From positions 32,001 through 96,000 of the IMG/VR virus record IMGVR_UViG_3300026488_000011: DNA of 64,000 nucleotides, one strand, 5' to 3'. Positions 1 to 64,000 of the stretch are shown piece after piece (position 1 is the first letter of the stretch; each line of letters opens with the position of its first letter). The DNA is from a virus. The notes beneath the pieces are model-generated. The model made no database searches, was not told the origin of the DNA, and saw only the letters and a list, made by a program, of their open reading frames with translations. Both the position numbers and the translations under genes were made by a program.

Positions 1-919
1 GAATGTTAAATAATTTCCTTATATCGCTCACAGCTCTTTGGTTCATAGGGGACGCATAATCTATGTTAAAGAATAACGGTAGTTCTTTAAATCCGTTTAA
101 GTCAGTCTTAATCTTGTCATAGAACGATGATAGTAACTCTGATAAAAGCTCGCTATCACTGATAGCAAAAGCTTTAATAATATTTTCCATATTATTATCA
201 GTACTGAGGTATTCTATACTTGTTCTAGGTAAGATAAAACTTACAGTACCTTCATTTACTACATCCATTAGTCTTAAATGTATTTCTTCCAAAGCTTTGA
301 GAAACTTACTAACGTTTCTAGGATGCATTGGTTCACTAATATAATACATAACCATAGGCATGGACTCTAAGGTACGTTTTTTGGCTTCGTCCAAAATATT
401 TAACACTCTAGGATTTTCATCTTCTTTAATTTCTTCTAGTTTTTCTTCTAAGTTTTCCTTTCTCTTTTTAGCTTCTTTTTCTGCTTTTTTTACACTCTCC
501 TCTACTACTTTTTTAGGATTATTGTCTTTTCTGGTAAATACTTTAACAATAAAATCCCATACTTTTAAGATAAGGTTTTTAATATAGTTGATTAGTTTTA
601 ATATAGCGTCTCTTATCGCAGCTAATATGTCTCCGAGTATCTTTTTGGTTCTACCTAGTATTCCCTCGAATCCTATAAATGTCCTATAGTCTTCTCTTAT
701 ATCGATATCTAAAAATTTAAGATCAGTTTTAATAACCTCCATGCCTATACCGATATCAAATTCTTTATCTTCTAATGTTAGCGGATGTTCTATAAATTGT
801 CCTAAGTTTATTACCGATAATTTATTCTCGGCTAATTCCTCATATGCTTCTATCACATCACATATAGTAGGTTCAATTGTTAAAACAGTATCATTGCTGG
901 TTACGAGCTCGTTAAACAT
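1..919 (-). CDS. phiKZ-like internal head (ejection) protein, runs off the window edge; not in the ORF track
   Basis: Translated by hand from ATG at 919 behind AAGGA: MFNELVTSND...IGME...IGFE-GILGRTKKILGDILAAIRDAILKLINYIKNLILKVWDFIVKVF. An acidic propeptide, a G-x-E motif and an amphipathic helix resemble the phiKZ gp93/gp162/gp163 internal head family. Paralogous to 50925-52304. Confidence 0.7.
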   Translation of the reverse strand, partial: MFNELVTSNDTVLTIEPTICDVIEAYEELAENKLSVINLGQFIEHPLTLEDKEFDIGIGMEVIKTDLKFLDIDIREDYRTFIGFEGILGRTKKILGDILAAIRDAILKLINYIKNLILKVWDFIVKVFTRKDNNPKKVVEESVKKAEKEAKKRKENLEEKLEEIKEDENPRVLNILDEAKKRTLESMPMVMYYISEPMHPRNVSKFLKALEEIHLRLMDVVNEGTVSFILPRTSIEYLSTDNNMENIIKAFAISDSELLSELLSSFYDKIKTDLNGFKELPLFFNIDYASPMNQRAVSDIRKLFNI

Positions 920-956
920 CTTTCTATCCTTTATATTTAGTTAATCAAAAAATAAG

Positions 957-985
957 GACTGAGACGGAACTTAGCCGTCTCAGTC
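957..985 (-). terminator. intrinsic terminator hairpin
   Basis: GACTGAGACGG/CCGTCTCAGTC 11-bp stem overlapping the stop of 980-1870, with a T-run following on the minus strand. Confidence 0.7.
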
Positions 986-1870
986 TTCTATAATGGATCT
1001 TATCTTTTCTTCTGTTAATGCTAACTGTTTCTCGTAATACTCTATTTGCTTTTTAAGCTTTTCGTTCTCAGGTTCATTTTTTAATCTTTGTTTAAGTTCT
1101 AACAGTTTCAGTTCTAGTAGTTTTTTTCTTTCTTCTAGAGATTTTAATCTATTAATCTGTAAATCTACTAGAAACTTTCTAATGTGGTAAATAGGGTTAC
1201 CGGTAAATCCTAACGAATAACCTTCATTAATGGATTTGTTAATAAATCCTAATGTTTTATTATCAGTAAAACCAAGAGATCTTAACACTTTTAACACCAT
1301 TGTTGATACTAGGTTTTTACCAGCAGGCATTTTACCCACAGTGTTAATCACATCTTCAATATCTGTCTTAATATAGAACTTATAGAGCTCCACTAAGCCT
1401 CTAATTTGTTTAGTAACGTCTTTAAACATTTCGTCTAATACTGAACTGCTGTAACTATTTGAATCATTGATATAGAATCTATCTAACAAGTAGACCAGTA
1501 TTAGTGGTAGGTCAGTAATCATGAATATACCTGTATTGTATAACATATAGATAGTTCTTAGATTAGGGTTATTAGTTCTTAAAGGTAATTCTTCAGGAAG
1601 ATCCTTTATCTTAGCTCTCAATGCTGGTATAGCAGCTTTATATCTTTTTAGGATAGAGATTAAGTCAGAAATAAACTCTAAGTCGTCTTTCGTTTTAATA
1701 TCTTTAAATATCATTAACGAAGTAAATCTTTTTCTATTCTCAAACCCTTTTAATGTCTTAGCTATGTTTGTTAATGTAGGGATTACGCTATCAGTTAACT
1801 CAGCTTCGATTATATCTAGTGTTTCTTCAATATCTGTTTTCGATATCGTCTTTTCGAACAATTTAAACAT
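980..1870 (-). CDS. virion head/inner-body protein (phiKZ gp90-like)
   Basis: 296 aa with a GFTGNPIYHIR motif and a C-terminal coiled coil; gene order matches my recollection of the phiKZ gp87-gp90 block. Confidence 0.55.
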   Translation of the reverse strand: MFKLFEKTISKTDIEETLDIIEAELTDSVIPTLTNIAKTLKGFENRKRFTSLMIFKDIKTKDDLEFISDLISILKRYKAAIPALRAKIKDLPEELPLRTNNPNLRTIYMLYNTGIFMITDLPLILVYLLDRFYINDSNSYSSSVLDEMFKDVTKQIRGLVELYKFYIKTDIEDVINTVGKMPAGKNLVSTMVLKVLRSLGFTDNKTLGFINKSINEGYSLGFTGNPIYHIRKFLVDLQINRLKSLEERKKLLELKLLELKQRLKNEPENEKLKKQIEYYEKQLALTEEKIRSIIED

Positions 1871-1884
1871 CTCTTCTCCTTTTG

Positions 1885-2907
1885 TTAAAACGGTGATTTA
1901 CCGGCTATTAAAGTTTTTAGTAATTCATCAGTATCTAGTCCTTGTTTACCGTTATTTAACATATTAAACGGTATAACCGAATACGGTCTAGTGAATTTTG
2001 TTATATAAATCATCTTTTCTTTGTGTAAGTCTATAAAACTAATAGAATGTGCTTTTAATTCCTCTATTAGTTTCATCTTACACTTATCAGATTTAATACT
2101 ACATTTAATAGCAGATTCTATATACGGTCTCTCTTCCATTGTGAAATTATACAGGTTATAATAAGCAGATACATCTTTTAGTGTCAATAATTTCTTCAGT
2201 CCAGCTTTTGTTTCTTTCTCTTTTATTAAAGCATAGAGTTCGCTTTCGCTAGAAATTCTTTTCTTTTTATAATCTTTTACTAAATCACTAGCAAATAGAA
2301 ATTCTTTCCAGCCAATTGCTCCTGATCTTAACTCATCCAGTCTATTAGAAAATGAAGCTCTCTCTACTTCTCCAATCATCAAGTCTATAAAGTCTTTAAC
2401 ATCGATGTAAAGTATAGTAGGTTTAATAAAGATAGGAATATCTATTACAATTGTTTTATCTCCCACTCTTCTTGCATACTTGATATTAATATAGACATTC
2501 ACACCTTCGATTTTGATATTACTTGCATTACCTTTGTCGTTTTCAAAACCAGCAAACAATCTTTTATCGTCTAAAATCTTTTCAGTAACTTCTTCTGCAC
2601 CTAATGCTCTTATAACATCTGTAGGTACGTGTTTACCTGTGATAGTAGAAATCTTAAACTCATCTGTTCTAGATACGTTCAATATTATTTTCAGCGCTTC
2701 CACGATAACAGTACTGAAATTTATCAACTCGAATTTGATAATGTTTTTTATCAGAGACTTGTCAGCGTATTCTAGCTGTTTACTCAATATCACTTTAGGT
2801 TCAATTACATACCTGTTGATAATATCAGTAACGTCATCAGGTTGTGCTTGAATTTTATCTAGCCAGCTTATTAAATCAGCAAACCCATTTAAAATTTTAG
2901 GTACCAT
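1885..2907 (-). CDS. virion inner-body protein (phiKZ gp89-like)
   Basis: 340 aa with LGAE and AGFE maturation-type motifs; assigned by synteny. Confidence 0.45.
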   Translation of the reverse strand: MVPKILNGFADLISWLDKIQAQPDDVTDIINRYVIEPKVILSKQLEYADKSLIKNIIKFELINFSTVIVEALKIILNVSRTDEFKISTITGKHVPTDVIRALGAEEVTEKILDDKRLFAGFENDKGNASNIKIEGVNVYINIKYARRVGDKTIVIDIPIFIKPTILYIDVKDFIDLMIGEVERASFSNRLDELRSGAIGWKEFLFASDLVKDYKKKRISSESELYALIKEKETKAGLKKLLTLKDVSAYYNLYNFTMEERPYIESAIKCSIKSDKCKMKLIEELKAHSISFIDLHKEKMIYITKFTRPYSVIPFNMLNNGKQGLDTDELLKTLIAGKSPF

Positions 2908-2992
2908 TATTACTCCTTAATACGTGTTATGTTTCATAGTAAGCCAATCTGGACTATCCGATGAAGATAAATATAATTATAGTAAGGAATGA

Positions 2993-4141
2993 ATGATGGC
3001 AATTTATGACGGTAACATTAACGATTTTTTAGATAATACCGCTTTAGGCGGCATGGATAAAGCTGTAGCAAATACCCTATACGGTTTAAAGCATACCAGG
3101 ACCACACCTCCTGTAAAATCGTCACACGACTACCAAGGATTTACGTTTTTCGTAAGACCGCAACTCAATCTCAGATCTGATAATATTAGAAACATCAGAC
3201 AATTTTACCCGCTCCTAACTAAGGACAGACTTTCTATACAGAGATATGTGAGAGTAATGCTAGATCCTAGACTACCTTTTAAATTATACATAAACGGAGA
3301 ATTAGAAGATAGTTTCTACGGTAAGGAAATAATCGATTGCCCTATAGTAGATAAGTACAATCCGTTTATACCAATTCTGACAAATACCATCACCAATATG
3401 TCTGGATGGCCAGATGTAGTAGTGCCTGAGTGGACTAGTAACCCAGGAATAAGAAAAGAACAAATCAGCATGGTGGATGGTACTTATGAAATCAATGATG
3501 TTTTCGACATTGACGTTACATTTAGAAACATAGTAACTGATCCTATCCTATACATGATGCAAATATGGACTATGTATAGCACATTTGTCTTTGAAGGAAT
3601 GTTGGCACCTTATTGGGACTTTGCCTTAGAAAATGAAATAGACTACAATACCAGAATTTATAGAGTAGTATTAGATCCTACTTCCAGATATGTAAAAAGA
3701 ATAGCTGCTACTGGAGCAGCATTTCCTATAAATGTGCCTACTGGAAAATTCTTTGATTTTAGTTTCGATAGACCATATTCCGACCAGACAAAAGAAATTA
3801 ATATCAGATTCAAATGCATAGGTGCTACTTATAACGATGACATATTAATCAGAGAGTTTAACCAAACTAACGCTATATTTAATCCAGCCTATAGAGCGTA
3901 TCTAAATGGTAATAAAAACACCATGGTAGAAATCCCTAAAGAGTTATTAGAAATAATAAACTTCAGAGGTTATCCGTATATAGATCCAAATACATATGAA
4001 TTCAAATGGTTATTACCTAAAACCAGTCCTACGTTTATGAAGCTAGACGAAATTGTAAACAAAAAGAAAATTAAACAAAACGAAATTACCCATGAACAAA
4101 ACATACCTAATTTTAACCTAGAAGGAGTATTAAATGGCTAA
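2993..4141 (+). CDS. virion structural protein, baseplate/tube-initiator type (phiKZ gp88-like)
   Basis: 382 aa with FTFFVRPQLNL and YVRVMLDP motifs; divergent from the gp89/90-like pair and overlapping the next gene. Confidence 0.55.
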   Translation: MMAIYDGNINDFLDNTALGGMDKAVANTLYGLKHTRTTPPVKSSHDYQGFTFFVRPQLNLRSDNIRNIRQFYPLLTKDRLSIQRYVRVMLDPRLPFKLYINGELEDSFYGKEIIDCPIVDKYNPFIPILTNTITNMSGWPDVVVPEWTSNPGIRKEQISMVDGTYEINDVFDIDVTFRNIVTDPILYMMQIWTMYSTFVFEGMLAPYWDFALENEIDYNTRIYRVVLDPTSRYVKRIAATGAAFPINVPTGKFFDFSFDRPYSDQTKEINIRFKCIGATYNDDILIREFNQTNAIFNPAYRAYLNGNKNTMVEIPKELLEIINFRGYPYIDPNTYEFKWLLPKTSPTFMKLDEIVNKKKIKQNEITHEQNIPNFNLEGVLNG

Positions 4142-6980
4142 TATTTTAGACGACATATCAAATCTACTTTATAACCCTAGTGCTATACAAAGTAAAGTAT
4201 TAGAACTCCTTAGTAAAGGAAGCGAAGGAAAAGTAGATATTCCTGATCCTACTAATCCTTTTGTTTTTCTTGTAGAGAGTAATGCATTAATAGGTTCAGG
4301 GATAGTGCAGGAGTTTGGAAACAACATTAAAAAACTCTACCCGCATTTAGCGGAGAATAAAGAGGACTTATATCATCATTTATCCGATAATGAATTACAA
4401 GATATATTTGCTAGTCCATCCACTGGTAAGTTTAGATTTTTCCTAAGTATCGATGAAATAAAAAACAATATACCACTTACTAACAATTATTACGAGCTAT
4501 TAATACCTAAATTAACTAAGATAACTGTGAATGATATAGTCTTCACTGTGTTAAACGATATAGTCATTAGGTACTACGATAGCAGAAAAACGTTTGTTAA
4601 ACTAGTAGGTAATAATATAGGAATTAGCCACGATAATGACATAATTTGTCCATCGGGTATAATTACTGATTCTAACCTGAATGAGTGGCTAATCTTTGAT
4701 GTGGATATTCAACAGTTGAACTATACGATTATAAACGATACTATCATAAATTCAAAACCTTTCTATAAAAGAATACCTATTGAGAATCAATATGCTTATG
4801 CAGAAGCATATGCGTATAGTCCTACGAATGGTAGCATGATTAAACTAAACAAAACGTATAGTAGTTTTGTGTATAATCCAGCTATTCCGACTGTCTACTT
4901 AAAGCCTATTGGTAAAGAGCTAATAGTAGAAATACCTTTAATCTATACGTCTAATAATGTAATCACAGGAGATTTTAAGTTAGATCTATTTACTACACAC
5001 GGTGAATTAGATATGCCTCTGGAAAACTATTCTATGTCAGATTTTAGCATTAGCTTTCCGGAAAATATAGATGATCCAAGATTTAAACCATTATTAAACA
5101 TGAATGTACTTACAAAAGGTATAGGGTTTACATATGGAGGTAGAAACGAGTTAACATTTGAAGAGCTAAAAAATAAGATTATTTATCACAGTACAGGTGA
5201 TAACTTACTACCTATCACAGAGGATGAAATAAAAGAAGAGTTAAGTCAAATAGGTTACGAATTAATTAACAAGGTAGATACAATTTTAGATAGAATCTAT
5301 ATAGCTGATAAAAAGATAAGCAGTTTAGGATTTGATGTAAATGTTCTAGCAGATGTTTTTTCAGAAAACATAGTGATAAGGGCTAACAACATAGATAACA
5401 TCTATATTAAACAGGATGGACCTAGATTAATTATAAATCCATTTACTGTGTTCGAACTAATGGAAGGTAAGTTAAGACCGTTAACTGTAACGGAGTTAGA
5501 AGAAATAAACGAAATGGAGAAGGATGAATTACTTACTCTCATTTCCCAGAAGAAATATTTTTACAATATATACAAATATGTATGTGACTTTGAGAATAAG
5601 TTAAAAGTAAGGGCGTATGATCTAAATATGCCTAGTGTATATAACAACCGAAATATAGTTATTAACAGTGGTTTGAATACACTCACTACCTTATCCAATT
5701 ATAAATTAACAAGATTGAAAGACGACTTCTATCTAACATTTACAATTAATCCAGATGAGAACTTTTTAAATCTAGACCTCAATAGTCTAAAAATCCAACT
5801 AACGTTATATGGAGAAAATGAGGGAGTAAAATATTCATTCTTTGGAGAAATTCTAGAAACAGAAACAGGATTAGTAGGTAGAGTAAAGATAAACACCACT
5901 GGTTATATAAACGAAGATGATAAAGTTGAACTAAGTAATTTCATATCTAGTTTAACAGTAGGTAGCTGTAACTTAATAAATGATGCTTACTTATTAATTT
6001 ACTCTACTACGAAATTAGCTAATGATAAGGATCTTACCTTACTATCGTTAGCAGAATCGGAAGATGTTCAGACAGTAATTTATAAAGAAGATCTGACCTT
6101 AGAATTCGGAAAGAGATTAACTTATCTATATACTAATTACGATGTTAACTACACTTCTAGAAAATATAAAACTTACGACGAAGATGTTTACTTAACATAT
6201 GAAGAAGATGTCTATGAACTAGATGAAACTGGTACTCCTAAGCTAATCCCGGTAGACACAGATGGAGACGGAGAACCTGATGATGTAGAATTCGTAATAT
6301 TACACAGAAAAGGAGATCCTGTATTAGACGATGAAGGGAAACCTATAATTGTACATAAAGCAGGAGATGTAGTGCTAGATGAAAATGGAGATCCTATAAT
6401 TGACTATGAATTAGGATTAGAACATATCCTAAATTTATTGCTTTTAGAGTATCCGATAAGAAGTGCTACAAATCCTGTTTACAGAGATTATAGAATAGCA
6501 TTATACAAAGAACTAACGTATACCGTTACTACTGAGCTAGATGATATTAACAGTAGGATACTAGAGAATACAGTAATTAAATTCAAACCTAGAAACAATT
6601 TAAGAGATGTTAAACTAGTGGTGAATGATACTATTTATTCAGTACCTAACTTTATAAATCCTGTTATTGATATCTATGTAGTTAACACAGTCCTCACACC
6701 TGACTTAAGTACTAACTTTAAATTAATAGCAGGACGCATATTACAAGAAGGTTTAAGAGAGAATAAGCGTATCTCAGAAATAACTGATGACATTACGAAA
6801 GCCCTAGGAGACAATGTAGTATCTGTTAAGATTTACAATACTGATAATATTGGCGATATCGATATTAAGACATATACTCCTGACAGTAGCAGGCTGGTAA
6901 TAGATAAAAGACTATCCATAGGATCAGATGGTACTTTACTACCAGAACTTAAAGTAGACGTAAATATTTATAATCTCTAG
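4134..6980 (+). CDS. large baseplate-type structural protein (phiKZ gp87-like)
   Basis: 948 aa; NPSAIQ, PTNPFVFLVE and LYPHLA N-terminal motifs, GGRNEL, and Asp-rich H-K-x-G-D-x-V-L-D repeats. Confidence 0.6.
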   Translation: MANILDDISNLLYNPSAIQSKVLELLSKGSEGKVDIPDPTNPFVFLVESNALIGSGIVQEFGNNIKKLYPHLAENKEDLYHHLSDNELQDIFASPSTGKFRFFLSIDEIKNNIPLTNNYYELLIPKLTKITVNDIVFTVLNDIVIRYYDSRKTFVKLVGNNIGISHDNDIICPSGIITDSNLNEWLIFDVDIQQLNYTIINDTIINSKPFYKRIPIENQYAYAEAYAYSPTNGSMIKLNKTYSSFVYNPAIPTVYLKPIGKELIVEIPLIYTSNNVITGDFKLDLFTTHGELDMPLENYSMSDFSISFPENIDDPRFKPLLNMNVLTKGIGFTYGGRNELTFEELKNKIIYHSTGDNLLPITEDEIKEELSQIGYELINKVDTILDRIYIADKKISSLGFDVNVLADVFSENIVIRANNIDNIYIKQDGPRLIINPFTVFELMEGKLRPLTVTELEEINEMEKDELLTLISQKKYFYNIYKYVCDFENKLKVRAYDLNMPSVYNNRNIVINSGLNTLTTLSNYKLTRLKDDFYLTFTINPDENFLNLDLNSLKIQLTLYGENEGVKYSFFGEILETETGLVGRVKINTTGYINEDDKVELSNFISSLTVGSCNLINDAYLLIYSTTKLANDKDLTLLSLAESEDVQTVIYKEDLTLEFGKRLTYLYTNYDVNYTSRKYKTYDEDVYLTYEEDVYELDETGTPKLIPVDTDGDGEPDDVEFVILHRKGDPVLDDEGKPIIVHKAGDVVLDENGDPIIDYELGLEHILNLLLLEYPIRSATNPVYRDYRIALYKELTYTVTTELDDINSRILENTVIKFKPRNNLRDVKLVVNDTIYSVPNFINPVIDIYVVNTVLTPDLSTNFKLIAGRILQEGLRENKRISEITDDITKALGDNVVSVKIYNTDNIGDIDIKTYTPDSSRLVIDKRLSIGSDGTLLPELKVDVNIYNL

Positions 6981-7002
6981 GACTATTTGTCCTAGAGATT
7001 AT
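6970..7002. terminator. bidirectional terminator hairpin
   Basis: 14-bp perfect stem (TAATCTCTAGGAC/GTCCTAGAGATTA plus flank) between convergent genes. Confidence 0.8.
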
Positions 7003-7010
7003 GTTTTTTA

Positions 7011-7550
7011 TTAATTAGAATTTCTCATTCCTGAAAACAGTCCTTCTAATGTAAACACGCCTAACAAAAACATCTTTTTATTTTTTCTTATAGCAGCTAG
7101 ATCATCTTTAGAAACTATTAAAGATAGCGGTCCTTCTGTCATGACGTCTAAAGTAAAATTATTAGTCCCTAATACGTAATTAAATTTATGTTCTACTAAC
7201 AACATTGCTGCTTCACTTACATCCTCTATTATTTCTGCAGGTACATCGTAAGAGTTCTTTAGCAAGTTTTTGAAAATTATCTTGCCTCCTAAAACAATCT
7301 TTGACGGTTCAATACCGTTAGCTTCGCAATAATGTTCTTTTACAATTTCAACTTTAGAAGCAAGTCCTGCAGCTAAACCTGCTTTGAGTTGTTGTCTGGT
7401 ACTTTTATCCCCTGTTATGTATGCTTCGTTAAATTTAGCTAACGTTTTCTTTGCATACAGAATTGGGACTGTTCTTGTTAATAAGTCTGCATTAAGTTCT
7501 CCCATGACGAAAAATGGGTAAAGTACATCCTCTATTCTTAAACCTAACAT
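7011..7550 (-). CDS. hypothetical protein
   Basis: 179 aa ORF with AGGAG RBS; no recognised motif. Confidence 0.75.
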   Translation of the reverse strand: MLGLRIEDVLYPFFVMGELNADLLTRTVPILYAKKTLAKFNEAYITGDKSTRQQLKAGLAAGLASKVEIVKEHYCEANGIEPSKIVLGGKIIFKNLLKNSYDVPAEIIEDVSEAAMLLVEHKFNYVLGTNNFTLDVMTEGPLSLIVSKDDLAAIRKNKKMFLLGVFTLEGLFSGMRNSN

Positions 7551-7626
7551 GGATTCTCCTTATTCGTAAATATTATCATCAACGTAATCATGATTTGAAA
7601 GAAGTAGCAATAATAAGGAGCAACAC

Positions 7627-8646
7627 ATGGCAATTTTTTATGTAGATGAATATATGCTCTATAACACATTATCAGATGTAATAGAAGCTGAATATGAAGT
7701 ATATTTAGACCCGGGATTTAACAACTTAATAGCCAGCGGTAAAGTGAGTAAACCTGATAATGTTTTAGAATGGTTTAACAGTCTGCCTAAAAACATACCG
7801 CATAAGTTTATAGAAGAGGATACAGATATTTATCCTAGAGTAAAATTACATACAATAAACTCTGTATCACCATGGTATTTATTAAAACCAGATAAAAGTA
7901 GAAATATCAGGTACTACGATAGAGATAAATTTGTTAGAGAGAGAATCTACGATAAGAGAGGTAATCTATTAAAAGATCTATTGTTTAAAGAAGATGACAA
8001 ACCTATTGACATTTGGTTCTATAATACTATCTGGAAAGAAGACTTCTTACTACCTATGTTAGATCCGAATGAATGGAAAACAGAATACTTTACTTTAGGT
8101 AATAAAATAATTGGTAATAGAAATTTAAGAGTAGAAGAAGATGGAATTGAAGGATGGTTAAAATTAGGTACAGACTACGAAAATGAATTTATGTATGGTA
8201 ATCAGATAGAATACACATCACCTATACCTATACCAAAAGATGGTTACATAGAGACTAAGGTATACTTAGATACTATGGTTAATAGTAGCTTAACTGTAAA
8301 TATTCAGGTAGGTAGTTACACCTTACGATTAGCATCCTTTATTTCTTTAAATGGTGTAACCAGGTTATATATGCAAGTACTAAATAAAAACATATTACAA
8401 CAACAGGTCGTTGTTAATTCTGAGGACGATAAAACATACATATTAGGTATAGCTATAGAAGGAAGAGTAATAAAGTTTTATCAAAACCACAAAGAACTAG
8501 GAAGATATATAGCATTCGATGATTTAGAAGACACAGGTAAGTTAATAATAAAAACGGATCCACTAACCTTAGATAACAGGGGATCATATTCTATCGATTA
8601 TATATCTGTAATGAAGAAATCAGACTTTACAGTAGATAGATATTAA
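7627..8646 (+). CDS. putative virion protein, N-terminal FN3/Ig-like domain plus C-terminal beta-sandwich
   Basis: 339 aa with AAGGAG RBS; N-terminus resembles that of 33525-35339 (V-x-x-x-P-x-F-x-N...W...Y-x-R-x-K-x-H). Confidence 0.45.
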   Translation: MAIFYVDEYMLYNTLSDVIEAEYEVYLDPGFNNLIASGKVSKPDNVLEWFNSLPKNIPHKFIEEDTDIYPRVKLHTINSVSPWYLLKPDKSRNIRYYDRDKFVRERIYDKRGNLLKDLLFKEDDKPIDIWFYNTIWKEDFLLPMLDPNEWKTEYFTLGNKIIGNRNLRVEEDGIEGWLKLGTDYENEFMYGNQIEYTSPIPIPKDGYIETKVYLDTMVNSSLTVNIQVGSYTLRLASFISLNGVTRLYMQVLNKNILQQQVVVNSEDDKTYILGIAIEGRVIKFYQNHKELGRYIAFDDLEDTGKLIIKTDPLTLDNRGSYSIDYISVMKKSDFTVDRY

Positions 8647-8647
8647 A

Positions 8648-8679
8648 TATCCACATGAGTCGTATGACTCATGTGGATA
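8648..8679. terminator. bidirectional terminator hairpin
   Basis: 14-bp perfect stem TATCCACATGAGTC/GACTCATGTGGATA between convergent genes. Confidence 0.8.
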
Positions 8680-9241
8680 CCATATTCTCTATTATATAAT
8701 TAGCTAACAGTTTTACTTCTTCATTTGTCTTGGTTAAATTTCCTCTGTGATTATTAATATTAATATCTGGTTTAATCTTATCTACATCATATCTTATTCC
8801 ATTTGCGCCGCATGTGCTAATATCTGAGTTTACTTTTACTATTAGCGATTTGAGTGTTCCATCTTTTAGCACATGATACTCAGGTATAAATCTTAAATCC
8901 GGTATTACAACTACGTCGACATCTCTTTTTAGAGACTCTTCTACTAAAATTCTAGCAAAGATGTCTTGACCTAATTTACTCCTTAGACCTTCAGCATATC
9001 TTATTATGGCTTCTCTGGTGGTGATTATCTCTGCCCCAAAACCCACTAGTACATTATCGTTTTTCATCTTTTCTAAAACGATAGGATCAACTCTAAAAGA
9101 TTTAGCAACCATTTCCTTTAATGGTCTAGCTAATGAATCATAGTAGACTTTATAACCTGCATTCCTTAGATGTTTGGTTAACATGGTAGCTACGGTGTCT
9201 TTACCACAACGATCGTAACCTGTAAATGCTATAAATATCAT
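8669..9241 (-). CDS. deoxynucleoside monophosphate kinase (T4 gp1-like)
   Basis: P-loop FTGYDRCGKDT, then LARPLK, R-x-x-I-x-x-Y-A-E-x-x-R and IPDLRF motifs typical of phage dNMP kinases. Confidence 0.85.
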   Translation of the reverse strand: MIFIAFTGYDRCGKDTVATMLTKHLRNAGYKVYYDSLARPLKEMVAKSFRVDPIVLEKMKNDNVLVGFGAEIITTREAIIRYAEGLRSKLGQDIFARILVEESLKRDVDVVVIPDLRFIPEYHVLKDGTLKSLIVKVNSDISTCGANGIRYDVDKIKPDININNHRGNLTKTNEEVKLLANYIIENMVST

Positions 9242-9243
9242 TT

Positions 9244-9762
9244 TTATTCCTTTATCGGTATTTTATTAAGAACATTGTAATCTTTATACAACTCTATATT
9301 TTCACCTATCAAATGGCTAGAAACTTTAATATTAACCACATTAGGTTTATTACTACTAATATAATAAGCATCCGCAGTACTGACCGGGATACAGATTATT
9401 GTGTTTTCGTTATCTAGACCACATACTTTATTCTCAACTACCTGGGGTTCTCTTAACCGGATAGTAGAAACACTTTCTCTCTGAAAAAACATAAATAGTA
9501 TTAAGAAAGTTATAAGACTTACTATACTATAAACTACAAGGAACCATACTGTTGCTGCTAGTAAATAGCCTGTCATGTTGTTATTTGTTCCGTGATCTTC
9601 AAATATAACAATCTTATACAGTACCACCACGAATGTATAAAACAGAAAGCCTAATATCAGAATCTTGCTTTCCTGATATATTGTAGCTAATATACCAGTT
9701 ATTATAATTATAACGTTCATTAGTATAACAGCTATCTTATAGTTACGATCATTCCTTTCCAT
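9244..9762 (-). CDS. membrane protein, about 3 TM helices
   Basis: 172 aa with three hydrophobic N-terminal segments. Confidence 0.7.
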   Translation of the reverse strand: MERNDRNYKIAVILMNVIIIITGILATIYQESKILILGFLFYTFVVVLYKIVIFEDHGTNNNMTGYLLAATVWFLVVYSIVSLITFLILFMFFQRESVSTIRLREPQVVENKVCGLDNENTIICIPVSTADAYYISSNKPNVVNIKVSSHLIGENIELYKDYNVLNKIPIKE

Positions 9763-10393
9763 ATCTAGCCTTTAATAAAATAGTAATATATTTAGCTGCT
9801 TTAAACTTCTTGTAAAGCCTATCTATTCTACCAGTCTTTATACTTAAGACTGCTTTTCTTTTTTCTTTTGGTGGTCTATTCGATTCCATTATCTCTAGAT
9901 ATTTAGAAATTGCTTTCAATTCGTTTTCGTTCATAAATTCATGTATCCTACCAGTAATATCTACTACGCCACTAGGATCTTTTAACAAATAATTTCCATC
10001 TTCATAATGATATTCTATTTCTACAGATCTATTAACCAATTTTGATAAATCGTGTCCATCGTCTTTAGGTAATCTCGATTTGGCTACCCTGATCACTACG
10101 CGTCCTAGCTCTAGCAAAATATTGTTAATATCTTCAACTGTACCTAAATATACAATACTGAATTGCCCGTCGTAACTGCAAGGATAGAGCTTATGTTCTG
10201 TTATTCTCTTAATAGAATCAAATCTTCTATCAAACTCTAATAATTCTAGCTCTTTCTTAAGAGTGCAAATAACAGACAGCTCCTTTATAAAAATTGAAAT
10301 CAAAGATTTCTCGTCCTTATTTAACTTTCTGTTCAGCTCTATTATCTCATTTTTATTCCCTGTACTTACTTTTATAAAAACTTCCATTTTCAA
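9749..10393 (-). CDS. hypothetical protein
   Basis: 214 aa ORF; likely real start is the ATG at 10387 behind AAGGA. Confidence 0.7.
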   Translation of the reverse strand: MKMEVFIKVSTGNKNEIIELNRKLNKDEKSLISIFIKELSVICTLKKELELLEFDRRFDSIKRITEHKLYPCSYDGQFSIVYLGTVEDINNILLELGRVVIRVAKSRLPKDDGHDLSKLVNRSVEIEYHYEDGNYLLKDPSGVVDITGRIHEFMNENELKAISKYLEIMESNRPPKEKRKAVLSIKTGRIDRLYKKFKAAKYITILLKARYGKE

Positions 10394-10396
10394 TCC

Positions 10397-10738
10397 TTAG
10401 ATACTTGGTAATCTACTGCGATATGAGGAATATCTAAAATTCTTATTATTCAGCGTCTCGATAGCAGAAAACATAAATCTGTTAAACTTATCACATTTCT
10501 TAAATCTTAATAGATAAGGAAACTTATCCTTTATCTTTTTTCGTTCTTGCCTGGAATTAATATTACTCTCTACCTCATCCATAGCACTTAATTCTTCTTG
10601 GGTTAGATATTTCTTTAAAGATTCTCGTCCCCATACTTTAGCACGTGTTAGGACTCTAAGATTCTTATCCAGTAATCTAATTGTATAAATATCAGTATCA
10701 TTGTTTTTAGTAACTAGTTTAAAAGCTGTTTTAAACAT
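10397..10738 (-). CDS. hypothetical basic protein
   Basis: 113 aa with AAGGAGG RBS. Confidence 0.7.
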   Translation of the reverse strand: MFKTAFKLVTKNNDTDIYTIRLLDKNLRVLTRAKVWGRESLKKYLTQEELSAMDEVESNINSRQERKKIKDKFPYLLRFKKCDKFNRFMFSAIETLNNKNFRYSSYRSRLPSI

Positions 10739-11134
10739 TTATTCCTCCTTAAATCCATTTAAGATATAACAGATAGCTCTGGCTTGATTAATAGGCGTTA
10801 CACCAAACATATCTGTAATGGTTTTATCTTTTGCCTTTTCTTTTATTTCTTCTAGCAACTCTGGTTTCTCTTTAAAATACTCTACCCATAGTTCTACGTA
10901 TTCTTTAAATAACTCTTGTTCGGACTTATTATTTAGAGGGGGTTTGTCTTTAGCTTCTTTCCAGTGGCTAACTTTACCTCTATAACCTTTTATATCTAAC
11001 TGATAAATCTCTTCAATGGACCTACCGTGATATCTTGTTAGACGAGCATAAAGAGCTGAATATCGTTTATCCCCTTTACTACTGCATTCGTAATAGGGTT
11101 CTCCTCTCTTAACTCTCCTAGCCCATCTGTAAAT
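10739..11134 (-). CDS. NADAR-like (putative ADP-ribosylhydrolase) domain with no canonical start; reached by -1 frameshift from the DNA polymerase or by an ATT start
   Basis: Hand-translated 131-codon frame: IYRWARRVKRGEPYYECSSKGDKRYSALYARLTRYHGRSIEEIYQLDIKGY...YVELWVEYFKEKPELLEEI...ITDMFGVTPINQARAICYIL. It fills the gap between flanking genes exactly. Motif order parallels NADAR (FSNF / EH-x-x-Q-x-x-K / KF-x-x-x-P-x-L / D-x-x-WG / N-x-LG). Confidence 0.7.
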   Translation of the reverse strand: MYRWARRVKRGEPYYECSSKGDKRYSALYARLTRYHGRSIEEIYQLDIKGYRGKVSHWKEAKDKPPLNNKSEQELFKEYVELWVEYFKEKPELLEEIKEKAKDKTITDMFGVTPINQARAICYILNGFKEE

Positions 11135-13302
11135 TACTTTTTTTCTTCTACTCCATTGTCAATTAGATCTATAACTTTTAATCCAGGTTTAATGTAATAC
11201 CCTAATGAGTTTAGGATCATGTATAAGACATTACAGTTATCTTTTACAACTTTGTCTATATCTATTACTGACATAATCTCTTCTGGGAATCCTTTGTTAT
11301 ATAGGTTTACTAATGGAAACTTAAATGTCTTTATTTCTGACTTGTTGTATTTTTTAAGGAACTCTTCAAATCTCTGCTTAAGCTCATTGTCTTTTATAGA
11401 GTCCAAGAAGTTTTTCATATCTGTTTTATTATTAATAGTCGTAGGAATTTTAAGAGCCATATATGTAGGCTCAGGAGCATGACCGTACTTAGGTGCAAAC
11501 ACTTCTTCCCATAGCAAGTATTGTAGATATGGTGTTTTAGAAATATCTGGTTCTTTATACGCATTAGCTTCTTTAATTTTCTCTAACTTCAATACTTCCG
11601 GAGAACCTTCTTGTATTTTAGTAATTATATGTTTCTCCATGTCTGCTACTTTCTTCACATATTTACGTAGTGATATTTTCTTGTTACTACCTACCTCACT
11701 CATAATCTCCATCATCATTTCGTCTGCTAACTTCCTTACTGGTCCATACGCAAATGATGCAATAAGATGTACTCCTTTCTTTTCTAAATCAGGTTCTTTA
11801 AACACGTTACCTTCCTGTATTCTCACGTTAGCGTAATAGTGTTTAGATACATCTGTATTTACAAATACATCCCAGAAAAACTCATTCTTCATTTCTAAGT
11901 TTTTAGCAGCGTCATAATCTAAGTTCATATTGGCTCCTAGGAGCTTAATATAGTGGTCGATTGCCTGCGTCGTAAATGTCATAATTGCTGCCGTAATGGA
12001 TACCGCGTCTTTATTAAATACCATCTGACCATCATTATACCACTCTACCCAGTTTTGATATGTAGCACAGGTAGAATCCGTATCTGATAGCACGATTACT
12101 TCTCTTAGCATATCTTTTATATATGCGATCGAAATTGGAAACACTTTAGTAACAAAAAATGTTTTTATCAAGTCTTCTTTTTCCTGGAACGACTGCATTA
12201 GTCTGTTAGCGGTAGAAGCTAATATCTCTACCGTGTCATCGTCTAACGCGTCTTCTCCATCTAAGACATATTTTCTTCCTCTCATTAAGTCAGATTCTAC
12301 ATGTAGTAGTAAGTTAGTAATCCAGCTAGGTATCGATTTTAGATAGTCTCTAGGATTATCTACTTTGATCGGTTTATACTTAATTATATCGTCTAACCAA
12401 CCCTTCATGAATTCAGGATTTAACTCCCGTAATTGGAATAGATCATTTACGTATGCAATAGCTGCTAATTCGAATCCCGATAGTGATTTCAGAAATTTAT
12501 ATATCTCTCTTTCCTTTTCTGTATGCTTCCAGTACGGTCTTGTATTTTTCTTAATTACATTTTCCATCACATAGTCAGGTGTAGGAATAGTAAGTCTATA
12601 CTTCCTTATTATTTCTTCTATCTTATCTACGTCTACTGAGGCTAATATAGCGGTAAGATGATTTAATGTTACTTCAGGGTTTCTATAGTGTCTATTACCG
12701 GATATCATTGATTCAGAGATGGCATTTCCTATACCAGCTACACATCTGGTAATTGAAGTAAGCGTATAATGTGCTGATGGATTATATAACACCGTACCGG
12801 CACTAGCATAAGCTCCTGATAGAGAGTTGTTTTTAATCTTCATGGATTTTTGCAATGTATTGTGGTAATTATGTTTTTCTATATCTCCATCCATTTTGTA
12901 TTTAAAAGCTAGTTTTTTATGTTTAGATCTTAAAGCAATGTTATCGCTAATAAATTCTGCATGTAGAGATTTTTTCTTTTTAGGATTAAAGTAAACTGTA
13001 AATGATGGTACTATTATATCTCCTTGTTGTTTAACATAGTTGATATAACCGATTAGTGTAGTGATTTGATTATTTAGAATCTTACCATCCAATGTTCTTT
13101 CTCTAAACTTAACTCTAGGGTTTTTTATTTTACCTTGTTCTTTAAACTCTTGCAATTTCTTTTTTACTAGTTTTTTAGATTCTGGAAATGGTATATCTTT
13201 TTTCTTAGTTATATAAATAGCTGCTTGTTCTATGTAATCACTTATTGGATCCATATGTGGTTTATAATCTTCAGGTCTTAGCTTAAATATATCTGACATC
13301 AT
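11134..13302 (-). CDS. family-B DNA polymerase, catalytic subunit of the split phiKZ-type polymerase (gp82-like)
   Basis: Motif B-like MKIKNNSLSGA, motif C-like LSDTDST, then KHYYA and LEKKGVHL; 722 aa with no exonuclease domain. Confidence 0.9.
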   Translation of the reverse strand: MMSDIFKLRPEDYKPHMDPISDYIEQAAIYITKKKDIPFPESKKLVKKKLQEFKEQGKIKNPRVKFRERTLDGKILNNQITTLIGYINYVKQQGDIIVPSFTVYFNPKKKKSLHAEFISDNIALRSKHKKLAFKYKMDGDIEKHNYHNTLQKSMKIKNNSLSGAYASAGTVLYNPSAHYTLTSITRCVAGIGNAISESMISGNRHYRNPEVTLNHLTAILASVDVDKIEEIIRKYRLTIPTPDYVMENVIKKNTRPYWKHTEKEREIYKFLKSLSGFELAAIAYVNDLFQLRELNPEFMKGWLDDIIKYKPIKVDNPRDYLKSIPSWITNLLLHVESDLMRGRKYVLDGEDALDDDTVEILASTANRLMQSFQEKEDLIKTFFVTKVFPISIAYIKDMLREVIVLSDTDSTCATYQNWVEWYNDGQMVFNKDAVSITAAIMTFTTQAIDHYIKLLGANMNLDYDAAKNLEMKNEFFWDVFVNTDVSKHYYANVRIQEGNVFKEPDLEKKGVHLIASFAYGPVRKLADEMMMEIMSEVGSNKKISLRKYVKKVADMEKHIITKIQEGSPEVLKLEKIKEANAYKEPDISKTPYLQYLLWEEVFAPKYGHAPEPTYMALKIPTTINNKTDMKNFLDSIKDNELKQRFEEFLKKYNKSEIKTFKFPLVNLYNKGFPEEIMSVIDIDKVVKDNCNVLYMILNSLGYYIKPGLKVIDLIDNGVEEKK

Positions 13303-13440
13303 TTAGTCCTTTATAGGTTCTATGCATTCTATAAACCATTGGTGATATTTGATAACCAAACTTTTTTAATCGGATTAAAATCTGTTGATCTTTAAATAAG
13401 ATGTTAGGGAACATATCAAAATCTCTCTATAGATATAGAA

Positions 13441-13632
13441 GAGTGCGATCACTGTTCTTAGTAGGCCTGGACAACCTACGACCGTGTCATCTTAGCTATC
13501 GCTCTCGGTGATCCTGCCTCTCTGAGGTGGGGTCATCGAGGGTGGTAGTAGAGAAACCATTAGCTGGTGGGAATCACGGGGGAGCAGAGGGGGAGGTCTA
13601 TGTCCGGGTGGGGGCGGGTGTAGGGAAGGACA
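13441..13632 (+). ncRNA. putative structured non-coding RNA with G-quadruplex motif
   Basis: GC-rich intergenic island. A 14-bp hairpin at 13507-13537 has four G-U pairs that favour the + strand; stem 13441-13449/13498-13506; GGG-T-GGGGG-C-GGG-TGTA-GGG at 13606-13625 enclosed by a 5-bp stem. Confidence 0.55.
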
Positions 13633-13772
13633 ATACAATCCAATGTTTAACCGATTAGCAAAACTATTTGAACGAAGTGAGAATACTCTGTAAAGAGTAA
13701 ATAAGAAAAAGAAAAAATAAAGATAGAAATATTAGGAATAGAGAAGAAAGTACTAGAGCAGTGTAGATAAGG

Positions 13773-13798
13773 ATAGATAGGAACTATATCCTATCTAT
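13773..13798. terminator. terminator hairpin
   Basis: 10-bp stem ATAGATAGGA/TCCTATCTAT at the end of 13791-14078. Confidence 0.7.
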
Positions 13799-14078
13799 TT
13801 GACTTTATGTACTGTATGAGATCATCAAGTTCATAAACTGTTAAGTTAGATGTGAGAAATGATAAGAATGTTTCACTAAACATCCTATGTCTTTGTTCTA
13901 ATAGTTGTGGAATGTGATAGATTAACCTGTTTGACAGATCAGGGTTATCTGGATTATATATCTCTCTAAGGTATGAGGCTGAGGAAATGTTAATAAGTGT
14001 TGATTCTAATAGATGAGGTAGTAGATTATTATCAGACAGATATTTTACTAAGGTAAGTAAATCTTTATCCGTAAACAT
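13791..14078 (-). CDS. hypothetical protein
   Basis: 95 aa ORF with no clear RBS; overlapped by the 14048-14155 ORF. Confidence 0.55.
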   Translation of the reverse strand: MFTDKDLLTLVKYLSDNNLLPHLLESTLINISSASYLREIYNPDNPDLSNRLIYHIPQLLEQRHRMFSETFLSFLTSNLTVYELDDLIQYIKSNR

Positions 14079-14155
14079 ATTATCGATATTACTTTAGATG
14101 GTGTGTCAAGACGATCTAGTATGGCTGGGAATATGTTTATCATAATTTCTTTCAT
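14048..14155 (-). CDS. small hypothetical protein (35 aa)
   Basis: MKEIMINIFPAILDRLDTPSKVISIICLRIKIYLP with AAGGA RBS; below the ORF-track size cut-off. Confidence 0.35.
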   Translation of the reverse strand: MKEIMINIFPAILDRLDTPSKVISIICLRIKIYLP

Positions 14156-14166
14156 GTCGTGTTCCT

Positions 14167-14544
14167 TTACAGTGGTGATATTTTAGTATCATTAGTGAGT
14201 TGCTTTCTGATAAGGTTATTGAACTTTCTATAGTTTTTTCTTACCATGGTTTTAGCGTTACCTGGGACACCCTTCTTAAAATGTCCTATCGTGCAGTTTA
14301 CTGTAGGATAATGATCTTCAGGTATGTCTAGCTTTTTACCTTTAAATCGTTTATTCAGATCCCTTATAAAGCCGTCTAGGTAGTTCTTATCTAAGTCAGT
14401 GTACTTATAAAGATTTACAGAATGTCTTGAACCATCTGGTAATTCTAAAACCACGTATACTTTATCATCACCTTGTAAATATTGATCTGCGGTGGTGATG
14501 AAGTAGTCTGATCCGTATGAGAAAAATAGAATCTTTACTTTCAT
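14167..14544 (-). CDS. hypothetical early protein
   Basis: 125 aa with AAGGAG RBS and a CATATTAT box at 14582-14589. Confidence 0.75.
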   Translation of the reverse strand: MKVKILFFSYGSDYFITTADQYLQGDDKVYVVLELPDGSRHSVNLYKYTDLDKNYLDGFIRDLNKRFKGKKLDIPEDHYPTVNCTIGHFKKGVPGNAKTMVRKNYRKFNNLIRKQLTNDTKISPL

Positions 14545-14606
14545 GTCGTACTCCTTTTGTTAATTTTGATTCTTCTGTTTAATAATATGTAAACATATGG
14601 CATTAG

Positions 14607-14638
14607 ACATCACAGTAGGAAATATCCTACTGTGATGT
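14607..14638 (-). terminator. terminator hairpin
   Basis: 14-bp stem ACATCACAGTAGGA/TCCTACTGTGATGT overlapping the stop of the MazG-like gene. Confidence 0.75.
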
Positions 14639-15196
14639 TAAGTTTCGTTCTAATATTTCTCTTTCTTTCTTAAGATCTCTTTGTAAAGCATCTACTTGTG
14701 TAAATTTATTAGGATATCTGGCAGAGAGCTTTTCTATGTTAGAAATCATTAACAGTTCTATGCTATTATCATATGTGGCGTCTCTGATAAAGTAACATAA
14801 GTCTAATAGATCTTTCTTTAACGCATCTATGTCAAACTCTTTTCCGTAGAACAGAGTCTTTTTAGAGTTATCAAAACTGTTTACTAGTATTGTATCGAAT
14901 TCTATGGATTTTATTAGATCGGTATTAAATATTTCTTCTATTTCGTTTATAAAATTGTTATCGTTTAATTCATCAGCAATTATAGCTAGATACCATAACA
15001 TATCTCCTACTTCTTCCAGAGCATTTACATTATCGTTATTTTTAATAGCTTCTCTGAATTCATCTTTTTCTGTAATTATTCCTTGTATACCATGGAATAA
15101 TCTAGCTGTTAAGCCTCTTTCCTCTACTTCCTTTTTAAAAGGATTTAAACTGCTTTCAGTTCTTATTGCTAACGGAATATATTCCTTAAACTTCAT
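14627..15196 (-). CDS. mazG: MazG-like nucleoside triphosphate pyrophosphohydrolase
   Basis: G-I-x-T-E-x-x-E...EEVGDMLWYLA...NIEKLSARYP: all-alpha NTP-PPase motifs. Confidence 0.85.
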   Translation of the reverse strand: MKFKEYIPLAIRTESSLNPFKKEVEERGLTARLFHGIQGIITEKDEFREAIKNNDNVNALEEVGDMLWYLAIIADELNDNNFINEIEEIFNTDLIKSIEFDTILVNSFDNSKKTLFYGKEFDIDALKKDLLDLCYFIRDATYDNSIELLMISNIEKLSARYPNKFTQVDALQRDLKKEREILERNLTSQ

Positions 15197-15678
15197 TTTA
15201 CATCTCCTGATGTTAATTTCTCTACTAGTTGATTATATGTTCTAAATAGATAAATATCGCATGTATCTCTATCTCTGACTATATAAAAATGAGGTATAGT
15301 ACCGTAGTCATATATTTTATCTCTTATAGACAACGATCCTATCCATTTGACTTTACCTACAGATTCGTCGTATACCTCTTCTTTAGTATTCTTATTCTTC
15401 ATATGGTTATCTTTATCGAATTTAGGTAGGATCTGTATATGTATGTTATTACCAGCTAGAAGTTCTTTATCCTTAGGTTTAAATATAAATGGATAATCTA
15501 GTTTCTTATATAGATCATTATACAGTCCTCTTACCGTACTGTTTATACCATTTTCATCTATATAACTCTTAATCAATCTTTTTAACTCCACTACGTCGTA
15601 ATCTGAGAAGTTCTTTACATCTACTGTAAGTGTACTAGTCTCGTTTGTGATGTATGCTATAGGTATTTCAAATACCAT
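15193..15678 (-). CDS. hypothetical protein
   Basis: 161 aa with AAGGAG RBS; 4-nt overlap with the next gene. Confidence 0.75.
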   Translation of the reverse strand: MVFEIPIAYITNETSTLTVDVKNFSDYDVVELKRLIKSYIDENGINSTVRGLYNDLYKKLDYPFIFKPKDKELLAGNNIHIQILPKFDKDNHMKNKNTKEEVYDESVGKVKWIGSLSIRDKIYDYGTIPHFYIVRDRDTCDIYLFRTYNQLVEKLTSGDVK

Positions 15679-15731
15679 GGGTTACTCCTTTCTTTTTTGA
15701 TCTCATGGATATTGAAGACAATTAAAAAACA

Positions 15732-15757
15732 GTATAGGGTAAAAGTTTACCCTATAC
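15732..15757 (-). terminator. terminator hairpin
   Basis: 12-bp stem GTATAGGGTAAA/TTTACCCTATAC followed by a minus-strand T-run. Confidence 0.7.
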
Positions 15758-16711
15758 CTTGTGCAAGTTGTCTTCAATTACGTTTTCAATAGTCTTTATT
15801 ATTTCTTTGGTTTTGTAGAATGATTTTCTAGAATCTGCTATTTTTCTAATCATGCTCCTATTGTTTATACCTTCTGTTAAAACAGAATAGATAATTGCCA
15901 GGAGAGTAGGTTTATGCTCTACCATAGCTATTGATAGTTCTTTGCTGTTTACTGCTATGAACGATCTACTTAGTCCATTTATAACTAAGTCTTCAGTAAT
16001 TCCCTTAGCTCTTTTGTTATCATAAATAACTTTAATATTTTCTACTAGGTCGCTAATAGTTCTAGATGGTAATATTAGTCTCTCTTCTTTATATGCTCTT
16101 TCTAGAGAATCTTTAAGATATCTCAAATCGCCAGTAATTAATCTTCTTAACGTTAGGTTAGGTAACATGTTGATAATCGTATCAAAGTCAATTTCTCTCT
16201 CTATGTCCATTGCAACATAGTGTAACTGTGCTAACACATTTACAATATCGCCTAACTGTTTATCAAATACGGCAGTCATTATCGTAGTAGATATTACAGT
16301 ACTGAACAAATAATTAATAGGTTCGTTGATGCTTAACATAAACCCTGTATCGCCTTCTAAAAACATTTTATTTAGGATTAATCTATTTAGCTGTAATCTT
16401 CCGTTGTATCTATCCGCAAAGTAATCAGTCACATTGATCATATCTTCTAAGTTTTGTTTCATAAACATTCTGAGATCAATAGCTATGGTATCTCTATCCT
16501 TCACATCTTTAAAGATTAAAGGATGATGGAATGGAATTACTTCTTTTTCTATTTCATGTTTTCCAGTAATTAATACTACTTTGTATTTGTTTTCAATTAC
16601 CTCGTAATTTAGAGGTTCGCCTATTTTAATAATCAGCTCATTGAGCTCTGTCTTAATTTTATCTAGATTAGGTGTATATTCACCTAACGTTCCTTTATAT
16701 ACGTCTAACAC
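15752..16711 (-). CDS. hypothetical protein, probably conserved in phiKZ-like phages
   Basis: 319 aa with GTG start and AAGGAG RBS; the PFHHPL...IAIDLR motif looks familiar from phiKZ-like core genes but the function is unknown. Confidence 0.7.
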   Translation of the reverse strand: MLDVYKGTLGEYTPNLDKIKTELNELIIKIGEPLNYEVIENKYKVVLITGKHEIEKEVIPFHHPLIFKDVKDRDTIAIDLRMFMKQNLEDMINVTDYFADRYNGRLQLNRLILNKMFLEGDTGFMLSINEPINYLFSTVISTTIMTAVFDKQLGDIVNVLAQLHYVAMDIEREIDFDTIINMLPNLTLRRLITGDLRYLKDSLERAYKEERLILPSRTISDLVENIKVIYDNKRAKGITEDLVINGLSRSFIAVNSKELSIAMVEHKPTLLAIIYSVLTEGINNRSMIRKIADSRKSFYKTKEIIKTIENVIEDNLHKV

Positions 16712-16802
16712 TTTCTGCTCCTTAAATTTTAATTCAAAATAACGTTATTTAATATCTAGTTCTTTACTGAAAAAAAAAAATGAAACTATTAAGGAGTGTA
16801 AA

Positions 16803-17336
16803 ATGATATGGCAAAAATACTTAGCAGATATATACGGTATCAAAAATATACCTGATGGTCTTTTTGATCTAGAAATAGTAAATGAATCTGAACCGGTAAT
16901 GAACGTAAAAGATGAATTATCCAGACTAAATCCAGAGACTGTTAACGCTTACACATATTCTATAGTTAATAGAAGAAATGAAAACTCGTTATATATAACC
17001 GTGAAAACAAGATATGGTAAATCAGAAGAAATAATAGTCCATGGTGTTACTGAACCTGGAAAAGGTAATAAAACAGATATCCTGTACGAATTTAGATCTA
17101 AAAATAAGTTCACAGATGACGAATTAGCCAAATTAAAAGAAGCTCTAACATTCCTCAAATCTGTCATAGGCGATTCTGAGGCGTTATTTAATTCTAAACC
17201 ATTTATTAAACTAAAATCATGGTTTTTAGCAAACTTAGTCGGATTTGATATTATTGATTCCATTAACAACATAAATCGTATTGTAGCAGGCGTAACTGGT
17301 AAACCTATAAAGTATTGGTTAGAAAATGACTTATGA
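16803..17336 (+). CDS. hypothetical protein
   Basis: 177 aa with AAGGAG RBS. Confidence 0.75.
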   Translation: MIWQKYLADIYGIKNIPDGLFDLEIVNESEPVMNVKDELSRLNPETVNAYTYSIVNRRNENSLYITVKTRYGKSEEIIVHGVTEPGKGNKTDILYEFRSKNKFTDDELAKLKEALTFLKSVIGDSEALFNSKPFIKLKSWFLANLVGFDIIDSINNINRIVAGVTGKPIKYWLENDL

Positions 17337-17583
17337 AGTTTTAGATGTTAAACACGGGAACAAAAGAATTATTTACAGATTTAGCTTGCCTGCTAGGCTA
17401 GATTTAAAAACAGTTAATTTAGGTAGTTCAGATAAGGCTAGGAAGTTTGCTATCGATACTTATAACAATGTTATTGATGAATTAGGTATTAATCCACAGG
17501 ATCACTTAGTAGCTTTAAAATCGATGAAGAAAATAATAGCTACTAGGATAAAAGAAAAAATAAAATCATATACTCCATCATGA
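17326..17583 (+). CDS. hypothetical protein
   Basis: 85 aa overlapping the upstream gene; ends in a terminator hairpin. Confidence 0.65.
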   Translation: MTYEVLDVKHGNKRIIYRFSLPARLDLKTVNLGSSDKARKFAIDTYNNVIDELGINPQDHLVALKSMKKIIATRIKEKIKSYTPS

Positions 17584-17606
17584 CAGGTTAATTCCTGTCA
17601 TGATGG
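17575..17606. terminator. bidirectional terminator hairpin
   Basis: 13-bp stem CCATCATGACAGG/CCTGTCATGATGG between convergent genes. Confidence 0.8.
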
Positions 17607-18053
17607 TTATAAAGATTTCTCTCTTAATACAAGTGGTAACTCGAATATTTCTACTAATTTTTTATCTAGGATTTCATCTGCTTCTTTTATCTTATCTATT
17701 TCTATATGTGTTAATGCCGGTACTTCACCTATTTCTTCTGCTATCATATCTCTTACAATTTTCATATATGTTTCCAGGTGCTTTAGTTTAAATTCAGGCA
17801 GTTCAAAATCGCGAAACACTATCATAACTTTTTCATGTTCCGGTAATGTTTCAGATAAGGACTGAATTTCTTTTATTACTCCTAATGGAAAAACCACTTT
17901 AAGATTGTCAGTGTTGATACTTATTGCAGCTCTAGATTGCGTATCTAACGTTAATACACTGTCCAACTTAAACAACATATTAACTGTCTTGTCTATAGCT
18001 CTTACTGCTGTCATTGGTTTATCTATAGATACTAAGAGTACTGGGTATTTCAT
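17607..18053 (-). CDS. hypothetical protein downstream of chimallin
   Basis: 148 aa with AAGGAG RBS. Confidence 0.75.
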   Translation of the reverse strand: MKYPVLLVSIDKPMTAVRAIDKTVNMLFKLDSVLTLDTQSRAAISINTDNLKVVFPLGVIKEIQSLSETLPEHEKVMIVFRDFELPEFKLKHLETYMKIVRDMIAEEIGEVPALTHIEIDKIKEADEILDKKLVEIFELPLVLREKSL

Positions 18054-18092
18054 GTTTTCTCCTTTTTTTGTTTAGTAAAAAAGAAATAGGAA

Positions 18093-18119
18093 CGGAATAC
18101 GGATTAAGATCCGTATCCG
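18093..18119 (-). terminator. chimallin terminator hairpin
   Basis: ATACGGAT/ATCCGTAT stem overlapping the chimallin stop codon. Confidence 0.55.
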
Positions 18120-19921
18120 AACATTCCCATTCCTGGCATTGCGAATTGTGGTCCTTGTGGTCCTGCGTATCCAAAGTTAACTCCACCAACTTTAGCTCCA
18201 GCGTAAGCTGCTGCAACTGCTTGAAGATTACTGTAGCTAGTAAACTCTATCTTACCAATATCTGCTCTTGGATTTAATCCAGCTGCGATTGCTGCTTCTA
18301 CTAGTTCTTTATAGAATGCTCCGTTTAGAGTCACTCTCACTGCCTTACCTGTAATTACCGCGTTTGGAATCAATGCGTTTATTACTTCTAATTTTAGTAG
18401 GTAAGGATCTTTCCCAGTGATGTGCGCAGGAGCATTACTATCGATCCATTTAAGCACTAAATCCATATCTTTAGCATGTTCTAAGACATATGCTAAATCC
18501 ACTTCTCGGATGTCTCTCTTAGTACCAGTGTTATCGATCCATTCTCCTACTGGCACCACAATAGTAGAGGCAGCTACTTGTCTGTTAGCGAATGCGTGTC
18601 CAGTTAGTGATTCAGCGATAGCAATAATTTCTTCATTAGCAGCTTCTGCTGCTCCTGGTACTGCTAGTGCTGCAAATGGTGCTTCGATACCGAAATTCGG
18701 ACCATAATATTCTACTTCCACAGCGAATGCTTTTTCAAACTCCACTGCGTTAGCTAAGAAATTGAGTACTTCATTTTCGTTCAATTTACCGTCTTTGAGT
18801 TTGATCTTTTTACCGAATTGCGCATTAGGTGTTTTAGGATCAACTACTGTTTTAGTTAACACATTGAGTACACCTAAATCTCTAGGCACGTTCATTAATA
18901 GTTGATAATGCATGCTTTGGTTGTTAAAGATGCTGCTATTAATAATGTTTAATAGTATCATTTCAGCTGTAGGTCTGAACGCATGAAATTCGTTCAATAT
19001 TACTAGAGGCATTATCATTGTTCTAGGAGGCTGCCCAGGTATATTAGCAATCATATCTGGCAAATACTCTAGATAACCTACCTCAGTAGTCTGAGGTTTT
19101 CTTATATTTCCTCCTATTAAACTTTGCGCTCTATTAAATACTGCTACTAGATCTAGTTCAAAATCAGTTCTAATAGGTTTACCGACAGCGTTTTGAAATA
19201 CACCCATATTGAATGTTGTGTCTATAACTAATTGTCCTTGTTTTTGGGCAATTTTACTAGTATATGTTCTCAAGTCCAGGTAATTTAAGACACTGTTTTC
19301 GATGTAAAGTTTTGCTAGATTGTTGTTTAGCGCTACTACTGTAGCCGGAATACCAACTTGTTCTGGATCTTGATCGTGTGGCACTACCAGACCTTCAGTA
19401 GGTCTTAAGTTGTCTTCAGTCGTGCCATACGCATCCATCAACACTCTCTTAATAAGGGATTGTAGATATGTATCTGCAAATGTGTCAGCTGCTACATAAA
19501 TTAAACTTGATCTTTTGAATTTAATCTCTTCTAGTATATGTGCGATTTGTACAGGTTTTCTACCTGTCGCTTCTAACAGTATTACGTGGAAGTATACTTT
19601 AGGGCTATTGCTAGCCTGTGTTGCTACTATAACATAACTGTACGGTAGATCTTGGAACTGTGTATCTTTGTCTAACTTAAATAATCTAGTTCTGATCTCT
19701 ACCCCTTTTTTAACTAGAGGTTCTTTAATAGCCGGAACTTCTTTAGCTTTTTCTATAAATTTGTTTAAATATTCGCTACCTGTTCCTGGTACTAGGAACA
19801 TTGTTGCTCCGAAATCATCATCGTCGAAGCTTGCAGTTTGATTAACGTTTTGTTGTTGTTGCTCTTGTGCAACTTTTTCAGTTGTTTGTGTTGTCATTTT
19901 GCTTTCATCTCTTAAAGCCAT
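18104..19921 (-). CDS. chmA: chimallin, major phage nuclear shell protein (about 605 aa)
   Basis: Collinear matches to remembered 201phi2-1 gp105: NAVGKPIRTD~DTVGNPIRAD, PTAEM~NTPEM, RDLGVL~KDIGAL, GEWIDNTGTKRDIREVD~GNWFDGDEKRDRRDLD, ITGKAVRVTLNGAF~YTGKAERCTYNAKF; Q-rich N-tail. True start is the ATG at 19921 behind AAGGAG; the track's 20035 start is an upstream extension. Confidence 0.9.
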   Translation of the reverse strand: MALRDESKMTTQTTEKVAQEQQQQNVNQTASFDDDDFGATMFLVPGTGSEYLNKFIEKAKEVPAIKEPLVKKGVEIRTRLFKLDKDTQFQDLPYSYVIVATQASNSPKVYFHVILLEATGRKPVQIAHILEEIKFKRSSLIYVAADTFADTYLQSLIKRVLMDAYGTTEDNLRPTEGLVVPHDQDPEQVGIPATVVALNNNLAKLYIENSVLNYLDLRTYTSKIAQKQGQLVIDTTFNMGVFQNAVGKPIRTDFELDLVAVFNRAQSLIGGNIRKPQTTEVGYLEYLPDMIANIPGQPPRTMIMPLVILNEFHAFRPTAEMILLNIINSSIFNNQSMHYQLLMNVPRDLGVLNVLTKTVVDPKTPNAQFGKKIKLKDGKLNENEVLNFLANAVEFEKAFAVEVEYYGPNFGIEAPFAALAVPGAAEAANEEIIAIAESLTGHAFANRQVAASTIVVPVGEWIDNTGTKRDIREVDLAYVLEHAKDMDLVLKWIDSNAPAHITGKDPYLLKLEVINALIPNAVITGKAVRVTLNGAFYKELVEAAIAAGLNPRADIGKIEFTSYSNLQAVAAAYAGAKVGGVNFGYAGPQGPQFAMPGMGMFGYGS

Positions 19922-19967
19922 TTTCTTCTCCTTTTGGTTTTGTTTTTTTTTAAAGGCACTGATCAGT

Positions 19968-20145
19968 GTCTTATGACACGCAACTGTGTTAGACGCCAAC
20001 TCTTCTACACTTTGCTCAGAGGTAGTTCTGAGCAACTTAATAATATATTGGTTTAATTATTTTGGAATTAAACCAATAGTACCGCTAGGCGGTTCTTCTA
20101 TAGGTCTGAGTCCGAAGACCCAGACCTGATACCTGTTTGGTATCA
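19968..20145 (-). promoter_or_regulatory. highly structured 5' leader of chimallin mRNA
   Basis: Six consecutive hairpins (19968-19994, 20012-20035, 20047-20077, 20081-20093, 20102-20127 with cUUCGg loop on the minus strand, 20127-20145). Confidence 0.65.
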
Positions 20146-20150
20146 CATAA

Positions 20151-20158
20151 GTAATATA
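20151..20158 (-). promoter_or_regulatory. phiKZ-type early promoter box TATATTAC (chimallin)
   Basis: Exact match to the known phiKZ early promoter consensus, immediately upstream of the leader hairpins. Confidence 0.7.
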
Positions 20159-20228
20159 TGATAAAAAAAAGTTGAATTCACATAATATATAAGATTCGTT
20201 GAATAAATTTAATCAGTAAGGGAAAAAG

Positions 20229-21275
20229 ATGTTTTCATTATTCTTCAGTAAGAACAATAATAGTATCAGTATTACTAATTCCAAGTTAGACTGGTTACTC
20301 TTAAAACTAGGATTACAAGTAAGGAGATTAAAGAACTATTATTATAGCAGAAACTTCTATATAGACAGACCAAACATTTTAGTATCCCTACTAGAACATT
20401 TACCTGTAAGGTATGACAGTTCTAAGGAGGAGTTAAGTGATATTGATATATACGACGTACCTATCAATGATTTAGTTTCTATTAAGTCTAAAGGTAGAAT
20501 ACTGGCAAATAATGTATTTGTAAATGTAAGTGAGATATTTGAGATACATAAAGGTGACTGGGTAAATATGGATGAAATCAATTATTTGGATTTCAGTCCT
20601 ATAAAGTGTCTATACCATACTTTGGACAATATAGGACCAATATATCCCAAAGATTATGACTATGCGAGTGAAGTAACTGATTATGCAGTATTCAGTATAG
20701 ACATCACAATACTTTCTCAACAGTTCTTTTTCTGGTTAAACGAACAAGTTGAGAATGATAAAGATACTGATCCTGCTAGATATGTAGCTAGTGTTCTTTT
20801 ACCAAATTTAATAGACTCTATCACAAATATAAGCTTAATTAACAGATTTATTAGGTTAACGGAAGATGTTGAAAATGTAAACGTAATAACGAATATTAAC
20901 GGTATCTATGATTTAAGCAGTAAAATAGATGAAGAGTTGTTAAGGCTACATAAGAAGTTAGATACCAAACCTATGTATTATACAGATTATCTTTATAATA
21001 TCCCGGATATTACCAGTAATATTTTACATACCTTAAGTCTGTCAAATATACCATTCAATAGTCAAAACGAATGGTTAGTTTACTTTACCAGATTTCCTTA
21101 CGTTAACTATTTACTCAGTCTGGATAAATTAAAGACAATGAATAAACCATACATTACCGAACTAAAGAATGAGATTAAACAAATTAGACGTTCGGTATTG
21201 CCTAAGTTAAATGATCATTATGTAATAAAATCAATCCTGGAGACTGAAATCCAGGAAGCTGAAAGGAGATTTTAA
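20229..21275 (+). CDS. conserved phiKZ-like protein, possibly virion-associated (gp52-like by position)
   Basis: 348 aa, divergent from chimallin. Confidence 0.5.
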   Translation: MFSLFFSKNNNSISITNSKLDWLLLKLGLQVRRLKNYYYSRNFYIDRPNILVSLLEHLPVRYDSSKEELSDIDIYDVPINDLVSIKSKGRILANNVFVNVSEIFEIHKGDWVNMDEINYLDFSPIKCLYHTLDNIGPIYPKDYDYASEVTDYAVFSIDITILSQQFFFWLNEQVENDKDTDPARYVASVLLPNLIDSITNISLINRFIRLTEDVENVNVITNINGIYDLSSKIDEELLRLHKKLDTKPMYYTDYLYNIPDITSNILHTLSLSNIPFNSQNEWLVYFTRFPYVNYLLSLDKLKTMNKPYITELKNEIKQIRRSVLPKLNDHYVIKSILETEIQEAERRF

Positions 21276-22081
21276 TGTTAGCTATACAAAAAGCCATACA
21301 AGATATAGAATTTGAAATACCCTCTAAGATACTGGAATTAGCATTTCTATCAGATATTTCTAAAACACATATTTTAAGGCCTACGCTAGAGGAACAAATA
21401 GAGAAGGTTTTAATTAAGCCTAAGGTACTCACAGATTGTAATATTGTAGGAGGAACTACAATTACAATACCTGTAGAACAATGCTACCAGGAACTAGTAC
21501 CGTATAATCCTACCGGTAACTATATGGTAATTTATGTACCACCTGAACTAAGGGATAATAAGGACATATTATCAGCATTATCACTTACGTATAGTTTATA
21601 CACACCTCCTGGTGCGTATGGTATTAATACTAACCCTGGTTTGAAATTGACAGAGAGAGCGTTTAATGCTGTAGATGCTAATGTAGGTGGTTTTGCTACA
21701 TCTAATTTAGAATTAATAGGGCCAAATACTATACTAGTTCATGAAACCATTTACTCCAACATAGGAGGTTATCTGAGAGTTAAGGTAGAAAATGATGATG
21801 AATTAAGAAACCTGAATCCTAGGTATTTCTTACACTTTAGTAAGCTATGCATCTTGGCTACTAAAGGCTATTGCTATAACAAACTTATTATAGGACTAAA
21901 TGAAGGATATGTATACGGCGGTCATGAACTAAATAAGATAACAGAGATAGTGGAAAGTTATTCTGATGCTTGGGAAGAGTATAGAGAGTATCTTAACACT
22001 GTATGGAGAAAACTCTCATTTATGAACGATGATCAAAGTCATTCTAGATTCATAAAGGCTATGATAAATCCTATATTATAA
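21275..22081 (+). CDS. conserved phiKZ-like protein, function unknown
   Basis: 268 aa; N-terminal AIQKAIQDIEFEIP..ILELAF pattern; translationally coupled (TAATG). Confidence 0.6.
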   Translation: MLAIQKAIQDIEFEIPSKILELAFLSDISKTHILRPTLEEQIEKVLIKPKVLTDCNIVGGTTITIPVEQCYQELVPYNPTGNYMVIYVPPELRDNKDILSALSLTYSLYTPPGAYGINTNPGLKLTERAFNAVDANVGGFATSNLELIGPNTILVHETIYSNIGGYLRVKVENDDELRNLNPRYFLHFSKLCILATKGYCYNKLIIGLNEGYVYGGHELNKITEIVESYSDAWEEYREYLNTVWRKLSFMNDDQSHSRFIKAMINPIL

Positions 22082-22110
22082 AAAGCATTACGAAAAGAAA
22101 AAAAAAGAAT

Positions 22111-22141
22111 ATCCATAGGACAGTTATTCTGTCCTATGGAT
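22111..22141. terminator. bidirectional terminator hairpin
   Basis: 13-bp stem ATCCATAGGACAG/CTGTCCTATGGAT between convergent genes. Confidence 0.8.
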
Positions 22142-22149
22142 GTCTATCA

Positions 22150-22911
22150 TTAATCTATAGAGAGTTTCCAGTAGTGGTCGAAGTTCAATTTCCTGATAGT
22201 AGGATAATCATAAACCGATTTTGTTACTATATATTGGTTATCCTTATCTGTATATATCAGGATTTCATACCCATCTTCCATATACGGATTGAGGAGCTTG
22301 TATAGCTTTCTATTACTTGTGAGTCTGAATATCTTACCGTTTTCCAATTCTGTATTTTTAGGAATTAGTTCTTGCGGTAATACAATAAATCTCACTGCAG
22401 AAGGATATATAATGCTTTTCACTCCCTCAATCTTGTATCTTTCTAAGTCTTCTATCAGTTCTACCTCTATCTCCGTTATTCTAGTGTCTAGGTTATTTTC
22501 GTTAAAAAGCTCTATGAACTTTTTATATCGAGGATCTTCTTTAGCGGCTTCTATGATTTCCGCCCTGTCTATATCATAACTATCGATACTCACAGGACCT
22601 ATCATCGATTTAAGTTTTCTGTTAACTTCATTAGTTAACTGCACGTTTAAAAATTCTTTTATCTCCATAGGAGCGTCTTTTTTAATTTCAGGTAACAGTC
22701 CCTGGAAATCTATATACTTTCTTAGATCCCAAATAATCTCACCGTCATTATCCTTTTCCAGAGGAAGCATGTTTATGAGCATGAGATTTAACATTTTAGG
22801 ATTGTCATTCTCAAGATGGTCTATTAGTGATAAAGTTCTTGCTTCCATCTTATTATCTAAAAGAATAATTGCATCTGTTTCACTTAGTTCTTTAATCTTT
22901 TTAAAATTCAT
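22150..22911 (-). CDS. hypothetical protein
   Basis: 253 aa with AAGGAG RBS. Confidence 0.75.
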   Translation of the reverse strand: MNFKKIKELSETDAIILLDNKMEARTLSLIDHLENDNPKMLNLMLINMLPLEKDNDGEIIWDLRKYIDFQGLLPEIKKDAPMEIKEFLNVQLTNEVNRKLKSMIGPVSIDSYDIDRAEIIEAAKEDPRYKKFIELFNENNLDTRITEIEVELIEDLERYKIEGVKSIIYPSAVRFIVLPQELIPKNTELENGKIFRLTSNRKLYKLLNPYMEDGYEILIYTDKDNQYIVTKSVYDYPTIRKLNFDHYWKLSID

Positions 22912-22983
22912 ATCTTCTCCTTTTTTTAGTGTTTATTGTTCATATATATTAGATATGGTTAAATGTGTTTATGAGGGCTAGAC

Positions 22984-23637
22984 CTAACATTCTTTAGGTC
23001 TAACGATAAACTCATACGTCTTTGTTAGGTCATCGAATACAATTTCTAGGATCTCTGTTTCCTCGTCATAGAGTGGAGGGAACTCATTGCCTGGTTTTGG
23101 TTTATAATTGCTTCTATCTAATTGAGTTGTTTGCGGTCGTGTTTGCTGTCTTGGTTGTGCAGGCTGTTGAGGCTGTTGATTTTGATATCCCATAGGTGGC
23201 GGCGCAGCAGTAGTTGCACCAGGTCCCATATTCTGGTAAGCAGGTTGCCCTATCGCCACCCCACCTGTACCAACATTAGGTCTCTGATATCCCATTGGTG
23301 CCGGTGCGATGGTAGGGCCCATAGGATTCATGGTTGGAGGCAAACCTCCTCCTTGAAACATTGGTCTAGGGCTTTGACCTGGATACATTGGTTGTTGGTA
23401 TCCTTGTTGTTGTGGATATTGAGGTGGATACATGGGTTGCTGATATCCTTGCTGGGGCATCGGTTGTCCCATAGGCGGCGGCTGCATTCCCATATTTACA
23501 GGCTGTCCCGCTGGCTGCTGATAACTTTGTTGTCTATATTGCTGATACGCTCCTGGTTTTGGACCAGGTTGTTGATTAGGGTATTGACCTGGTTGGCCAT
23601 AGCCAGGTTGTCCCCATTGATTTTGGTTGTTCCACAT
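22984..23637 (-). CDS. Q/P/G/Y-rich low-complexity (prion-like) protein with short folded C-terminus
   Basis: About 175 aa of Q/P/G/Y/M repeats (QGYQQPMYP twice), then YKPKPGNEFPPLYD...; AAGGAG RBS. Confidence 0.75.
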   Translation of the reverse strand: MWNNQNQWGQPGYGQPGQYPNQQPGPKPGAYQQYRQQSYQQPAGQPVNMGMQPPPMGQPMPQQGYQQPMYPPQYPQQQGYQQPMYPGQSPRPMFQGGGLPPTMNPMGPTIAPAPMGYQRPNVGTGGVAIGQPAYQNMGPGATTAAPPPMGYQNQQPQQPAQPRQQTRPQTTQLDRSNYKPKPGNEFPPLYDEETEILEIVFDDLTKTYEFIVRPKEC

Positions 23638-23711
23638 ATTTTCTCCTTTGTTTAGTTTATCTTTTCCGGAAAAGATGCTAGGATGGTTCCTAGCACCTAA
23701 ATAATGTATAT

Positions 23712-24230
23712 CTACTTTTTATTAGAATTTAAGGTTTTTAGTATTGTTTCGATCTTTTTAATGTCAAAATCTACTACACCCGCCCCCACTAAGTCTTTTA
23801 AAAACTTAACAGATTCTTCTACGAATACCTTTTCTTTATCAGAAAGACCTTTGATGGTTTTCTCAATATCTTCTTTAGTTAGGTCCTTAAATGGTTCTAC
23901 CATCGCCATTATACCTGATAACACATTATTCCTGAATATCTCGTTAGTAATATTCTTTTCTAAAGAACCTGCTGATCTAGTTATGGTGTTTTCTACTAAC
24001 AACTCAACCTGTTCTGGATCGTTAGGATCTGTAAGATCATTTAACGCCACATCTGTAGCGACATACACAGCATCTTTTCCGCCTAATATATCGTCTAGTC
24101 TAGTATCCTTTATCACTGCACCAGAGTAGATTATTTTATCGTCTACATCGTTTATATCTAGGGTAGCAACCTTTACGTCCCCACCTTTTCTGTATATTAG
24201 CATTACTGCTTTATTGTTTGCTTCATTCAT
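23712..24230 (-). CDS. hypothetical early protein
   Basis: 172 aa with AAGGAG RBS and TATATTAC upstream. Confidence 0.75.
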   Translation of the reverse strand: MNEANNKAVMLIYRKGGDVKVATLDINDVDDKIIYSGAVIKDTRLDDILGGKDAVYVATDVALNDLTDPNDPEQVELLVENTITRSAGSLEKNITNEIFRNNVLSGIMAMVEPFKDLTKEDIEKTIKGLSDKEKVFVEESVKFLKDLVGAGVVDFDIKKIETILKTLNSNKK

Positions 24231-24266
24231 GTTTTCTCCTTTACTTAGTTTAGATTTGTCCTATTA

Positions 24267-24274
24267 GTAATATA
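24267..24274 (-). promoter_or_regulatory. early promoter box TATATTAC
   Basis: Exact consensus 37 nt upstream of the start of 23712-24230. Confidence 0.7.
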
Positions 24275-24281
24275 TAAGCAT

Positions 24282-24311
24282 ATACTAGACCAGGTTAATC
24301 TGGTCTAGTAT
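24282..24311 (-). terminator. portal terminator hairpin
   Basis: 12-bp stem ATACTAGACCAG/CTGGTCTAGTAT. Confidence 0.7.
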
Positions 24312-24312
24312 G

Positions 24313-26727
24313 CTATATTTCAGGTTCCTCTATCGTATTAGTTTCTTCAGGTTCTTCATCATTACCAAGCTCTGTTTCTCCATTACCCTCAGTTATAGGT
24401 TCTTCTTCATCTTCTTCGTTCTCTATTTTCTCTAGTTTTTTCTCGATTTTCTTTTCTTTCTTTTTCATAGATTTTAGGAATGGCATAACTACCTTTTCTA
24501 GTACTTCTATGTAACTTTCATATTCTTCCAATATGTTTAATGCAGGTTTACCATCATCAGTAAGACTAAATAGACTGGCTATGTCTTCCATGTAACCGTT
24601 TTCACTAATCCATTTCTTAATTAGGATTACTTTAATTACATTTTTAATGTTCTCTACCTTATCGCTAAATTCTCCTAACAGTTCATCAGGTATTACCTCA
24701 CTATTAAACATAGTCTCTAAGATAGAATCTAAACTGTCTACATATGCTTCAAATGTTTCTTTAAGGTTGTCGTTGTCTTGTGATTCTGGTTTAGGTAGAT
24801 TCACTCTCATTGATTTAAGTATTTGCCTATAGACGTGTTCTGCTAGTTCCGTATCTGATAAATGTTTTAACACTGATATTTCTTCTTTATAGGCAGTCTT
24901 AGTTAATTGTTTCCTTATAGAAGAAATACTCTTGAGTATTACATCCATTAACTTTCTCTTTAGTAATCCATCTACAGTGCATTGCTTTCTGATGTTTCTA
25001 CTGGCCTGATCGTTAAATATTTCTTGGTACTTGCTAACTCTTTTGGCAAACAACACGTTATTATTTCTAACAGTCGTAGCAAAATCAGGACTATATGCAT
25101 TATCAATCATTTCCGGAGTGAGTCCTAAGGTTAATGTAATGTGTTTATCTACTTGTTCTTTTAAATCATCGTTAACAGGATTTACATCGAAAGTCTTTTC
25201 GTTTATGTCTATATCTACGTCCGGTAAACCTGGGTGTTTAAAGTTAAAACTAAAACCTATCTTATGCACCCAATCTACTAAGTCATCGACTTTCAATATC
25301 CCTATAGGCAGGTTTACTTGTCTATTCTTTAAGACTTCTGTCATTATCTTTTCCATGGTCTTTTCATAATCTACGTCATCATCATCCAGTTTAGCATTTA
25401 CCTCTGTAATAGGAATAGACGACTTAATAAAACTTAACAAACTAACAAACACTATTATTGCTCTAAAACTAGCTAGTACTGTAATTCTTTCTAATAAAGA
25501 TTTTCCAGTACCGTTCTCTCTATAATCAAATGCATAATACGATAATAAGTTTTCAGGAACAAATAATAATTTTGTTTTCTTCCCGGTCAGGATTCTATTT
25601 AGTAGTATGTCTATTAGTTCAGATCTGTCTTCTAAACTTAGTTTAGCTACTCTACCCAATTTACTGTCTTGTATTACTGACTTGAGTTTTTCTATTACTA
25701 ACTCTTCCCTTAATTGGTCTATATTTTCTAGTGTAGGAGCTCTGCTTACTTTGTCCTTGACTAGCTTCTTAGCTCTTCCTAATATATCGTCTATCATAGA
25801 TTTATTATCTTTATGATAGTCTGTTAATTCGGTATCGAAAGCACTAGTGATTTGATTACCAGATTCGTCTAATAAGACAAAATACCCAAAGTGTTTACTA
25901 GGGTCATTTTTGCTAGTAATAGGAATGATTGAATTAGTATCTATTTTTTTAACGAGCGGCATTCCGTGGTTATTACCATAATCGTTTAACATAGTGATAG
26001 GTTCTTCTTCTCTTCTTAACGCACCAGAAGTTATATTCACTTCCTCAAAACCTAATGCAACTCCTGTTAGTTTGCTTTCTATCTCTAATTCCAATGCTTC
26101 CTCATAGGCTTCTTCTGCTAATAATAAAGCAGGATTGTCACTTACTTCTAATAACGCATTTCTGCCTTCTTTTACCAGTGCTTTGTAACCAATAATATCT
26201 ATACTAGTTTTAGCCATGGTATCCATGACGTGCTCTATATTCTCGAAACCTATTCCTATTGATTTCTTGTTAGCAGATATAAAGCTGTCAGGGATTATAA
26301 TTTCCCCGTATGAACCTTTTGTAAAGAGTGCTTCTTCGATAATCTTAGGTATCTTTTTGGTAAATTCATATTCTTTCTTAATATGGTTTCTTAAGATATC
26401 TGTAACTAATAATCTAACATCTGACGGTAAATTCAGATCTTCAAATTTTATGTTAAAATTAATTGTTAATAGGTCGTTTGGAGATATAATACTAGATACC
26501 AAAATTTCTTTCGCCAATTCTAGATCTGGAAAAATATCTAAGATATCTTTATTTACTTCTGATGTATTTTTATTATGTTTATAAATTCTAAACAAATCAG
26601 AGTAGGTAACGCTTGTCGGTTTTTCTTTTATATTTCTTTTAGCTAAATTTTTTTCTAATTCCTTTACAATTGGATCTTCTGCTGGATCAACTGTGTTTAC
26701 TTTTATTTTTTTTGTTTGTTTGCTCAT
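24313..26727 (-). CDS. portal protein (phiKZ gp129-like)
   Basis: 804 aa; IFPDLELAKEILVSSIISPNDL, YYAFDYRENGTGKSLL, LGLTPEMIDNAYSPDFATT; acidic tail; divergent from the gp128-like gene. Confidence 0.8.
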   Translation of the reverse strand: MSKQTKKIKVNTVDPAEDPIVKELEKNLAKRNIKEKPTSVTYSDLFRIYKHNKNTSEVNKDILDIFPDLELAKEILVSSIISPNDLLTINFNIKFEDLNLPSDVRLLVTDILRNHIKKEYEFTKKIPKIIEEALFTKGSYGEIIIPDSFISANKKSIGIGFENIEHVMDTMAKTSIDIIGYKALVKEGRNALLEVSDNPALLLAEEAYEEALELEIESKLTGVALGFEEVNITSGALRREEEPITMLNDYGNNHGMPLVKKIDTNSIIPITSKNDPSKHFGYFVLLDESGNQITSAFDTELTDYHKDNKSMIDDILGRAKKLVKDKVSRAPTLENIDQLREELVIEKLKSVIQDSKLGRVAKLSLEDRSELIDILLNRILTGKKTKLLFVPENLLSYYAFDYRENGTGKSLLERITVLASFRAIIVFVSLLSFIKSSIPITEVNAKLDDDDVDYEKTMEKIMTEVLKNRQVNLPIGILKVDDLVDWVHKIGFSFNFKHPGLPDVDIDINEKTFDVNPVNDDLKEQVDKHITLTLGLTPEMIDNAYSPDFATTVRNNNVLFAKRVSKYQEIFNDQASRNIRKQCTVDGLLKRKLMDVILKSISSIRKQLTKTAYKEEISVLKHLSDTELAEHVYRQILKSMRVNLPKPESQDNDNLKETFEAYVDSLDSILETMFNSEVIPDELLGEFSDKVENIKNVIKVILIKKWISENGYMEDIASLFSLTDDGKPALNILEEYESYIEVLEKVVMPFLKSMKKKEKKIEKKLEKIENEEDEEEPITEGNGETELGNDEEPEETNTIEEPEI

Positions 26728-26773
26728 AAAGGCTCCTTTTTTTGAATTAAGACTATATAATAAGGAATAAACG

Positions 26774-29344
26774 ATGATAAACTTAAGAGATTATATCAAA
26801 TCAACGCTCCAGTTAGTAAACAGTATGACTATATACATACAAGATGAAGCATACTTCATAGAAGATACTATTTTTAAACTAACTGGTAATAGGGAACTGG
26901 ATCCTTTAAAATGGAAGTATGTGTTAAACCTGCAGGGAAAACCACATCCTCTTATAGACGTCCCTATCTACACATACATTCCTGATATAGGAAAAGTCGA
27001 TATAATAACAGTAGATAACATAAACAGTTATCCAGTACTGAAACAAGAGTTGTTACGCTTCGACGATACTTTTCATAGGTTAATTTCTAATTATCCTAGG
27101 CAAGCTACACAGATAAGAGGAATTTTAAATCCTATTGATGAAAAAACCGTCATTGAAGCTAAAGATGGAGAAATCCTTTATTATAACAAAAATTTCATCA
27201 GTGAGAATGAGACTGACTTAATATATGAAATACAAACATTTGTTTATAATTTCTTATCCAGATACCATATAAAAGCCTATATGGTAGATGAGTATTATCT
27301 ACCTGCAATGATTTCTTTGTTGTATTCGGTGTTGCCTGGATTTGTATTAGCGAAAAGATTAGGTAATATACTCAGTAATAAAACTGATGCTTTCCATATA
27401 GAGAATTGGTTATATACGTTAAAGGAATTAGATCCGGGTAACTTACTTAATATGTCTACTAAAATCTGGTTATACGGTAACTTGAACGACATCAGAACAA
27501 ATGTAGGACATAACAGGATACTAGGTTATCTAGTGGAAAAAATTCTTGAGGAAAATAACGTAGGGGTAGGTAATTTAACAATCAATAAGACTGCCCCTGT
27601 CTTAAAAGATGATATTGGTGACTTAAAGGATCTACCATATAGCAAAGATCATATTCTAGATATTAAACCTGTTAATAAAGCATACATAAAAGAAGACGAT
27701 GACGAAATAGATGTTTTAAAGACCTTAGAAATTGAGAAAACGTTAGATCTAATACCGGACGACATAAACATCTACAGATTGAAAGATATCTATGAAAAAC
27801 AAATCAATAGTATTAAATTAAACGAAGCTAACACTAAAGTCTTCTTTTTAGACAAAAAAGAAATGGGTAACTTCTACCCAGAGACCATTTTAACTATACT
27901 GGTCTACAACTTTATTTATAAACTAAAAAATAAAGAAATATATGTAGATAGCAAGTATGTGGATCCTATCGCTAAAAAACTTATAGAGATAGATACAAAC
28001 AAAGCTTTCTACATATTTATTAAATATCTGCTGAGTATATCTGGGATAAATGATGAAGAGATATGGTTGACTGAGTACACATTTGATTATGTTTACAAAC
28101 CAATAACCGACACTACTGAATTAACTAAAGATTTAATGTACGGTACGGAATTAAAACCTTTTGCAGATATTATGGTACACACACTTAACGAGTACTCTAA
28201 TACTGTAAACCTACAGGTATTCCACAAATATATCCTAGTGTTATTAAAGACGATGTCGTTTATGTGGTACTTAATATCCAACGTAAACGACCAAATGCTA
28301 TCAGCAGATTTAAAAGTGTTATTTAATAGGATGTTTAAGAAGGGGAGAATTAGAGAACCTAGACCCGTGGAACTGAATTCTTTAATCGAATCATATGGAT
28401 TAAGAACTGAATTTCCTAAGGATCTAGCTTACAATGGATTAAGGAGCATAGTAAAGACATTCTTTAACTTAGATATTAGAGAAATAGATGTGATAGTAGA
28501 TACATTAAAATCATATTTAAAACTATCTAACAAGTTTAAATCTTATACTATCCAATTTGTCTTTGATGCTAATGTGATCGAAAAACAAAATATACAATTT
28601 AACAGTGTAATGCTAGGTAGCGCTAATAAGGGTATAGTTACTGTGCAATACGGACACTTTAGATATTATATCGACTCCAGAATCTGGCATAGATATATTC
28701 AATTACCGCCTGAAACAGTAGCCGTGGCAGTAAACCCTGATTATTATATAATCAAACCTACTGAAAAGCTTAAATTAAGTTCAAAAATGAAGGATATCAT
28801 AGTCCTTGATAGTTATTCTACTATCCATAGAGGTGAACTGTTTGATATGTTAAAACCAGCGATGAATGGGACTATGAGTGACGGTAAAATTACATTAGGT
28901 AATATAAGTATGCTAGATGAGGCGGTTGTGAAAAATCCTAGTATAAGATATAATGTAAAATCTATACAGACTAGTATGGATGAGTTTGTAGAGACAAATG
29001 CTATTTATCCTAATTACCAAACTAAAGGTCTGTCTTCTATAGGTAGAGAAGAATATTTTAGAACAGAAAATGTAGACAGCGTAAATGAAGTATCTACTGA
29101 AAAACGACCTATTAGTAGGTCAACTGCAAATGACATTTCTGTAAATGAAGTAACAACATCTAGAGAACTAAATACATCTAGATATTCTCCTATTACTAGT
29201 AGCAAGACAGAAGAGGATGGATTAAATACTAACGAAATCAAAGATAAAACGAAGGCATCCGCATATACCACTACAGTCATAGCAGAAGAAAATCGGATTG
29301 TTACTGTTCCTACAAATACTACGTACACAGTAGATCCAGAATAA
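26774..29344 (+). CDS. virion structural protein (phiKZ gp128-like)
   Basis: 856 aa; WKYVLNLQG-x-x-H motif; head-to-head with the portal gene as in phiKZ. Confidence 0.55.
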   Translation: MINLRDYIKSTLQLVNSMTIYIQDEAYFIEDTIFKLTGNRELDPLKWKYVLNLQGKPHPLIDVPIYTYIPDIGKVDIITVDNINSYPVLKQELLRFDDTFHRLISNYPRQATQIRGILNPIDEKTVIEAKDGEILYYNKNFISENETDLIYEIQTFVYNFLSRYHIKAYMVDEYYLPAMISLLYSVLPGFVLAKRLGNILSNKTDAFHIENWLYTLKELDPGNLLNMSTKIWLYGNLNDIRTNVGHNRILGYLVEKILEENNVGVGNLTINKTAPVLKDDIGDLKDLPYSKDHILDIKPVNKAYIKEDDDEIDVLKTLEIEKTLDLIPDDINIYRLKDIYEKQINSIKLNEANTKVFFLDKKEMGNFYPETILTILVYNFIYKLKNKEIYVDSKYVDPIAKKLIEIDTNKAFYIFIKYLLSISGINDEEIWLTEYTFDYVYKPITDTTELTKDLMYGTELKPFADIMVHTLNEYSNTVNLQVFHKYILVLLKTMSFMWYLISNVNDQMLSADLKVLFNRMFKKGRIREPRPVELNSLIESYGLRTEFPKDLAYNGLRSIVKTFFNLDIREIDVIVDTLKSYLKLSNKFKSYTIQFVFDANVIEKQNIQFNSVMLGSANKGIVTVQYGHFRYYIDSRIWHRYIQLPPETVAVAVNPDYYIIKPTEKLKLSSKMKDIIVLDSYSTIHRGELFDMLKPAMNGTMSDGKITLGNISMLDEAVVKNPSIRYNVKSIQTSMDEFVETNAIYPNYQTKGLSSIGREEYFRTENVDSVNEVSTEKRPISRSTANDISVNEVTTSRELNTSRYSPITSSKTEEDGLNTNEIKDKTKASAYTTTVIAEENRIVTVPTNTTYTVDPE

Positions 29345-29350
29345 TTTACC

Positions 29351-29380
29351 CACACTCTAGGGATCAGTCCCTAGAGTGTG
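29351..29380. terminator. bidirectional terminator hairpin
   Basis: 13-bp stem CACACTCTAGGGA/TCCCTAGAGTGTG between convergent genes. Confidence 0.8.
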
Positions 29381-30045
29381 TTTTTAAGATGCATTGCCGT
29401 TAAATAGTTTTTAAGAGCCTTAGTAGACATTGCGCCTTCCGCATATAAGTCTACCACTTTTTTAGATACTCTACCAAATTTCAGTAAAGCATTTTTCATT
29501 ACTGTATTAGCAGTAATGTCACCTCCTCTATCCCTCATAATTTCTACTAAAGAAGTTTTTACACCTAGACCTATTAACACCTGTAACTCAGGATAAGTCA
29601 TCTTACTGGTAGCATCATCGTCTTTAACTTGTCCAGTGATAGGATTAATTTGCTTACTGGATTCAGCTACTGATATACCTTTTTCTAGTGTTTGTTTAGT
29701 CCTTCTAAATGGTAGTGTAAGCACCATAAATTTTTCAGGAGTGATGTACTGTGGTAGGTCTTTATCTGGACCTATTGTAAGATGTTGAAAGAAATCAAAC
29801 CCCAATTCTTTAGCTAGGGAAATATTTCTTTTTAAATCTATCTTTCCATCAAATCCATCTGTAGGAATAATTACTTGTAGGATTTTTTTACCTGTACGTA
29901 AATCATTCATAAACTGCTCAAATTGTTTGTCATCCATAGAAGAGAATAAGTCTTCATAGAGTTTTACATTAAACTTACTTTGGGTAATTTTATAAATCCA
30001 GTCTTTAATAAATTTTTCTATCTCTTGTCTCTTTTTCATATTCAT
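29371..30045 (-). CDS. virion RNA polymerase beta subunit, C-terminal fragment (phiKZ gp149-like)
   Basis: MDDKQF near the N-terminus; RRTKQTLEKGISV...NPITGQV...PELQVL...EIMRDRGGD parallels the C-terminal region of RNAP beta. Confidence 0.75.
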   Translation of the reverse strand: MNMKKRQEIEKFIKDWIYKITQSKFNVKLYEDLFSSMDDKQFEQFMNDLRTGKKILQVIIPTDGFDGKIDLKRNISLAKELGFDFFQHLTIGPDKDLPQYITPEKFMVLTLPFRRTKQTLEKGISVAESSKQINPITGQVKDDDATSKMTYPELQVLIGLGVKTSLVEIMRDRGGDITANTVMKNALLKFGRVSKKVVDLYAEGAMSTKALKNYLTAMHLKNTL

Positions 30046-30122
30046 TACCTTTACTTTTATCTTTCAGGAAAAGAAAAAAAGCGAGATGAAGAACAAAGAC
30101 GTAATAGAGGAAGACTAGTTCT

Positions 30123-30548
30123 TCATCTCTTTGCCGCTTTTCTATCTCTTTTATGTCTATTTCTTCTACGTTTATTTCTTATCTTCAACTTTAATTTTCC
30201 GAATCTTTCTGATAAATCCAGTTCCATGGAAGATGAATTTTTATCCAATATCTCGTATCTAATGGCGGCTTTGGCGTCCTCAACGAATTTGTCGAGGTAC
30301 TCCTCTGGTATATCGGCCATGATTCTTCTCATGGCCGCATTCCAGTCCTTCACAATTAAGGCGGGATCTATATGGTTTGTCCCGCCTTCACTCCAGACGC
30401 TGACCTCGTCTAGAGTGTCGATGATGTCGTCGCCACATACGTGGCTTATTTCTACTAGTTCTATTCTATACTCTTTTTCCCCTCCACTGGGGAATTTTAA
30501 TGTAGTAGAGAATATTACATTATTACCATTATTTAATTCTTTTACCAT
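30123..30548 (-). CDS. hypothetical early protein with basic C-terminal tail
   Basis: Likely start is the ATG at 30548 behind GGAGG; locally higher GC; TATATAAC-like box near 30681-30693. Confidence 0.7.
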   Translation of the reverse strand: MVKELNNGNNVIFSTTLKFPSGGEKEYRIELVEISHVCGDDIIDTLDEVSVWSEGGTNHIDPALIVKDWNAAMRRIMADIPEEYLDKFVEDAKAAIRYEILDKNSSSMELDLSERFGKLKLKIRNKRRRNRHKRDRKAAKR

Positions 30549-30720
30549 TTTGACCTCCAAAGTCCCGGACGCCATATTAGGAGACTCTAAAGAGTCGCTC
30601 AATTGTAAGGCGGCTTAAGAGCTTCCGCCTGGCGCTACCCGGAACAAAATTTACGTTAATTAGTTTTGCTTTGTCTTATAAGTTATATATAAGTGAAATA
30701 AAATGCATGCTAAAAATACA

Positions 30721-30750
30721 TACCTTTCTAGGAACGTTCCTAGAAAGGTA
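30721..30750. terminator. perfect 30-bp palindrome at gene end
   Basis: TACCTTTCTAGGAAC/GTTCCTAGAAAGGTA, overlapping the stop of 30740-31453. Confidence 0.7.
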
Positions 30751-31453
30751 TTATCAGATAGATTTTATCAGGTTGTTTTAAACTAACATATTTTAGATTA
30801 AAGTTAACGGTGGTCTTAGGGAGTATAGTGTATAGAGGTAGTGTGGCATCATTGCCAAATACATTACCTCTGTCTAATTCTATAAAGGCTAGGTTATTTA
30901 CCCTTTTATAAATACTAACACCTCCTATATCTTCTCTCACTCTTCCATCATATCCATTTCTTAAACCGTGTAAGTTTAACATCCTTACCCTATAGTTAAC
31001 AGGTGCGTTGCCTTTAGGTAAATTCACTACTGGAAAGTCTTTGAACACATAACTGAAACCATCATCTATGTTACTAGTATTATAACCTACCCTGTATCCA
31101 GTTAATTCCAGGTAAGCGTTAGGAATAATACTTAAGTCATAACTATCAGGATTAGGCATCATGATATAATCGTTGTATTTTGCATCATGATAGATAGCAA
31201 AAGGTGTGTCTCTAAATACTGATTTACCTTTTACTAAAAAGGTAAACCTATTGTCCATATCTGGGTCATATGGTTTATTATTAGGTTCATTATTACTTAC
31301 CTCTAAAGAATCAATCTCAACTTCAGATATTAATTTATCAGGTAGTGTTATCATTGGTACACTAGAAGTAAAAACTAAATTTACCACAGGGTCGCTGTTT
31401 TTCTTTTCATTACCATCGTACAGTTTGAAGGATCTCCTATCAATATTACTCAT
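30740..31453 (-). CDS. hypothetical beta-rich protein, possibly structural
   Basis: 237 aa with AAGGAG RBS. Confidence 0.7.
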   Translation of the reverse strand: MSNIDRRSFKLYDGNEKKNSDPVVNLVFTSSVPMITLPDKLISEVEIDSLEVSNNEPNNKPYDPDMDNRFTFLVKGKSVFRDTPFAIYHDAKYNDYIMMPNPDSYDLSIIPNAYLELTGYRVGYNTSNIDDGFSYVFKDFPVVNLPKGNAPVNYRVRMLNLHGLRNGYDGRVREDIGGVSIYKRVNNLAFIELDRGNVFGNDATLPLYTILPKTTVNFNLKYVSLKQPDKIYLIIPF

Positions 31454-31463
31454 TCTCTACTCC

Positions 31464-31880
31464 TTAAATAGCGTCATTATTGAACAATAAAGGTATTGTA
31501 TAATCAATCATGCAATCTAGCCATCCTTCTTCATCTGCATAGTATGGAATAGCCATCAATAGAGGCATGATGTCAATATTTTCGTCTTCTGCTTTTAATT
31601 TATATAGATGATTTATCAGTACTCCGCTAATAACCAATTTTTGTACTTGATCTTTCTTATTTTCAATATCAGGTTCTTCTGCTCTAATCATCTCTTCTAT
31701 TTTCTGTGCTTTTTCAGGATTTATCTTATAAGCTGCTTCCATCAGTTTTCTAAAGATATTTATATCGGCATCAGATTTCTCACTAGCGTATAATTTTAAT
31801 CCTGCCATTCTAAGTTTTTGACTAGCTTCTTGTAGCTCTTTCATAGATTGTTCAATCTCGTTTAACTTTTTACCGTCCAT
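31464..31880 (-). CDS. hypothetical protein
   Basis: 138 aa with AAGGAG RBS. Confidence 0.75.
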   Translation of the reverse strand: MDGKKLNEIEQSMKELQEASQKLRMAGLKLYASEKSDADINIFRKLMEAAYKINPEKAQKIEEMIRAEEPDIENKKDQVQKLVISGVLINHLYKLKAEDENIDIMPLLMAIPYYADEEGWLDCMIDYTIPLLFNNDAI

Positions 31881-31937
31881 TTCTTCTCCTTTTATAATAT
31901 TATTGTTTCAGTGTATAAAGAGAAAAGAAAAAAGTTG

Positions 31938-31958
31938 ACTAGGAATATTTCCTAGTCG
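31938..31958 (-). terminator. terminator hairpin after recombinase
   Basis: GACTAGGAA/TTCCTAGTC stem followed by a long minus-strand T-run. Confidence 0.7.
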
Positions 31959-33415
31959 TTAAACCATTTTTCGTATTCCTTTTTAGGCTTTTTAGTTTTC
32001 TCATCCATCCAGTATGGAGTATAAAGACCTTTTCTCATTTTTAATAAATCCACTGTACTTAGAAACGGTGGTACGTCGGGACTATATTGTTTAATTGTCC
32101 ACCAGCCTCTAGTCTTAAGCAACATATTCCAATCATATCCAAGTTTTTCCAAATCTTCTCTCAGTTCTTTAGGACTACATAATAACCCTTGAGTTTTCAT
32201 AACAGGTTGAAATGTGTGTAATTGTAATAATTCAGAAGTAATATTTACAGCTCTTCTTAATTTTTCATCTTGTTCTAACTTATTTCTCACAGTAGTCCTA
32301 CTCAACTTCACATCTGGATAGAGTTCTAACCAATAGCTTCTTACTGATCCATCTAGTCCAAACTTATTAGTTTTAATATAATGGAATTCTGTTAAGCTAG
32401 GTAGTACGCCTTCTGTCTGGCTAACTACTATTGGAAGAGTATATCCCGATGGACCGGACTTGCTCCTTACTTGTAATAAGTTTACTACATTCAGATCAGT
32501 CTCAATATCGTCTTCACCCCTAGGATATTCTGGTTGTTTTGTAGACTGATTAATTAAGGCAGACGGACTAAATGTTTTCCAGTAATGAGTAGTTAAGAAC
32601 ATTACTTTATCAGTAGCACCTTTAATCTTTTCGTCTTGCTTCATAAACTGTAGATCTTTTGTAGGTTTAGCAAATGGATTACCAGACATATCTATCTTTT
32701 TACCTAAATGTGTACTGAAAAGAAAATAGATATTTGCTCTGTTAGATAATCCTGGCATGTCCTTCAACACCTTTGTTTTATATAATCCCTGTTTCATAAA
32801 TAAGGTGTTTGTTTTATCTTCTTCAAGATTTTCTAACATGTCTATTGTAGTTTCTGATTCAAACTCTGTTAGAGAATCTATTTCTACAAACGATGGATAC
32901 GGTAACTTTAAAGGTTCCTTTTTAAGGTTATCTAGAAAAGCTTCATATACTACCTCAACATCCTTATCTTCTTCTTTTTCCTTTACCATAGGATAAAGCT
33001 CTTCTTTTAACCATTTATTGGCCGGTAATTCTGATTTAGTCCTGATCACCCACTGACCTGTCATAATTGGATCCCTATCCAAATATTTTGTATGTTTATT
33101 CACTAAGTTATTATAACGGTCAGGATTTAATAACATATTGTCTTCTGTATCGTAAGTCTCCATCATAATTAATTCTGGATAACTAGCAGCCATTCTATCA
33201 GCTGCTGTGTACATCATATGGTGCATTAAGGTAGATTTAAACGTATTACCTAACCCAGCAAATCCTTCAATACTACTTAGTCCTCCATTTATAATAGATT
33301 CACCTTTAGCTCCTGTTACTATTGCTCCTGTAGGTATATCCAGTAAAGCACCTACATTTATTAACGGTCTTAATCTTAAGTTATTCGGTTTTCTTATTAA
33401 TTTTTTCTTAGCCAT
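31952..33415 (-). CDS. uvsX: RecA/UvsX-like recombinase (phiKZ gp152-like)
   Basis: LRPLINVGALLDIPTG, Walker A GLGNTFKST, Walker B VEIDSL, RSKSGPSG. Confidence 0.85.
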   Translation of the reverse strand: MAKKKLIRKPNNLRLRPLINVGALLDIPTGAIVTGAKGESIINGGLSSIEGFAGLGNTFKSTLMHHMMYTAADRMAASYPELIMMETYDTEDNMLLNPDRYNNLVNKHTKYLDRDPIMTGQWVIRTKSELPANKWLKEELYPMVKEKEEDKDVEVVYEAFLDNLKKEPLKLPYPSFVEIDSLTEFESETTIDMLENLEEDKTNTLFMKQGLYKTKVLKDMPGLSNRANIYFLFSTHLGKKIDMSGNPFAKPTKDLQFMKQDEKIKGATDKVMFLTTHYWKTFSPSALINQSTKQPEYPRGEDDIETDLNVVNLLQVRSKSGPSGYTLPIVVSQTEGVLPSLTEFHYIKTNKFGLDGSVRSYWLELYPDVKLSRTTVRNKLEQDEKLRRAVNITSELLQLHTFQPVMKTQGLLCSPKELREDLEKLGYDWNMLLKTRGWWTIKQYSPDVPPFLSTVDLLKMRKGLYTPYWMDEKTKKPKKEYEKWFND

Positions 33416-33524
33416 AGTTTCTCCTTTATCTTTTTCATTCAGGAAATCATGTTGTAATAAAAAAGATTACATAGAGTAAACAAGTTACTTTGAAATAAAC
33501 GATAACATACAAAAAGGATAAAGC

Positions 33525-35339
33525 ATGGGTTTAAAAATAATCAGTATTAGTAAGTGGGATGATGAGAATACAGGCTTAACACATTACGCCACTACATGGC
33601 AAGTATCTGATTCTCCTGATTTTCAAAATGTATTGTTAGAAGAACCGGAATCTGAAACTTTCCTAGATACATGGGAAGTTAATTTAGCTATCCCTACTGG
33701 AGAAGTATACTATGTGAGAGCTAAAAGACATTTTAAAGATAGCGAAGGTAACGTCGTAGAAAATGATATTTGGCTAGGACCAGAGCCATTAATAGAGGCA
33801 TCGGAAATTAAAATAGAACCGCTTAAACCTAGTGTTTATGTAGAAGACCCATACGTGGAATTTGTATCTCTAGATGCTGAGAATGGTTTAAAATTAAGAG
33901 CCTTAGAACCTAAAGACGGTATAGGCGTAGTATCAGTAGACTGGACAATAAAGGCAGACGGTAAGACCGTTTATAGTATAATGGATAAAACTGAGGATCC
34001 GTTTGTACTTATTGTTTCTAACGATGTTTATAACTTTACTGCAGCAGAAGAGATTGAAGTATTAGTTAGATATAATGGTAAACTAGGCGTTTCTAGTAGA
34101 CTTTATAAAGACAAAATAGAGTTAACTAAAAGATTATTTCATTTAGACGTAGATTTAAGTAATTTCCCTCTAAACGAGAATACATTAGTAAATATAATTA
34201 GTGATAGCGATATAGGTGTGACTGTGTATAGTCCAGTTCTGATTACTACACTCGATAATAAAGTAATAGCTGAGGCACAAGTATTAGACGGCAATAAATT
34301 GGATATCCCAGCTTCGTATTTAAAACCTAACACTAGTTACAAGATAAGCATACCTGTAAGTTATGTAGACCCAGTTGAGAATGTAAAAAGATCTACAGAA
34401 GTGGTGTTTTATATCAAAACAGCCAAAGCTAGTGAAGCATTTACTATTAATCCTGATTATGAGTACAAGAATAGATTTGTGAGAGTAGGTTTAGTAGACC
34501 CTAAAGATTTTGACATAAAACCAATACCACAACACACAGAACAACCTATTACTGGAACAATACCTATGCTGGATTACAATGGTAGAATCGATCTTAAACT
34601 ACTGACTGGGTTAGAGAATGGATTTGGATTATCTAGTATCAAGAAACTATTCGATTATGATTCTGAAGCCATAAAATTCGAATTCCTTCCTTACAATAGA
34701 TTATTGGTATTCAGAAAACCAATAGATAAAGATCCTGTAATGGAATTATACGAATTCGATCCTTATAAAGATGAGCTAAAAGCCATTAAAACAAATGTCA
34801 TCTTTCCACAAGCAATGTCTATTATAGAAAGAAATCCAACGTTTATACTAGATGATAAGTTTGGATTCGGTATAGTTAATGAAGGTTCTTTAGAATTAAA
34901 TGTTATTGATAAAGATGGTAACATAGAGACAGTTAAAACTCTTACATTGCCAGGAGTAGAAGGTCTTAGAAATGTAACATTATCACAATTTGATTACGAT
35001 ACCCTAATGATAGTACCTGAGGGAGGCACCGTACCTACAAGATCTATTGTATATGATTTTAATAAAGACGATTTATTCCTAGGACCTGTAATTCCTGAAG
35101 ATTTTAGAAATAAACCATTAACTAATAATAGACTAATTAATGGTAACATCATTTACTTTAAATTAGACACTCCTGATGATTTCATGGTTTACAATAGAAA
35201 AACACATAGTTTCGACATTACTCTAAACGACTTAACAACAGAAAATAACTGGATCGGTAGTATCAAACTTAAATCAGGTAGACTATTAAAATACCTAATT
35301 GATAGTGACGGCAAAATCAACTTTTATCTATATGAGTAG
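33525..35339 (+). CDS. virion structural protein, Ig/FN3-like domains plus C-terminal beta-propeller-like region (tail/receptor-binding candidate)
   Basis: 604 aa; THYATTWQVS N-terminal motif; beta-rich repeats; lies upstream of the sheath gene. Confidence 0.5.
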   Translation: MGLKIISISKWDDENTGLTHYATTWQVSDSPDFQNVLLEEPESETFLDTWEVNLAIPTGEVYYVRAKRHFKDSEGNVVENDIWLGPEPLIEASEIKIEPLKPSVYVEDPYVEFVSLDAENGLKLRALEPKDGIGVVSVDWTIKADGKTVYSIMDKTEDPFVLIVSNDVYNFTAAEEIEVLVRYNGKLGVSSRLYKDKIELTKRLFHLDVDLSNFPLNENTLVNIISDSDIGVTVYSPVLITTLDNKVIAEAQVLDGNKLDIPASYLKPNTSYKISIPVSYVDPVENVKRSTEVVFYIKTAKASEAFTINPDYEYKNRFVRVGLVDPKDFDIKPIPQHTEQPITGTIPMLDYNGRIDLKLLTGLENGFGLSSIKKLFDYDSEAIKFEFLPYNRLLVFRKPIDKDPVMELYEFDPYKDELKAIKTNVIFPQAMSIIERNPTFILDDKFGFGIVNEGSLELNVIDKDGNIETVKTLTLPGVEGLRNVTLSQFDYDTLMIVPEGGTVPTRSIVYDFNKDDLFLGPVIPEDFRNKPLTNNRLINGNIIYFKLDTPDDFMVYNRKTHSFDITLNDLTTENNWIGSIKLKSGRLLKYLIDSDGKINFYLYE

Positions 35340-35358
35340 AGTCAATACTCTACTCATA
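35331..35358 (+). terminator. intrinsic terminator
   Basis: 12-bp stem overlapping the TAG stop, then a T-run. Confidence 0.75.
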
Positions 35359-35435
35359 TTTTTTTATCTTTGGTCCATTATGATATTACTTTAGCATGAT
35401 TACTATTTTAGAATATTGAAATTAAAGGATTAAAC

Positions 35436-37622
35436 ATGGCAACAACACCAGTTAATGCAGCTCCTATGTTTATACCATTAGGAACTGACGATAAATCAAC
35501 TAGACCTATCACACCAGCACCAATTCCAATTCCATCACATCTACCTCTAGTATTCCTTAAAACAGCTAGAGGACCAGTAGTAGATGAAATGGGATTAGCA
35601 GTAAGAGAATTAGTAGACGGTAGTAAATTACTAAAGTTATACGGAGATAGAACTCTCGATGTAAATGATGTGTTTTACAATCATGCTACTAAATTAGCAA
35701 ATACTGTATTAGGGAAAGGTAATAGTATATTAGTTCAAAGACTAGTATCTGAGGATGCTAGAAATGTTAAAGCTAATATCACTGTGTACTTAGATGTATT
35801 ACCTACAAAAGTACCGAACTACAAAAGACACAGAGATGGTTCAATCGCATATGACGAAAACGGTGAACCTATCGAAGATGAAAATAGTCCAATTGACGGA
35901 TTTAAGGTAAAATTAGTAGGAATTTCTGAGAGATCTACAGATGATGTAAATCCTGCTACAAGCCCTATCGGTACAAAAACTACTTTACCTGGTACAATGG
36001 TAGATGACAGCGGTGAAAGTACTGTACGCTCACAAATGTACCCTATCTTAGAATTCCAAGCAATGTACCCAGGTAGTGATTATAACAACATTGGATTTGC
36101 CATTAATCTAATATCTAACGATATGATAAATCCTGATGTTATAGAACTTATTAAAGCACTGCCTTTCGAACTTTATGTTTACGAAAAGAAAGATGGTGTG
36201 CCTACTATTAAAAGAACGTTATTCGGATCACAGTACAAAGATTTCGTATTTAAACCAAATACAACTGATCCAATTACAAATAAACCATATACATTACCGG
36301 AAGTACTGTATAGAGAATGGTATAATACAGATAATATGGAATTACCTCTAGAATATCCTGATGTTCAGAAACCATACATTTACTACGATAATCTAGAATT
36401 CTTGTTAGCTGAATTTATTCAAACTGAGAAACCATATATCAATGCTGATATTGAAACAGTGGACGGCGTAATCGTAAATACGTCAGAATGGTTTGATTTC
36501 TTACCAGATGCTACTGATAATGAAAATAAATGGTTATTAAACCCATTTAACGCATTCTCTAGTAAGAGAGTAAAATACTTTTCAATAGTGTATGACGATT
36601 CTGCCGTAGATGATAAGATATACAAAAACGTATACTTTAATGCTAACTTGCCATTCTATTTAGCTAATGGTATAGACGGTGATCTAACAGAAGAGAAGTT
36701 TGAAGAACTAGTATCTGTAGAAATGGATAAGTATATTGATCCTAACAGTGAATTCATGGATCTAGCTAAAAACGTAGAATCAGTATTTTACGACAGTGGA
36801 TTCAGTATAGACGTTAAGAAAAAACTGGCTAACTTCATAGGCTTAAGAAAAGATACATTTTTAGTATTAAGTACTAGAGAAGATAAACTAGGTGATAAGT
36901 TCGTAGATTTATCTACAGAAAGAGCTATTGCTATTAACCTAAAAGCTAGATTACAATTATTCCCAGAATCTACATTCTTCGGAACTCCAGTGGCTAGAGC
37001 TATGATTGTAGCAGGCAATGGTATTGATAAAAACGATAACACTAACCACAGATGGCCGTTAACTTTACACGTAGCTGCTAAAGCTGCTAGAATGATGGGT
37101 GCTGGTAACGGTAAATGGAATCCTAACTATCTATTCTTCAAAGGTGAAGATAACGTAATTGAACAGTTTATAGACGTGCAGCCGGCATTCGTGCCTCAAG
37201 GTGTTAAACCAGCACTATGGTCAGCAGGATTGGTATGGCCAGAGAAATATGATTTTAGAAGATACTACTTCCCAGCAATGCAAACAGTATATGACGATGA
37301 TACTAGTATCCTGAATAACTTTGCTGTAGGTATGGCTATTACTAAGATAACAAAAGTAGCGGCAGCTGCGCATAGAAAATTCTCAGGAGTAGTAGAATAT
37401 ACTCCAGACAGATTAATAGAAGAAGTTGAAAACTATATGATGTCTGAACTTAAAGATAGATTTGCTGGGGTTGTAAAACCTGTAGTAAAAGTAATGATTA
37501 CTGATTATGATAAAGAAAGAGGCTATAGCTGGACAACTGTTGTTAAAATGTATGCTAACAACATGAGAACTGTTAACACATTCTCTATCGAAGCTTGGAG
37601 ATTAGAGGACTATACAGGGTAA
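35436..37622 (+). CDS. contractile tail sheath protein (phiKZ gp29-like)
   Basis: 728 aa; NAAP...GTDDKS, PSHLP...RGP, YDSGF, FFGTPVARA, FPAMQTVYDDDTS. Confidence 0.9.
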   Translation: MATTPVNAAPMFIPLGTDDKSTRPITPAPIPIPSHLPLVFLKTARGPVVDEMGLAVRELVDGSKLLKLYGDRTLDVNDVFYNHATKLANTVLGKGNSILVQRLVSEDARNVKANITVYLDVLPTKVPNYKRHRDGSIAYDENGEPIEDENSPIDGFKVKLVGISERSTDDVNPATSPIGTKTTLPGTMVDDSGESTVRSQMYPILEFQAMYPGSDYNNIGFAINLISNDMINPDVIELIKALPFELYVYEKKDGVPTIKRTLFGSQYKDFVFKPNTTDPITNKPYTLPEVLYREWYNTDNMELPLEYPDVQKPYIYYDNLEFLLAEFIQTEKPYINADIETVDGVIVNTSEWFDFLPDATDNENKWLLNPFNAFSSKRVKYFSIVYDDSAVDDKIYKNVYFNANLPFYLANGIDGDLTEEKFEELVSVEMDKYIDPNSEFMDLAKNVESVFYDSGFSIDVKKKLANFIGLRKDTFLVLSTREDKLGDKFVDLSTERAIAINLKARLQLFPESTFFGTPVARAMIVAGNGIDKNDNTNHRWPLTLHVAAKAARMMGAGNGKWNPNYLFFKGEDNVIEQFIDVQPAFVPQGVKPALWSAGLVWPEKYDFRRYYFPAMQTVYDDDTSILNNFAVGMAITKITKVAAAAHRKFSGVVEYTPDRLIEEVENYMMSELKDRFAGVVKPVVKVMITDYDKERGYSWTTVVKMYANNMRTVNTFSIEAWRLEDYTG

Positions 37623-37669
37623 TCCTGTAATCCTCTTCTCTTATTACAAAAAATATAAAGGAAGTTAAA

Positions 37670-38593
37670 ATGGCTATTAATGTAAATTCTAACAACGTAA
37701 CAGTAAGTGCATTTGAAGCAGTTACTAAAGATGGAGCTACTGAAACATGGGCTAGTAAACTACCTAGCGTTGACCTAAGACATGGTGGACAATGGGGATA
37801 TTTACCTTCTATAGGTGGAGTAAGAGACGGTAAAGCTATCCATTCATGGATGTACAATCAAAGATACATCAGAAGAGATATTATACCTGTAGTCTTACAA
37901 TCTCCTAGAGTATTTGACTTACTACCTAACAGTGAGTATTGGCATGCCGCGTATAAAGCACTATGGGAAAGACATGCTAGAATTATCGAGGGATTAAATT
38001 CTTCATTATCTGTAGAAGTAGGAGAAACTGATTTAGGCTTGGAAGGTGCTAGTCTTGAAGAACCTACTAACGTAACAAGAGAGAAAACAAATGTATCTAC
38101 TACATTAGACGAGAAGTATGGTAACCCTATCGAAGTACTAATCGACATCAACATTAGATTCGGGTTTATGGATCCTGACACTAAAGCACCGTTATTAACT
38201 ACTCTAGAGGGTGCTGAAAACATTGGCGTACATAGTCCTGAATGGTGGACAGGTACAGTATTATTTATAGAACCAGACGTGTTACAAAGAAATGTAGTGC
38301 ATTCATGGTTAGTGTCTAACTTATTCCCTAGAATGAATCCAGACATCATTGGTAAAAAAGAAAAGAAAGCTGCTAAGGAAATGAAAGAGATGACTATCGA
38401 CTGGGGTGGTCTGGCATTACCTCCGACTAACATCCATGTAAGAAACTTAGCACAAGAAATTCTTGACAATATGAAATTATACACATTAACACCAGATCAA
38501 ATCCTATTACCTGCTGATAAAGTTTCAGCAACATTATCTGGATTTAAAGATATGGATGTTTATTACCAAATGAATAACACTAATGAATCTTAA
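37670..38593 (+). CDS. tail tube protein (phiKZ gp30-like)
   Basis: HGGQWGYLP, NQRYIRR, EKYGNPI, WLVSNLFPR; directly follows the sheath gene. Confidence 0.85.
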   Translation: MAINVNSNNVTVSAFEAVTKDGATETWASKLPSVDLRHGGQWGYLPSIGGVRDGKAIHSWMYNQRYIRRDIIPVVLQSPRVFDLLPNSEYWHAAYKALWERHARIIEGLNSSLSVEVGETDLGLEGASLEEPTNVTREKTNVSTTLDEKYGNPIEVLIDINIRFGFMDPDTKAPLLTTLEGAENIGVHSPEWWTGTVLFIEPDVLQRNVVHSWLVSNLFPRMNPDIIGKKEKKAAKEMKEMTIDWGGLALPPTNIHVRNLAQEILDNMKLYTLTPDQILLPADKVSATLSGFKDMDVYYQMNNTNES

Positions 38594-38624
38594 TATCACA
38601 TAGGACTTATGTCCTATGTGATAT
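38593..38624 (+). terminator. terminator after tail tube
   Basis: 14-bp stem ATATCACATAGGAC/GTCCTATGTGATAT, then a T-rich tract. Confidence 0.8.
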
Positions 38625-38656
38625 AATTTTGTTTTTAATTAAAGAAAAAAAAAGAG

Positions 38657-38681
38657 TCACTAGAGGTTTAACCTCTAGTGA
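38657..38681 (-). terminator. terminator hairpin
   Basis: TCACTAGAGG/CCTCTAGTGA stem with a minus-strand T-run. Confidence 0.75.
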
Positions 38682-39114
38682 TTGCTTCTTCCAATTCGTC
38701 TCTAAGCTCTCTAATGTGTGATTTAGACACATGTGCCATTTGGGTAGACACTTTAACTTTAATAGAAGGCTTCTTAACAACTTTGTCTGTACCAGGAATT
38801 CTTACTTCCTTTTCTCTTTCTATAAAAACTTCAATTTTGTCACTTTTAACTAAGCCGTATGGCATTGCTGTCTCAATTCTCTTCACGTTTTTATCGCTAA
38901 AGATGCCTTTAGCTTCTTCTACTGTAGTATCCACCGCAGCCCTCACATATGACTGCATAACTTTTGTTACTTTCTTAAACTCTTTCTCAGTAACGTCATG
39001 CTCGTTCAAATAGTTTTTAAATACGTTTTCGTCTTTAGGCTTCACAACAGCCACGCCGTCATTTACCTCTACATCAAATTCTACACCGTTTAAAATCATT
39101 TTTTCTTTTGCCAT
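38668..39114 (-). CDS. hypothetical early protein (Lys/Val-rich; possible nucleoid protein)
   Basis: Likely start is the ATG at 39114 behind AAGGAG; TATATTAT box at 39148-39155. Confidence 0.7.
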   Translation of the reverse strand: MAKEKMILNGVEFDVEVNDGVAVVKPKDENVFKNYLNEHDVTEKEFKKVTKVMQSYVRAAVDTTVEEAKGIFSDKNVKRIETAMPYGLVKSDKIEVFIEREKEVRIPGTDKVVKKPSIKVKVSTQMAHVSKSHIRELRDELEEAITRG

Positions 39115-39224
39115 TATAGCTCCTTTTCTTGTTTTGTTTTCGACTAAATAATATACCAACAAAAAATCATGAATTCAATACCTCTTCTACACTGATCTCA
39201 TGAATATTAAATAAGGAGAAAAAT

Positions 39225-40283
39225 ATGGGAATCACTACGAACGACTTAAGCTTTGTTAAAGATATAAACAGTTCGTTTACAGATTTGATAAAAGCTACAG
39301 AAAATAAAAGCAATAAGACACCTAGTATAAATAAATTACCTAGTTATAAAATAAACAGTCTAGGTGGTTTAAAAGAGGTAGACAATAAAACGCTAGAGGC
39401 AGATCTTAAAACATCTGATATGATATCGATAGATGATATACGAGAAAACGTAAATGATTTACTAAAGAACGAAGAAGTTAGATTAATTTTAAAAGATGTG
39501 GTAAAAAACACTAGCATTGAATTAGACGCTACGACATTAGCTAAGATAAGATCCAGTCTAGTAGAAGAGGTAAGTAAGAAACTAGACGGCAATGAACTAA
39601 CGCTGAAAGCTAAGAATGACCTAAAAAGTCTAATTAAAAAATTATGTAATGGCTCCGGTAAGAACAGATTTAATCTAAATAAAAACTTAAAAGATATGTT
39701 AAAAGGTCTGGGTTTAGCCGAGTTATTAAAGCTTATAAGATGTATAGGCGATCCAGCTACTTATCTTACTAATATAGTAAATGGTTTAAAATCAGCTCCA
39801 AGTAAAGCTGGAAACATTGCGTTTAAATCAATACTCAAAACCGGTAAAATAGATTTTGCTAAAATCGGTAAGGTCGTATCCGATTCTACTATTAACGGAA
39901 TCGCCAAAACTAATCCTGGTGTAGGTAAACTTATATTAGAATCCAAAGTAATGAAGAACAAAGAAACCAGTAATCTCGATAGTGAAAGTAAAAAGATAAT
40001 ACTCAACAACAGCCTTTATGCTGCTAATGACGAAGTTTATAATTCAGATAAGACATGGTCGAGTTTTGCTAGTGATGTCGCTAAATATAAAACTAAAAAG
40101 ACAGCCAGCGGATTAAGCACAGATACATTAATTTCTGTATATAGCGGAATGAGTGTAAATGATTTTGATGATCCTACTTTTCATAAAACGAAAAGTAATG
40201 ATAAAAAACCTCAAGCTGTTAAAAATGAAACAGACTTTGTAAGTCAATTAGGTATTAAATTCAAAGAACAACAATTCGTATAA
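39225..40283 (+). CDS. putative virion structural protein (phiKZ gp99-like by synteny)
   Basis: 352 aa with AAGGAG RBS. Confidence 0.45.
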   Translation: MGITTNDLSFVKDINSSFTDLIKATENKSNKTPSINKLPSYKINSLGGLKEVDNKTLEADLKTSDMISIDDIRENVNDLLKNEEVRLILKDVVKNTSIELDATTLAKIRSSLVEEVSKKLDGNELTLKAKNDLKSLIKKLCNGSGKNRFNLNKNLKDMLKGLGLAELLKLIRCIGDPATYLTNIVNGLKSAPSKAGNIAFKSILKTGKIDFAKIGKVVSDSTINGIAKTNPGVGKLILESKVMKNKETSNLDSESKKIILNNSLYAANDEVYNSDKTWSSFASDVAKYKTKKTASGLSTDTLISVYSGMSVNDFDDPTFHKTKSNDKKPQAVKNETDFVSQLGIKFKEQQFV

Positions 40284-40294
40284 AAGGAAGTATT

Positions 40295-40717
40295 ATGAAG
40301 ATATGGGAAAAAGTTGATATAGAAGGATTATCATTAGCGGACAATTTGTCTGATAAAATGCTGGCGTTAATAGTAGCTAGCGATGCCGATAATTCAATAC
40401 TGAATTCAGTAGATACTACTGGAAATATAGAGTTTCTAAAAACTATAAACGAAAATGAAAATCTAGGACTGAACAATTCTATGTTAATGCTAGCTCACTT
40501 ATTAGGTGGCGGATATAAAGATATCTCATTAGGTTACTTAATATTATTCAAACAGATAGTCGATAGTTTAAAGAACAAGAATCAATTGCAAGTCTTAAAG
40601 ACACCTATTCCTCTAAGAAAGGAATTTAAGACAAAAGTACTGCCTCTATTGGAGAATGATGACATTGATTATTCACATATTTTTAAAAAATATAAAACTG
40701 GAGAGATAGGAGATTAA
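40295..40717 (+). CDS. hypothetical protein
   Basis: 140 aa, convergent with the gp101-like gene. Confidence 0.7.
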   Translation: MKIWEKVDIEGLSLADNLSDKMLALIVASDADNSILNSVDTTGNIEFLKTINENENLGLNNSMLMLAHLLGGGYKDISLGYLILFKQIVDSLKNKNQLQVLKTPIPLRKEFKTKVLPLLENDDIDYSHIFKKYKTGEIGD

Positions 40718-40730
40718 TCTCCTATCTCTC
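40701..40730. terminator. perfect 30-bp palindrome between convergent genes
   Basis: GAGAGATAGGAGATT/AATCTCCTATCTCTC. Confidence 0.75.
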
Positions 40731-42818
40731 TTATTGATTTTCTATATAGTTTACAGATTTATTCTCAAGAATATCTTTTACAAAGTCTGGCGTAATATCG
40801 TATAATTTTGCAGCAGTATAACTATTGCTAAATACTTTATCTACATTAGCTTTCATTCTAGCTAAGTTTAATTTAGCTTGTGGTACGAAAAACGTACTAT
40901 CGTTTAGATTTCTAGCTGCCAGAGTAGATATAAATCTATTAATAGCTGAATCTTGATTAAAGCTAGTAAATGCTTCCATACCTATATCTGTCACAATTGG
41001 TACTGTCATTATCTTGCTAAAGTCAGTAACTGTGAAGGTAACATCAATTGCTAGCGGTCTGCGCTGTTTATTAAACGGAAGATTAGATACTCCTCTTTCT
41101 ATTGTTAATGAAGTAATCATACCCAACTTAATATTATCATAACCTCTTAAAAACATACTGCATAAGAATGGAGACGTATAACTAGATGGTCCTGTAGCTC
41201 TAGGTAATGCTCCCGCCATCAATGCCGCTAAAGGTATATAAATATTTCTTAGCTGACTAATAGGATTTCCGTAAGGAGATATTAACCTAATTTTAAATGT
41301 ATGTTCTGGGAAGCTAGCACTGCTGTCTATCCATCTTTTAGGTATGTCTAAATTAGCATTACCTAAAAGAGCTGTCAGTACATTCGATAATCCAAACGTA
41401 ATTTGATCCAGCGCACCCATAGCAAAGTCTTTTAGTCCTTTTATTAAATCATCTACACCGGGCAATACACCTCCGGCTAAATCATATTTTAAAGATTTAG
41501 ATTTACTACCAATTGATTTTAACATACCTTCTAATTCAATATCTCCTACTTCGTTATTAAAAGATACTGATACTGGTCCAGGATTTTCTACTCTGAAAAC
41601 TGCATACGTAGCACCTCCTTCTAACATGGCTTTATAATGGTCAAATACACTATTTAATTTTTCAGGATCATCCATAGGAGTATTACCTCTATCAATTCTA
41701 CCCTCTTTGTCGTAAACTTCGACTTCGCCTGGTAGTTTATCTTTAATAGTAACAGAATTAGATTTAGGTTCTTCTTTACCATATTGCCACGATTTAGATA
41801 ATGTTTCTCTCACGTACTTAAAGTAATCAGATTTTTTCTCTCTAACATGTATAGGAGCTTCTAATAACTCTCTTGCTAGTCTTTTTACATCAGGAGCTTT
41901 TTGACTAGCTTCGTATAGCTCCATTTCTTTCTTATGCATATACGCTGCTAATCTCTGAGTCTTAGTGATCATAGAGAATACGTCTATGTAATTGTCTCCT
42001 GTTATTATATCAGGCATGTATTGTCTAATAAACCTCAAGTCTTCGTCGTCTAGTTTAATAGGTAATCCGAGTTTATTCTTATCAGCCTTACCAAACATAG
42101 GGCTGATTAAACCTAACTCAGTAGCAAACATAGTTACTAATGAATTCACGCTAGACCAGTATTCAAACATAGCAGGCTTCATATGGTAATAACTAAATCT
42201 ACCAGGCCCTGCCACTACATCGTAAATAGTGGATAATGTCTTTCTTAATACTACTGCTGCTAGGCCTACCACACCAAATCCCATAGTAATAGCGACTATC
42301 CCATATATCTGACCTAGATTATACATAAATGGGCTTCTGCCTTCATTAGCTATTACCGATTGTTTATAATCGGCTGCATTAAGAATAAATGTAAACAAGT
42401 TATTAAACTCAGGCACTCCAAATGTCATAAAGACATCAAAACTATTATCATCTATAACTTCTCCGTAGTATCTACCCATACCTATATTACCGCTAATATT
42501 ATTGACAGTTACTTCATTTCTACTACTCAATCTTCCCTTTAATCTAATATCTGAATATCTAGTAAATTGCGGATAAACATTTATAGGTATATTACCTCCT
42601 AAACTAGTATCCGTAAATTTGGTTTCAGTAATGGACCAGTATCTATTAAATTTATCCTCTTCTGTTAGTTCAGTAGACTTTACCATAAATGAATCAAATA
42701 CCCACTCATCGTCATTAGGTTCTACTTCGTCACCGATATATGAGGAAGTATTTCTATATTTTCTTATTACGTAATCGTCTTCTAAAAGACTATCGACATC
42801 GTTTAAAAAGTCATTCAT
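40731..42818 (-). CDS. baseplate/tail structural protein (phiKZ gp101-like)
   Basis: KFTDTSLGGN...PQFT, GMGRYYGEVIDDN, LISPYGNP, TGPSSYTSPF motifs. Confidence 0.55.
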   Translation of the reverse strand: MNDFLNDVDSLLEDDYVIRKYRNTSSYIGDEVEPNDDEWVFDSFMVKSTELTEEDKFNRYWSITETKFTDTSLGGNIPINVYPQFTRYSDIRLKGRLSSRNEVTVNNISGNIGMGRYYGEVIDDNSFDVFMTFGVPEFNNLFTFILNAADYKQSVIANEGRSPFMYNLGQIYGIVAITMGFGVVGLAAVVLRKTLSTIYDVVAGPGRFSYYHMKPAMFEYWSSVNSLVTMFATELGLISPMFGKADKNKLGLPIKLDDEDLRFIRQYMPDIITGDNYIDVFSMITKTQRLAAYMHKKEMELYEASQKAPDVKRLARELLEAPIHVREKKSDYFKYVRETLSKSWQYGKEEPKSNSVTIKDKLPGEVEVYDKEGRIDRGNTPMDDPEKLNSVFDHYKAMLEGGATYAVFRVENPGPVSVSFNNEVGDIELEGMLKSIGSKSKSLKYDLAGGVLPGVDDLIKGLKDFAMGALDQITFGLSNVLTALLGNANLDIPKRWIDSSASFPEHTFKIRLISPYGNPISQLRNIYIPLAALMAGALPRATGPSSYTSPFLCSMFLRGYDNIKLGMITSLTIERGVSNLPFNKQRRPLAIDVTFTVTDFSKIMTVPIVTDIGMEAFTSFNQDSAINRFISTLAARNLNDSTFFVPQAKLNLARMKANVDKVFSNSYTAAKLYDITPDFVKDILENKSVNYIENQ

Positions 42819-42859
42819 TCCTTACTCCTTAAGTTCTATATTCACAAAAAAGCAAACCA

Positions 42860-42885
42860 CAGTGACGTAGATATCTACATCACTG
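42860..42885 (-). terminator. terminator ending the PhuZ operon
   Basis: Near-perfect stem (G-U on the minus strand) at the stop of 42880-43284. Confidence 0.6.
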
Positions 42886-43284
42886 AGTTAGTGTTGATTT
42901 TAATTCTACATCCACCTTATAACCTAATGCCGCTATCATATTCTTTATATTAATAGCATCTTCATTAGTGATATTTCTGATTGTGAAAATAGCATCTACC
43001 TGATCTATCGCGATAATACTACTAGGAACAATCCAGTCATTTGCTAACACAACTGTCTTGCCATCCATTGTCTCAAACATCGTATATAGTACATCACGAG
43101 GATTTAATAGTTCTGCGGATGTCTCTTGTATAATAGCCTCCCTAATACTTATCACATCTGAAAACTTAATAGCTATATTAAAATCTACATTTGCTATAGC
43201 TTTTACGTTATTATATGTTTGACCTAGAGTAACAGGTGCTATGGTCGTAAAATTATATCTTTTACCTACTTCGAATAAAGCCAT
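42880..43284 (-). CDS. small conserved phiKZ-like protein
   Basis: 134 aa; G-x-x-Y-x-F-x-T-x-A-P-x-x-L-G N-terminal pattern. Confidence 0.65.
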   Translation of the reverse strand: MALFEVGKRYNFTTIAPVTLGQTYNNVKAIANVDFNIAIKFSDVISIREAIIQETSAELLNPRDVLYTMFETMDGKTVVLANDWIVPSSIIAIDQVDAIFTIRNITNEDAINIKNMIAALGYKVDVELKSTLTQ

Positions 43285-43333
43285 TTTATCTCCTTACTAT
43301 TTTACCTTTTATCAGAAAAAAGAAAATAACAGT

Positions 43334-43705
43334 CTAGGAACTGTGGTCCCAGACATAAGTTATCTTAGCTATCTTACCATTTACCTCTACAGAAGTAATT
43401 ACAGGATTTTTAAGATGCTGTGTTAATTGTTTAAACTTTGTAATTATATTCCTCCATACAGTATCGGCTATCCTATAACATAATATTGTTTCATTGGCTG
43501 TATCTATCTCTAATCCCAACGATTCAATAGCTTTACATACTACGTCGTCAAAGTCTACCTCTTTTTCAGGAATGTTATCCAATAGCTGGAATATAAAGAA
43601 CGACTTATCGTATGTAGAAGTTAAGCCAAGAGTCCTTAACACATTGACTAGTACTGTAGGTATGTTTATTACCAATATACCTTTATCTCTATTTACTCTC
43701 CTCAT
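43334..43705 (-). CDS. hypothetical protein (PhuZ operon)
   Basis: 123 aa, coupled overlap with the upstream gene. Confidence 0.7.
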   Translation of the reverse strand: MRRVNRDKGILVINIPTVLVNVLRTLGLTSTYDKSFFIFQLLDNIPEKEVDFDDVVCKAIESLGLEIDTANETILCYRIADTVWRNIITKFKQLTQHLKNPVITSVEVNGKIAKITYVWDHSS

Positions 43706-44178
43706 TTCTTATGTCCTCCTTTTATTACAAGTATTACTAGTCTAGCATCATCCAACCATTTGTACGGTAATATAGCCTTGACCACTGTTTGCGCCCTAGA
43801 CATTACATCTATTATTATACGATGTAATAATGTTTTATCAGTAAGGACATTTTTTATTTTTAATTGTTCGTCCTCATTGCTTAAAGTAAAATCATTATCG
43901 AACCTAATTTCTTCTATTATGTCACTTATCACGCCTTGATAGTGGATATAGTCATAATTTAGGTTGTATGGATTGTCATACGACAATAATACAAGATGTT
44001 CGATTACGTGCCGTATTAGTCTCTCATCAAGACCATAATGCGTAGTGAGTCTTTTATAAATAGGATTTACATCCAAAACTATTAACTCACTATCGTATTC
44101 ATCGTTGTCTTCTACATATTCTAGCAGATTCTCTTCTAATAAGCTAGATATAGATTCGGAATGTATGCTAGGTCTCAT
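43702..44178 (-). CDS. hypothetical protein (PhuZ operon)
   Basis: 158 aa, acidic. Confidence 0.7.
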   Translation of the reverse strand: MRPSIHSESISSLLEENLLEYVEDNDEYDSELIVLDVNPIYKRLTTHYGLDERLIRHVIEHLVLLSYDNPYNLNYDYIHYQGVISDIIEEIRFDNDFTLSNEDEQLKIKNVLTDKTLLHRIIIDVMSRAQTVVKAILPYKWLDDARLVILVIKGGHKK

Positions 44179-44701
44179 TTACTTCTCCGAACAACAGATA
44201 ATCATAGACCCACATCACTGGTATGAACATACTGGTATCTATTTCTTTGGTTATTCCTGCGATTAAATCAAATCTATATCTTTCGTTTGTACGTAACACG
44301 TGGTTATTTATAAATCGATTTATGGCTACCTCTAACCTATTCATAAGTTTATTGGCGGAAGAATAAGGCAACTCAACTAACCCAGGATCCAACATCAATC
44401 TTAGCTCTCCTAAAAGAGCTTTCTTCCAATCTTCGAGTTGTCCGGGATGAGTCAATTCGTAATACTCGATTGCTAACATGTATTCCAACATCACTCTGCC
44501 TCTAAATAAGTCAAACTCCGTCCTGTATTTATCAGATAGTGTTAATTGGTTATCACATACATTTGTTTCTAATCTAATACCATCACAAACTTTACTTAAA
44601 TTTAATGTCTTTAGACTCACAAAGTTATTAGCTCTGTGTTCTATCAGTTCAGCTAGAGTAAGAGTGTATAGTCTTAACCTACCTTTTAAACCTCTTAACA
44701 T
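44168..44701 (-). CDS. hypothetical protein (PhuZ operon)
   Basis: 177 aa with AGGAGGTG RBS. Confidence 0.75.
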   Translation of the reverse strand: MLRGLKGRLRLYTLTLAELIEHRANNFVSLKTLNLSKVCDGIRLETNVCDNQLTLSDKYRTEFDLFRGRVMLEYMLAIEYYELTHPGQLEDWKKALLGELRLMLDPGLVELPYSSANKLMNRLEVAINRFINNHVLRTNERYRFDLIAGITKEIDTSMFIPVMWVYDYLLFGEVNET

Positions 44702-44713
44702 GTTCCACCTCCT

Positions 44714-45214
44714 TTATTCAATTCCTAGCACAAGATAATTCTCTACCCAACCCAATGGTAATAAATTTTTATGTGGTACAAAAGACAGTTGGTTCTTAAG
44801 CCTAAATGCTAACGGATAAAAGACCTCATCTATTAACCTAAGTATAAATCTGAGAAGTTCCGGTCTATAATCTTCAGACGTCAGATAGACTTGTATAGAC
44901 GGAGAGTAAAACTCTGTTAAAGAAATGGCATCATTTATTTCGTTTAAGAAATCATGCATATAAGATTTCTTTAAATTATCCAGATATCCTGGTTCAAAAT
45001 CATGCAGAGCTAATTCCTCTATTACTGCCTTAGCGATAAAAATTATCATTTGGTAAACTTCTATATTAGCGTCAAATTCTCTAGACGTTAACTCACCTAT
45101 TTTCTCTAGAGGTGAGTTTAAGTTTAATACTCTGTACTCTCTAATGTTTAACGGCTGTAATGCTTCGTAAATATATTCTGTAGCTATCTTTGAATTTAGT
45201 CTTAGATTATGCAT
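44714..45214 (-). CDS. hypothetical protein (PhuZ operon)
   Basis: 166 aa with AAGGAGG RBS. Confidence 0.75.
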   Translation of the reverse strand: MHNLRLNSKIATEYIYEALQPLNIREYRVLNLNSPLEKIGELTSREFDANIEVYQMIIFIAKAVIEELALHDFEPGYLDNLKKSYMHDFLNEINDAISLTEFYSPSIQVYLTSEDYRPELLRFILRLIDEVFYPLAFRLKNQLSFVPHKNLLPLGWVENYLVLGIE

Positions 45215-45230
45215 TTCCCCTCCTTATATT

Positions 45231-45557
45231 TCATTCGTAATAGACTCCTAATTCCACGGCTAATCTTCCTTCATCCTCTATATAATTTAGAACTCTAATA
45301 TCTTTGAACTCATACCTTACCTTACCTACGTTAGACTGTATATATTTATCGAGCGATGTCGTGAATAATGATAATACATCGTATTTAGGCGTAGTTTTTA
45401 ATTTATTCTTAACACTATCGATGTATTTCTCGATGGTTTCTGCGTAGTCTGGATATTGATAATGTTGAATCAATACGTGTTCTGTCTTAACATTATCTAC
45501 TATTGTAAAAAAATAAGACCTAAAGTGAGTTAGGTCTAAATAGACCTTTTCTACCAT
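45231..45557 (-). CDS. hypothetical protein (PhuZ operon)
   Basis: 108 aa. Confidence 0.7.
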   Translation of the reverse strand: MVEKVYLDLTHFRSYFFTIVDNVKTEHVLIQHYQYPDYAETIEKYIDSVKNKLKTTPKYDVLSLFTTSLDKYIQSNVGKVRYEFKDIRVLNYIEDEGRLAVELGVYYE

Positions 45558-46042
45558 TTTAGGTCTCCTATTATTAACACCTTAAATATAGTATCAGCCA
45601 CGTCATAGACGATGGCTGCGTTAGTAGGTATCTCGTCTTCTATGATTTTAAATCTACCATATACATAATCCGATTTTGTCACGGTAGATATTTTGTAATA
45701 AAACCTCGCTCTGATATCTAAAATTTCTGAAGCTATTTTTTCTTCATCCTTTATCTCTACCGTTAAGAAACGAGATCTAGCTTCTTCTGCTAGCGTGTAT
45801 TTAAAAGACAGTACAAATTCTCTAGCTTCAAAATCCTGACCAATGTATAGTAACTTTAGTATTATCGATTCTCTAACAGAATCAATAATGTCTTTTTCAA
45901 ACTCTTTCTTGTAATCTAAGGCAGGTAAAAATCTTTCCGCCTGTATTGGAAAGTTTATAGCTACCACGCCCTTTAACAGATCCTTTGGTATTTTGCTTAC
46001 ATAATTTTCCAGTAAGTCAGTACTGAAAATATAGTTAAACAT
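45551..46042 (-). CDS. hypothetical protein (PhuZ operon)
   Basis: 163 aa with AAGGAG RBS. Confidence 0.75.
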   Translation of the reverse strand: MFNYIFSTDLLENYVSKIPKDLLKGVVAINFPIQAERFLPALDYKKEFEKDIIDSVRESIILKLLYIGQDFEAREFVLSFKYTLAEEARSRFLTVEIKDEEKIASEILDIRARFYYKISTVTKSDYVYGRFKIIEDEIPTNAAIVYDVADTIFKVLIIGDLKW

Positions 46043-46052
46043 GCTTTCTCCT

Positions 46053-46781
46053 TTAAGTCTCTTTATTCAACAACTTTAATACACTGTTTAGAAGATATCT
46101 TCTGCTACTAGGAGAAGGTAAAATATCTATCTTAAACATTTCTTCACTAGTATAAATCCTAAACGTATTGTGTTCATGTCCTCTTAAAACATTATAGACG
46201 GATTCTCTTATATTGGAAATACAACTAGGCATATGATCTATAAATTCTGGGTTAAAGCCCAACGATAGGATGTATTGTTCAATGGTCTCTATGTCCCTTA
46301 TATCGGAATGCAAGAATACGTCATTACTTATACCCATTATATCTTCATAAATCAAGTCTACTTCCGGATTATTCATTTCCATAAACTTTATTACGAAGTA
46401 TTCAGATATTAGCTGGATCATATGTCTAGCTGATATATACGGTCTTATCGAACCCACATCCTCGTATGTTAAAGGTTCTTTTCTGGTAAAAATGGTATTA
46501 CCAGATAATAGAAACTTCTTTACTTCTTCTATATCTTTAAATATCATAGATCCGGTATTTGTATAAACTGGTGTGTTGAATAGGAATACCAATTCCTCTC
46601 CGGTAAATATTCCCTCGTTCATCATGAATTTATTTGGATTAGAAGATACTACAAAATGTTGTAACCTCTTTTGACACATAGGAATGGGTACCACGAGACT
46701 TTTGGTGTTATCATATGCTGAGTTATCAATAGCAGGACTAGTAGGTGTTAGTCTCAAGGTTATGGGCAATTTTCTCCACAT
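46053..46781 (-). CDS. hypothetical protein (PhuZ operon)
   Basis: 242 aa with AAGGAG RBS. Confidence 0.75.
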   Translation of the reverse strand: MWRKLPITLRLTPTSPAIDNSAYDNTKSLVVPIPMCQKRLQHFVVSSNPNKFMMNEGIFTGEELVFLFNTPVYTNTGSMIFKDIEEVKKFLLSGNTIFTRKEPLTYEDVGSIRPYISARHMIQLISEYFVIKFMEMNNPEVDLIYEDIMGISNDVFLHSDIRDIETIEQYILSLGFNPEFIDHMPSCISNIRESVYNVLRGHEHNTFRIYTSEEMFKIDILPSPSSRRYLLNSVLKLLNKET

Positions 46782-46783
46782 GA

Positions 46784-47068
46784 TTACTCCTTTACATCAA
46801 AAACTAGTACTAGAAAAGTATCCCTGAAAAACTTATCCGTGACAACTATATCGGAGTACTTACTCAATACTGACAAAATATTCCAGATTTTAGTACTTAG
46901 TTTAGTATAAGTTTTTTCTTCTAATTTTACAGGGCCTTTTTCATAGACACTAATCTGTGGAAACATTTCTCCCAACAGTTTACTGACTATAAAGACTACT
47001 TCCTCCCTACTATGTCCAGCGTTAAAAGCACACTCCATATCTATAGCTATTATAATCTTCATACTCAT
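46784..47068 (-). CDS. hypothetical protein (PhuZ operon)
   Basis: 94 aa with AAGGA RBS. Confidence 0.7.
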   Translation of the reverse strand: MSMKIIIAIDMECAFNAGHSREEVVFIVSKLLGEMFPQISVYEKGPVKLEEKTYTKLSTKIWNILSVLSKYSDIVVTDKFFRDTFLVLVFDVKE

Positions 47069-47125
47069 CCTTTAACAAAAAATAATATCGCTATACAGAC
47101 TCAAGAGAGTCTGCTAGCGTTATTT

Positions 47126-48151
47126 TTATAACACCAACCCATCGTCTTCTAAGCTATCTTCCAGCTGATCAAAAGTAGAAGACTGGGTGACTTTTAATTT
47201 CTCTAACTCTTTATGTCTATAACTAAGATTTTCTAAATCTGTATTTAATTCGTTCTTTTTAAAAGTCAGATAGAGCGGAAATACCTTATCTCCAAAGATT
47301 TCCTTATGCTCCTCTGTAATAACGCCTACCTTGTTATGTAGAAGAGGTACTTCTATCTTGTAGTCTTTAATAGACGGCAATAGAGCTGTCCGAGCTAAGA
47401 TAGCGTTATAGTCGTCTAATATTCCTATTTTAGTTCCTAATTTATAAATACCGGGTTCTACTGTGAAACTCTTATATCTAGTGGGAATAAAGAAGTTATT
47501 CATGTCTTGGTGATCTATATCCTGCATAGTACCTGATATAAACATAGAAACCAGCGAAAGATATCTCAGGATGTTTCTATTTACTTCCTTTTCAGATTTA
47601 GGACTAGTTGAACCTTGTATGCTATTGCTAAAGTAAACTATACCTTGCGCAGTATTTGTCAACTTAGCCAATTTATTAAGACCTACTAAAGTGTTGATTG
47701 TATTTGTTACCGCTAATAAATTTGATTCATCTCCGACCACCACTGGGATAGTGGTCAAATCTTTTGCTCTCATGTATTTGAACAATAGCGATCCAATAAT
47801 ACTACCAGAACCGCCACTAGCACTATTAATGATTACATGGTATTCGTTTTTATTAGGTTTGATAGAATCTACGTAAGGTTTAATATTCTCTTCGATATCT
47901 TTAACTAAACCTACGTCTTTTCTTTCACCAGACATACCATCCAGAGCTTCTTTAGAGAATCTTTTAGATGTTACTTTTAAGAAACTCTCTGTTAAACTAC
48001 TGTATTTAGACACAGTTTTATCAGTCGTATCTAAAGAATTTACCTCCACTTCCGAAAATGAGCTTCCTAACGTTCTTAACTCCTCTATTATATCAGCAGT
48101 AATATTAATACCGGCTCCTCCGCATGCATGGATAATCATTTTACCTCTCAT
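47126..48151 (-). CDS. phuZ: PhuZ phage tubulin (spindle protein)
   Basis: N-terminal ACGGAGINI, tubulin signature SASGGSGS, acidic C-terminal tail ending DDGLVL as in PhuZ proteins. Confidence 0.9.
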   Translation of the reverse strand: MRGKMIIHACGGAGINITADIIEELRTLGSSFSEVEVNSLDTTDKTVSKYSSLTESFLKVTSKRFSKEALDGMSGERKDVGLVKDIEENIKPYVDSIKPNKNEYHVIINSASGGSGSIIGSLLFKYMRAKDLTTIPVVVGDESNLLAVTNTINTLVGLNKLAKLTNTAQGIVYFSNSIQGSTSPKSEKEVNRNILRYLSLVSMFISGTMQDIDHQDMNNFFIPTRYKSFTVEPGIYKLGTKIGILDDYNAILARTALLPSIKDYKIEVPLLHNKVGVITEEHKEIFGDKVFPLYLTFKKNELNTDLENLSYRHKELEKLKVTQSSTFDQLEDSLEDDGLVL

Positions 48152-48213
48152 TGTTTCTCCTTTTTTTCGATTTTACTTTGTTTTAACAAAGTGTAAATAA
48201 TTTTGTTTAAATT

Positions 48214-48414
48214 CTAACTCTGTGCAAATGATTTATTTTTTTCTAGATCTTTTTTAGTGTATTTAACGATGCCTACATCATCGTATCCTTTTTCCAGCCA
48301 AAGTAACGCGATCTTATTAGCTTCTTTTAGAGTTACTAAATAATCATTGACTTCTACACCACCTACAAACACAGAATATCTTTTTTCTTTCATAAGTTTA
48401 CTATTTTTAGACAT
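48214..48414 (-). CDS. hypothetical protein
   Basis: 66 aa with AAGGAG RBS. Confidence 0.65.
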   Translation of the reverse strand: MSKNSKLMKEKRYSVFVGGVEVNDYLVTLKEANKIALLWLEKGYDDVGIVKYTKKDLEKNKSFAQS

Positions 48415-48415
48415 A

Positions 48416-48667
48416 TTAGACTCCTTGTCTTAGTTTATTGGTTATATGATAATCCTTGATCTTCTTCTTCATAACTAGATTTAGCAAAGTTTTCTCTAGT
48501 TCTTCAGTATTTACTGTCTTTAACTCACCTTTCCTAACATAAAGACTGGTAAAACCTTCAATATTTTTACCAGTCTTTAATGGCCCAGCTTTACTAACAA
48601 AATTTTCGTCAATACCGATGTTCTTTTCCAACACCAGCATTGCTACGTATTCGTTTCTATCTTTCAT
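48416..48667 (-). CDS. hypothetical protein
   Basis: 83 aa with AAGGAG RBS. Confidence 0.7.
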   Translation of the reverse strand: MKDRNEYVAMLVLEKNIGIDENFVSKAGPLKTGKNIEGFTSLYVRKGELKTVNTEELEKTLLNLVMKKKIKDYHITNKLRQGV

Positions 48668-48687
48668 ATTTGCTCCTTCTATAATAT

Positions 48688-48768
48688 TTATTCTGGCGAC
48701 CTAAGCAGTAAAAAGATACTAGCTAAAAATACAACTCCAGACATAATTGCACCCATAAACATATCCAT
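48688..48768 (-). CDS. 26-aa single-TM micropeptide
   Basis: MDMFMGAIMSGVVFLASIFLLLRSPE with AAGGAGG RBS; first ORF after an early promoter box. Confidence 0.6.
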   Translation of the reverse strand: MDMFMGAIMSGVVFLASIFLLLRSPE

Positions 48769-48788
48769 TTTAACCTCCTTTGTTAAGC

Positions 48789-48810
48789 TTGTCTAGTTAA
48801 TAATATAAGG
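48789..48810 (-). promoter_or_regulatory. early promoter (TATATTAT plus TAACTAGACAA)
   Basis: Extended motif shared with 24256-24278, 57051-57073 and 63553-63574. Confidence 0.6.
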
Positions 48811-48824
48811 GTGTAAAAATATAG

Positions 48825-48852
48825 ACCTACAGAGGATTATTCCTCTGTAGGT
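48825..48852 (-). terminator. terminator hairpin
   Basis: 12-bp stem ACCTACAGAGGA/TCCTCTGTAGGT at the stop of 48837-50846. Confidence 0.75.
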
Positions 48853-50846
48853 AATTTATAACCTCTATTTCTTTTGTCGTAGATAGGATCACTAATTATT
48901 AGACTCCCATCTGAATTAATCCCTACGTTACCGTAATGTATATCTAACACCAATGGACTCGTATCTTTAAACCCTCTAACGAAATCATATAGCGCTTCTA
49001 CCTGATCTCTTAAATCCGGATGAATAGACTCATCATCGGATATTTCATCCAGAATCATTTCTAGTTCTTTTTTAATGCTCACATAACCGTATAAATTACT
49101 TATTCTATCATCCACTCTATTACATGTCTCTATAAAATATCTGATATGTTTATTATTTCTACCAGGGAATTCCAGTTTATCCACTTCTATAACATAAAAT
49201 GGTTTCAGACCAGGAATAGTGAATGTTTCTGTATTTAATACGTTAAATCTATCCCTTATTCTATTCAACCACATAAATTTAATAATATCAGATGTCAACA
49301 ATATGACTGTGTCATCCAACGTAATAGCAGTTGTAGCTACACCGTTATTAATATCGTAATCCTTATCAGAGATCAGTCTGATATTTTTCTCTCCAAGTTT
49401 TAACTCTAAATTGTATTTGGATTTAATATATTTATTAACTTCATCCAGTAATGCAGGAGATGCTTTAAATAGTTTTACAGGTGGCCAGTATTCCAGTTTA
49501 GTCACATATTCCTCATTACCGAGAGTCAGTTCCTCTGCTCCGAGTTCAATTTTCTTACCTAGATAATGAAAGTCGTTATCTATTAGTTCTTCTATCAGTT
49601 TCTCAATCTCTTTACTAGGCTTAAGTGTTGCACCGAAATTAAAACCTGTTCCTTGGTAATGGATTAAAAATGAAAACACTGATTCCTCTTCTAGTTTCTT
49701 CATAATTTCTTCCAGTGCATCAATTTGTTTAATTGTTTCTTGCAAATCTTTTTTGTTTAGTTTATAAGATCTAAGTATTCTTATTAGATCTAATTTTATT
49801 TTCTTTATTCTATCAGGAAACTTATCATACCTACCTGCATCCATCATAAACATGCGAATTAAAATGTTTATTAGAAGATAAGATCCAATCAAAAATAGCG
49901 TAGCCCAGAATGTAAATAAAACGTTTGAGCTAAATGACCATAAATAAAATAGAATCATGAGTGTCAAATTTATAAGACCTAATAAACCGGACATAAATAT
50001 TTTCTTATACTCAGGATTGAAGTATTTAATAAGTCCAGTTGCTAAGTACTCTCCGTAACCAAACCTGACTGCAAAATCGTCAGCATTCAACTCTACCTGA
50101 TTATTATTCTTATAATCTGTACCTAGCTTCCTTAATAAGTTATCTAACGGTTCTACCAATCTGTTTACAGTATTGATTGCTAAAAGTGCTTGGTCTTTTT
50201 TATTTAACTTATCTATTTTCTCTCCAGTAACTATTTCTAATTCCTTAATAACCTTGTCTAAATTTCCAGATTTAGCAGCTAACCATGCCTCTATCAAGTG
50301 TATATTATTCTGTACTGAGTATGCCATAAATTCGAAACTAGTAAAACAATGTCCTATCTCATGCATAATTACAGCTGCTATTTCCTTTTTACTTAAGTGA
50401 TTTCCCTCGATTTCGTTAGAGTCTATGAATAACCAACCTTTAACATTCTTAGGAACACCTAATACTTTTGCTTTCTCGTAGTCAATTTTTATTTTTACAG
50501 ACTTTAATATTTTATAGTTCTCTAGTAATGTTTTTTCAATACCACTTGTTGGTTTTACTTCATGTATGTCTCCCACTGGAACATTTACCTCGGTAAGTAC
50601 TGCAGGTGGTATACATGCAAATCCATCATCACTGCTTTTAACTAATAATCTAAATCCAAATCTGTCGTATATCATGTCTGACAGTTTATTAAAATGTTCT
50701 AACCTTACTCCTGTATCTTGCATCTCTTCTATTAGTGTCTCTAACTGTAAATTAAACGGATCATCGTACATAGGATGTACTAGTGTTTCAAAACCTTCTT
50801 TAACATTTTCCGATTTTGTTTTTTCCGGAATAAATTTATCAAACAT
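48837..50846 (-). CDS. virion head protein: zincin-like (HExxH) membrane region fused to a C-terminal T7 gp0.7-like kinase domain
   Basis: EGFE near the N-terminus; HEIGH...ELNADDFAVRFGYG; 2 TM segments; LGAE/LGNE linker; C-terminal DIHYGNVG...IISDP. Confidence 0.7.
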   Translation of the reverse strand: MFDKFIPEKTKSENVKEGFETLVHPMYDDPFNLQLETLIEEMQDTGVRLEHFNKLSDMIYDRFGFRLLVKSSDDGFACIPPAVLTEVNVPVGDIHEVKPTSGIEKTLLENYKILKSVKIKIDYEKAKVLGVPKNVKGWLFIDSNEIEGNHLSKKEIAAVIMHEIGHCFTSFEFMAYSVQNNIHLIEAWLAAKSGNLDKVIKELEIVTGEKIDKLNKKDQALLAINTVNRLVEPLDNLLRKLGTDYKNNNQVELNADDFAVRFGYGEYLATGLIKYFNPEYKKIFMSGLLGLINLTLMILFYLWSFSSNVLFTFWATLFLIGSYLLINILIRMFMMDAGRYDKFPDRIKKIKLDLIRILRSYKLNKKDLQETIKQIDALEEIMKKLEEESVFSFLIHYQGTGFNFGATLKPSKEIEKLIEELIDNDFHYLGKKIELGAEELTLGNEEYVTKLEYWPPVKLFKASPALLDEVNKYIKSKYNLELKLGEKNIRLISDKDYDINNGVATTAITLDDTVILLTSDIIKFMWLNRIRDRFNVLNTETFTIPGLKPFYVIEVDKLEFPGRNNKHIRYFIETCNRVDDRISNLYGYVSIKKELEMILDEISDDESIHPDLRDQVEALYDFVRGFKDTSPLVLDIHYGNVGINSDGSLIISDPIYDKRNRGYKLPTEE

Positions 50847-50924
50847 TCTTTTCTCCTTAATATCGTTAAGATTTCAATTAAACCACGCATTCATTGAAGA
50901 TAAATCTAACATAAAGGAGAAAAT

Positions 50925-52304
50925 ATGGACAATTATGTATCCATAGATACAGTGGACATAATGGAGAATATAATAGCTTTAGAAAGCTATTTAGAATTTG
51001 AAGATACTATAGAGAAGATGAACGAAAAAGAACAAGAATTGGTACTGAGACCAATTACTGCTGGTAATGAAAGTGTTAAGGAAACTGTAAACAAAATGAT
51101 TAAAACAGTGGTAGAGAATGTAAAAAAGCTTTGGAAAGCTATAAAACAACTTATCAAAAAGATTATAGACTGGGTTAGAGGGTTGTTTGGTAAAAATAAA
51201 AAGAAGAACATAGATATAGCTAAAGAAGTTGAAAAACAAATGGAAGAAGAAACTGCAAAATACCTAGAAAATAAAAAAGAAATAGTAGTTAAGTTAGATA
51301 AAGTAAAAGAAGAACAAAAAGAAAATGATGAAGAATTAAAAGCCATAGAATTTAACTTAGCTAAAAGTTTTCTAATCATGTACACGGATAAAGCTATTGA
51401 TTTAATAAACTCTGGTAAATTAAAACTTAAAAAAGATATAGAGATGAAAATCAAAAAAGAGTTGTTCTCAATAGCCTTTACCGATAAGGAAATTTCTCCT
51501 AAAAGATTTCTAGAATTTACAGCAGCACAAGGTATTTTTATTAAACAATTAGACGTTGTCCTAGAGTACGAAGGTATTAGAATAATTGATAAAAGCAAAG
51601 GAACTGGACTGGACTTAGTTTTAGCTGCTTCTCCGGTAAGATTGAAGAAAACTAGTCTTGATGATGCTATTATTAAAGTAATACAAAGACATTATAAATC
51701 TGCGTTTGTGGTAGATACCGATAGCTTTACTAGACATAGATTAAAATTCAGAATAGCTGATATGAAGAGCGCTGGACATGTTTCTTTCGCCATAGACAAA
51801 GCTAAGAAGTATAACAAAGTAAAAATATCAGATATAGAAAAGAATCCTGAAAAGTATAAAGCTATTGAAGACTTAATTAATAAAGCTAAAAAATGTAAAA
51901 CAGAGTTCCTCACACTAGACGGTGATAGCAAGATACCTGGATTTAATTTAAGTAAGACTAAGTTGATCTTACCTAAATTATCAGATATGACTGAAATTGC
52001 TACGACCATGGATAAAGTTAAAGCCTTGGCTAAAGACATGACTGATAAATTGGATAAGTTACTGAAAGAAACTGATAAGGCTATTGAGGATTATACTAAA
52101 AGCAATCAAAATCCTATCCTGCTAAATGCTTTAAAAGTATTTATTAAAAAATACAGATTTATTAATCAAGGTTATCTATCTACCTTAGCCGATAGTAATA
52201 AAACAATTGAAGACTACTTATACTTCAGAACTGTACTACATTTATCCCCTAACTATTTCGAAAATGAACCTTTAGAAATAGCTGAAATGTTAAAACCAGA
52301 ATAA
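50925..52304 (+). CDS. internal head protein (phiKZ gp93/162/163-like family)
   Basis: Acidic propeptide with IALE and AGNE, then amphipathic helix KMIKTVVENVKKLWKAIKQLIKKIIDWVRGLF. Confidence 0.7.
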   Translation: MDNYVSIDTVDIMENIIALESYLEFEDTIEKMNEKEQELVLRPITAGNESVKETVNKMIKTVVENVKKLWKAIKQLIKKIIDWVRGLFGKNKKKNIDIAKEVEKQMEEETAKYLENKKEIVVKLDKVKEEQKENDEELKAIEFNLAKSFLIMYTDKAIDLINSGKLKLKKDIEMKIKKELFSIAFTDKEISPKRFLEFTAAQGIFIKQLDVVLEYEGIRIIDKSKGTGLDLVLAASPVRLKKTSLDDAIIKVIQRHYKSAFVVDTDSFTRHRLKFRIADMKSAGHVSFAIDKAKKYNKVKISDIEKNPEKYKAIEDLINKAKKCKTEFLTLDGDSKIPGFNLSKTKLILPKLSDMTEIATTMDKVKALAKDMTDKLDKLLKETDKAIEDYTKSNQNPILLNALKVFIKKYRFINQGYLSTLADSNKTIEDYLYFRTVLHLSPNYFENEPLEIAEMLKPE

Positions 52305-52310
52305 AAATAT

Positions 52311-52342
52311 ATGTTACCACTGGATTAATCCAGTGGTAACAT
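52311..52342. terminator. perfect 32-bp palindrome between convergent genes
   Basis: ATGTTACCACTGGATT/AATCCAGTGGTAACAT. Confidence 0.75.
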
Positions 52343-54193
52343 TTTCTCTACATTTAATAAAATAGAGTTAGAAGACATATACGTACTAACTGAAATGGCA
52401 TATACTATTCTGATTTTCTTAATAGATCTTATCTCTACGTCTAGCTTATTATCCAAGTCTTCCTTCGTAAACGTGTAAAACATACTTACTTTAAAATCTG
52501 ACAACTGGGAAAACTTCAATTTGGCTTTTAGATATTTCTTTCCGTTCTTAGTAAATACTCTAAAGCTATGGATATAAACATCTGATGCGAACAATGGTCT
52601 TGGAAAACCTTGACCATATGGACCAGCAGCCCTTACGTCGAATAGATTTGTAAACAATCTTTTATTGCTGTAAATTATATCGTCTACGTAGATTGTTTCT
52701 TCTCTACTTAAATCTTCTTTACTGACTTCTTCCACGAGTAGATTAAAGAAATTTTCTAGATCAGGTTTTATTTTTACACCTACTGCTTGCTTATGTCCTC
52801 CATGTTTAATGATCACATCTGATCTACTGTATATTTTATCTAATATCTCTTTAAGATTAGCCTTATTTCCAGATAACCTACCTGAACCTATCAATACCTT
52901 TTCTCCATCCCTATCATGTTCTGTAAAACATATTACTACATTATAACCTTCCGAAAATAGAATGTTGTTAGCAATAATGCCTTGCAAGCCTTCTGTGTTT
53001 TTTATAAGAGCTACTAAGACATTATCAGTTTTGTATACTACTTTATCTTCTCTTTTTAAAGCTTCTATTTGTAGTTCTTTCCTTTTATCGTTTAGGTCTT
53101 CTATCTCGTTAAGGTAGACCTCGGAATCATCTAAGTCTTCTGCTATCATTAATTCCAAAGCAAGACTAGGGTTATCTATTCTGCCTGCTGCATTTAGTTT
53201 AGGAACTACTTCAAAGCCTAATACCACTTCATCTATGAAATAACTAGTAGTTAGATTTTCTCGCACTCTCGTCCAAAACACATCATGTTGGATAACATTG
53301 CTGTTTATATCCTTTAGAGCCTTTATTAGTATCTTTCTGTTTATATAGTCTTTTAAGCTCACCACATCGCTTACTATCGTCATACCTACATAGGTGAGTA
53401 AGTAATAATAATAGTCTACTTTGTTATCAAATTGCGTCGGATATTTTATTTCTTCTAACTCTGGATACTTTTTAACTAAATTTAAGTATGCGTATAGTAG
53501 AGAAAAATATATTACATTAGCACCAGTTATATGTTTAGACATCTTGCTATCTAGTCTCTGTGGATTGATGAAAGCATCAGCTACGGTAGATACAGTGTTA
53601 GAAATATCATAGAGATGATGGTCGGTTACTACTATTTTTATACCTAGTTTTTCCTTTAAGTATTCAAATCTCTCTCTGTCATGACTACCATGATCAGATG
53701 TTACTAATACGTCAAATGGTTTTATCTCATACATCCTAACCAACATCTCTACTATTTTATCATTAATACCGTTACCATATTCTCTTCTATTCGGAATAAC
53801 TTCAAAGTTATCCATATTAAACAGATGTTTATACATCTTATACGCTATAGCTCCAGACGTCACTCCGTCCACATCATAATCGCATACATGTATCACTCTC
53901 AAGTTTTTAGTAATTACTTCTTCCATAATGTTTGTAAACTTATCTACATCAGGTAGATTTCGTATAAAATCAGTTGTTAAGATTTTATTTAATCTAGTTT
54001 TATAATAGGGTTCTAGTTCTTCGAATTTCTCATACCTACCAGCATATATAGCTTTTACTAAATCCCTAGTTTCGTATTCACTTAACTTTAGAAACACTTC
54101 TGGATTTAACTTCCTCAATTTTATGCCTGTTTTCTCCATATCCTTAATTAGATCTTCTTTCATCATTTCCTTATCCTTTCTTTTATCTTTCAC
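52325..54193 (-). CDS. recJ: RecJ-like single-stranded DNA exonuclease (DHH family)
   Basis: CDYDVDGVTS, VTSDHG, VTDHH, VSDVV, PKLNAAGR, GSGR, HGGHKQAVG: complete DHH/DHHA1 motif set. Confidence 0.9.
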   Translation of the reverse strand: MKDKRKDKEMMKEDLIKDMEKTGIKLRKLNPEVFLKLSEYETRDLVKAIYAGRYEKFEELEPYYKTRLNKILTTDFIRNLPDVDKFTNIMEEVITKNLRVIHVCDYDVDGVTSGAIAYKMYKHLFNMDNFEVIPNRREYGNGINDKIVEMLVRMYEIKPFDVLVTSDHGSHDRERFEYLKEKLGIKIVVTDHHLYDISNTVSTVADAFINPQRLDSKMSKHITGANVIYFSLLYAYLNLVKKYPELEEIKYPTQFDNKVDYYYYLLTYVGMTIVSDVVSLKDYINRKILIKALKDINSNVIQHDVFWTRVRENLTTSYFIDEVVLGFEVVPKLNAAGRIDNPSLALELMIAEDLDDSEVYLNEIEDLNDKRKELQIEALKREDKVVYKTDNVLVALIKNTEGLQGIIANNILFSEGYNVVICFTEHDRDGEKVLIGSGRLSGNKANLKEILDKIYSRSDVIIKHGGHKQAVGVKIKPDLENFFNLLVEEVSKEDLSREETIYVDDIIYSNKRLFTNLFDVRAAGPYGQGFPRPLFASDVYIHSFRVFTKNGKKYLKAKLKFSQLSDFKVSMFYTFTKEDLDNKLDVEIRSIKKIRIVYAISVSTYMSSNSILLNVEKMLPLD

Positions 54194-54263
54194 AAAATCC
54201 TAATTTGTTATTTAATACTGGTAATCGGTCGATTTGTTGAATAAAGATTAGTAAGGAGAAGTA

Positions 54264-55481
54264 ATGAACAGATATAAAGATGTTAAATCTTTTTTTAGTT
54301 ACTGGTTAAGAGATATTAAATTTGACGAGAAACTTTTTAAAGAACTACAAAATTTTAGACTTTCATGGGCGACTAAGACTGACGAATATGTGGAGTTTTT
54401 AGGGAGTAACTTGCTAGGAGTGCATAACATTGTATTTTCTAGTCTAGACGATGATGCTCTGTTGTCTATATTTAAAATCAGTGACCTGAAAGAGTTACAA
54501 GAAGATTTTTACAAGGTAGAAGGTATTAATAAGAAATTCAAGATAGCTAGTAATGTCATTTATCATATGCTAATATATACCGCGCATAGGTTTATCACAA
54601 ATAGTAAACTTAAAAAGAACGTTCAGTATGGAGGAGCTAGAGAAGCTTGTCTAATTATGCAATATAGAATGTTTTCTAGTTTCTATTACCATTATTTTAA
54701 ATATCTAGTAGACCCAAACATAGCACAGACAGTGTATGAAAAGTTATCTCACAAATACTTGATTAAACAACTAGGAAGCTGGCAAGAAGTATTCGATTAT
54801 AGAGTAAAGAAATGTCTAGAAAAATCATCTCCATTTTACAAAAGATTAGTTAGACTAACTACTGAAGACGCTGTAAGGATAATAATCGATATACAAACTA
54901 AGCTGAGATCAAATGTCATAAGCATTTATAAAATACTAGTAGAAGTAGTTAATAATAAAGAAGCCATGAATACGGTAGATGCTACATTTACAGGGGGAGA
55001 GAATAACGAGAAACAAGTTAGAGATGTGGATAGTCTAAACAAATACGTTAACATTATGAAGCAGATAACATATTCTCCAAATGACTTTATAGATCATGAC
55101 TTAGTTACAGTAGTAGTTAGTTTGTTTCCTAATATAAAAGAAGATCTTATAACTAAGTTTCTAGTCTGCATGACCGAGGAGAGAATAAATAAACCTAAAA
55201 ATTACTATCCATTATTAGAGAAGATGATTTATATAAATCTGGAATATCTACAAAGATGGAATGTAAATATCTCAGATAGATCTACCATACCTAAAGCCTT
55301 AGTGATGGTCAGAAACTACTGGTCTAGTAGTAAGGTTAAAAATAAAGACATGGATGAAATAAAAAATTATTTAAGACGTATGGCTAAAGTATGTACAGGT
55401 AAAAGAACTAGTTGGTTAGTAAATAGTCTATCTATAGCATTTGTAACTTATGTATTTCTACGAATGCTAAAAAACGATTAA
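54264..55481 (+). CDS. conserved phiKZ-like protein, probably gp176-like fifth virion RNAP subunit
   Basis: 405 aa; FLGSNLLGVHNIVF, YHYFKYLVD..IA..VY.KLS.KYLIKQLGSW pattern; assignment from memory. Confidence 0.45.
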   Translation: MNRYKDVKSFFSYWLRDIKFDEKLFKELQNFRLSWATKTDEYVEFLGSNLLGVHNIVFSSLDDDALLSIFKISDLKELQEDFYKVEGINKKFKIASNVIYHMLIYTAHRFITNSKLKKNVQYGGAREACLIMQYRMFSSFYYHYFKYLVDPNIAQTVYEKLSHKYLIKQLGSWQEVFDYRVKKCLEKSSPFYKRLVRLTTEDAVRIIIDIQTKLRSNVISIYKILVEVVNNKEAMNTVDATFTGGENNEKQVRDVDSLNKYVNIMKQITYSPNDFIDHDLVTVVVSLFPNIKEDLITKFLVCMTEERINKPKNYYPLLEKMIYINLEYLQRWNVNISDRSTIPKALVMVRNYWSSSKVKNKDMDEIKNYLRRMAKVCTGKRTSWLVNSLSIAFVTYVFLRMLKND

Positions 55482-55518
55482 TTAACTGAATTAAATAAAA
55501 AACAATTAAGGAGTTCAC

Positions 55519-55971
55519 ATGGATATGGAGAAATTTTTCCCAGAAGTTTATGATACTACAACTGAAGAAACAACTAATAAAGATGCCGATAAAGACACAA
55601 GTACAACAAACACGGATGATGCAAGCAATGAAGAAAAAGATCCGTATATTGGATTCGAAGTTAATGACGTAGATGAAGAAACAAAGAAAGAGTTTGAAGA
55701 TGCTGAAGTAGAAGAGACTAAGGATAAAAAGGGCAAGAAGAAAATTAAGATTAAAATTAAACATCCTGGAGCAATGACTGAGTATTGTAAGAAGAAAGGG
55801 TATGACGGCGTAACATGTGGTTGTTTGTGCGAAGCTATGAACGACCCTGATCCAGTATGGCATAAACGTGCAAACTTTGCTTATGTATTCGGTTTTCGTA
55901 AAAACGGTAAACAATGTGCCTGTATGGAAGAAATCTATAAAAAGAGAAAGAAAGAGAAAAATAAAAAATAG
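55519..55971 (+). CDS. small head protein: acidic propeptide plus basic Cys-rich KHPGA domain
   Basis: Acidic N-terminal half with IGFE, then IKHPGAMTEYC...KRANFA; highly basic end. Confidence 0.6.
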   Translation: MDMEKFFPEVYDTTTEETTNKDADKDTSTTNTDDASNEEKDPYIGFEVNDVDEETKKEFEDAEVEETKDKKGKKKIKIKIKHPGAMTEYCKKKGYDGVTCGCLCEAMNDPDPVWHKRANFAYVFGFRKNGKQCACMEEIYKKRKKEKNKK

Positions 55972-55983
55972 ATCAACGAGGGA

Positions 55984-57027
55984 CTATTTATCCCCGTTGA
56001 TCAAAATTCTTCTCGCGATCACTTTTAACAGGAATTCAGCTATAGTTTTCTCCTGTAATGGCGCGGATATATTCAACTCGTCATCCAGTATGTAGTAGTT
56101 TCCATCGGTCAGAGACCAAATATATTTTATGTCATCTATCTCGTGATTTCCTATCACGACACTTCCTTCCACTGCGAAAGCTTTATGCTCTTTGCCGTTT
56201 ATAACTACTACGTTTATACTTCTGCTATCGTATTCTATATCTGCTCTGTCAAAGACATACATAGAGACGCATGCGTTTAGTCCTGAGGATATGTTCTCGA
56301 CTTCTGATTCGATATTTGAAAAGATCGGAGCAGCTAATAGTTTATCGCCCAACATCCAAGCAACCATCTCGTAATTGCATTCTGATTCTATTACGTAATA
56401 CTCGCCTAAGCTTAACAATTTCGAATGACCATTTTCTACTAAATATTTCCCTAGCTCTCTAGCTAGCTTCTTATTGCTGTATGCTTCAGAAAAGTCTATA
56501 TCAGCGTCATCATCCATAAGATAAATCTTTTTAATAGATATAGCAAACTCATCAACATGTTTTATTATGTTATTTTTATTCGCCTTAACTCCGCTTACTT
56601 TAAGTATCTCTACTTCCATATCAGCGAATGTACCATAAATGGTAAAAGTTTTGCTTAACTTGGCATTTAGCGTTAAGGTTGTTTCTATTGTTTTTAGTTC
56701 GCTACTGTTTTCTGATTGGTTGTCAGATTGGGTATTCATAGGCATTCTTGACGAAGTTAGCCCGTCGCCAGCCATACGCACGTTAAACGTATCGTATGGG
56801 TAGAAAGGTTGTGGTGCTGCGTAACATGGCCCCGCTGCCGGGTTATGATGGTTTGTAAACATTGGTCCATTATAGCTCATTTGTCCACTAAATGCGTTCG
56901 GATAAAGAAATTGTGGTACTGTGTGGTAGCATCCTGACCCCAATACGAGATTACTGTAAGGCCCTGGATTCGTCGGCCCGTTATAATTCATATGTTCGAT
57001 ACCAGGTCTAAAGTTTTCTCTTTTCAT
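55984..57027 (-). CDS. hypothetical early protein with low-complexity duplicated N-terminus
   Basis: Likely start is the ATG at 57027 behind AAGGAG; CATATTAC box at 57062-57069. Confidence 0.7.
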   Translation of the reverse strand: MKRENFRPGIEHMNYNGPTNPGPYSNLVLGSGCYHTVPQFLYPNAFSGQMSYNGPMFTNHHNPAAGPCYAAPQPFYPYDTFNVRMAGDGLTSSRMPMNTQSDNQSENSSELKTIETTLTLNAKLSKTFTIYGTFADMEVEILKVSGVKANKNNIIKHVDEFAISIKKIYLMDDDADIDFSEAYSNKKLARELGKYLVENGHSKLLSLGEYYVIESECNYEMVAWMLGDKLLAAPIFSNIESEVENISSGLNACVSMYVFDRADIEYDSRSINVVVINGKEHKAFAVEGSVVIGNHEIDDIKYIWSLTDGNYYILDDELNISAPLQEKTIAEFLLKVIARRILINGDK

Positions 57028-57050
57028 ATTCACTCCTTTTTTGGTTTAGT

Positions 57051-57073
57051 TTGTCTAGTTAGTAATATGTAAG
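57051..57073 (-). promoter_or_regulatory. early promoter (CATATTAC plus TAACTAGACAA)
   Basis: Extended shared motif upstream of 55984-57027. Confidence 0.6.
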
Positions 57074-57092
57074 TAAAACTAAATGAATTAAT

Positions 57093-57123
57093 CATACAGA
57101 TTGGAATAACTCCAATCTGTATG
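57093..57123. terminator. hairpin
   Basis: 13-bp stem CATACAGATTGGA/TCCAATCTGTATG. Confidence 0.55.
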
Positions 57124-57176
57124 CATGCTGAATAAAATGGCAAAAGAAAAAATATTCAAATTAAAAAATAAAAAAG

Positions 57177-57211
57177 TAGGCGAGGAAATCAAATATCAAC
57201 ATCCTCGCCTA
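57177..57211 (-). terminator. intrinsic terminator
   Basis: TAGGCGAGGA/TCCTCGCCTA stem followed by a minus-strand T-run. Confidence 0.65.
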
Positions 57212-57225
57212 AAATATCATCAAAC

Positions 57226-57310
57226 CAGTCGGTCGCGATATCCGCGACATACTCGCCTGTCTTCCAGGCGATCGCAGCCGCGAAAACTGTTAGTGCGGCT
57301 AGACCGACTG
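57226..57310. ncRNA. 85-nt four-way-junction structured RNA (non-canonical cloverleaf)
   Basis: 51 of 85 nt are G/C; 7-9 bp closing stem plus three internal hairpins; no T-loop consensus and no CCA. Confidence 0.5.
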
Positions 57311-57312
57311 TT

Positions 57313-57456
57313 TTAACAGCCTCCATTTTCTTCTTTCTCTTCAACTTTTTTAGGGGATTCGTTCTTTCCCCCTTTTATTACGGCACAACCTATTGCCGTT
57401 ACTACTACTCCTACTGCAGCGCCTATTGCTGCAGATACTAAATCTAAATCTTTCAT
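57313..57456 (-). CDS. 47-aa single-TM early protein
   Basis: MKDLDLVSAAIGAAVGVVVTAIGCAVIKGG...; ATG at 57456 behind AAGGAG; TATATTAC at 57495-57502. Confidence 0.65.
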   Translation of the reverse strand: MKDLDLVSAAIGAAVGVVVTAIGCAVIKGGKNESPKKVEEKEENGGC

Positions 57457-57494
57457 TTTTGCTCCTTTTGTTAGTTTAGTTTTATTACATCTGA

Positions 57495-57502
57495 GTAATA
57501 TA
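57495..57502 (-). promoter_or_regulatory. early promoter box TATATTAC
   Basis: Exact phiKZ early consensus upstream of 57313-57456. Confidence 0.65.
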
Positions 57503-57541
57503 TAAACATAATGTCTTGGAATCCAGTAATAAAACACTGTA

Positions 57542-57569
57542 TGATAGGGTAGGAAATCCTACCCTATCA
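57542..57569 (-). terminator. terminator hairpin
   Basis: 13-bp stem TGATAGGGTAGGA/TCCTACCCTATCA. Confidence 0.7.
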
Positions 57570-57794
57570 CATACCGAATAAGTTTTTAATAATCATACTG
57601 TCTTTAACGAAAACTAAGTAAGTTAGCAATGCCAGTACCACTAGATTTATTCCTAATGCTACCAAATCATAGAGAAGAGTTTGTCTCATATCCAAGTCAA
57701 GAATTATCTTTAGTTTATCTAACTTTGCTTTAATAGATCTTATTTCCGTAACTATCGCCAATATAGTCAAAGCCCAAATCAAGAAATATATCAT
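57567..57794 (-). CDS. small membrane protein (2 TM)
   Basis: 75 aa with two hydrophobic segments and AAGGAG RBS. Confidence 0.7.
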   Translation of the reverse strand: MIYFLIWALTILAIVTEIRSIKAKLDKLKIILDLDMRQTLLYDLVALGINLVVLALLTYLVFVKDSMIIKNLFGM

Positions 57795-58107
57795 AACTTT
57801 CTCCTTTTATTTCCGCGATTCTAAAATATATCTCTCTCTCAGAAATCTATTCACTTTCTAATCTTCAAGAAGCTTTATATCATCACTGGATTATACATCA
57901 AAATACTTGTCATAGTCTATTCCACTAGTCTACTTCTGTGTGATTATTTAACGATCATCTAGACGAATTATTCACTCTCTTGCGCATGCATGATAACTCT
58001 CATCTATTTCCTCTCAAGCAATATAGCCCATCGGTAAAAAACAATGACCGTTTAAACAATCTAATCACTCACTAGCACTTGCTCTAAGTTATTTCTCAAA
58101 TAATCAC

Positions 58108-58172
58108 TAGATCAATTTCTTTTTCTTTCAACGGAAAGAAAACTTTTTCTGAAAGAAAAAGAAATTGATCTA
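58108..58172. repeat. 23-bp perfect inverted repeat
   Basis: TAGATCAATTTCTTTTTCTTTCA (58108-58130) / TGAAAGAAAAAGAAATTGATCTA (58150-58172). Confidence 0.9.
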
Positions 58173-58272
58173 AACAAACTCAACTGAGAGAATTCTCTCA
58201 AAAGAATTCTCTCTAACCGATAGGACATGCTAGGATCTCTACCCGATCTAGATGAAATTTACTTTCTTTTTG

Positions 58273-58314
58273 GAGTATATTATATATTCTCTTAAGAGAA
58301 TATATAATATACTC
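58273..58314. repeat. perfect 42-bp palindrome
   Basis: GAGTATATTATATATTCTCTT/AAGAGAATATATAATATACTC with no loop. Confidence 0.9.
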
Positions 58315-58357
58315 TTTTTCTTTGTTAATTAAATAGTAACACAGATTAGTAATAGAT

Positions 58358-58411
58358 GCTATAGATACGAGTATAATATAACTAAAGTTATATTATACTC
58401 GTATCTATAGC
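58358..58411. repeat. 54-bp palindrome (26-bp arms, 2-nt spacer)
   Basis: GCTATAGATACGAGTATAATATAACT-AA-AGTTATATTATACTCGTATCTATAGC. Confidence 0.9.
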
Positions 58412-58931
58412 CCTATAATAATTTAACAGATTTATTTTTTCTTTTTCTTTTTTTGCTTCTTTTTTTCTTTTTCTTTTTTGCGAAATCTATTCCTTGAGAG
58501 AAATCAAGAAGACGAAAGCATATCTATCCCAGGCAAAGAAGAGGAGAAGCATAAGGCAAGGTAGTGATTAGAGTCTGGAGAAACAGTTACTTACAAGACG
58601 GAATTGAAGAAGTTCACTTTTTTTACCTTGTTCATGTTTTACTATGACGGTGGATAGAGAAGAAGCAAAAGAGTCTTATAGATCTTAAATTTCGCATGGT
58701 TTAGTTTAGCCCGCACCGCTTAGCTGCTAAGGATTTAATTATAGACATTTGCGTACCTCCTTTTGTTTGGTTTTTATTAATACTTTTTGATTTTTGATTT
58801 TGTCGGTTATTCGGATTATTCAGAGTTTAATGTAGTGCCCGATAGGAAAAGCAACATAGATTTTACTCTATCCATCGTCAATCAAGTTTCACCTCCTTTG
58901 TTTGGTTTGCATAGCGACTCTTGGTAAATGA

Positions 58932-58961
58932 ATAGACACTAGGTATCTACCTAGTGTCTAT
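58932..58961. terminator. hairpin upstream of terL
   Basis: 14-bp stem ATAGACACTAGGTA/TACCTAGTGTCTAT. Confidence 0.55.
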
Positions 58962-59010
58962 CCGTATTTTTTGGCTTACCATGAAAAGATAAAATTTAAG
59001 GGAAATAGCG

Positions 59011-61146
59011 ATGATTTTGTTTTATGAAGATTGGGAAAAGTACCCAAATGCTATAGTGCACCTTAATACCAAGAACGAGTCGTTTATAAGGATAGCTAAA
59101 CTATTAAAACATATGGGAATAAAAAACCATGCTTTTATGTTAGCGCTACATAATCCATTATTAAAAGATATTGATCCTCATGATCCTAATCTTACTCTAG
59201 AAGAGAAATTAATGATTGGTGAGGAATGTAAAGTTAACTTTTGGTATTATATTAGAGAAGTAGCTAGAGTATCTCCTCCTGCAGGTAGCCAACCAATTCA
59301 ATTCAGAGCCAATAGAGCTAATATAGCTCTTTTCTGGCTGTTCTTTAACCATATCACATCTTATCTGATACAGCCAAGACAGACTGGTAAATCTATCTCA
59401 GTTGCTGAATTATTAGGTTGGGTAGCTGATTTAGGTACTACTAATACAGATACATCTATTCTTACTAAAGACGACAAGCTAAGAGCTAAGACATCTCTCA
59501 CTATCAGAGAGATAATCGAGATCTTACCAACGTATTTAGTATTCCTTACTAAGAAGGATGTAAAAAACTCCGAGAAGATTACAGTTAAATTCTGGAATAA
59601 TATTATAAACTTGTATGTAGGTAGAACAGATCCTAAAGCTGCTGATAACGTAGGTAGGGGTATGACAACTCCTATTGTAAACATTGATGAGTTTGCTTAT
59701 ATTCCAAATATTGATATCACATTACCAGTTATCCTGGCAGCTACTACAGCGGCTAGGGAAGTTGCTGAGCAACAAGGTGTACCGTATGGTACAATCTTTA
59801 CCACAACAGCAGGTAAGTTGAATACTAAGGAAGGTAGATTTGCCTACGATGTTTATAAGTCTGCTATGAGATGGACAGAACATCTATATGATTGTAAAAA
59901 TAGAAAAGAGTTAGAAGATGTTGTTTCCAAAAATACGAGTAAATTAGGTAAGAGAAGTTCTAGAGTAGTATTGTTAGAGTTTAACCATAGACAACTCGGG
60001 TATACGGATGCTTGGTTAAGAGAGAGAATGTCTGCAGCCTTAGCAGAAGGTGAAGATGCTGAATGTGATTACTTAAATAAGTGGTTAGCTGGTAATATGA
60101 GCTCTCCTCTTAGTAAAGAACTGTTAGAGATTATTAGAAACAGTATGGTTAAAAATCCTAATACTAAAATTACAGAATATGGGTACGTGGTAAGATGGTT
60201 TATTAGTGATAACAGAATAGGAGAATATAAAGCTGGTAAACCTATGGTGATTGCGTTAGATACATCAGATGCTGTAGGTAATGACGACATAGCTATGGTA
60301 ATCAGAGATGTGGAAACAGGTGAAGTCTTAGCAGCAGGCAATTATAACGAAACCAACTTAATCACCTTCGCTGATTTTATAGCTAACTTATTGGAAGAGT
60401 TTCCTAATTCTGTTTTGATACCAGAGAGAAGATCTTCTGCTGTAGTAATAATAGATTATCTATTAAGATTATTATTTAACAAGGGTATAAATCCATTTAA
60501 GAAAATTTTTAACTGGGTATACGACGAACCTGAAAAGTATAAAGACAAATACCCAGATGTATTTAGTAAAAAGGTACATGATTTTGAAACTATTACTGCA
60601 TTAAAGAAATATTTTGGATTCGCTACCAGCGGGACAGGTAAGACATCTAGATCGTTACTATATGGAAACGTACTAGCAGCTTCCGCTAAATATACAGGAG
60701 ATAAGACTAGAGATCCTGTCCTGATAGAACAGATTTCATCACTTACTGTTAGAAATGGTAGAATAGATCATACCGCTACTGGTAAAGACGATATGGTAAT
60801 AGCTTGGCTGTTAGGTTATTGGTTTCTTACTAATTCTAACAATAAACAACTCTACGGAATCAACCCTGATACTGTATTAAAATCATTGGTGGATATAGAG
60901 ATTATGAAAGAGGCAAATGTAGATAAAAACTACATAATTGAACAGAACAAACTAAGAAAAGAGATAGAAAACCTATTCAATATTCTTAAGAAAACAAATA
61001 ACGAATTTGTAGCTATTAAGACTCTAAACAAAATTAAACAATTAGAATCTAAATTGGATGTTAAGGTAGTCAAAAACTTTAATATAGATGCTATGTTAAG
61101 TGAGTTAAAAATTATGAAAAAAATAAGTAAGTATAGAAAGGGGTAG
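59011..61146 (+). CDS. terL: terminase large subunit (phiKZ gp25-like)
   Basis: Walker A PRQTGKS, Walker B NIDEFAY, coupling motif TTTAG, nuclease acidic residues DTSDAVGND and DDMVIAW. Confidence 0.95.
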   Translation: MILFYEDWEKYPNAIVHLNTKNESFIRIAKLLKHMGIKNHAFMLALHNPLLKDIDPHDPNLTLEEKLMIGEECKVNFWYYIREVARVSPPAGSQPIQFRANRANIALFWLFFNHITSYLIQPRQTGKSISVAELLGWVADLGTTNTDTSILTKDDKLRAKTSLTIREIIEILPTYLVFLTKKDVKNSEKITVKFWNNIINLYVGRTDPKAADNVGRGMTTPIVNIDEFAYIPNIDITLPVILAATTAAREVAEQQGVPYGTIFTTTAGKLNTKEGRFAYDVYKSAMRWTEHLYDCKNRKELEDVVSKNTSKLGKRSSRVVLLEFNHRQLGYTDAWLRERMSAALAEGEDAECDYLNKWLAGNMSSPLSKELLEIIRNSMVKNPNTKITEYGYVVRWFISDNRIGEYKAGKPMVIALDTSDAVGNDDIAMVIRDVETGEVLAAGNYNETNLITFADFIANLLEEFPNSVLIPERRSSAVVIIDYLLRLLFNKGINPFKKIFNWVYDEPEKYKDKYPDVFSKKVHDFETITALKKYFGFATSGTGKTSRSLLYGNVLAASAKYTGDKTRDPVLIEQISSLTVRNGRIDHTATGKDDMVIAWLLGYWFLTNSNNKQLYGINPDTVLKSLVDIEIMKEANVDKNYIIEQNKLRKEIENLFNILKKTNNEFVAIKTLNKIKQLESKLDVKVVKNFNIDAMLSELKIMKKISKYRKG

Positions 61147-61166
61147 TAGGTCTATGCCTACTACCC
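61141..61166. terminator. bidirectional terminator
   Basis: GGGTAGTAGG/CCTACTACCC stem containing the TAG stops of both convergent genes. Confidence 0.75.
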
Positions 61167-61316
61167 TCTCTTTATCTTACGTTCAGACCATACCATGTAT
61201 GCATGGAGCAGCAGGAAGGCTACTAGCCATGCTATCATAGCAACCATGTCTGAATTAGATTCTACTCCTATCAGAGTAGCTAATAAGCCTAAAACTATTA
61301 AAACTAAAATGTCCAT
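61161..61316 (-). CDS. 51-aa 2-TM membrane protein (holin/pinholin candidate)
   Basis: MDILVLIVLGLLATLIGVESNSDMVAMIAWLVAFLLLHAYMVWSERKIKRG; GGAGG RBS; directly downstream of the transglycosylase. Confidence 0.55.
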   Translation of the reverse strand: MDILVLIVLGLLATLIGVESNSDMVAMIAWLVAFLLLHAYMVWSERKIKRG

Positions 61317-61326
61317 TTCGTCCTCC

Positions 61327-61902
61327 TCAATATCCCAGAAATTCTATACTTTTTTTCCATTTTCTAAATGCTAGTATTCTATTATATATTCTTTTAGCAT
61401 ACCAAAAATTAGGCATAGTGCCTCCATTATAACACCCCCAAATCTTTTTCCAATTCTTTCCATGTAGTTCTCTTAAATCTCTCAATTTCTTAATCGCATA
61501 AGCTAAATTGAAATCATTGTCTCTTATCAACTTCGTACGGACTTCAATCCGTCTGTATTTGTTCTTGTAGTTTAATTCATTATCTTTCATAAACCAAAAT
61601 AAGTTTATCCCCATTAAGCCGTAGTCTCCGGCCTCGTTATCTCCCCATCTGTTAAACTTACTTTCCTCCCATGCTATTGCCACACAAGTGTTCTGTAAGT
61701 CGAATTGACTACAAACTTTGTAAACCTTAGATAACCAGTAAAGTTGATCCTGAGAAAGATTCAATAATTCTTTATAATAATTCTTGAACAACACCCTATC
61801 GAATTTCACCACGCTAGGTGTGCCGATAGGTTTGTTTCTCTTGCTATAAGCATTGCTTGCTAGTAATCCTATTATGGATAAAACTAATATAATGTTTTTC
61901 AT
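61327..61902 (-). CDS. soluble lytic transglycosylase (SLT) with N-terminal signal peptide; endolysin candidate
   Basis: AIAWEES (catalytic E), DYGLMGIN, N-x-x-Y-A, CYNGG motifs; hydrophobic leader MKNIILVLSIIGLLASNAYS. Confidence 0.85.
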   Translation of the reverse strand: MKNIILVLSIIGLLASNAYSKRNKPIGTPSVVKFDRVLFKNYYKELLNLSQDQLYWLSKVYKVCSQFDLQNTCVAIAWEESKFNRWGDNEAGDYGLMGINLFWFMKDNELNYKNKYRRIEVRTKLIRDNDFNLAYAIKKLRDLRELHGKNWKKIWGCYNGGTMPNFWYAKRIYNRILAFRKWKKSIEFLGY

Positions 61903-62291
61903 TTTTCCTCCTTGATAGCTTTATATCCTGTTATTATGTGTTCTTTAACCATTTCTTCAAGTGCTTCTTCTACTAGGTCTCGTATTTTGTCTATATCTTC
62001 AGTGTTTCTAAATTTTTCTATCCAAATGATTATGTCATTATTCTCTTCACAATAGATACCTAGTACTCCTTTCCAAGTATCTTTCTGTCCGAATAGATGA
62101 CATCCTAGATTTTTAGCATTAGAACTTACAGGTTGAAAATATTTTTTGTTCCATTCTAGTTTTCCATCTTCACCTTTTCTCTGTTTACAGAAATTTCTCA
62201 AATCTAATCTGAAGCTACATGGACTAGCTTTTACTCCATTGTCCAGTACCGCTGGTTTATAGCCGTTTACTTTGTATAGTATTGTTCTCAT
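61899..62291 (-). CDS. hypothetical protein
   Basis: 130 aa with AAGGAG RBS. Confidence 0.7.
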   Translation of the reverse strand: MRTILYKVNGYKPAVLDNGVKASPCSFRLDLRNFCKQRKGEDGKLEWNKKYFQPVSSNAKNLGCHLFGQKDTWKGVLGIYCEENNDIIIWIEKFRNTEDIDKIRDLVEEALEEMVKEHIITGYKAIKEEK

Positions 62292-62360
62292 TATTGCTCC
62301 TTTTTTATTTGGTTGTTTTGATCAAATGAGTAATACCTAAATGAAAAATAAAGGACGCTA

Positions 62361-62597
62361 ATGAAACGTGTTATTCTTGCAGTATTTATAACGGTTACAG
62401 GTTTATTTGGTAATATAGTCAATGTGAATAATATTTATCCTAGCGATAATGTTTGTATATTATCAAAATCTAGTGTTACTGACGATAAAGTAATTTGTTT
62501 AAATGGTATAATGTACAGAAGTATTAATGCTAAAGAATTCAAGGAACTGAAGTATCTAGATAAAACACCTATGAAATGTAATTGCATAGATAGGTAG
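62361..62597 (+). CDS. small secreted Cys-containing protein
   Basis: 78 aa with a signal-like N-terminus and 4 Cys. Confidence 0.6.
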   Translation: MKRVILAVFITVTGLFGNIVNVNNIYPSDNVCILSKSSVTDDKVICLNGIMYRSINAKEFKELKYLDKTPMKCNCIDR

Positions 62598-62616
62598 CAA
62601 TTACTACCTATCTATG
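62585..62616. terminator. bidirectional terminator
   Basis: 13-bp stem CATAGATAGGTAG/CTACCTATCTATG between convergent genes. Confidence 0.8.
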
Positions 62617-63215
62617 TCTATATTTTCTACCAAGATACTGTTTCTCTTTTTCTCTTTGAAGTCTATCTTTCCGTCTAACCAAAGATTGAAATAGTGATCC
62701 ATGTCTACTAATACAGGATTATTATTCAGTAATAATTTTATAGATTTGTTATTATCTGTATCAGATCTATAGTAGTCTTCAGGTATTACCATCTCTAGTT
62801 TCTTTTCATTCATGAGTTCTATTAAAAGTCTAGAAGAGTTATCTAAACGTCCTAAGAAATCCAAATATTTCTCCATCTTATCTTTATCGACATATTTTGT
62901 AAACCATGTTATTAGTTCATTAGTTATCTCTAATAAATCTTTCAGATTTATATAGACGGTTTCTCCAGATATTATTATACTTTCCTCTGGGAACTTATTA
63001 TGTTCTAAACTAGATAGGATATCTAAGAAAGTAAGTATAACTGAAGTAAACCTATGACGCTTTTCTATCATCGAGATTTTTATCTCAACATTACCATTCG
63101 GTAAAAGATTAATATAATCTAATTCAATAGTTTTGTTTAGCTTACTGTTTAATGTATCGGACAACTTCTTTAATTCTTTTCCTTTTAGGAATAATGACAA
63201 ACCTTTATTATCCAT
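62604..63215 (-). CDS. hypothetical protein
   Basis: 203 aa with AAGGAG RBS. Confidence 0.75.
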   Translation of the reverse strand: MDNKGLSLFLKGKELKKLSDTLNSKLNKTIELDYINLLPNGNVEIKISMIEKRHRFTSVILTFLDILSSLEHNKFPEESIIISGETVYINLKDLLEITNELITWFTKYVDKDKMEKYLDFLGRLDNSSRLLIELMNEKKLEMVIPEDYYRSDTDNNKSIKLLLNNNPVLVDMDHYFNLWLDGKIDFKEKKRNSILVENIDIDR

Positions 63216-63275
63216 TAACGCTCCTTTATTATACGTTTTTTATTCAAAATAGTAGACAAAAAAATAAAAAAGAGC

Positions 63276-63536
63276 CTACGGATGTCTAGGCTCAAGATAG
63301 CAGTTATGTGAAAACCCGCCATCCCAAGCCCAAACATCCTCTTCTCCTATGTAAACAGGATTTTTGCTGGCATTTATTTCATGCCAGCCTGTGTTGGTTT
63401 CGCATACCAACACAGTTCTTCCTGTAGAAATACTGTGTTCTGGAGAGGTACTATTTAACACACCCAGAACAACTATTATAGTGCCCAGTAAAGCCAGATA
63501 TTTGTAACCTGGCTTTTCTTTTATTCTTTTAATCAT
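63276..63536 (-). CDS. small membrane-anchored early protein
   Basis: 86 aa with an N-terminal TM segment; extended promoter motif at 63553-63574. Confidence 0.7.
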   Translation of the reverse strand: MIKRIKEKPGYKYLALLGTIIVVLGVLNSTSPEHSISTGRTVLVCETNTGWHEINASKNPVYIGEEDVWAWDGGFSHNCYLEPRHP

Positions 63537-63623
63537 TTTTACTCCTTTTGCTTTGTCTAGTTAATGATGTATAAATGAAACAGAATCCGCACTAGTAAAG
63601 AAAAAAAAGACATAGTTTAACGA

Positions 63624-64000
63624 CTATGTCTTTCTAACAAACTTATATCTTTTACCCTTATCTATATTTTTGGATTTGGGACAGAACAATCGATTAATAC
63701 CGCCAGTGATATTAGTAGACTCTTTTTCTTCTATTTCTACCAGCATTAAATTCCATTCCAAATCTTTTAACGTTTTCTCCAGAACAGTTTTCGTAATATC
63801 ATTCATTACGTAAACATTGTTTTCTAAACTAGTGTCTAGGGATAATACTGAGTCTAATAAATCCATATCCACTGTTCTCTTATCTATCTCTTCTATATCC
63901 TTCATAGTTAGTATATGATAGAGATTTAGAATTCTGCCTAATAGAAGATTAAGCATTATAGCTTTTTTAGCTTCAATTAGATATCCATCAGATCCTAGTG
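63624..64000 (-). CDS. hypothetical protein, 5'-truncated by the window edge
   Basis: The frame of the 63624-63956 ORF stays open to position 64000 (…LGSDGYLIEAKKAIMLNLL…). Confidence 0.6.
   Translation of the reverse strand, partial: LGSDGYLIEAKKAIMLNLLLGRILNLYHILTMKDIEEIDKRTVDMDLLDSVLSLDTSLENNVYVMNDITKTVLEKTLKDLEWNLMLVEIEEKESTNITGGINRLFCPKSKNIDKGKRYKFVRKT

Follow-up and report, generated by a model that had tools for sequence, protein, structure and literature searches.

A programmed −1 ribosomal frameshift probably joins a NADAR-fold domain to the C terminus of a replicative DNA polymerase subunit in the phage represented by the window, the 64,000-nucleotide stretch analysed here (positions 32,001 to 96,000 of IMG/VR record IMGVR_UViG_3300026488_000011). 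The proposed shift site is the heptamer A_AAA_AAG (11137..11143, minus strand) at the final pair of sense codons in the DNAP-C gene, and on the comparative sequence evidence the probability of this reading is put at roughly 0.78. Under the proposed mechanism, the majority of ribosomes would stop at TAA and release the 722-aa subunit. A fraction would slip back by one base as two Lys tRNAs re-pair with AAA AAA, and would continue through GTA ATT TAC. The product would be a fusion of approximately 854 aa with the junction ...EEKK-VIYRW... and the 132-residue NADAR-fold domain at its C terminus. The slowly decoded adjacent stop, and perhaps a GGAG 7 nt upstream of the heptamer, would aid the shift. 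We infer the occurrence of the shift, and likewise its frequency.

The DNAP-C gene (11134..13302, minus strand; 0-frame, 722 aa) encodes the C-terminal subunit of a split family-B DNA polymerase of the phiKZ gp50 type. It matched Pfam PF20286 (divDNApol) at E 3e-186 and phrog_2927 at E 1e-188; the subunit assignment was taken from published work (bioRxiv 10.64898/2026.09.30.755723). The same genome contains a homologue of the partner subunit DNAP-N (165694-167370; 34% identity to gp82) and a phiKZ-type major capsid protein (E 2e-118). The window phage is a phiKZ-type giant phage with a split family-B polymerase, and its polymerase gene falls in the DNAP-C class. A nucleotide search against known phages returned no match, and no phage tRNA genes are encoded in the genome.

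The DNAP-C gene ends GAA GAA AAA AAG TAA, with the stop at 11136..11134, and the heptamer is in phase (X_XXY_YYZ) with the polymerase reading frame. Translated from there, the −1 frame gives K K V I Y R W and has no stop for 132 codons after the shift, until a TAA at 10741..10739 (P0001; 10739..11137, minus strand). A TGA at 11161..11159, inside the polymerase gene, closes this frame upstream. ATG, GTG and TTG are absent from it until a late internal Met, which is why no ORF was called there by the program. GGAG, an SD-like tetramer and possible upstream stimulator, occupies 11151..11154 (minus strand). The heptamer directly before the stop, the open −1 frame, its lack of a start, the upstream TGA and the GGAG had all been described in the sequence-only reading, and each was confirmed.

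A_AAA_AAG occurs in frame 17 times in approximately 57,400 codons of the genome (3e-4 per codon), and any XXXYYYZ heptamer stands directly before the stop in 3 of 179 ORFs. ORFs of 80 aa or more contain 36 in-frame X_XXA_AAG heptamers, and only that of DNAP-C has a long −1 ORF behind it (134 codons, versus 31 for the runner-up). The layout of heptamer plus long −1 ORF exceeds chance expectation. Since the genome tolerates 16 other in-frame copies of A_AAA_AAG, the heptamer alone may shift only weakly in the host of the window phage.

The −1 ORF product matched phrog_9995 at E 5e-43, and domains of this type make up 604 representative clusters. Residues E17, G22, D23, R25, S27, E42, Y45, Q46, K63, D109, Q118 and A119 are invariant. 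For the start-less ORF, dN/dS between the window and L031, an independent 186-kb IMG/VR phage genome, was 0.089, with synonymous sites near saturation (pS 0.63). Values in other start-less lineages were 0.047 (L069 versus L087) and 0.08 (HPP-Temi versus PS119XW). Judged by this conservation, the −1 ORF is a real, widespread domain, evidently under strong purifying selection (dN/dS 0.04-0.09).

Such long-term constraint argues against a misassembly or a recent gene breakage (ATG changed to ATT, or an A lost from an in-frame fusion) that would leave the ORF unexpressed. The record is a metagenome-assembled virus, and A8 at the junction would give a plain in-frame fusion. However, A7, TAA and ATT are all repeated in L031, so the ATT is not a sequencing slip; A7 and TAA recur in L010, the closest relative, and the same layout is present in dozens of phiKZ-type isolate genomes. 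This explanation is considered extremely improbable.

Single-sequence scans of viral and metagenome contigs recovered five loci only; an alignment-based scan was needed, and the survey comprised 80 loci. Approximately 20 loci examined carry the domain at −1 to a polymerase subunit gene, DNAP-N or DNAP-C, including those of phiKZ, PhiPA3, PS119XW, HPP-Temi, Phabio, 201phi2-1, Viktualia, Noxifer and IMG/VR contigs. At every one, A_AAA_AAG, C_CCA_AAG or G_GGA_AAG stands in phase with the polymerase gene at the very point from which the −1 frame is open, 0 to >30 codons ahead of the polymerase stop. Beyond L010 and L031, approximately 17 further lineages keep X_XXA_AAG behind DNAP-N. In phiKZ, the −1 ORF behind gp82 has 123 residues and carries no annotation; its expected junction reads ...NPK-VIYQWK.... 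All surveyed loci without a canonical start belong to the class with the domain at −1 to a polymerase gene and a heptamer. Where the domain lies at −1 behind a non-polymerase ORF, 14 of 14 loci have ATG and 0 of 14 have X_XXA_AAG. The codon preceding the heptamer ends in C at all six Pseudomonas-phage junctions, and the amino acids that it encodes vary (N, P, L, S, S, A).

DNAP-N genes without a downstream domain (window genome, Xoo-sp14, SPN3US, RP12, EL and pVa-21) have no terminal heptamer. A conserved Pro-Lys or Lys-Lys end as a feature of the polymerase itself was ruled out, being missing from these genes.

The polymerase stop overlaps an ATT (Ile) codon (11132..11134, minus strand; TAATT), and re-initiation on this AUU, coupled to termination at the TAA, could yield a free 131-aa protein only, with no frameshift. 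AUU is known to act, rarely, as a start codon in bacteria (infC, IS911 orfB). Stand-alone homologues, like N-terminally fused ones, begin with a Met at the position of the ATT, and TAATG at the same spot in L010 and PhiPA3 favours a coupled start. In these two phages TAATG has the form of a classic coupled start, and free protein is plausible. Against this, the ATT has no SD at initiation spacing, since the GGAG is 16 nt upstream of it. The equivalent codon in phiKZ-type relatives is ATA, ACA, ACT, GTA, GTT or ATG, of which ACA, ACT, GTA and GTT are unusable as starts. In Noxifer, L082, L102, L058 and L090, the polymerase frame continues for 8 to >30 codons beyond the opening of the domain frame before it stops, and there is no start there, so that coupling is impossible in these genomes. 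A coupled AUU would also leave unexplained a top-efficiency, in-phase heptamer in every −1 layout and in none elsewhere. We regard it as unlikely.

A close relative with TAATG had been expected by the sequence-only reading to speak against frameshifting. L010 is such a relative, but its TAATG does not discriminate between the explanations because A_AAA_AAG is kept there as well and free protein may also form. The coupled ATT start and the sequencing error, both raised as alternatives at that stage, fit worse, given the TAATT of L031 and the unusable codons of relatives; the comparative data support a conserved −1 programmed frameshift over either.

The run of seven A's is also compatible with transcriptional slippage, in which RNA polymerase would add one A and so produce an in-frame mRNA encoding the fusion, with no ribosomal shift. 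IS elements and Thermus dnaX exploit slippage on runs of A or T, but efficient slippage usually takes runs of approximately nine or more. Relatives carry CCCAAAG or GGGAAAG at the same point. These contain three A's only, so a single family-wide mechanism must be ribosomal. Slippage as the mechanism is therefore rated very unlikely, and the programmed −1 ribosomal frameshift is retained as the preferred reading.

In-frame fusions of the domain to the polymerase were found at the C terminus of DNAP-C (P0039, in two assemblies) and of DNAP-N (P0105), and the domain is N-terminal to DNAP-C in P0005, P0006, P0009, P0012, P0015, P0018 and L008. Natural in-frame fusions to both subunits indicate that a fusion product is viable. 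Five relatives, Psa21, RVTF4, L075, L100 and L109, encode the domain at +1, begin it with GTG or TTG and lack a heptamer, so covalent fusion is not obligatory for function. Relatives had been proposed as a check, on whether the heptamer and −1 phase, an ATG or an in-frame fusion would be found: the heptamer is conserved, ATG is present in L010, and in-frame fusions exist. Conservation of the heptamer and its phase, purifying selection and natural fusions together support the programmed frameshift as originally suggested.

A predicted RNA structure (11040..11128, minus strand) begins 8 nt past the heptamer and is a weak candidate stimulator (MFE −27.5 kcal/mol, z −2.5; 4 of 200 shuffles were as good). 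It is not conserved: the equivalent region of L010 gave z −1.4, and the two-sequence consensus of window and L010 reached only −9 kcal/mol. A consensus downstream structure was sought in the Pseudomonas-phage set and none was obtained, in line with the earlier view that no convincing stimulatory hairpin is present at canonical spacing; a conserved stimulatory RNA structure was found neither in that set nor in the window/L010 pair. An SD-like tetramer at 7-nt spacing is present at 7 of 19 junctions (GGGG in L010; AAGG in L031, PS119XW and HPP-Temi; GAGG in 201phi2-1 and Viktualia) and is missing at this spacing in 9 other lineages. As an upstream stimulator, this putative element is suggestive only, and dnaX has a longer spacing (10 nt) than the 7 nt of the window. 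The stop codon adjoining the heptamer may itself be a stimulator.

Three known systems resemble the arrangement proposed here. E. coli dnaX (tau/gamma) likewise encodes a replicase subunit, contains A_AAA_AAG preceded by an SD-like element, and gives two replisome subunit forms from one gene. The dnaX shift truncates the protein to give gamma and is accompanied by a strong downstream hairpin, whereas the DNAP-C shift would extend the protein by a whole enzyme-like domain, its heptamer abuts the stop, and a search for a conserved hairpin found none. Lambda G/GT (G_GGA_AAG) and its equivalents in tailed phages likewise place X_XXA_AAG near the end of the upstream gene, followed by a start-less ORF. 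Both layouts are kept across distant phages despite sequence divergence, and in both the shift sets, or at DNAP-C would set, a fixed ratio of short to long product. The lambda genes encode tail chaperones, whereas those here encode a polymerase subunit and a NADAR-fold domain; moreover, relatives also carry this domain as a free protein, in +1 layouts, or as an in-frame fusion at one end or the other. IS911 and IS3-family orfAB likewise combine A_AAA_AAG with a nearby upstream SD-like element. In IS911 an AUU codon can start the downstream frame by itself, and by this likeness fusion and free product may coexist in the window phage. IS3-family elements differ in having a defined downstream stimulatory structure and a transposase as product, whereas DNAP-C is a replisome component.

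To our knowledge, this would be the first frameshift known to extend a replicative polymerase subunit by a catalytic-type domain, if confirmed. No polymerase-domain fusion had been known to the sequence-only reading, and none was found in literature or annotation. A search of the literature on frameshifts in phiKZ, chimallivirus and jumbo-phage polymerase genes, and on PHIKZ082.1, returned nothing relevant. The phiKZ-type GenBank records inspected carry no annotation of a frameshift product, and structural work on the phiKZ-type polymerase makes no mention of one (bioRxiv 10.64898/2026.09.30.755723). Confirmation would expose a gene product missing from both. It would also mean that the phiKZ-type jumbo phages, which are a model group under intensive study, have two forms of replicative polymerase set by recoding, the longer of which carries a probable DNA-repair or anti-defence enzyme. 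Replication would then have a direct tie to the countering of DNA ADP-ribosylation as a defence. The distant, AT-rich clade of the window would use this domain and mechanism on DNAP-C, not on DNAP-N as in phiKZ, which argues that polymerase tethering is the selected trait.

The AF2 model of the −1 ORF domain had a pLDDT of 96.7. Its sole clear structural matches were DarG1 antitoxin 8bat (Z 8.2, 125 aligned, rmsd 3.5), Phytophthora NADAR 8bau (Z 7.4) and E. coli YbiA 2b3w (Z 7.1), and the next chain gave Z 3.7. Foldseek matched the domain to 8bat at a probability of 0.82 but with E 0.44. These comparisons support a predicted NADAR/YbiA fold. The earlier term 'NADAR-like' is valid only at the level of predicted fold: neither P0001 nor any of 24 family members matched a Pfam NADAR model. 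PF08719 and PF22397 were searched against the genome at E up to 10 and returned nothing; one homologue scored 25.8 bits against PF22397, below the cut-off of 27. Nothing was obtained in a profile search of PDB sequences with the domain or in an hhalign comparison with the NADAR T4 AdfN (gp30.3). Strong matches in a BFVD fold search were all to uncharacterised members of the domain's own family.

Published NADARs share E-x6-K and, in their last strand, an acidic residue (Glu or Asp) or His (PMC11543638, PMC11825919, PMC11125620). At the sequence level the domain fits this pattern, with a Glu followed by Lys/Arg 7-8 residues on and an Asp ending the last strand. The candidate catalytic residues would thus be E17, K24/R25 and D109, the last of which ends strand 106-108; all of them show little or no variation in the family. 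At approximately 125 residues, the domain is much shorter than NADAR ADP-ribosylglycohydrolases (150-220 residues). We know of no described NADAR tethered to a polymerase.

From its modelled fold, the domain may strip ADP-ribose from DNA bases, and a NADAR-type activity would counter DarT1-like toxins. Tethering would place it at the fork and could perhaps bring it into the phage nucleus. AdfM, a macrodomain anti-DarTG2 factor of the chimallivirus nucleus, removes ADP-ribose (thymine-ADPr) from DNA inside the phage nucleus (PMC13309987) and shows that DarT-type damage matters to chimalliviruses. AdfM is a free protein of the macro fold, whereas the present domain is NADAR-like in its predicted fold and would be polymerase-attached. 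More tentatively, the appended domain could be an active DNA de-ADP-ribosylase on the replicative polymerase, such that a set fraction of replisomes would erase DarT1-type guanine-ADP-ribose just ahead of synthesis. Fusion would also provide entry to the phage nucleus, and movement of the domain between subunits and fusion modes (N-terminal, C-terminal and −1 frame) would reflect selection for tethering. We consider this full scheme possible, though doubtful. Homologues of the domain were also found fused to Macro, NUDIX, SLOG and DUF4326 domains.

The next gene after the −1 ORF (10397..10738, minus strand) encodes 113 aa with no family match. It has AGGAGG 5 nt before its ATG and is an example of an ordinary start in the window phage.

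The 722-aa product of the gene at 13302-11134 (minus strand) was matched to Pfam PF20286 ('divergent family B DNA polymerase'; E 3e-186) and phrog_2927 (E 1e-188). The replicative family-B polymerase of phiKZ comprises two subunits: DNAP-N (gp82), containing the exonuclease and the catalytic Asp, and DNAP-C (gp50), the PF20286 protein (2026 preprint, bioRxiv 10.64898/2026.09.30.755723). The window gene is the DNAP-C orthologue. The phage's whole genome (IMG/VR virus record; 185,491 bp, terminal repeats, 33% G+C) also encodes a DNAP-N homologue (165694-167370), as well as a major capsid protein of phiKZ type; the source is an AT-rich and distant jumbo phage of the phiKZ type, with polymerase identity to those of isolates of 33% or less. 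The product of its DNAP-N gene (genome positions 165694-167420, outside the window) terminates in E-L-E-V-A-V, and downstream of the gene lies a perfect GC-rich hairpin resembling a terminator inverted repeat. Genes neighbouring the window polymerase, at 8669-9241 and 14627-15196 (both minus strand), encode a deoxynucleoside monophosphate kinase (phrog_139) and a MazG-like pyrophosphatase (phrog_229); five more nearby ORFs matched no PHROG family.

The DNAP-C gene ends GAA GAA AAA AAG TAA, so that the slippery heptamer A_AAA_AAG (11143..11137, minus strand) stands in X_XXY_YYZ phase with the stop directly after it. Conceptual translation in the -1 frame from the heptamer begins K K V I Y R W, with no stop for 132 codons until TAA at 10741..10739. 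This frame is closed upstream by TGA at 11161..11159, seven codons 5' of the heptamer, and its first possible start is a late internal Met, with no earlier ATG, GTG or TTG. A GGAG (11154..11151, minus strand) lies 7 nt 5' of the heptamer and 16 nt 5' of an ATT overlapping the stop. Each element described in the sequence-only reading (heptamer, open start-less frame, GGAG) was thus confirmed. The -1 ORF was matched to phrog_9995 (E 5e-43), a family annotated as of unknown function. Weak re-initiation at the AUU may occur in the window and would yield a free domain protein; such a protein as the sole product is considered unlikely. The downstream neighbour gene has an ATG preceded at 5 nt by AGGAGG, indicating that ordinary strong ribosome-binding sites are used by this phage; the -1 ORF is without one.

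Heptamer occurrence was counted across the whole genome. In-frame A_AAA_AAG is not rare, with 17 copies in approximately 57,400 codons. A slippery heptamer of any kind lies directly 5' of the stop in 3 of 179 ORFs, and for the other two the -1 frame extends just 14 and 29 codons. ORFs of 80 aa or longer contain 36 in-frame X_XXA_AAG heptamers in total, of which that at the polymerase end alone is followed by a long -1 ORF (134 codons; runner-up 31).

The sequence-only reading had allowed that the ATT might be a point mutation or sequencing error. L031, a separate 186-kb IMG/VR genome whose domain is 82% identical, reads GCT GAA AAA AAG TAA TTT, with heptamer, stop and ATT identical to the window; the ATT is therefore no assembly slip. 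In the closest relative, L010 (83% domain identity), heptamer and stop are unchanged but the overlap is TAATG, so the TAATG sought among relatives does occur, although with the heptamer kept. In L010 and PhiPA3 this overlap may allow a free protein to be made too. Polymerase tails preceding the heptamer vary in sequence and length between the window, L010 and L031. Synonymous sites of the domain approach saturation (pS 0.63-0.79) and dN/dS is nevertheless 0.04-0.09, so the start-less ORF is translated and constrained.

In Pseudomonas phiKZ-type phages the domain sits behind the other subunit, DNAP-N. phiKZ gp82 ends AAC CCA AAG TAA; its -1 frame gives P K V I Y Q W, followed by the rest of the domain. 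The phiKZ record annotates no more than a 38-aa fragment of this ORF, and in two other phiKZ-group records the stretch carries no annotation. Approximately 20 loci where a polymerase subunit gene is followed by the domain in the -1 frame were surveyed (isolates and IMG/VR contigs). X_XXA_AAG was present in the polymerase frame at the -1 frame opening in all of the approximately 20 junctions inspected, heptamer and phase both being kept. C_CCA_AAG was found at the stop or one codon 5' of it in phiKZ, PhiPA3, PS119XW, HPP-Temi, Phabio, 201phi2-1, Viktualia, L062, L069 and L087, and G_GGA_AAG at the stop in L056. A_AAA_AAG lies at the stop in the window, L010 and L031, and 8 to >30 codons 5' of it in Noxifer, L082, L102, L058 and L090/L093. 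Transcriptional slippage on A7 could in principle give the fusion, but leaves the CCCAAAG and GGGAAAG sites unexplained. In 6/6 Pseudomonas-phage junctions compared, CCA is preceded by C, whichever residue that codon specifies (N, P, L, S, S, A). At the 'start' position the codons seen are ATT, ATA, ACA, ACT, GTA, GTT and ATG, a spectrum expected of a hydrophobic or small internal residue and not of a selected start codon.

Loci lacking a canonical start in an 80-locus survey were all in the heptamer class. Where the domain lies -1 behind a non-polymerase gene, ATG was present at 14 of 14 loci and X_XXA_AAG at none. Domains in the +1 frame behind DNAP-N (five lineages) start with GTG or TTG and lack the heptamer. 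DNAP-N genes without the domain downstream (Xoo-sp14, SPN3US, RP12, EL, pVa-21 and the window phage's own genome) have unrelated ends and no heptamer.

Two further features were noted. In 201phi2-1 and Viktualia (L005, L003; ~2470-2510) the heptamer region seems duplicated, a perfect CCCAAAG being followed 7 nt on by a degenerate CCCAAGT, with a 4-codon insertion between shift site and domain and a GTG taken as start by annotators. In HPP-Temi the annotation splits the DNAP-N gene (L016, 601-1935) into fragments surrounding an HNH endonuclease gene, suggestive of an insertion of intron or intein-like type.

In-frame fusions were found on both polymerase subunits: DNAP-C then domain in P0039 (839 aa; two assemblies), and DNAP-N then domain in P0105 (698 aa; beside a phiKZ-type capsid gene). 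Both are products expected of a -1 shift, which shows that such proteins are viable. The order is reversed relative to the window in a sister clade (P0005, P0006, P0009, P0012, P0015, P0018; locus L008 / L012 3001-5604, IMGVR_UViG_3300026518_000014), in which proteins of 851-867 aa start M-Y-K-W and carry the domain ahead of DNAP-C. The domain is linked to the split polymerase in every possible arrangement. From the comparative evidence (heptamers, natural fusions and controls), a conserved -1 programmed ribosomal frameshift fusing domain to polymerase is the most economical reading, with a probability of approximately 0.78.

In E. coli work, X_XXA_AAG is the most shift-prone heptamer class. 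The window stop abuts the heptamer, and work on heptamers next to stops suggests that slow termination could favour slippage there. The window, L010, L031 and four Pseudomonas phages share a G-rich SD-like tetramer exactly 7 nt 5' of the heptamer; nine other junctions are without it. The sequence-only reading saw no convincing stimulatory hairpin at canonical spacing. An RNA structure is predicted from 8 nt 3' of the window heptamer (z -2.5), but it is not kept in L010, and no consensus structure was found in the Pseudomonas-phage set. Separately, a potential 7-bp hairpin (CGGAGGA / TCCTCCG) lies ~22 nt 3' of the heptamer in PhiPA3, PS119XW, HPP-Temi and others (junction alignment columns 57-79), formed by Gly-Gly and Ser-Ser codons flanking Y-E-C. 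Ser codons covary with the upstream arm in Phabio (CGACG / CGTCG) and 201phi2-1 (GATGG / TCATC). This hairpin is too distal for a classical frameshift stimulator and does not occur in the window.

An AlphaFold2 model of the domain, built from 24 homologues (pLDDT 96.7), is of NADAR fold. Exhaustive structural comparison gave DarG1-type NADAR 8bat (Z 8.2, 125 residues aligned), Phytophthora NADAR with ADP-ribose 8bau (Z 7.4) and E. coli YbiA 2b3w (Z 7.1), the next chain scoring Z 3.7; Foldseek returned the same top match, weakly. E17, K24/R25 and D109 (end of the last strand) are invariant or nearly so in the family and would fit the published NADAR pattern of Glu, Lys seven residues on, and Glu/Asp/His in the last strand (PMC11543638, PMC11825919, PMC11125620). 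The earlier NADAR-like label stands for the predicted fold only: Pfam NADAR models and hhalign against T4 AdfN gave no match to the domain; one homologue scored just under the PF22397 threshold. For this reason the domain is called NADAR-fold and probably NADAR-related, not a proven NADAR.

The phrog_9995-type family comprises 604 representative clusters, whose members are free proteins of ~130 aa, pieces of giants of 2,000-6,000 aa, or fusions with SLOG/YAcAr, DprA, Macro, NUDIX, DUF4326 or DUF7831. The giant carriers (P0052-P0054, P0060-P0062, P0078, P0090, P0091, P0103, P0110 and others) resemble 'polyvalent' multi-domain proteins of phages and conjugative elements. In L011 (2282-3016), P0003, P0007, P0008 and P0017, further relatives within the same metagenome series, the domain forms the C-terminal half of ~240-aa proteins whose N-terminal 110 residues matched no family. 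From fold, motifs and domain partners we infer a role in removing ADP-ribose from DNA bases, against DarT-type toxins. Chimalliviruses need DNA ADP-ribose protection inside the phage nucleus, provided by AdfM (PMC13309987).

Full-text literature searches found no described polymerase frameshift in phiKZ, chimalliviruses or jumbo phages, in line with the earlier statement that no such fusion was known, and the phiKZ polymerase structural preprint (bioRxiv 10.64898/2026.09.30.755723) does not mention one. New from the window are the same domain and recoding device on DNAP-C in a distant clade, the in-frame fusion of the domain to the DNAP-C N-terminus in sister lineages, and a survey of the whole family with controls.

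Follow-up and report, generated by a model that had tools for sequence, protein, structure and literature searches.

Primer and origin transcripts are known from several systems, among them RNA II of ColE1, the mitochondrial LSP/CSBII RNA and the R-loops of T4 oriF and oriG. The phage RNA described here resembles these in that it is non-coding, carries G-rich unpaired stretches and lies beside replication genes, in a genome with an RNase H and without a recognisable primase. As in ColE1 RNA II, a folded 5' domain precedes a stretch that is able to hybridise. It differs from all of them in that its fold and sequence are unrelated to theirs, it is known from sequence alone, and it is not conserved across other primase-less relatives of the phage that encodes it.

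Complex pseudoknotted RNAs that belong to no family are rare, and they have repeatedly led to guide-RNA scaffolds, ribozymes and RNA assemblies. Like GOLLD, ROOL, raiA and OLE, the RNA reported here is a structured, phage-borne non-coding RNA that can be recognised only by comparative analysis; unlike them it has no Rfam match, is far smaller (with a core of about 190 nt), carries G-rich tracts and occurs in two genomes only. With the pRNA of phi29 (120–170 nt) it shares a phage origin, a three-way junction and loops able to pair between molecules, but it belongs to a phiKZ-type phage and its replication module, and it has a pseudoknot and G-tracts, both of which are lacking in pRNA. The use of GC-rich islands to detect RNA genes in AT-rich thermophile genomes is a principle reportedly introduced by Klein, Misulovin and Eddy in 2002. 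The locus studied here follows the same pattern, with two copies of the RNA making up the top two GC islands of a genome of 33% G+C, although that principle is a detection method and not a family or a function. Among nucleus-forming jumbo phages, the non-coding RNAs closest in context are sRNA005 of 201phi2-1 and the gp182-leader sRNA of phiKZ, which are short and derive from 5' UTRs upstream of a tail gene (PMC11512511). The RNA described here is likewise a non-coding RNA of a nucleus-forming jumbo phage, but differs from both in being stand-alone, pseudoknotted, encoded on the opposite strand and located in the replication module. It provides a precise, testable fold for a new class of RNA from such a phage, probably of a warm environment, where RNA biology is almost unstudied.

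Source phage and genomic setting

The stretch of DNA analysed here (the window) comprises 64,000 nucleotides, bases 32001–96000 of a 185,491-bp IMG/VR virus record with terminal repeats. The source is an uncultured phiKZ-type giant phage, as indicated by its divergent DNA polymerase and its gp28-like vertex protein. The polymerase gene (11134–13302, minus strand) encodes a phiKZ-type divergent family B enzyme (PF20286, E 3e-186; phrog_2927), and the genes for the gp28-like vertex protein and a MazG-like protein are found near it. All isolated phages are distant relatives, the top polymerase identity being 34%. An IVYWREL fraction of 0.424 and a charged-minus-polar value of 7.9% in the proteins of the source phage hint at a host that is moderately thermophilic, or at a warm setting. 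By a formula relating it to temperature, this IVYWREL fraction would correspond to approximately 63°C.

The RNA lies in a 488-nt gap between the start codon of the polymerase gene, at 13302, and a 95-aa open reading frame (ORF) at 13791–14078, both of which are on the minus strand. It is thus divergent from the polymerase gene. Only 42 of 190 called genes are on the plus strand, which places the RNA unit on the minority strand.

The GC-rich island and the strand of the RNA

The earlier note on this DNA, made by reading the sequence without database searches, had pointed to a GC-rich island in an AT-rich genome. The contrast is indeed strong, with 55–60% G+C over positions 13450–13650 as against 25–35% in the flanks, in a genome of 33% G+C. 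The two highest GC islands of the entire genome are this one, which we call copy A, and one at 5836–6112, which contains a second copy of the RNA (copy B). The next GC peak of the window (56–58%) is at 23118–23598.

The plus strand of copy A folds at −90.3 kcal/mol, with a z-score of −4.8 relative to shuffled sequences, whereas the minus strand reaches −50 kcal/mol and a z-score of −0.55, i.e. no excess structure. Across copies A and B and a third copy from a sister phage (copy C), the folding z-scores are −3.3 to −4.0 for the plus strand and −0.1 to −2.3 for the minus strand. Approximately one in five base pairs of the fold is G-U. The RNA is assigned to the plus strand on the basis of these G-U pairs and z-scores, which extends to all three copies the argument that the earlier note had drawn from G-U pairing in one. 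It is very probable that this is a real structured RNA gene of the plus strand, with positions 13440–13632 as the core of a stand-alone gene for an RNA of about 190 nt. The span of 13441–13561 originally proposed is too short, as helix P3 closes at 13575–13579, the pseudoknot partner lies at 13601–13608 and the G-tract runs to about 13625.

Searches against known RNA families

No match was obtained at the gathering threshold when the whole window was searched with the 4227 models of Rfam 15. With the E-value relaxed to 10, copies A, B and C gave just microRNA-like hairpin matches, far under threshold, and the Rfam searches matched none of the phi29 pRNA, riboswitch and ribozyme families. ARAGORN found no tRNA or tmRNA in the window or in the whole genome of either the source or the sister phage. 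The earlier note, which had seen no tRNA, tmRNA or riboswitch here and had suggested an Rfam search, was therefore right in this respect, and its proposal of a novel plus-strand phage non-coding RNA has held up, since no known family matches and conserved, covarying homologues exist. It had named the lack of such homologues as evidence against the RNA, and two, copies B and C, were found. From the genomes searched, the RNA is a previously undescribed class restricted to copies A, B and C in two uncultured genomes.

Several specific identities can be set aside. A template RNA of the retron, DGR or telomerase-like type would need a reverse transcriptase, and the 185-kb genome has no RVT_1 match. 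For a type III toxin-antitoxin RNA (ToxI-like), tandem repeats are absent from 13300–13900, and Pfam, PHROG and PADLOC gave no match for a 157-aa ORF that follows the RNA in the sister phage. Against a phi29-type pRNA stand the lack of an Rfam match and the phiKZ type of the phage.

Helices and covariation

The fold begins with a hairpin, P2 (13461–13465/13475–13479), of 5–7 bp in the three copies, in which three of five aligned pairs have changed on both sides. This is the GTAGG/CCTAC pairing of the earlier note, now seen to be a conserved, covarying hairpin. It is followed by a three-way junction domain (13482–13579) closed by P3 (13482–13486/13575–13579; 4–5 bp), which has two variable positions, one alternating between G-C and U-G and the other among U-A, C-G and A-U. 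The largest element of the domain is the P4 rod (13495–13520/13524–13549), of 26 bp with eight G-U pairs in copy A, 30 bp in copy B and 24 bp in copy C. Fourteen of its 26 aligned pairs have changed on both sides, and its tip, CTGCCTC-NNN-GAGGT, is invariant. A 14-bp hairpin with four G-U pairs had been drawn at 13507–13537; that pairing is real, but it is only the tip of the 26-bp rod. The second arm is P5 (13557–13561/13566–13570; 5–7 bp), which has an invariant, self-complementary AGCT (AGCU) loop. Its stem shows compensation from A-U to G-C and contains two U-G pairs, both of which would be mismatched if the opposite strand folded.

Taken together, the nested helices comprise 41 pairs, in which 98.4% of cells are paired across the three copies and 21 of the 41 pairs have changed on both sides, though these covariation counts are few, coming from three sequences on an alignment fitted to the structure model, which favours the model somewhat. 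None of 500 shuffles was as good in nested-pair score, and sliding the partners out of register reduced the paired fraction to 38–48%. Copies A and B are 70% identical and have no ORF, yet both are fully paired.

Two stems of the original drawing fared less well. The long-range stem 13441–13449/13498–13506 competes with the covarying base of P4; only 78% of its cells are paired, and 61 of 500 shuffles equalled it. The hairpin at 13541–13561 does not stand as drawn, because its CCATT arm (13557–13561) pairs downstream with 13566–13570 to form P5. Pairing of this 5' arm of P5 upstream, with the end of the 3' strand of P4, is possible in all three copies (87% of cells), and could be an alternative conformer or switch.

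The pseudoknot

A systematic stem search showed that the P2 loop (13466–13473) pairs with a segment approximately 130 nt downstream (13601–13608), forming a pseudoknot that was absent from the earlier drawing. It has 8 bp in copy A, 9 bp in copy B and 9 bp in copy C, and occupies the same relative place in all three, even though the loop sequences are unrelated. The P2 loops are specific: with the 3' domain of the same copy they form 8, 9 and 9 bp in A, B and C, respectively, as against 4–6 bp with those of the other copies. Shuffling gives a frequency of roughly 0.01–0.02 per copy for such a stem arising by chance. The shared position, the copy-specific fit and this 1–2% shuffle rate together give strong comparative evidence that the pseudoknot is part of the shared fold.

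Conserved unpaired elements

In addition to the helices, several unpaired elements are conserved. At the 5' edge of the fold is a 10-mer, TGCGATCACT (in RNA letters UGCGAUCACU; 13444–13453, plus strand), that is identical in copies A, B and C. The string GCGATCAC occurs three times in 185 kb, and two of these occurrences are in copies of the RNA. The TCACT of the 10-mer could pair with GGTGG of the G-tract; since both sides are invariant, there is no covariation signal for this pairing. Within the three-way junction, the nucleotides GA, UCA and AAU are conserved and unpaired. The AGCU loop of P5, being self-complementary, could allow self-association of the RNA.

P3 and the pseudoknot are joined by an unpaired purine strand (13580–13600, plus strand), whose length is exactly 21 nt in A, B and C alike. 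Its core, GGAG[C/T]AGAGG, is conserved, and it contains two GGAG(G) boxes that look like Shine-Dalgarno sequences and resemble the AAGGAG ribosome sites of the source phage. The stem search found no conserved pairing partner for this strand. A helix between the leader and the purine strand (CUCUCU with AGAGGG) can form in copies A and B but not in C, and was left out of the core. Further on is a G-tract (13606–13625, plus strand), which in copy A fits the canonical G-quadruplex motif. All copies have the pattern GGNGG(A)GGGYGGG, and in B and C (GG-N-GG-A-GGG-Y-GGG) it allows only two tiers. The tract could pair with the 10-mer instead of forming a quadruplex. ViennaRNA with quadruplex energies predicts a G-quadruplex in copies A, B and C, with gains of 14.8, 4.2 and 1.8 kcal/mol, respectively.

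Copies and distribution

Copy B is a paralogue at approximately 5.8–6.1 kb of the 185-kb source genome, on the same strand as copy A and, like it, between minus-strand genes. It is not beside the polymerase gene, but is one gene away from the gene for a 512-aa helicase. Copy C is the orthologue in a collinear 186-kb sister phage, which was reached by a polymerase-guided search and whose polymerase is 67% identical. Like copy A, it lies upstream of the polymerase gene and points away from it. When copy A was the only sequence in the model, B was retrieved with 70.6 bits and C with 56.6 bits; across the source and sister genomes, nhmmer and two covariance models detect A, B and C and no others. 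Core identity is 70% between A and B, 60% between A and C, and 53% between B and C, suggesting that B is probably a duplicate made within the lineage of the source phage. Where B lies in the source genome, the sister phage carries two other ORFs and no copy of the RNA. A 433-aa ORF beside the helicase-region genes of the sister phage (L079 2450–3751, minus strand) has no counterpart at that spot in the source genome.

Beyond these two phages the RNA was not found. There was no blastn match among GenBank phages, and exact and gapped motif scans of IMG/VR recovered only the sister phage, the remaining matches being coding sequences or terminators. A scan of JGI metagenomes gave the sister phage and one chance match bearing sequencing adapters, and a scan of 185,579 cellular genomes gave one chance match, which the covariance model rejected. 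No copy was detected in 39 polymerase loci by GC-island scan, nhmmer or covariance model, or by the covariance model in ten related phage records that were searched whole and whose polymerases are 45–55% identical. Closer polymerase relatives (64%, 57% and 55% identity) are represented by proteins only, and the search for the RNA covered the 39 loci and the ten records. In one distant relative (L060 5644–5836) there is a GC island of 54%, as against 28%, just downstream of the polymerase gene, which has the appearance of a short ORF on the minus strand and not of an RNA homologue.

The transcription unit

A motif, ATATC[A/T]A[A/T]AT (13413–13422, plus strand, in copy A), precedes all three copies; its distance to the invariant 10-mer is 31 nt in both A and C, but 54 nt in B. 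Matches to this ATATCAAAAT-like motif are not enriched upstream of other genes, so it is not a general motif, and it is possibly a promoter element of the RNA unit. The chmA-type ATATATTAC motif, considered as a shared phage promoter, is absent upstream of the RNA.

Downstream of the core of copy A is a purine- and AT-rich non-coding tail (13640–13770, plus strand) with a GAACGAAGTGAG box at 13670–13681. The box and the surrounding tail similarity are common to A and B, and absent from C. AT skew in the tail reaches +0.49 and GC skew +0.54, opposite to the flanking genes. There is no conserved peptide frame in the tail, the best being a 16-codon frame in A that is not present in B, and the ORF list contains no plus-strand ORF between copy A and the terminator. 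The latter is a hairpin at 13771–13800 with a 12-bp stem followed by a T-rich run, terminator-like on the plus strand only; the suggestion that a hairpin at 13773–13798 might end the transcript thus agrees well with what was found. The transcript probably ends here, which would give it a length of around 350–380 nt. This hairpin overlaps the stop codon (13791–13793) of the convergent 95-aa ORF on the minus strand, and so might stop transcripts arriving from either side.

In the sister phage, the RNA is followed on the same strand by a spacer of approximately 60 nt with an AAAGGA ribosome site, then by a 157-aa ORF (L005 3124–3597, minus strand, equivalent to L009 1774–2247, plus strand), and then by a homologous terminator hairpin that closes the RNA-plus-ORF unit. 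The ORF is rich in lysine and glutamate, occupies this place between RNA and terminator in the sister phage only, and has no Pfam, PHROG, PADLOC or phage homologue. Its ACT- or KH-like fold neighbours in the Atlas had TM scores below 0.5 and were counted as no evidence. The protein may be a partner of the RNA. Part of the copy A tail, 13712–13735, is identical at 22 of 24 bases to the interior of this ORF, which suggests that the tail may be an ORF remnant. The likely history, judging from these alignments, is an original unit of RNA, ORF and terminator, followed by decay of the ORF in the source lineage and then by duplication. That copies A and B, which have no ORF, have kept the structure by way of many compensatory changes implies that the RNA has a function of its own.

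Possible functions

The reading we rank first, and favour tentatively, is that the RNA is an independently transcribed, trans-acting accessory RNA. Transcription would run away from the polymerase gene and end at the hairpin at 13771–13800. During synthesis P2 would form, followed by the three-way junction with P3, the P4 rod and P5, after which the segment some 130 nt on would pair with the whole P2 loop, so that the pseudoknot would fix the 3' domain to the 5' hairpin. Four conserved elements would be left exposed, namely the 10-mer UGCGAUCACU, the AGCU loop, the 21-nt purine strand with its GGAG boxes and the G-tract. These would make up the working surface by which the RNA serves a bound partner as scaffold, decoy or sponge, the candidate partner being a protein or a pyrimidine-rich nucleic acid. 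The comparisons above show that the RNA exists and establish its strand, fold, copy number and restricted distribution; the trans action, the partner and the ends of the transcript are inferred. The unit has the accessory layout of a moron: it runs against its neighbours, on the minority strand, and has a putative promoter region and a terminator of its own. Its distribution also has an accessory character, with two copies in the source phage, one in the sister phage and none in the 39 polymerase loci or ten related records. As copy B is not beside the polymerase gene, direct control of the polymerase, which the earlier note had suggested, is unlikely to be the whole story. Against the accessory reading, the placing of copies among replication genes and the unpaired G-clusters would suit a role in replication at least as well.

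Ranked second, and unlikely though the strongest of the alternatives, is a replication primer or R-loop origin transcript; the primer role had been suggested in the earlier note and gains circumstantial support. Here the 5' domain would stay folded while the G-clusters and purine tail re-anneal to the C/T-rich template, and the resulting stable RNA-DNA hybrid would be trimmed by a phage RNase H of the Rhc type and extended by the split polymerase. The RNA does have unpaired G-runs without complementary C-tracts, followed by a tail with strong purine skew, and copies A and C abut the polymerase gene while B is one gene from the helicase gene. The genome has no match to the DnaG-Toprim or archaeo-eukaryotic primase families and does have an RNase H1 domain, at the start of a 469-aa open frame (G000:C1:129577–130134, plus strand, outside the window) that probably encodes the RNase H-clamp (Rhc) known from nucleus-forming phages. 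In phiKZ-type phages, which are without a primase, priming by their RNA polymerases or from RNA-DNA hybrids has been suggested (PMC7824862; PMC13648698). The unit described here, G-rich, non-coding and next to the polymerase gene, is a concrete candidate for such a primase-less start of DNA synthesis. However, the RNA is absent from all other primase-less relatives searched, and so is not a general solution, and an elaborate covarying pseudoknot exceeds the needs of a primer. Moreover, copy C lacks the purine tail and has a protein gene in the same transcription unit, the GC skew tracks the orientation of the genes and so gives no sign of an origin, and iterons (TAGAGA-like repeats) are not enriched near the copies. 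In a more specific form of this proposal, a nucleus-forming phage without a primase would use the RNA as a dedicated priming device: the 5' domain would position the G-cluster and purine RNA, an R-loop would form by the polymerase gene and a second near the helicase gene, and the polymerase-bound RNase H would turn the hybrid into a primer. We consider this marginally less probable again; if true, it would give the phiKZ group its first mapped origin of replication and mechanism of priming.

That the RNA is a cis-acting 5' leader, riboswitch-like or protein-binding, with A and B as leaders that have outlived their ORF, appears improbable. The arrangement in the sister phage, with the RNA in front of an AAAGGA spacer, the 157-aa ORF and a terminator, speaks for a leader, and the RNA could act in cis there; the 22/24 match of the copy A tail to the ORF interior and the homologous terminators fit the same idea. 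On the other hand, A and B have no conserved downstream ORF and still keep the structure by many compensatory changes, no terminator/antiterminator or element masking the ribosome site was seen in copy C, and none of the three copies matches a riboswitch family of Rfam.

Still less probable is a new ribozyme, self-cleaving or otherwise catalytic, in which pseudoknot and junction would shape an active site out of the unpaired nucleotides that never vary. Ribozymes typically have compact, pseudoknotted folds whose junctions and loops hold invariant nucleotides, but ribozyme families are unmatched even at E-values up to 10, the junction carries no hammerhead core motifs when the aligned sequences are read by eye, and no candidate cleavage site can be named.

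Finally, it is very improbable that the element acts at the DNA level, with hairpins of a single strand or a G-quadruplex serving as a signal for origin function, recombination or packaging: the quadruplex motif and strand asymmetry are also properties of DNA and the copies share one orientation, but around 20% of the pairs are G-U, which are kept on one strand only and would be weak as G-T in DNA, compensatory changes maintain the pseudoknot and three-way junction, and a plus-strand terminator follows.
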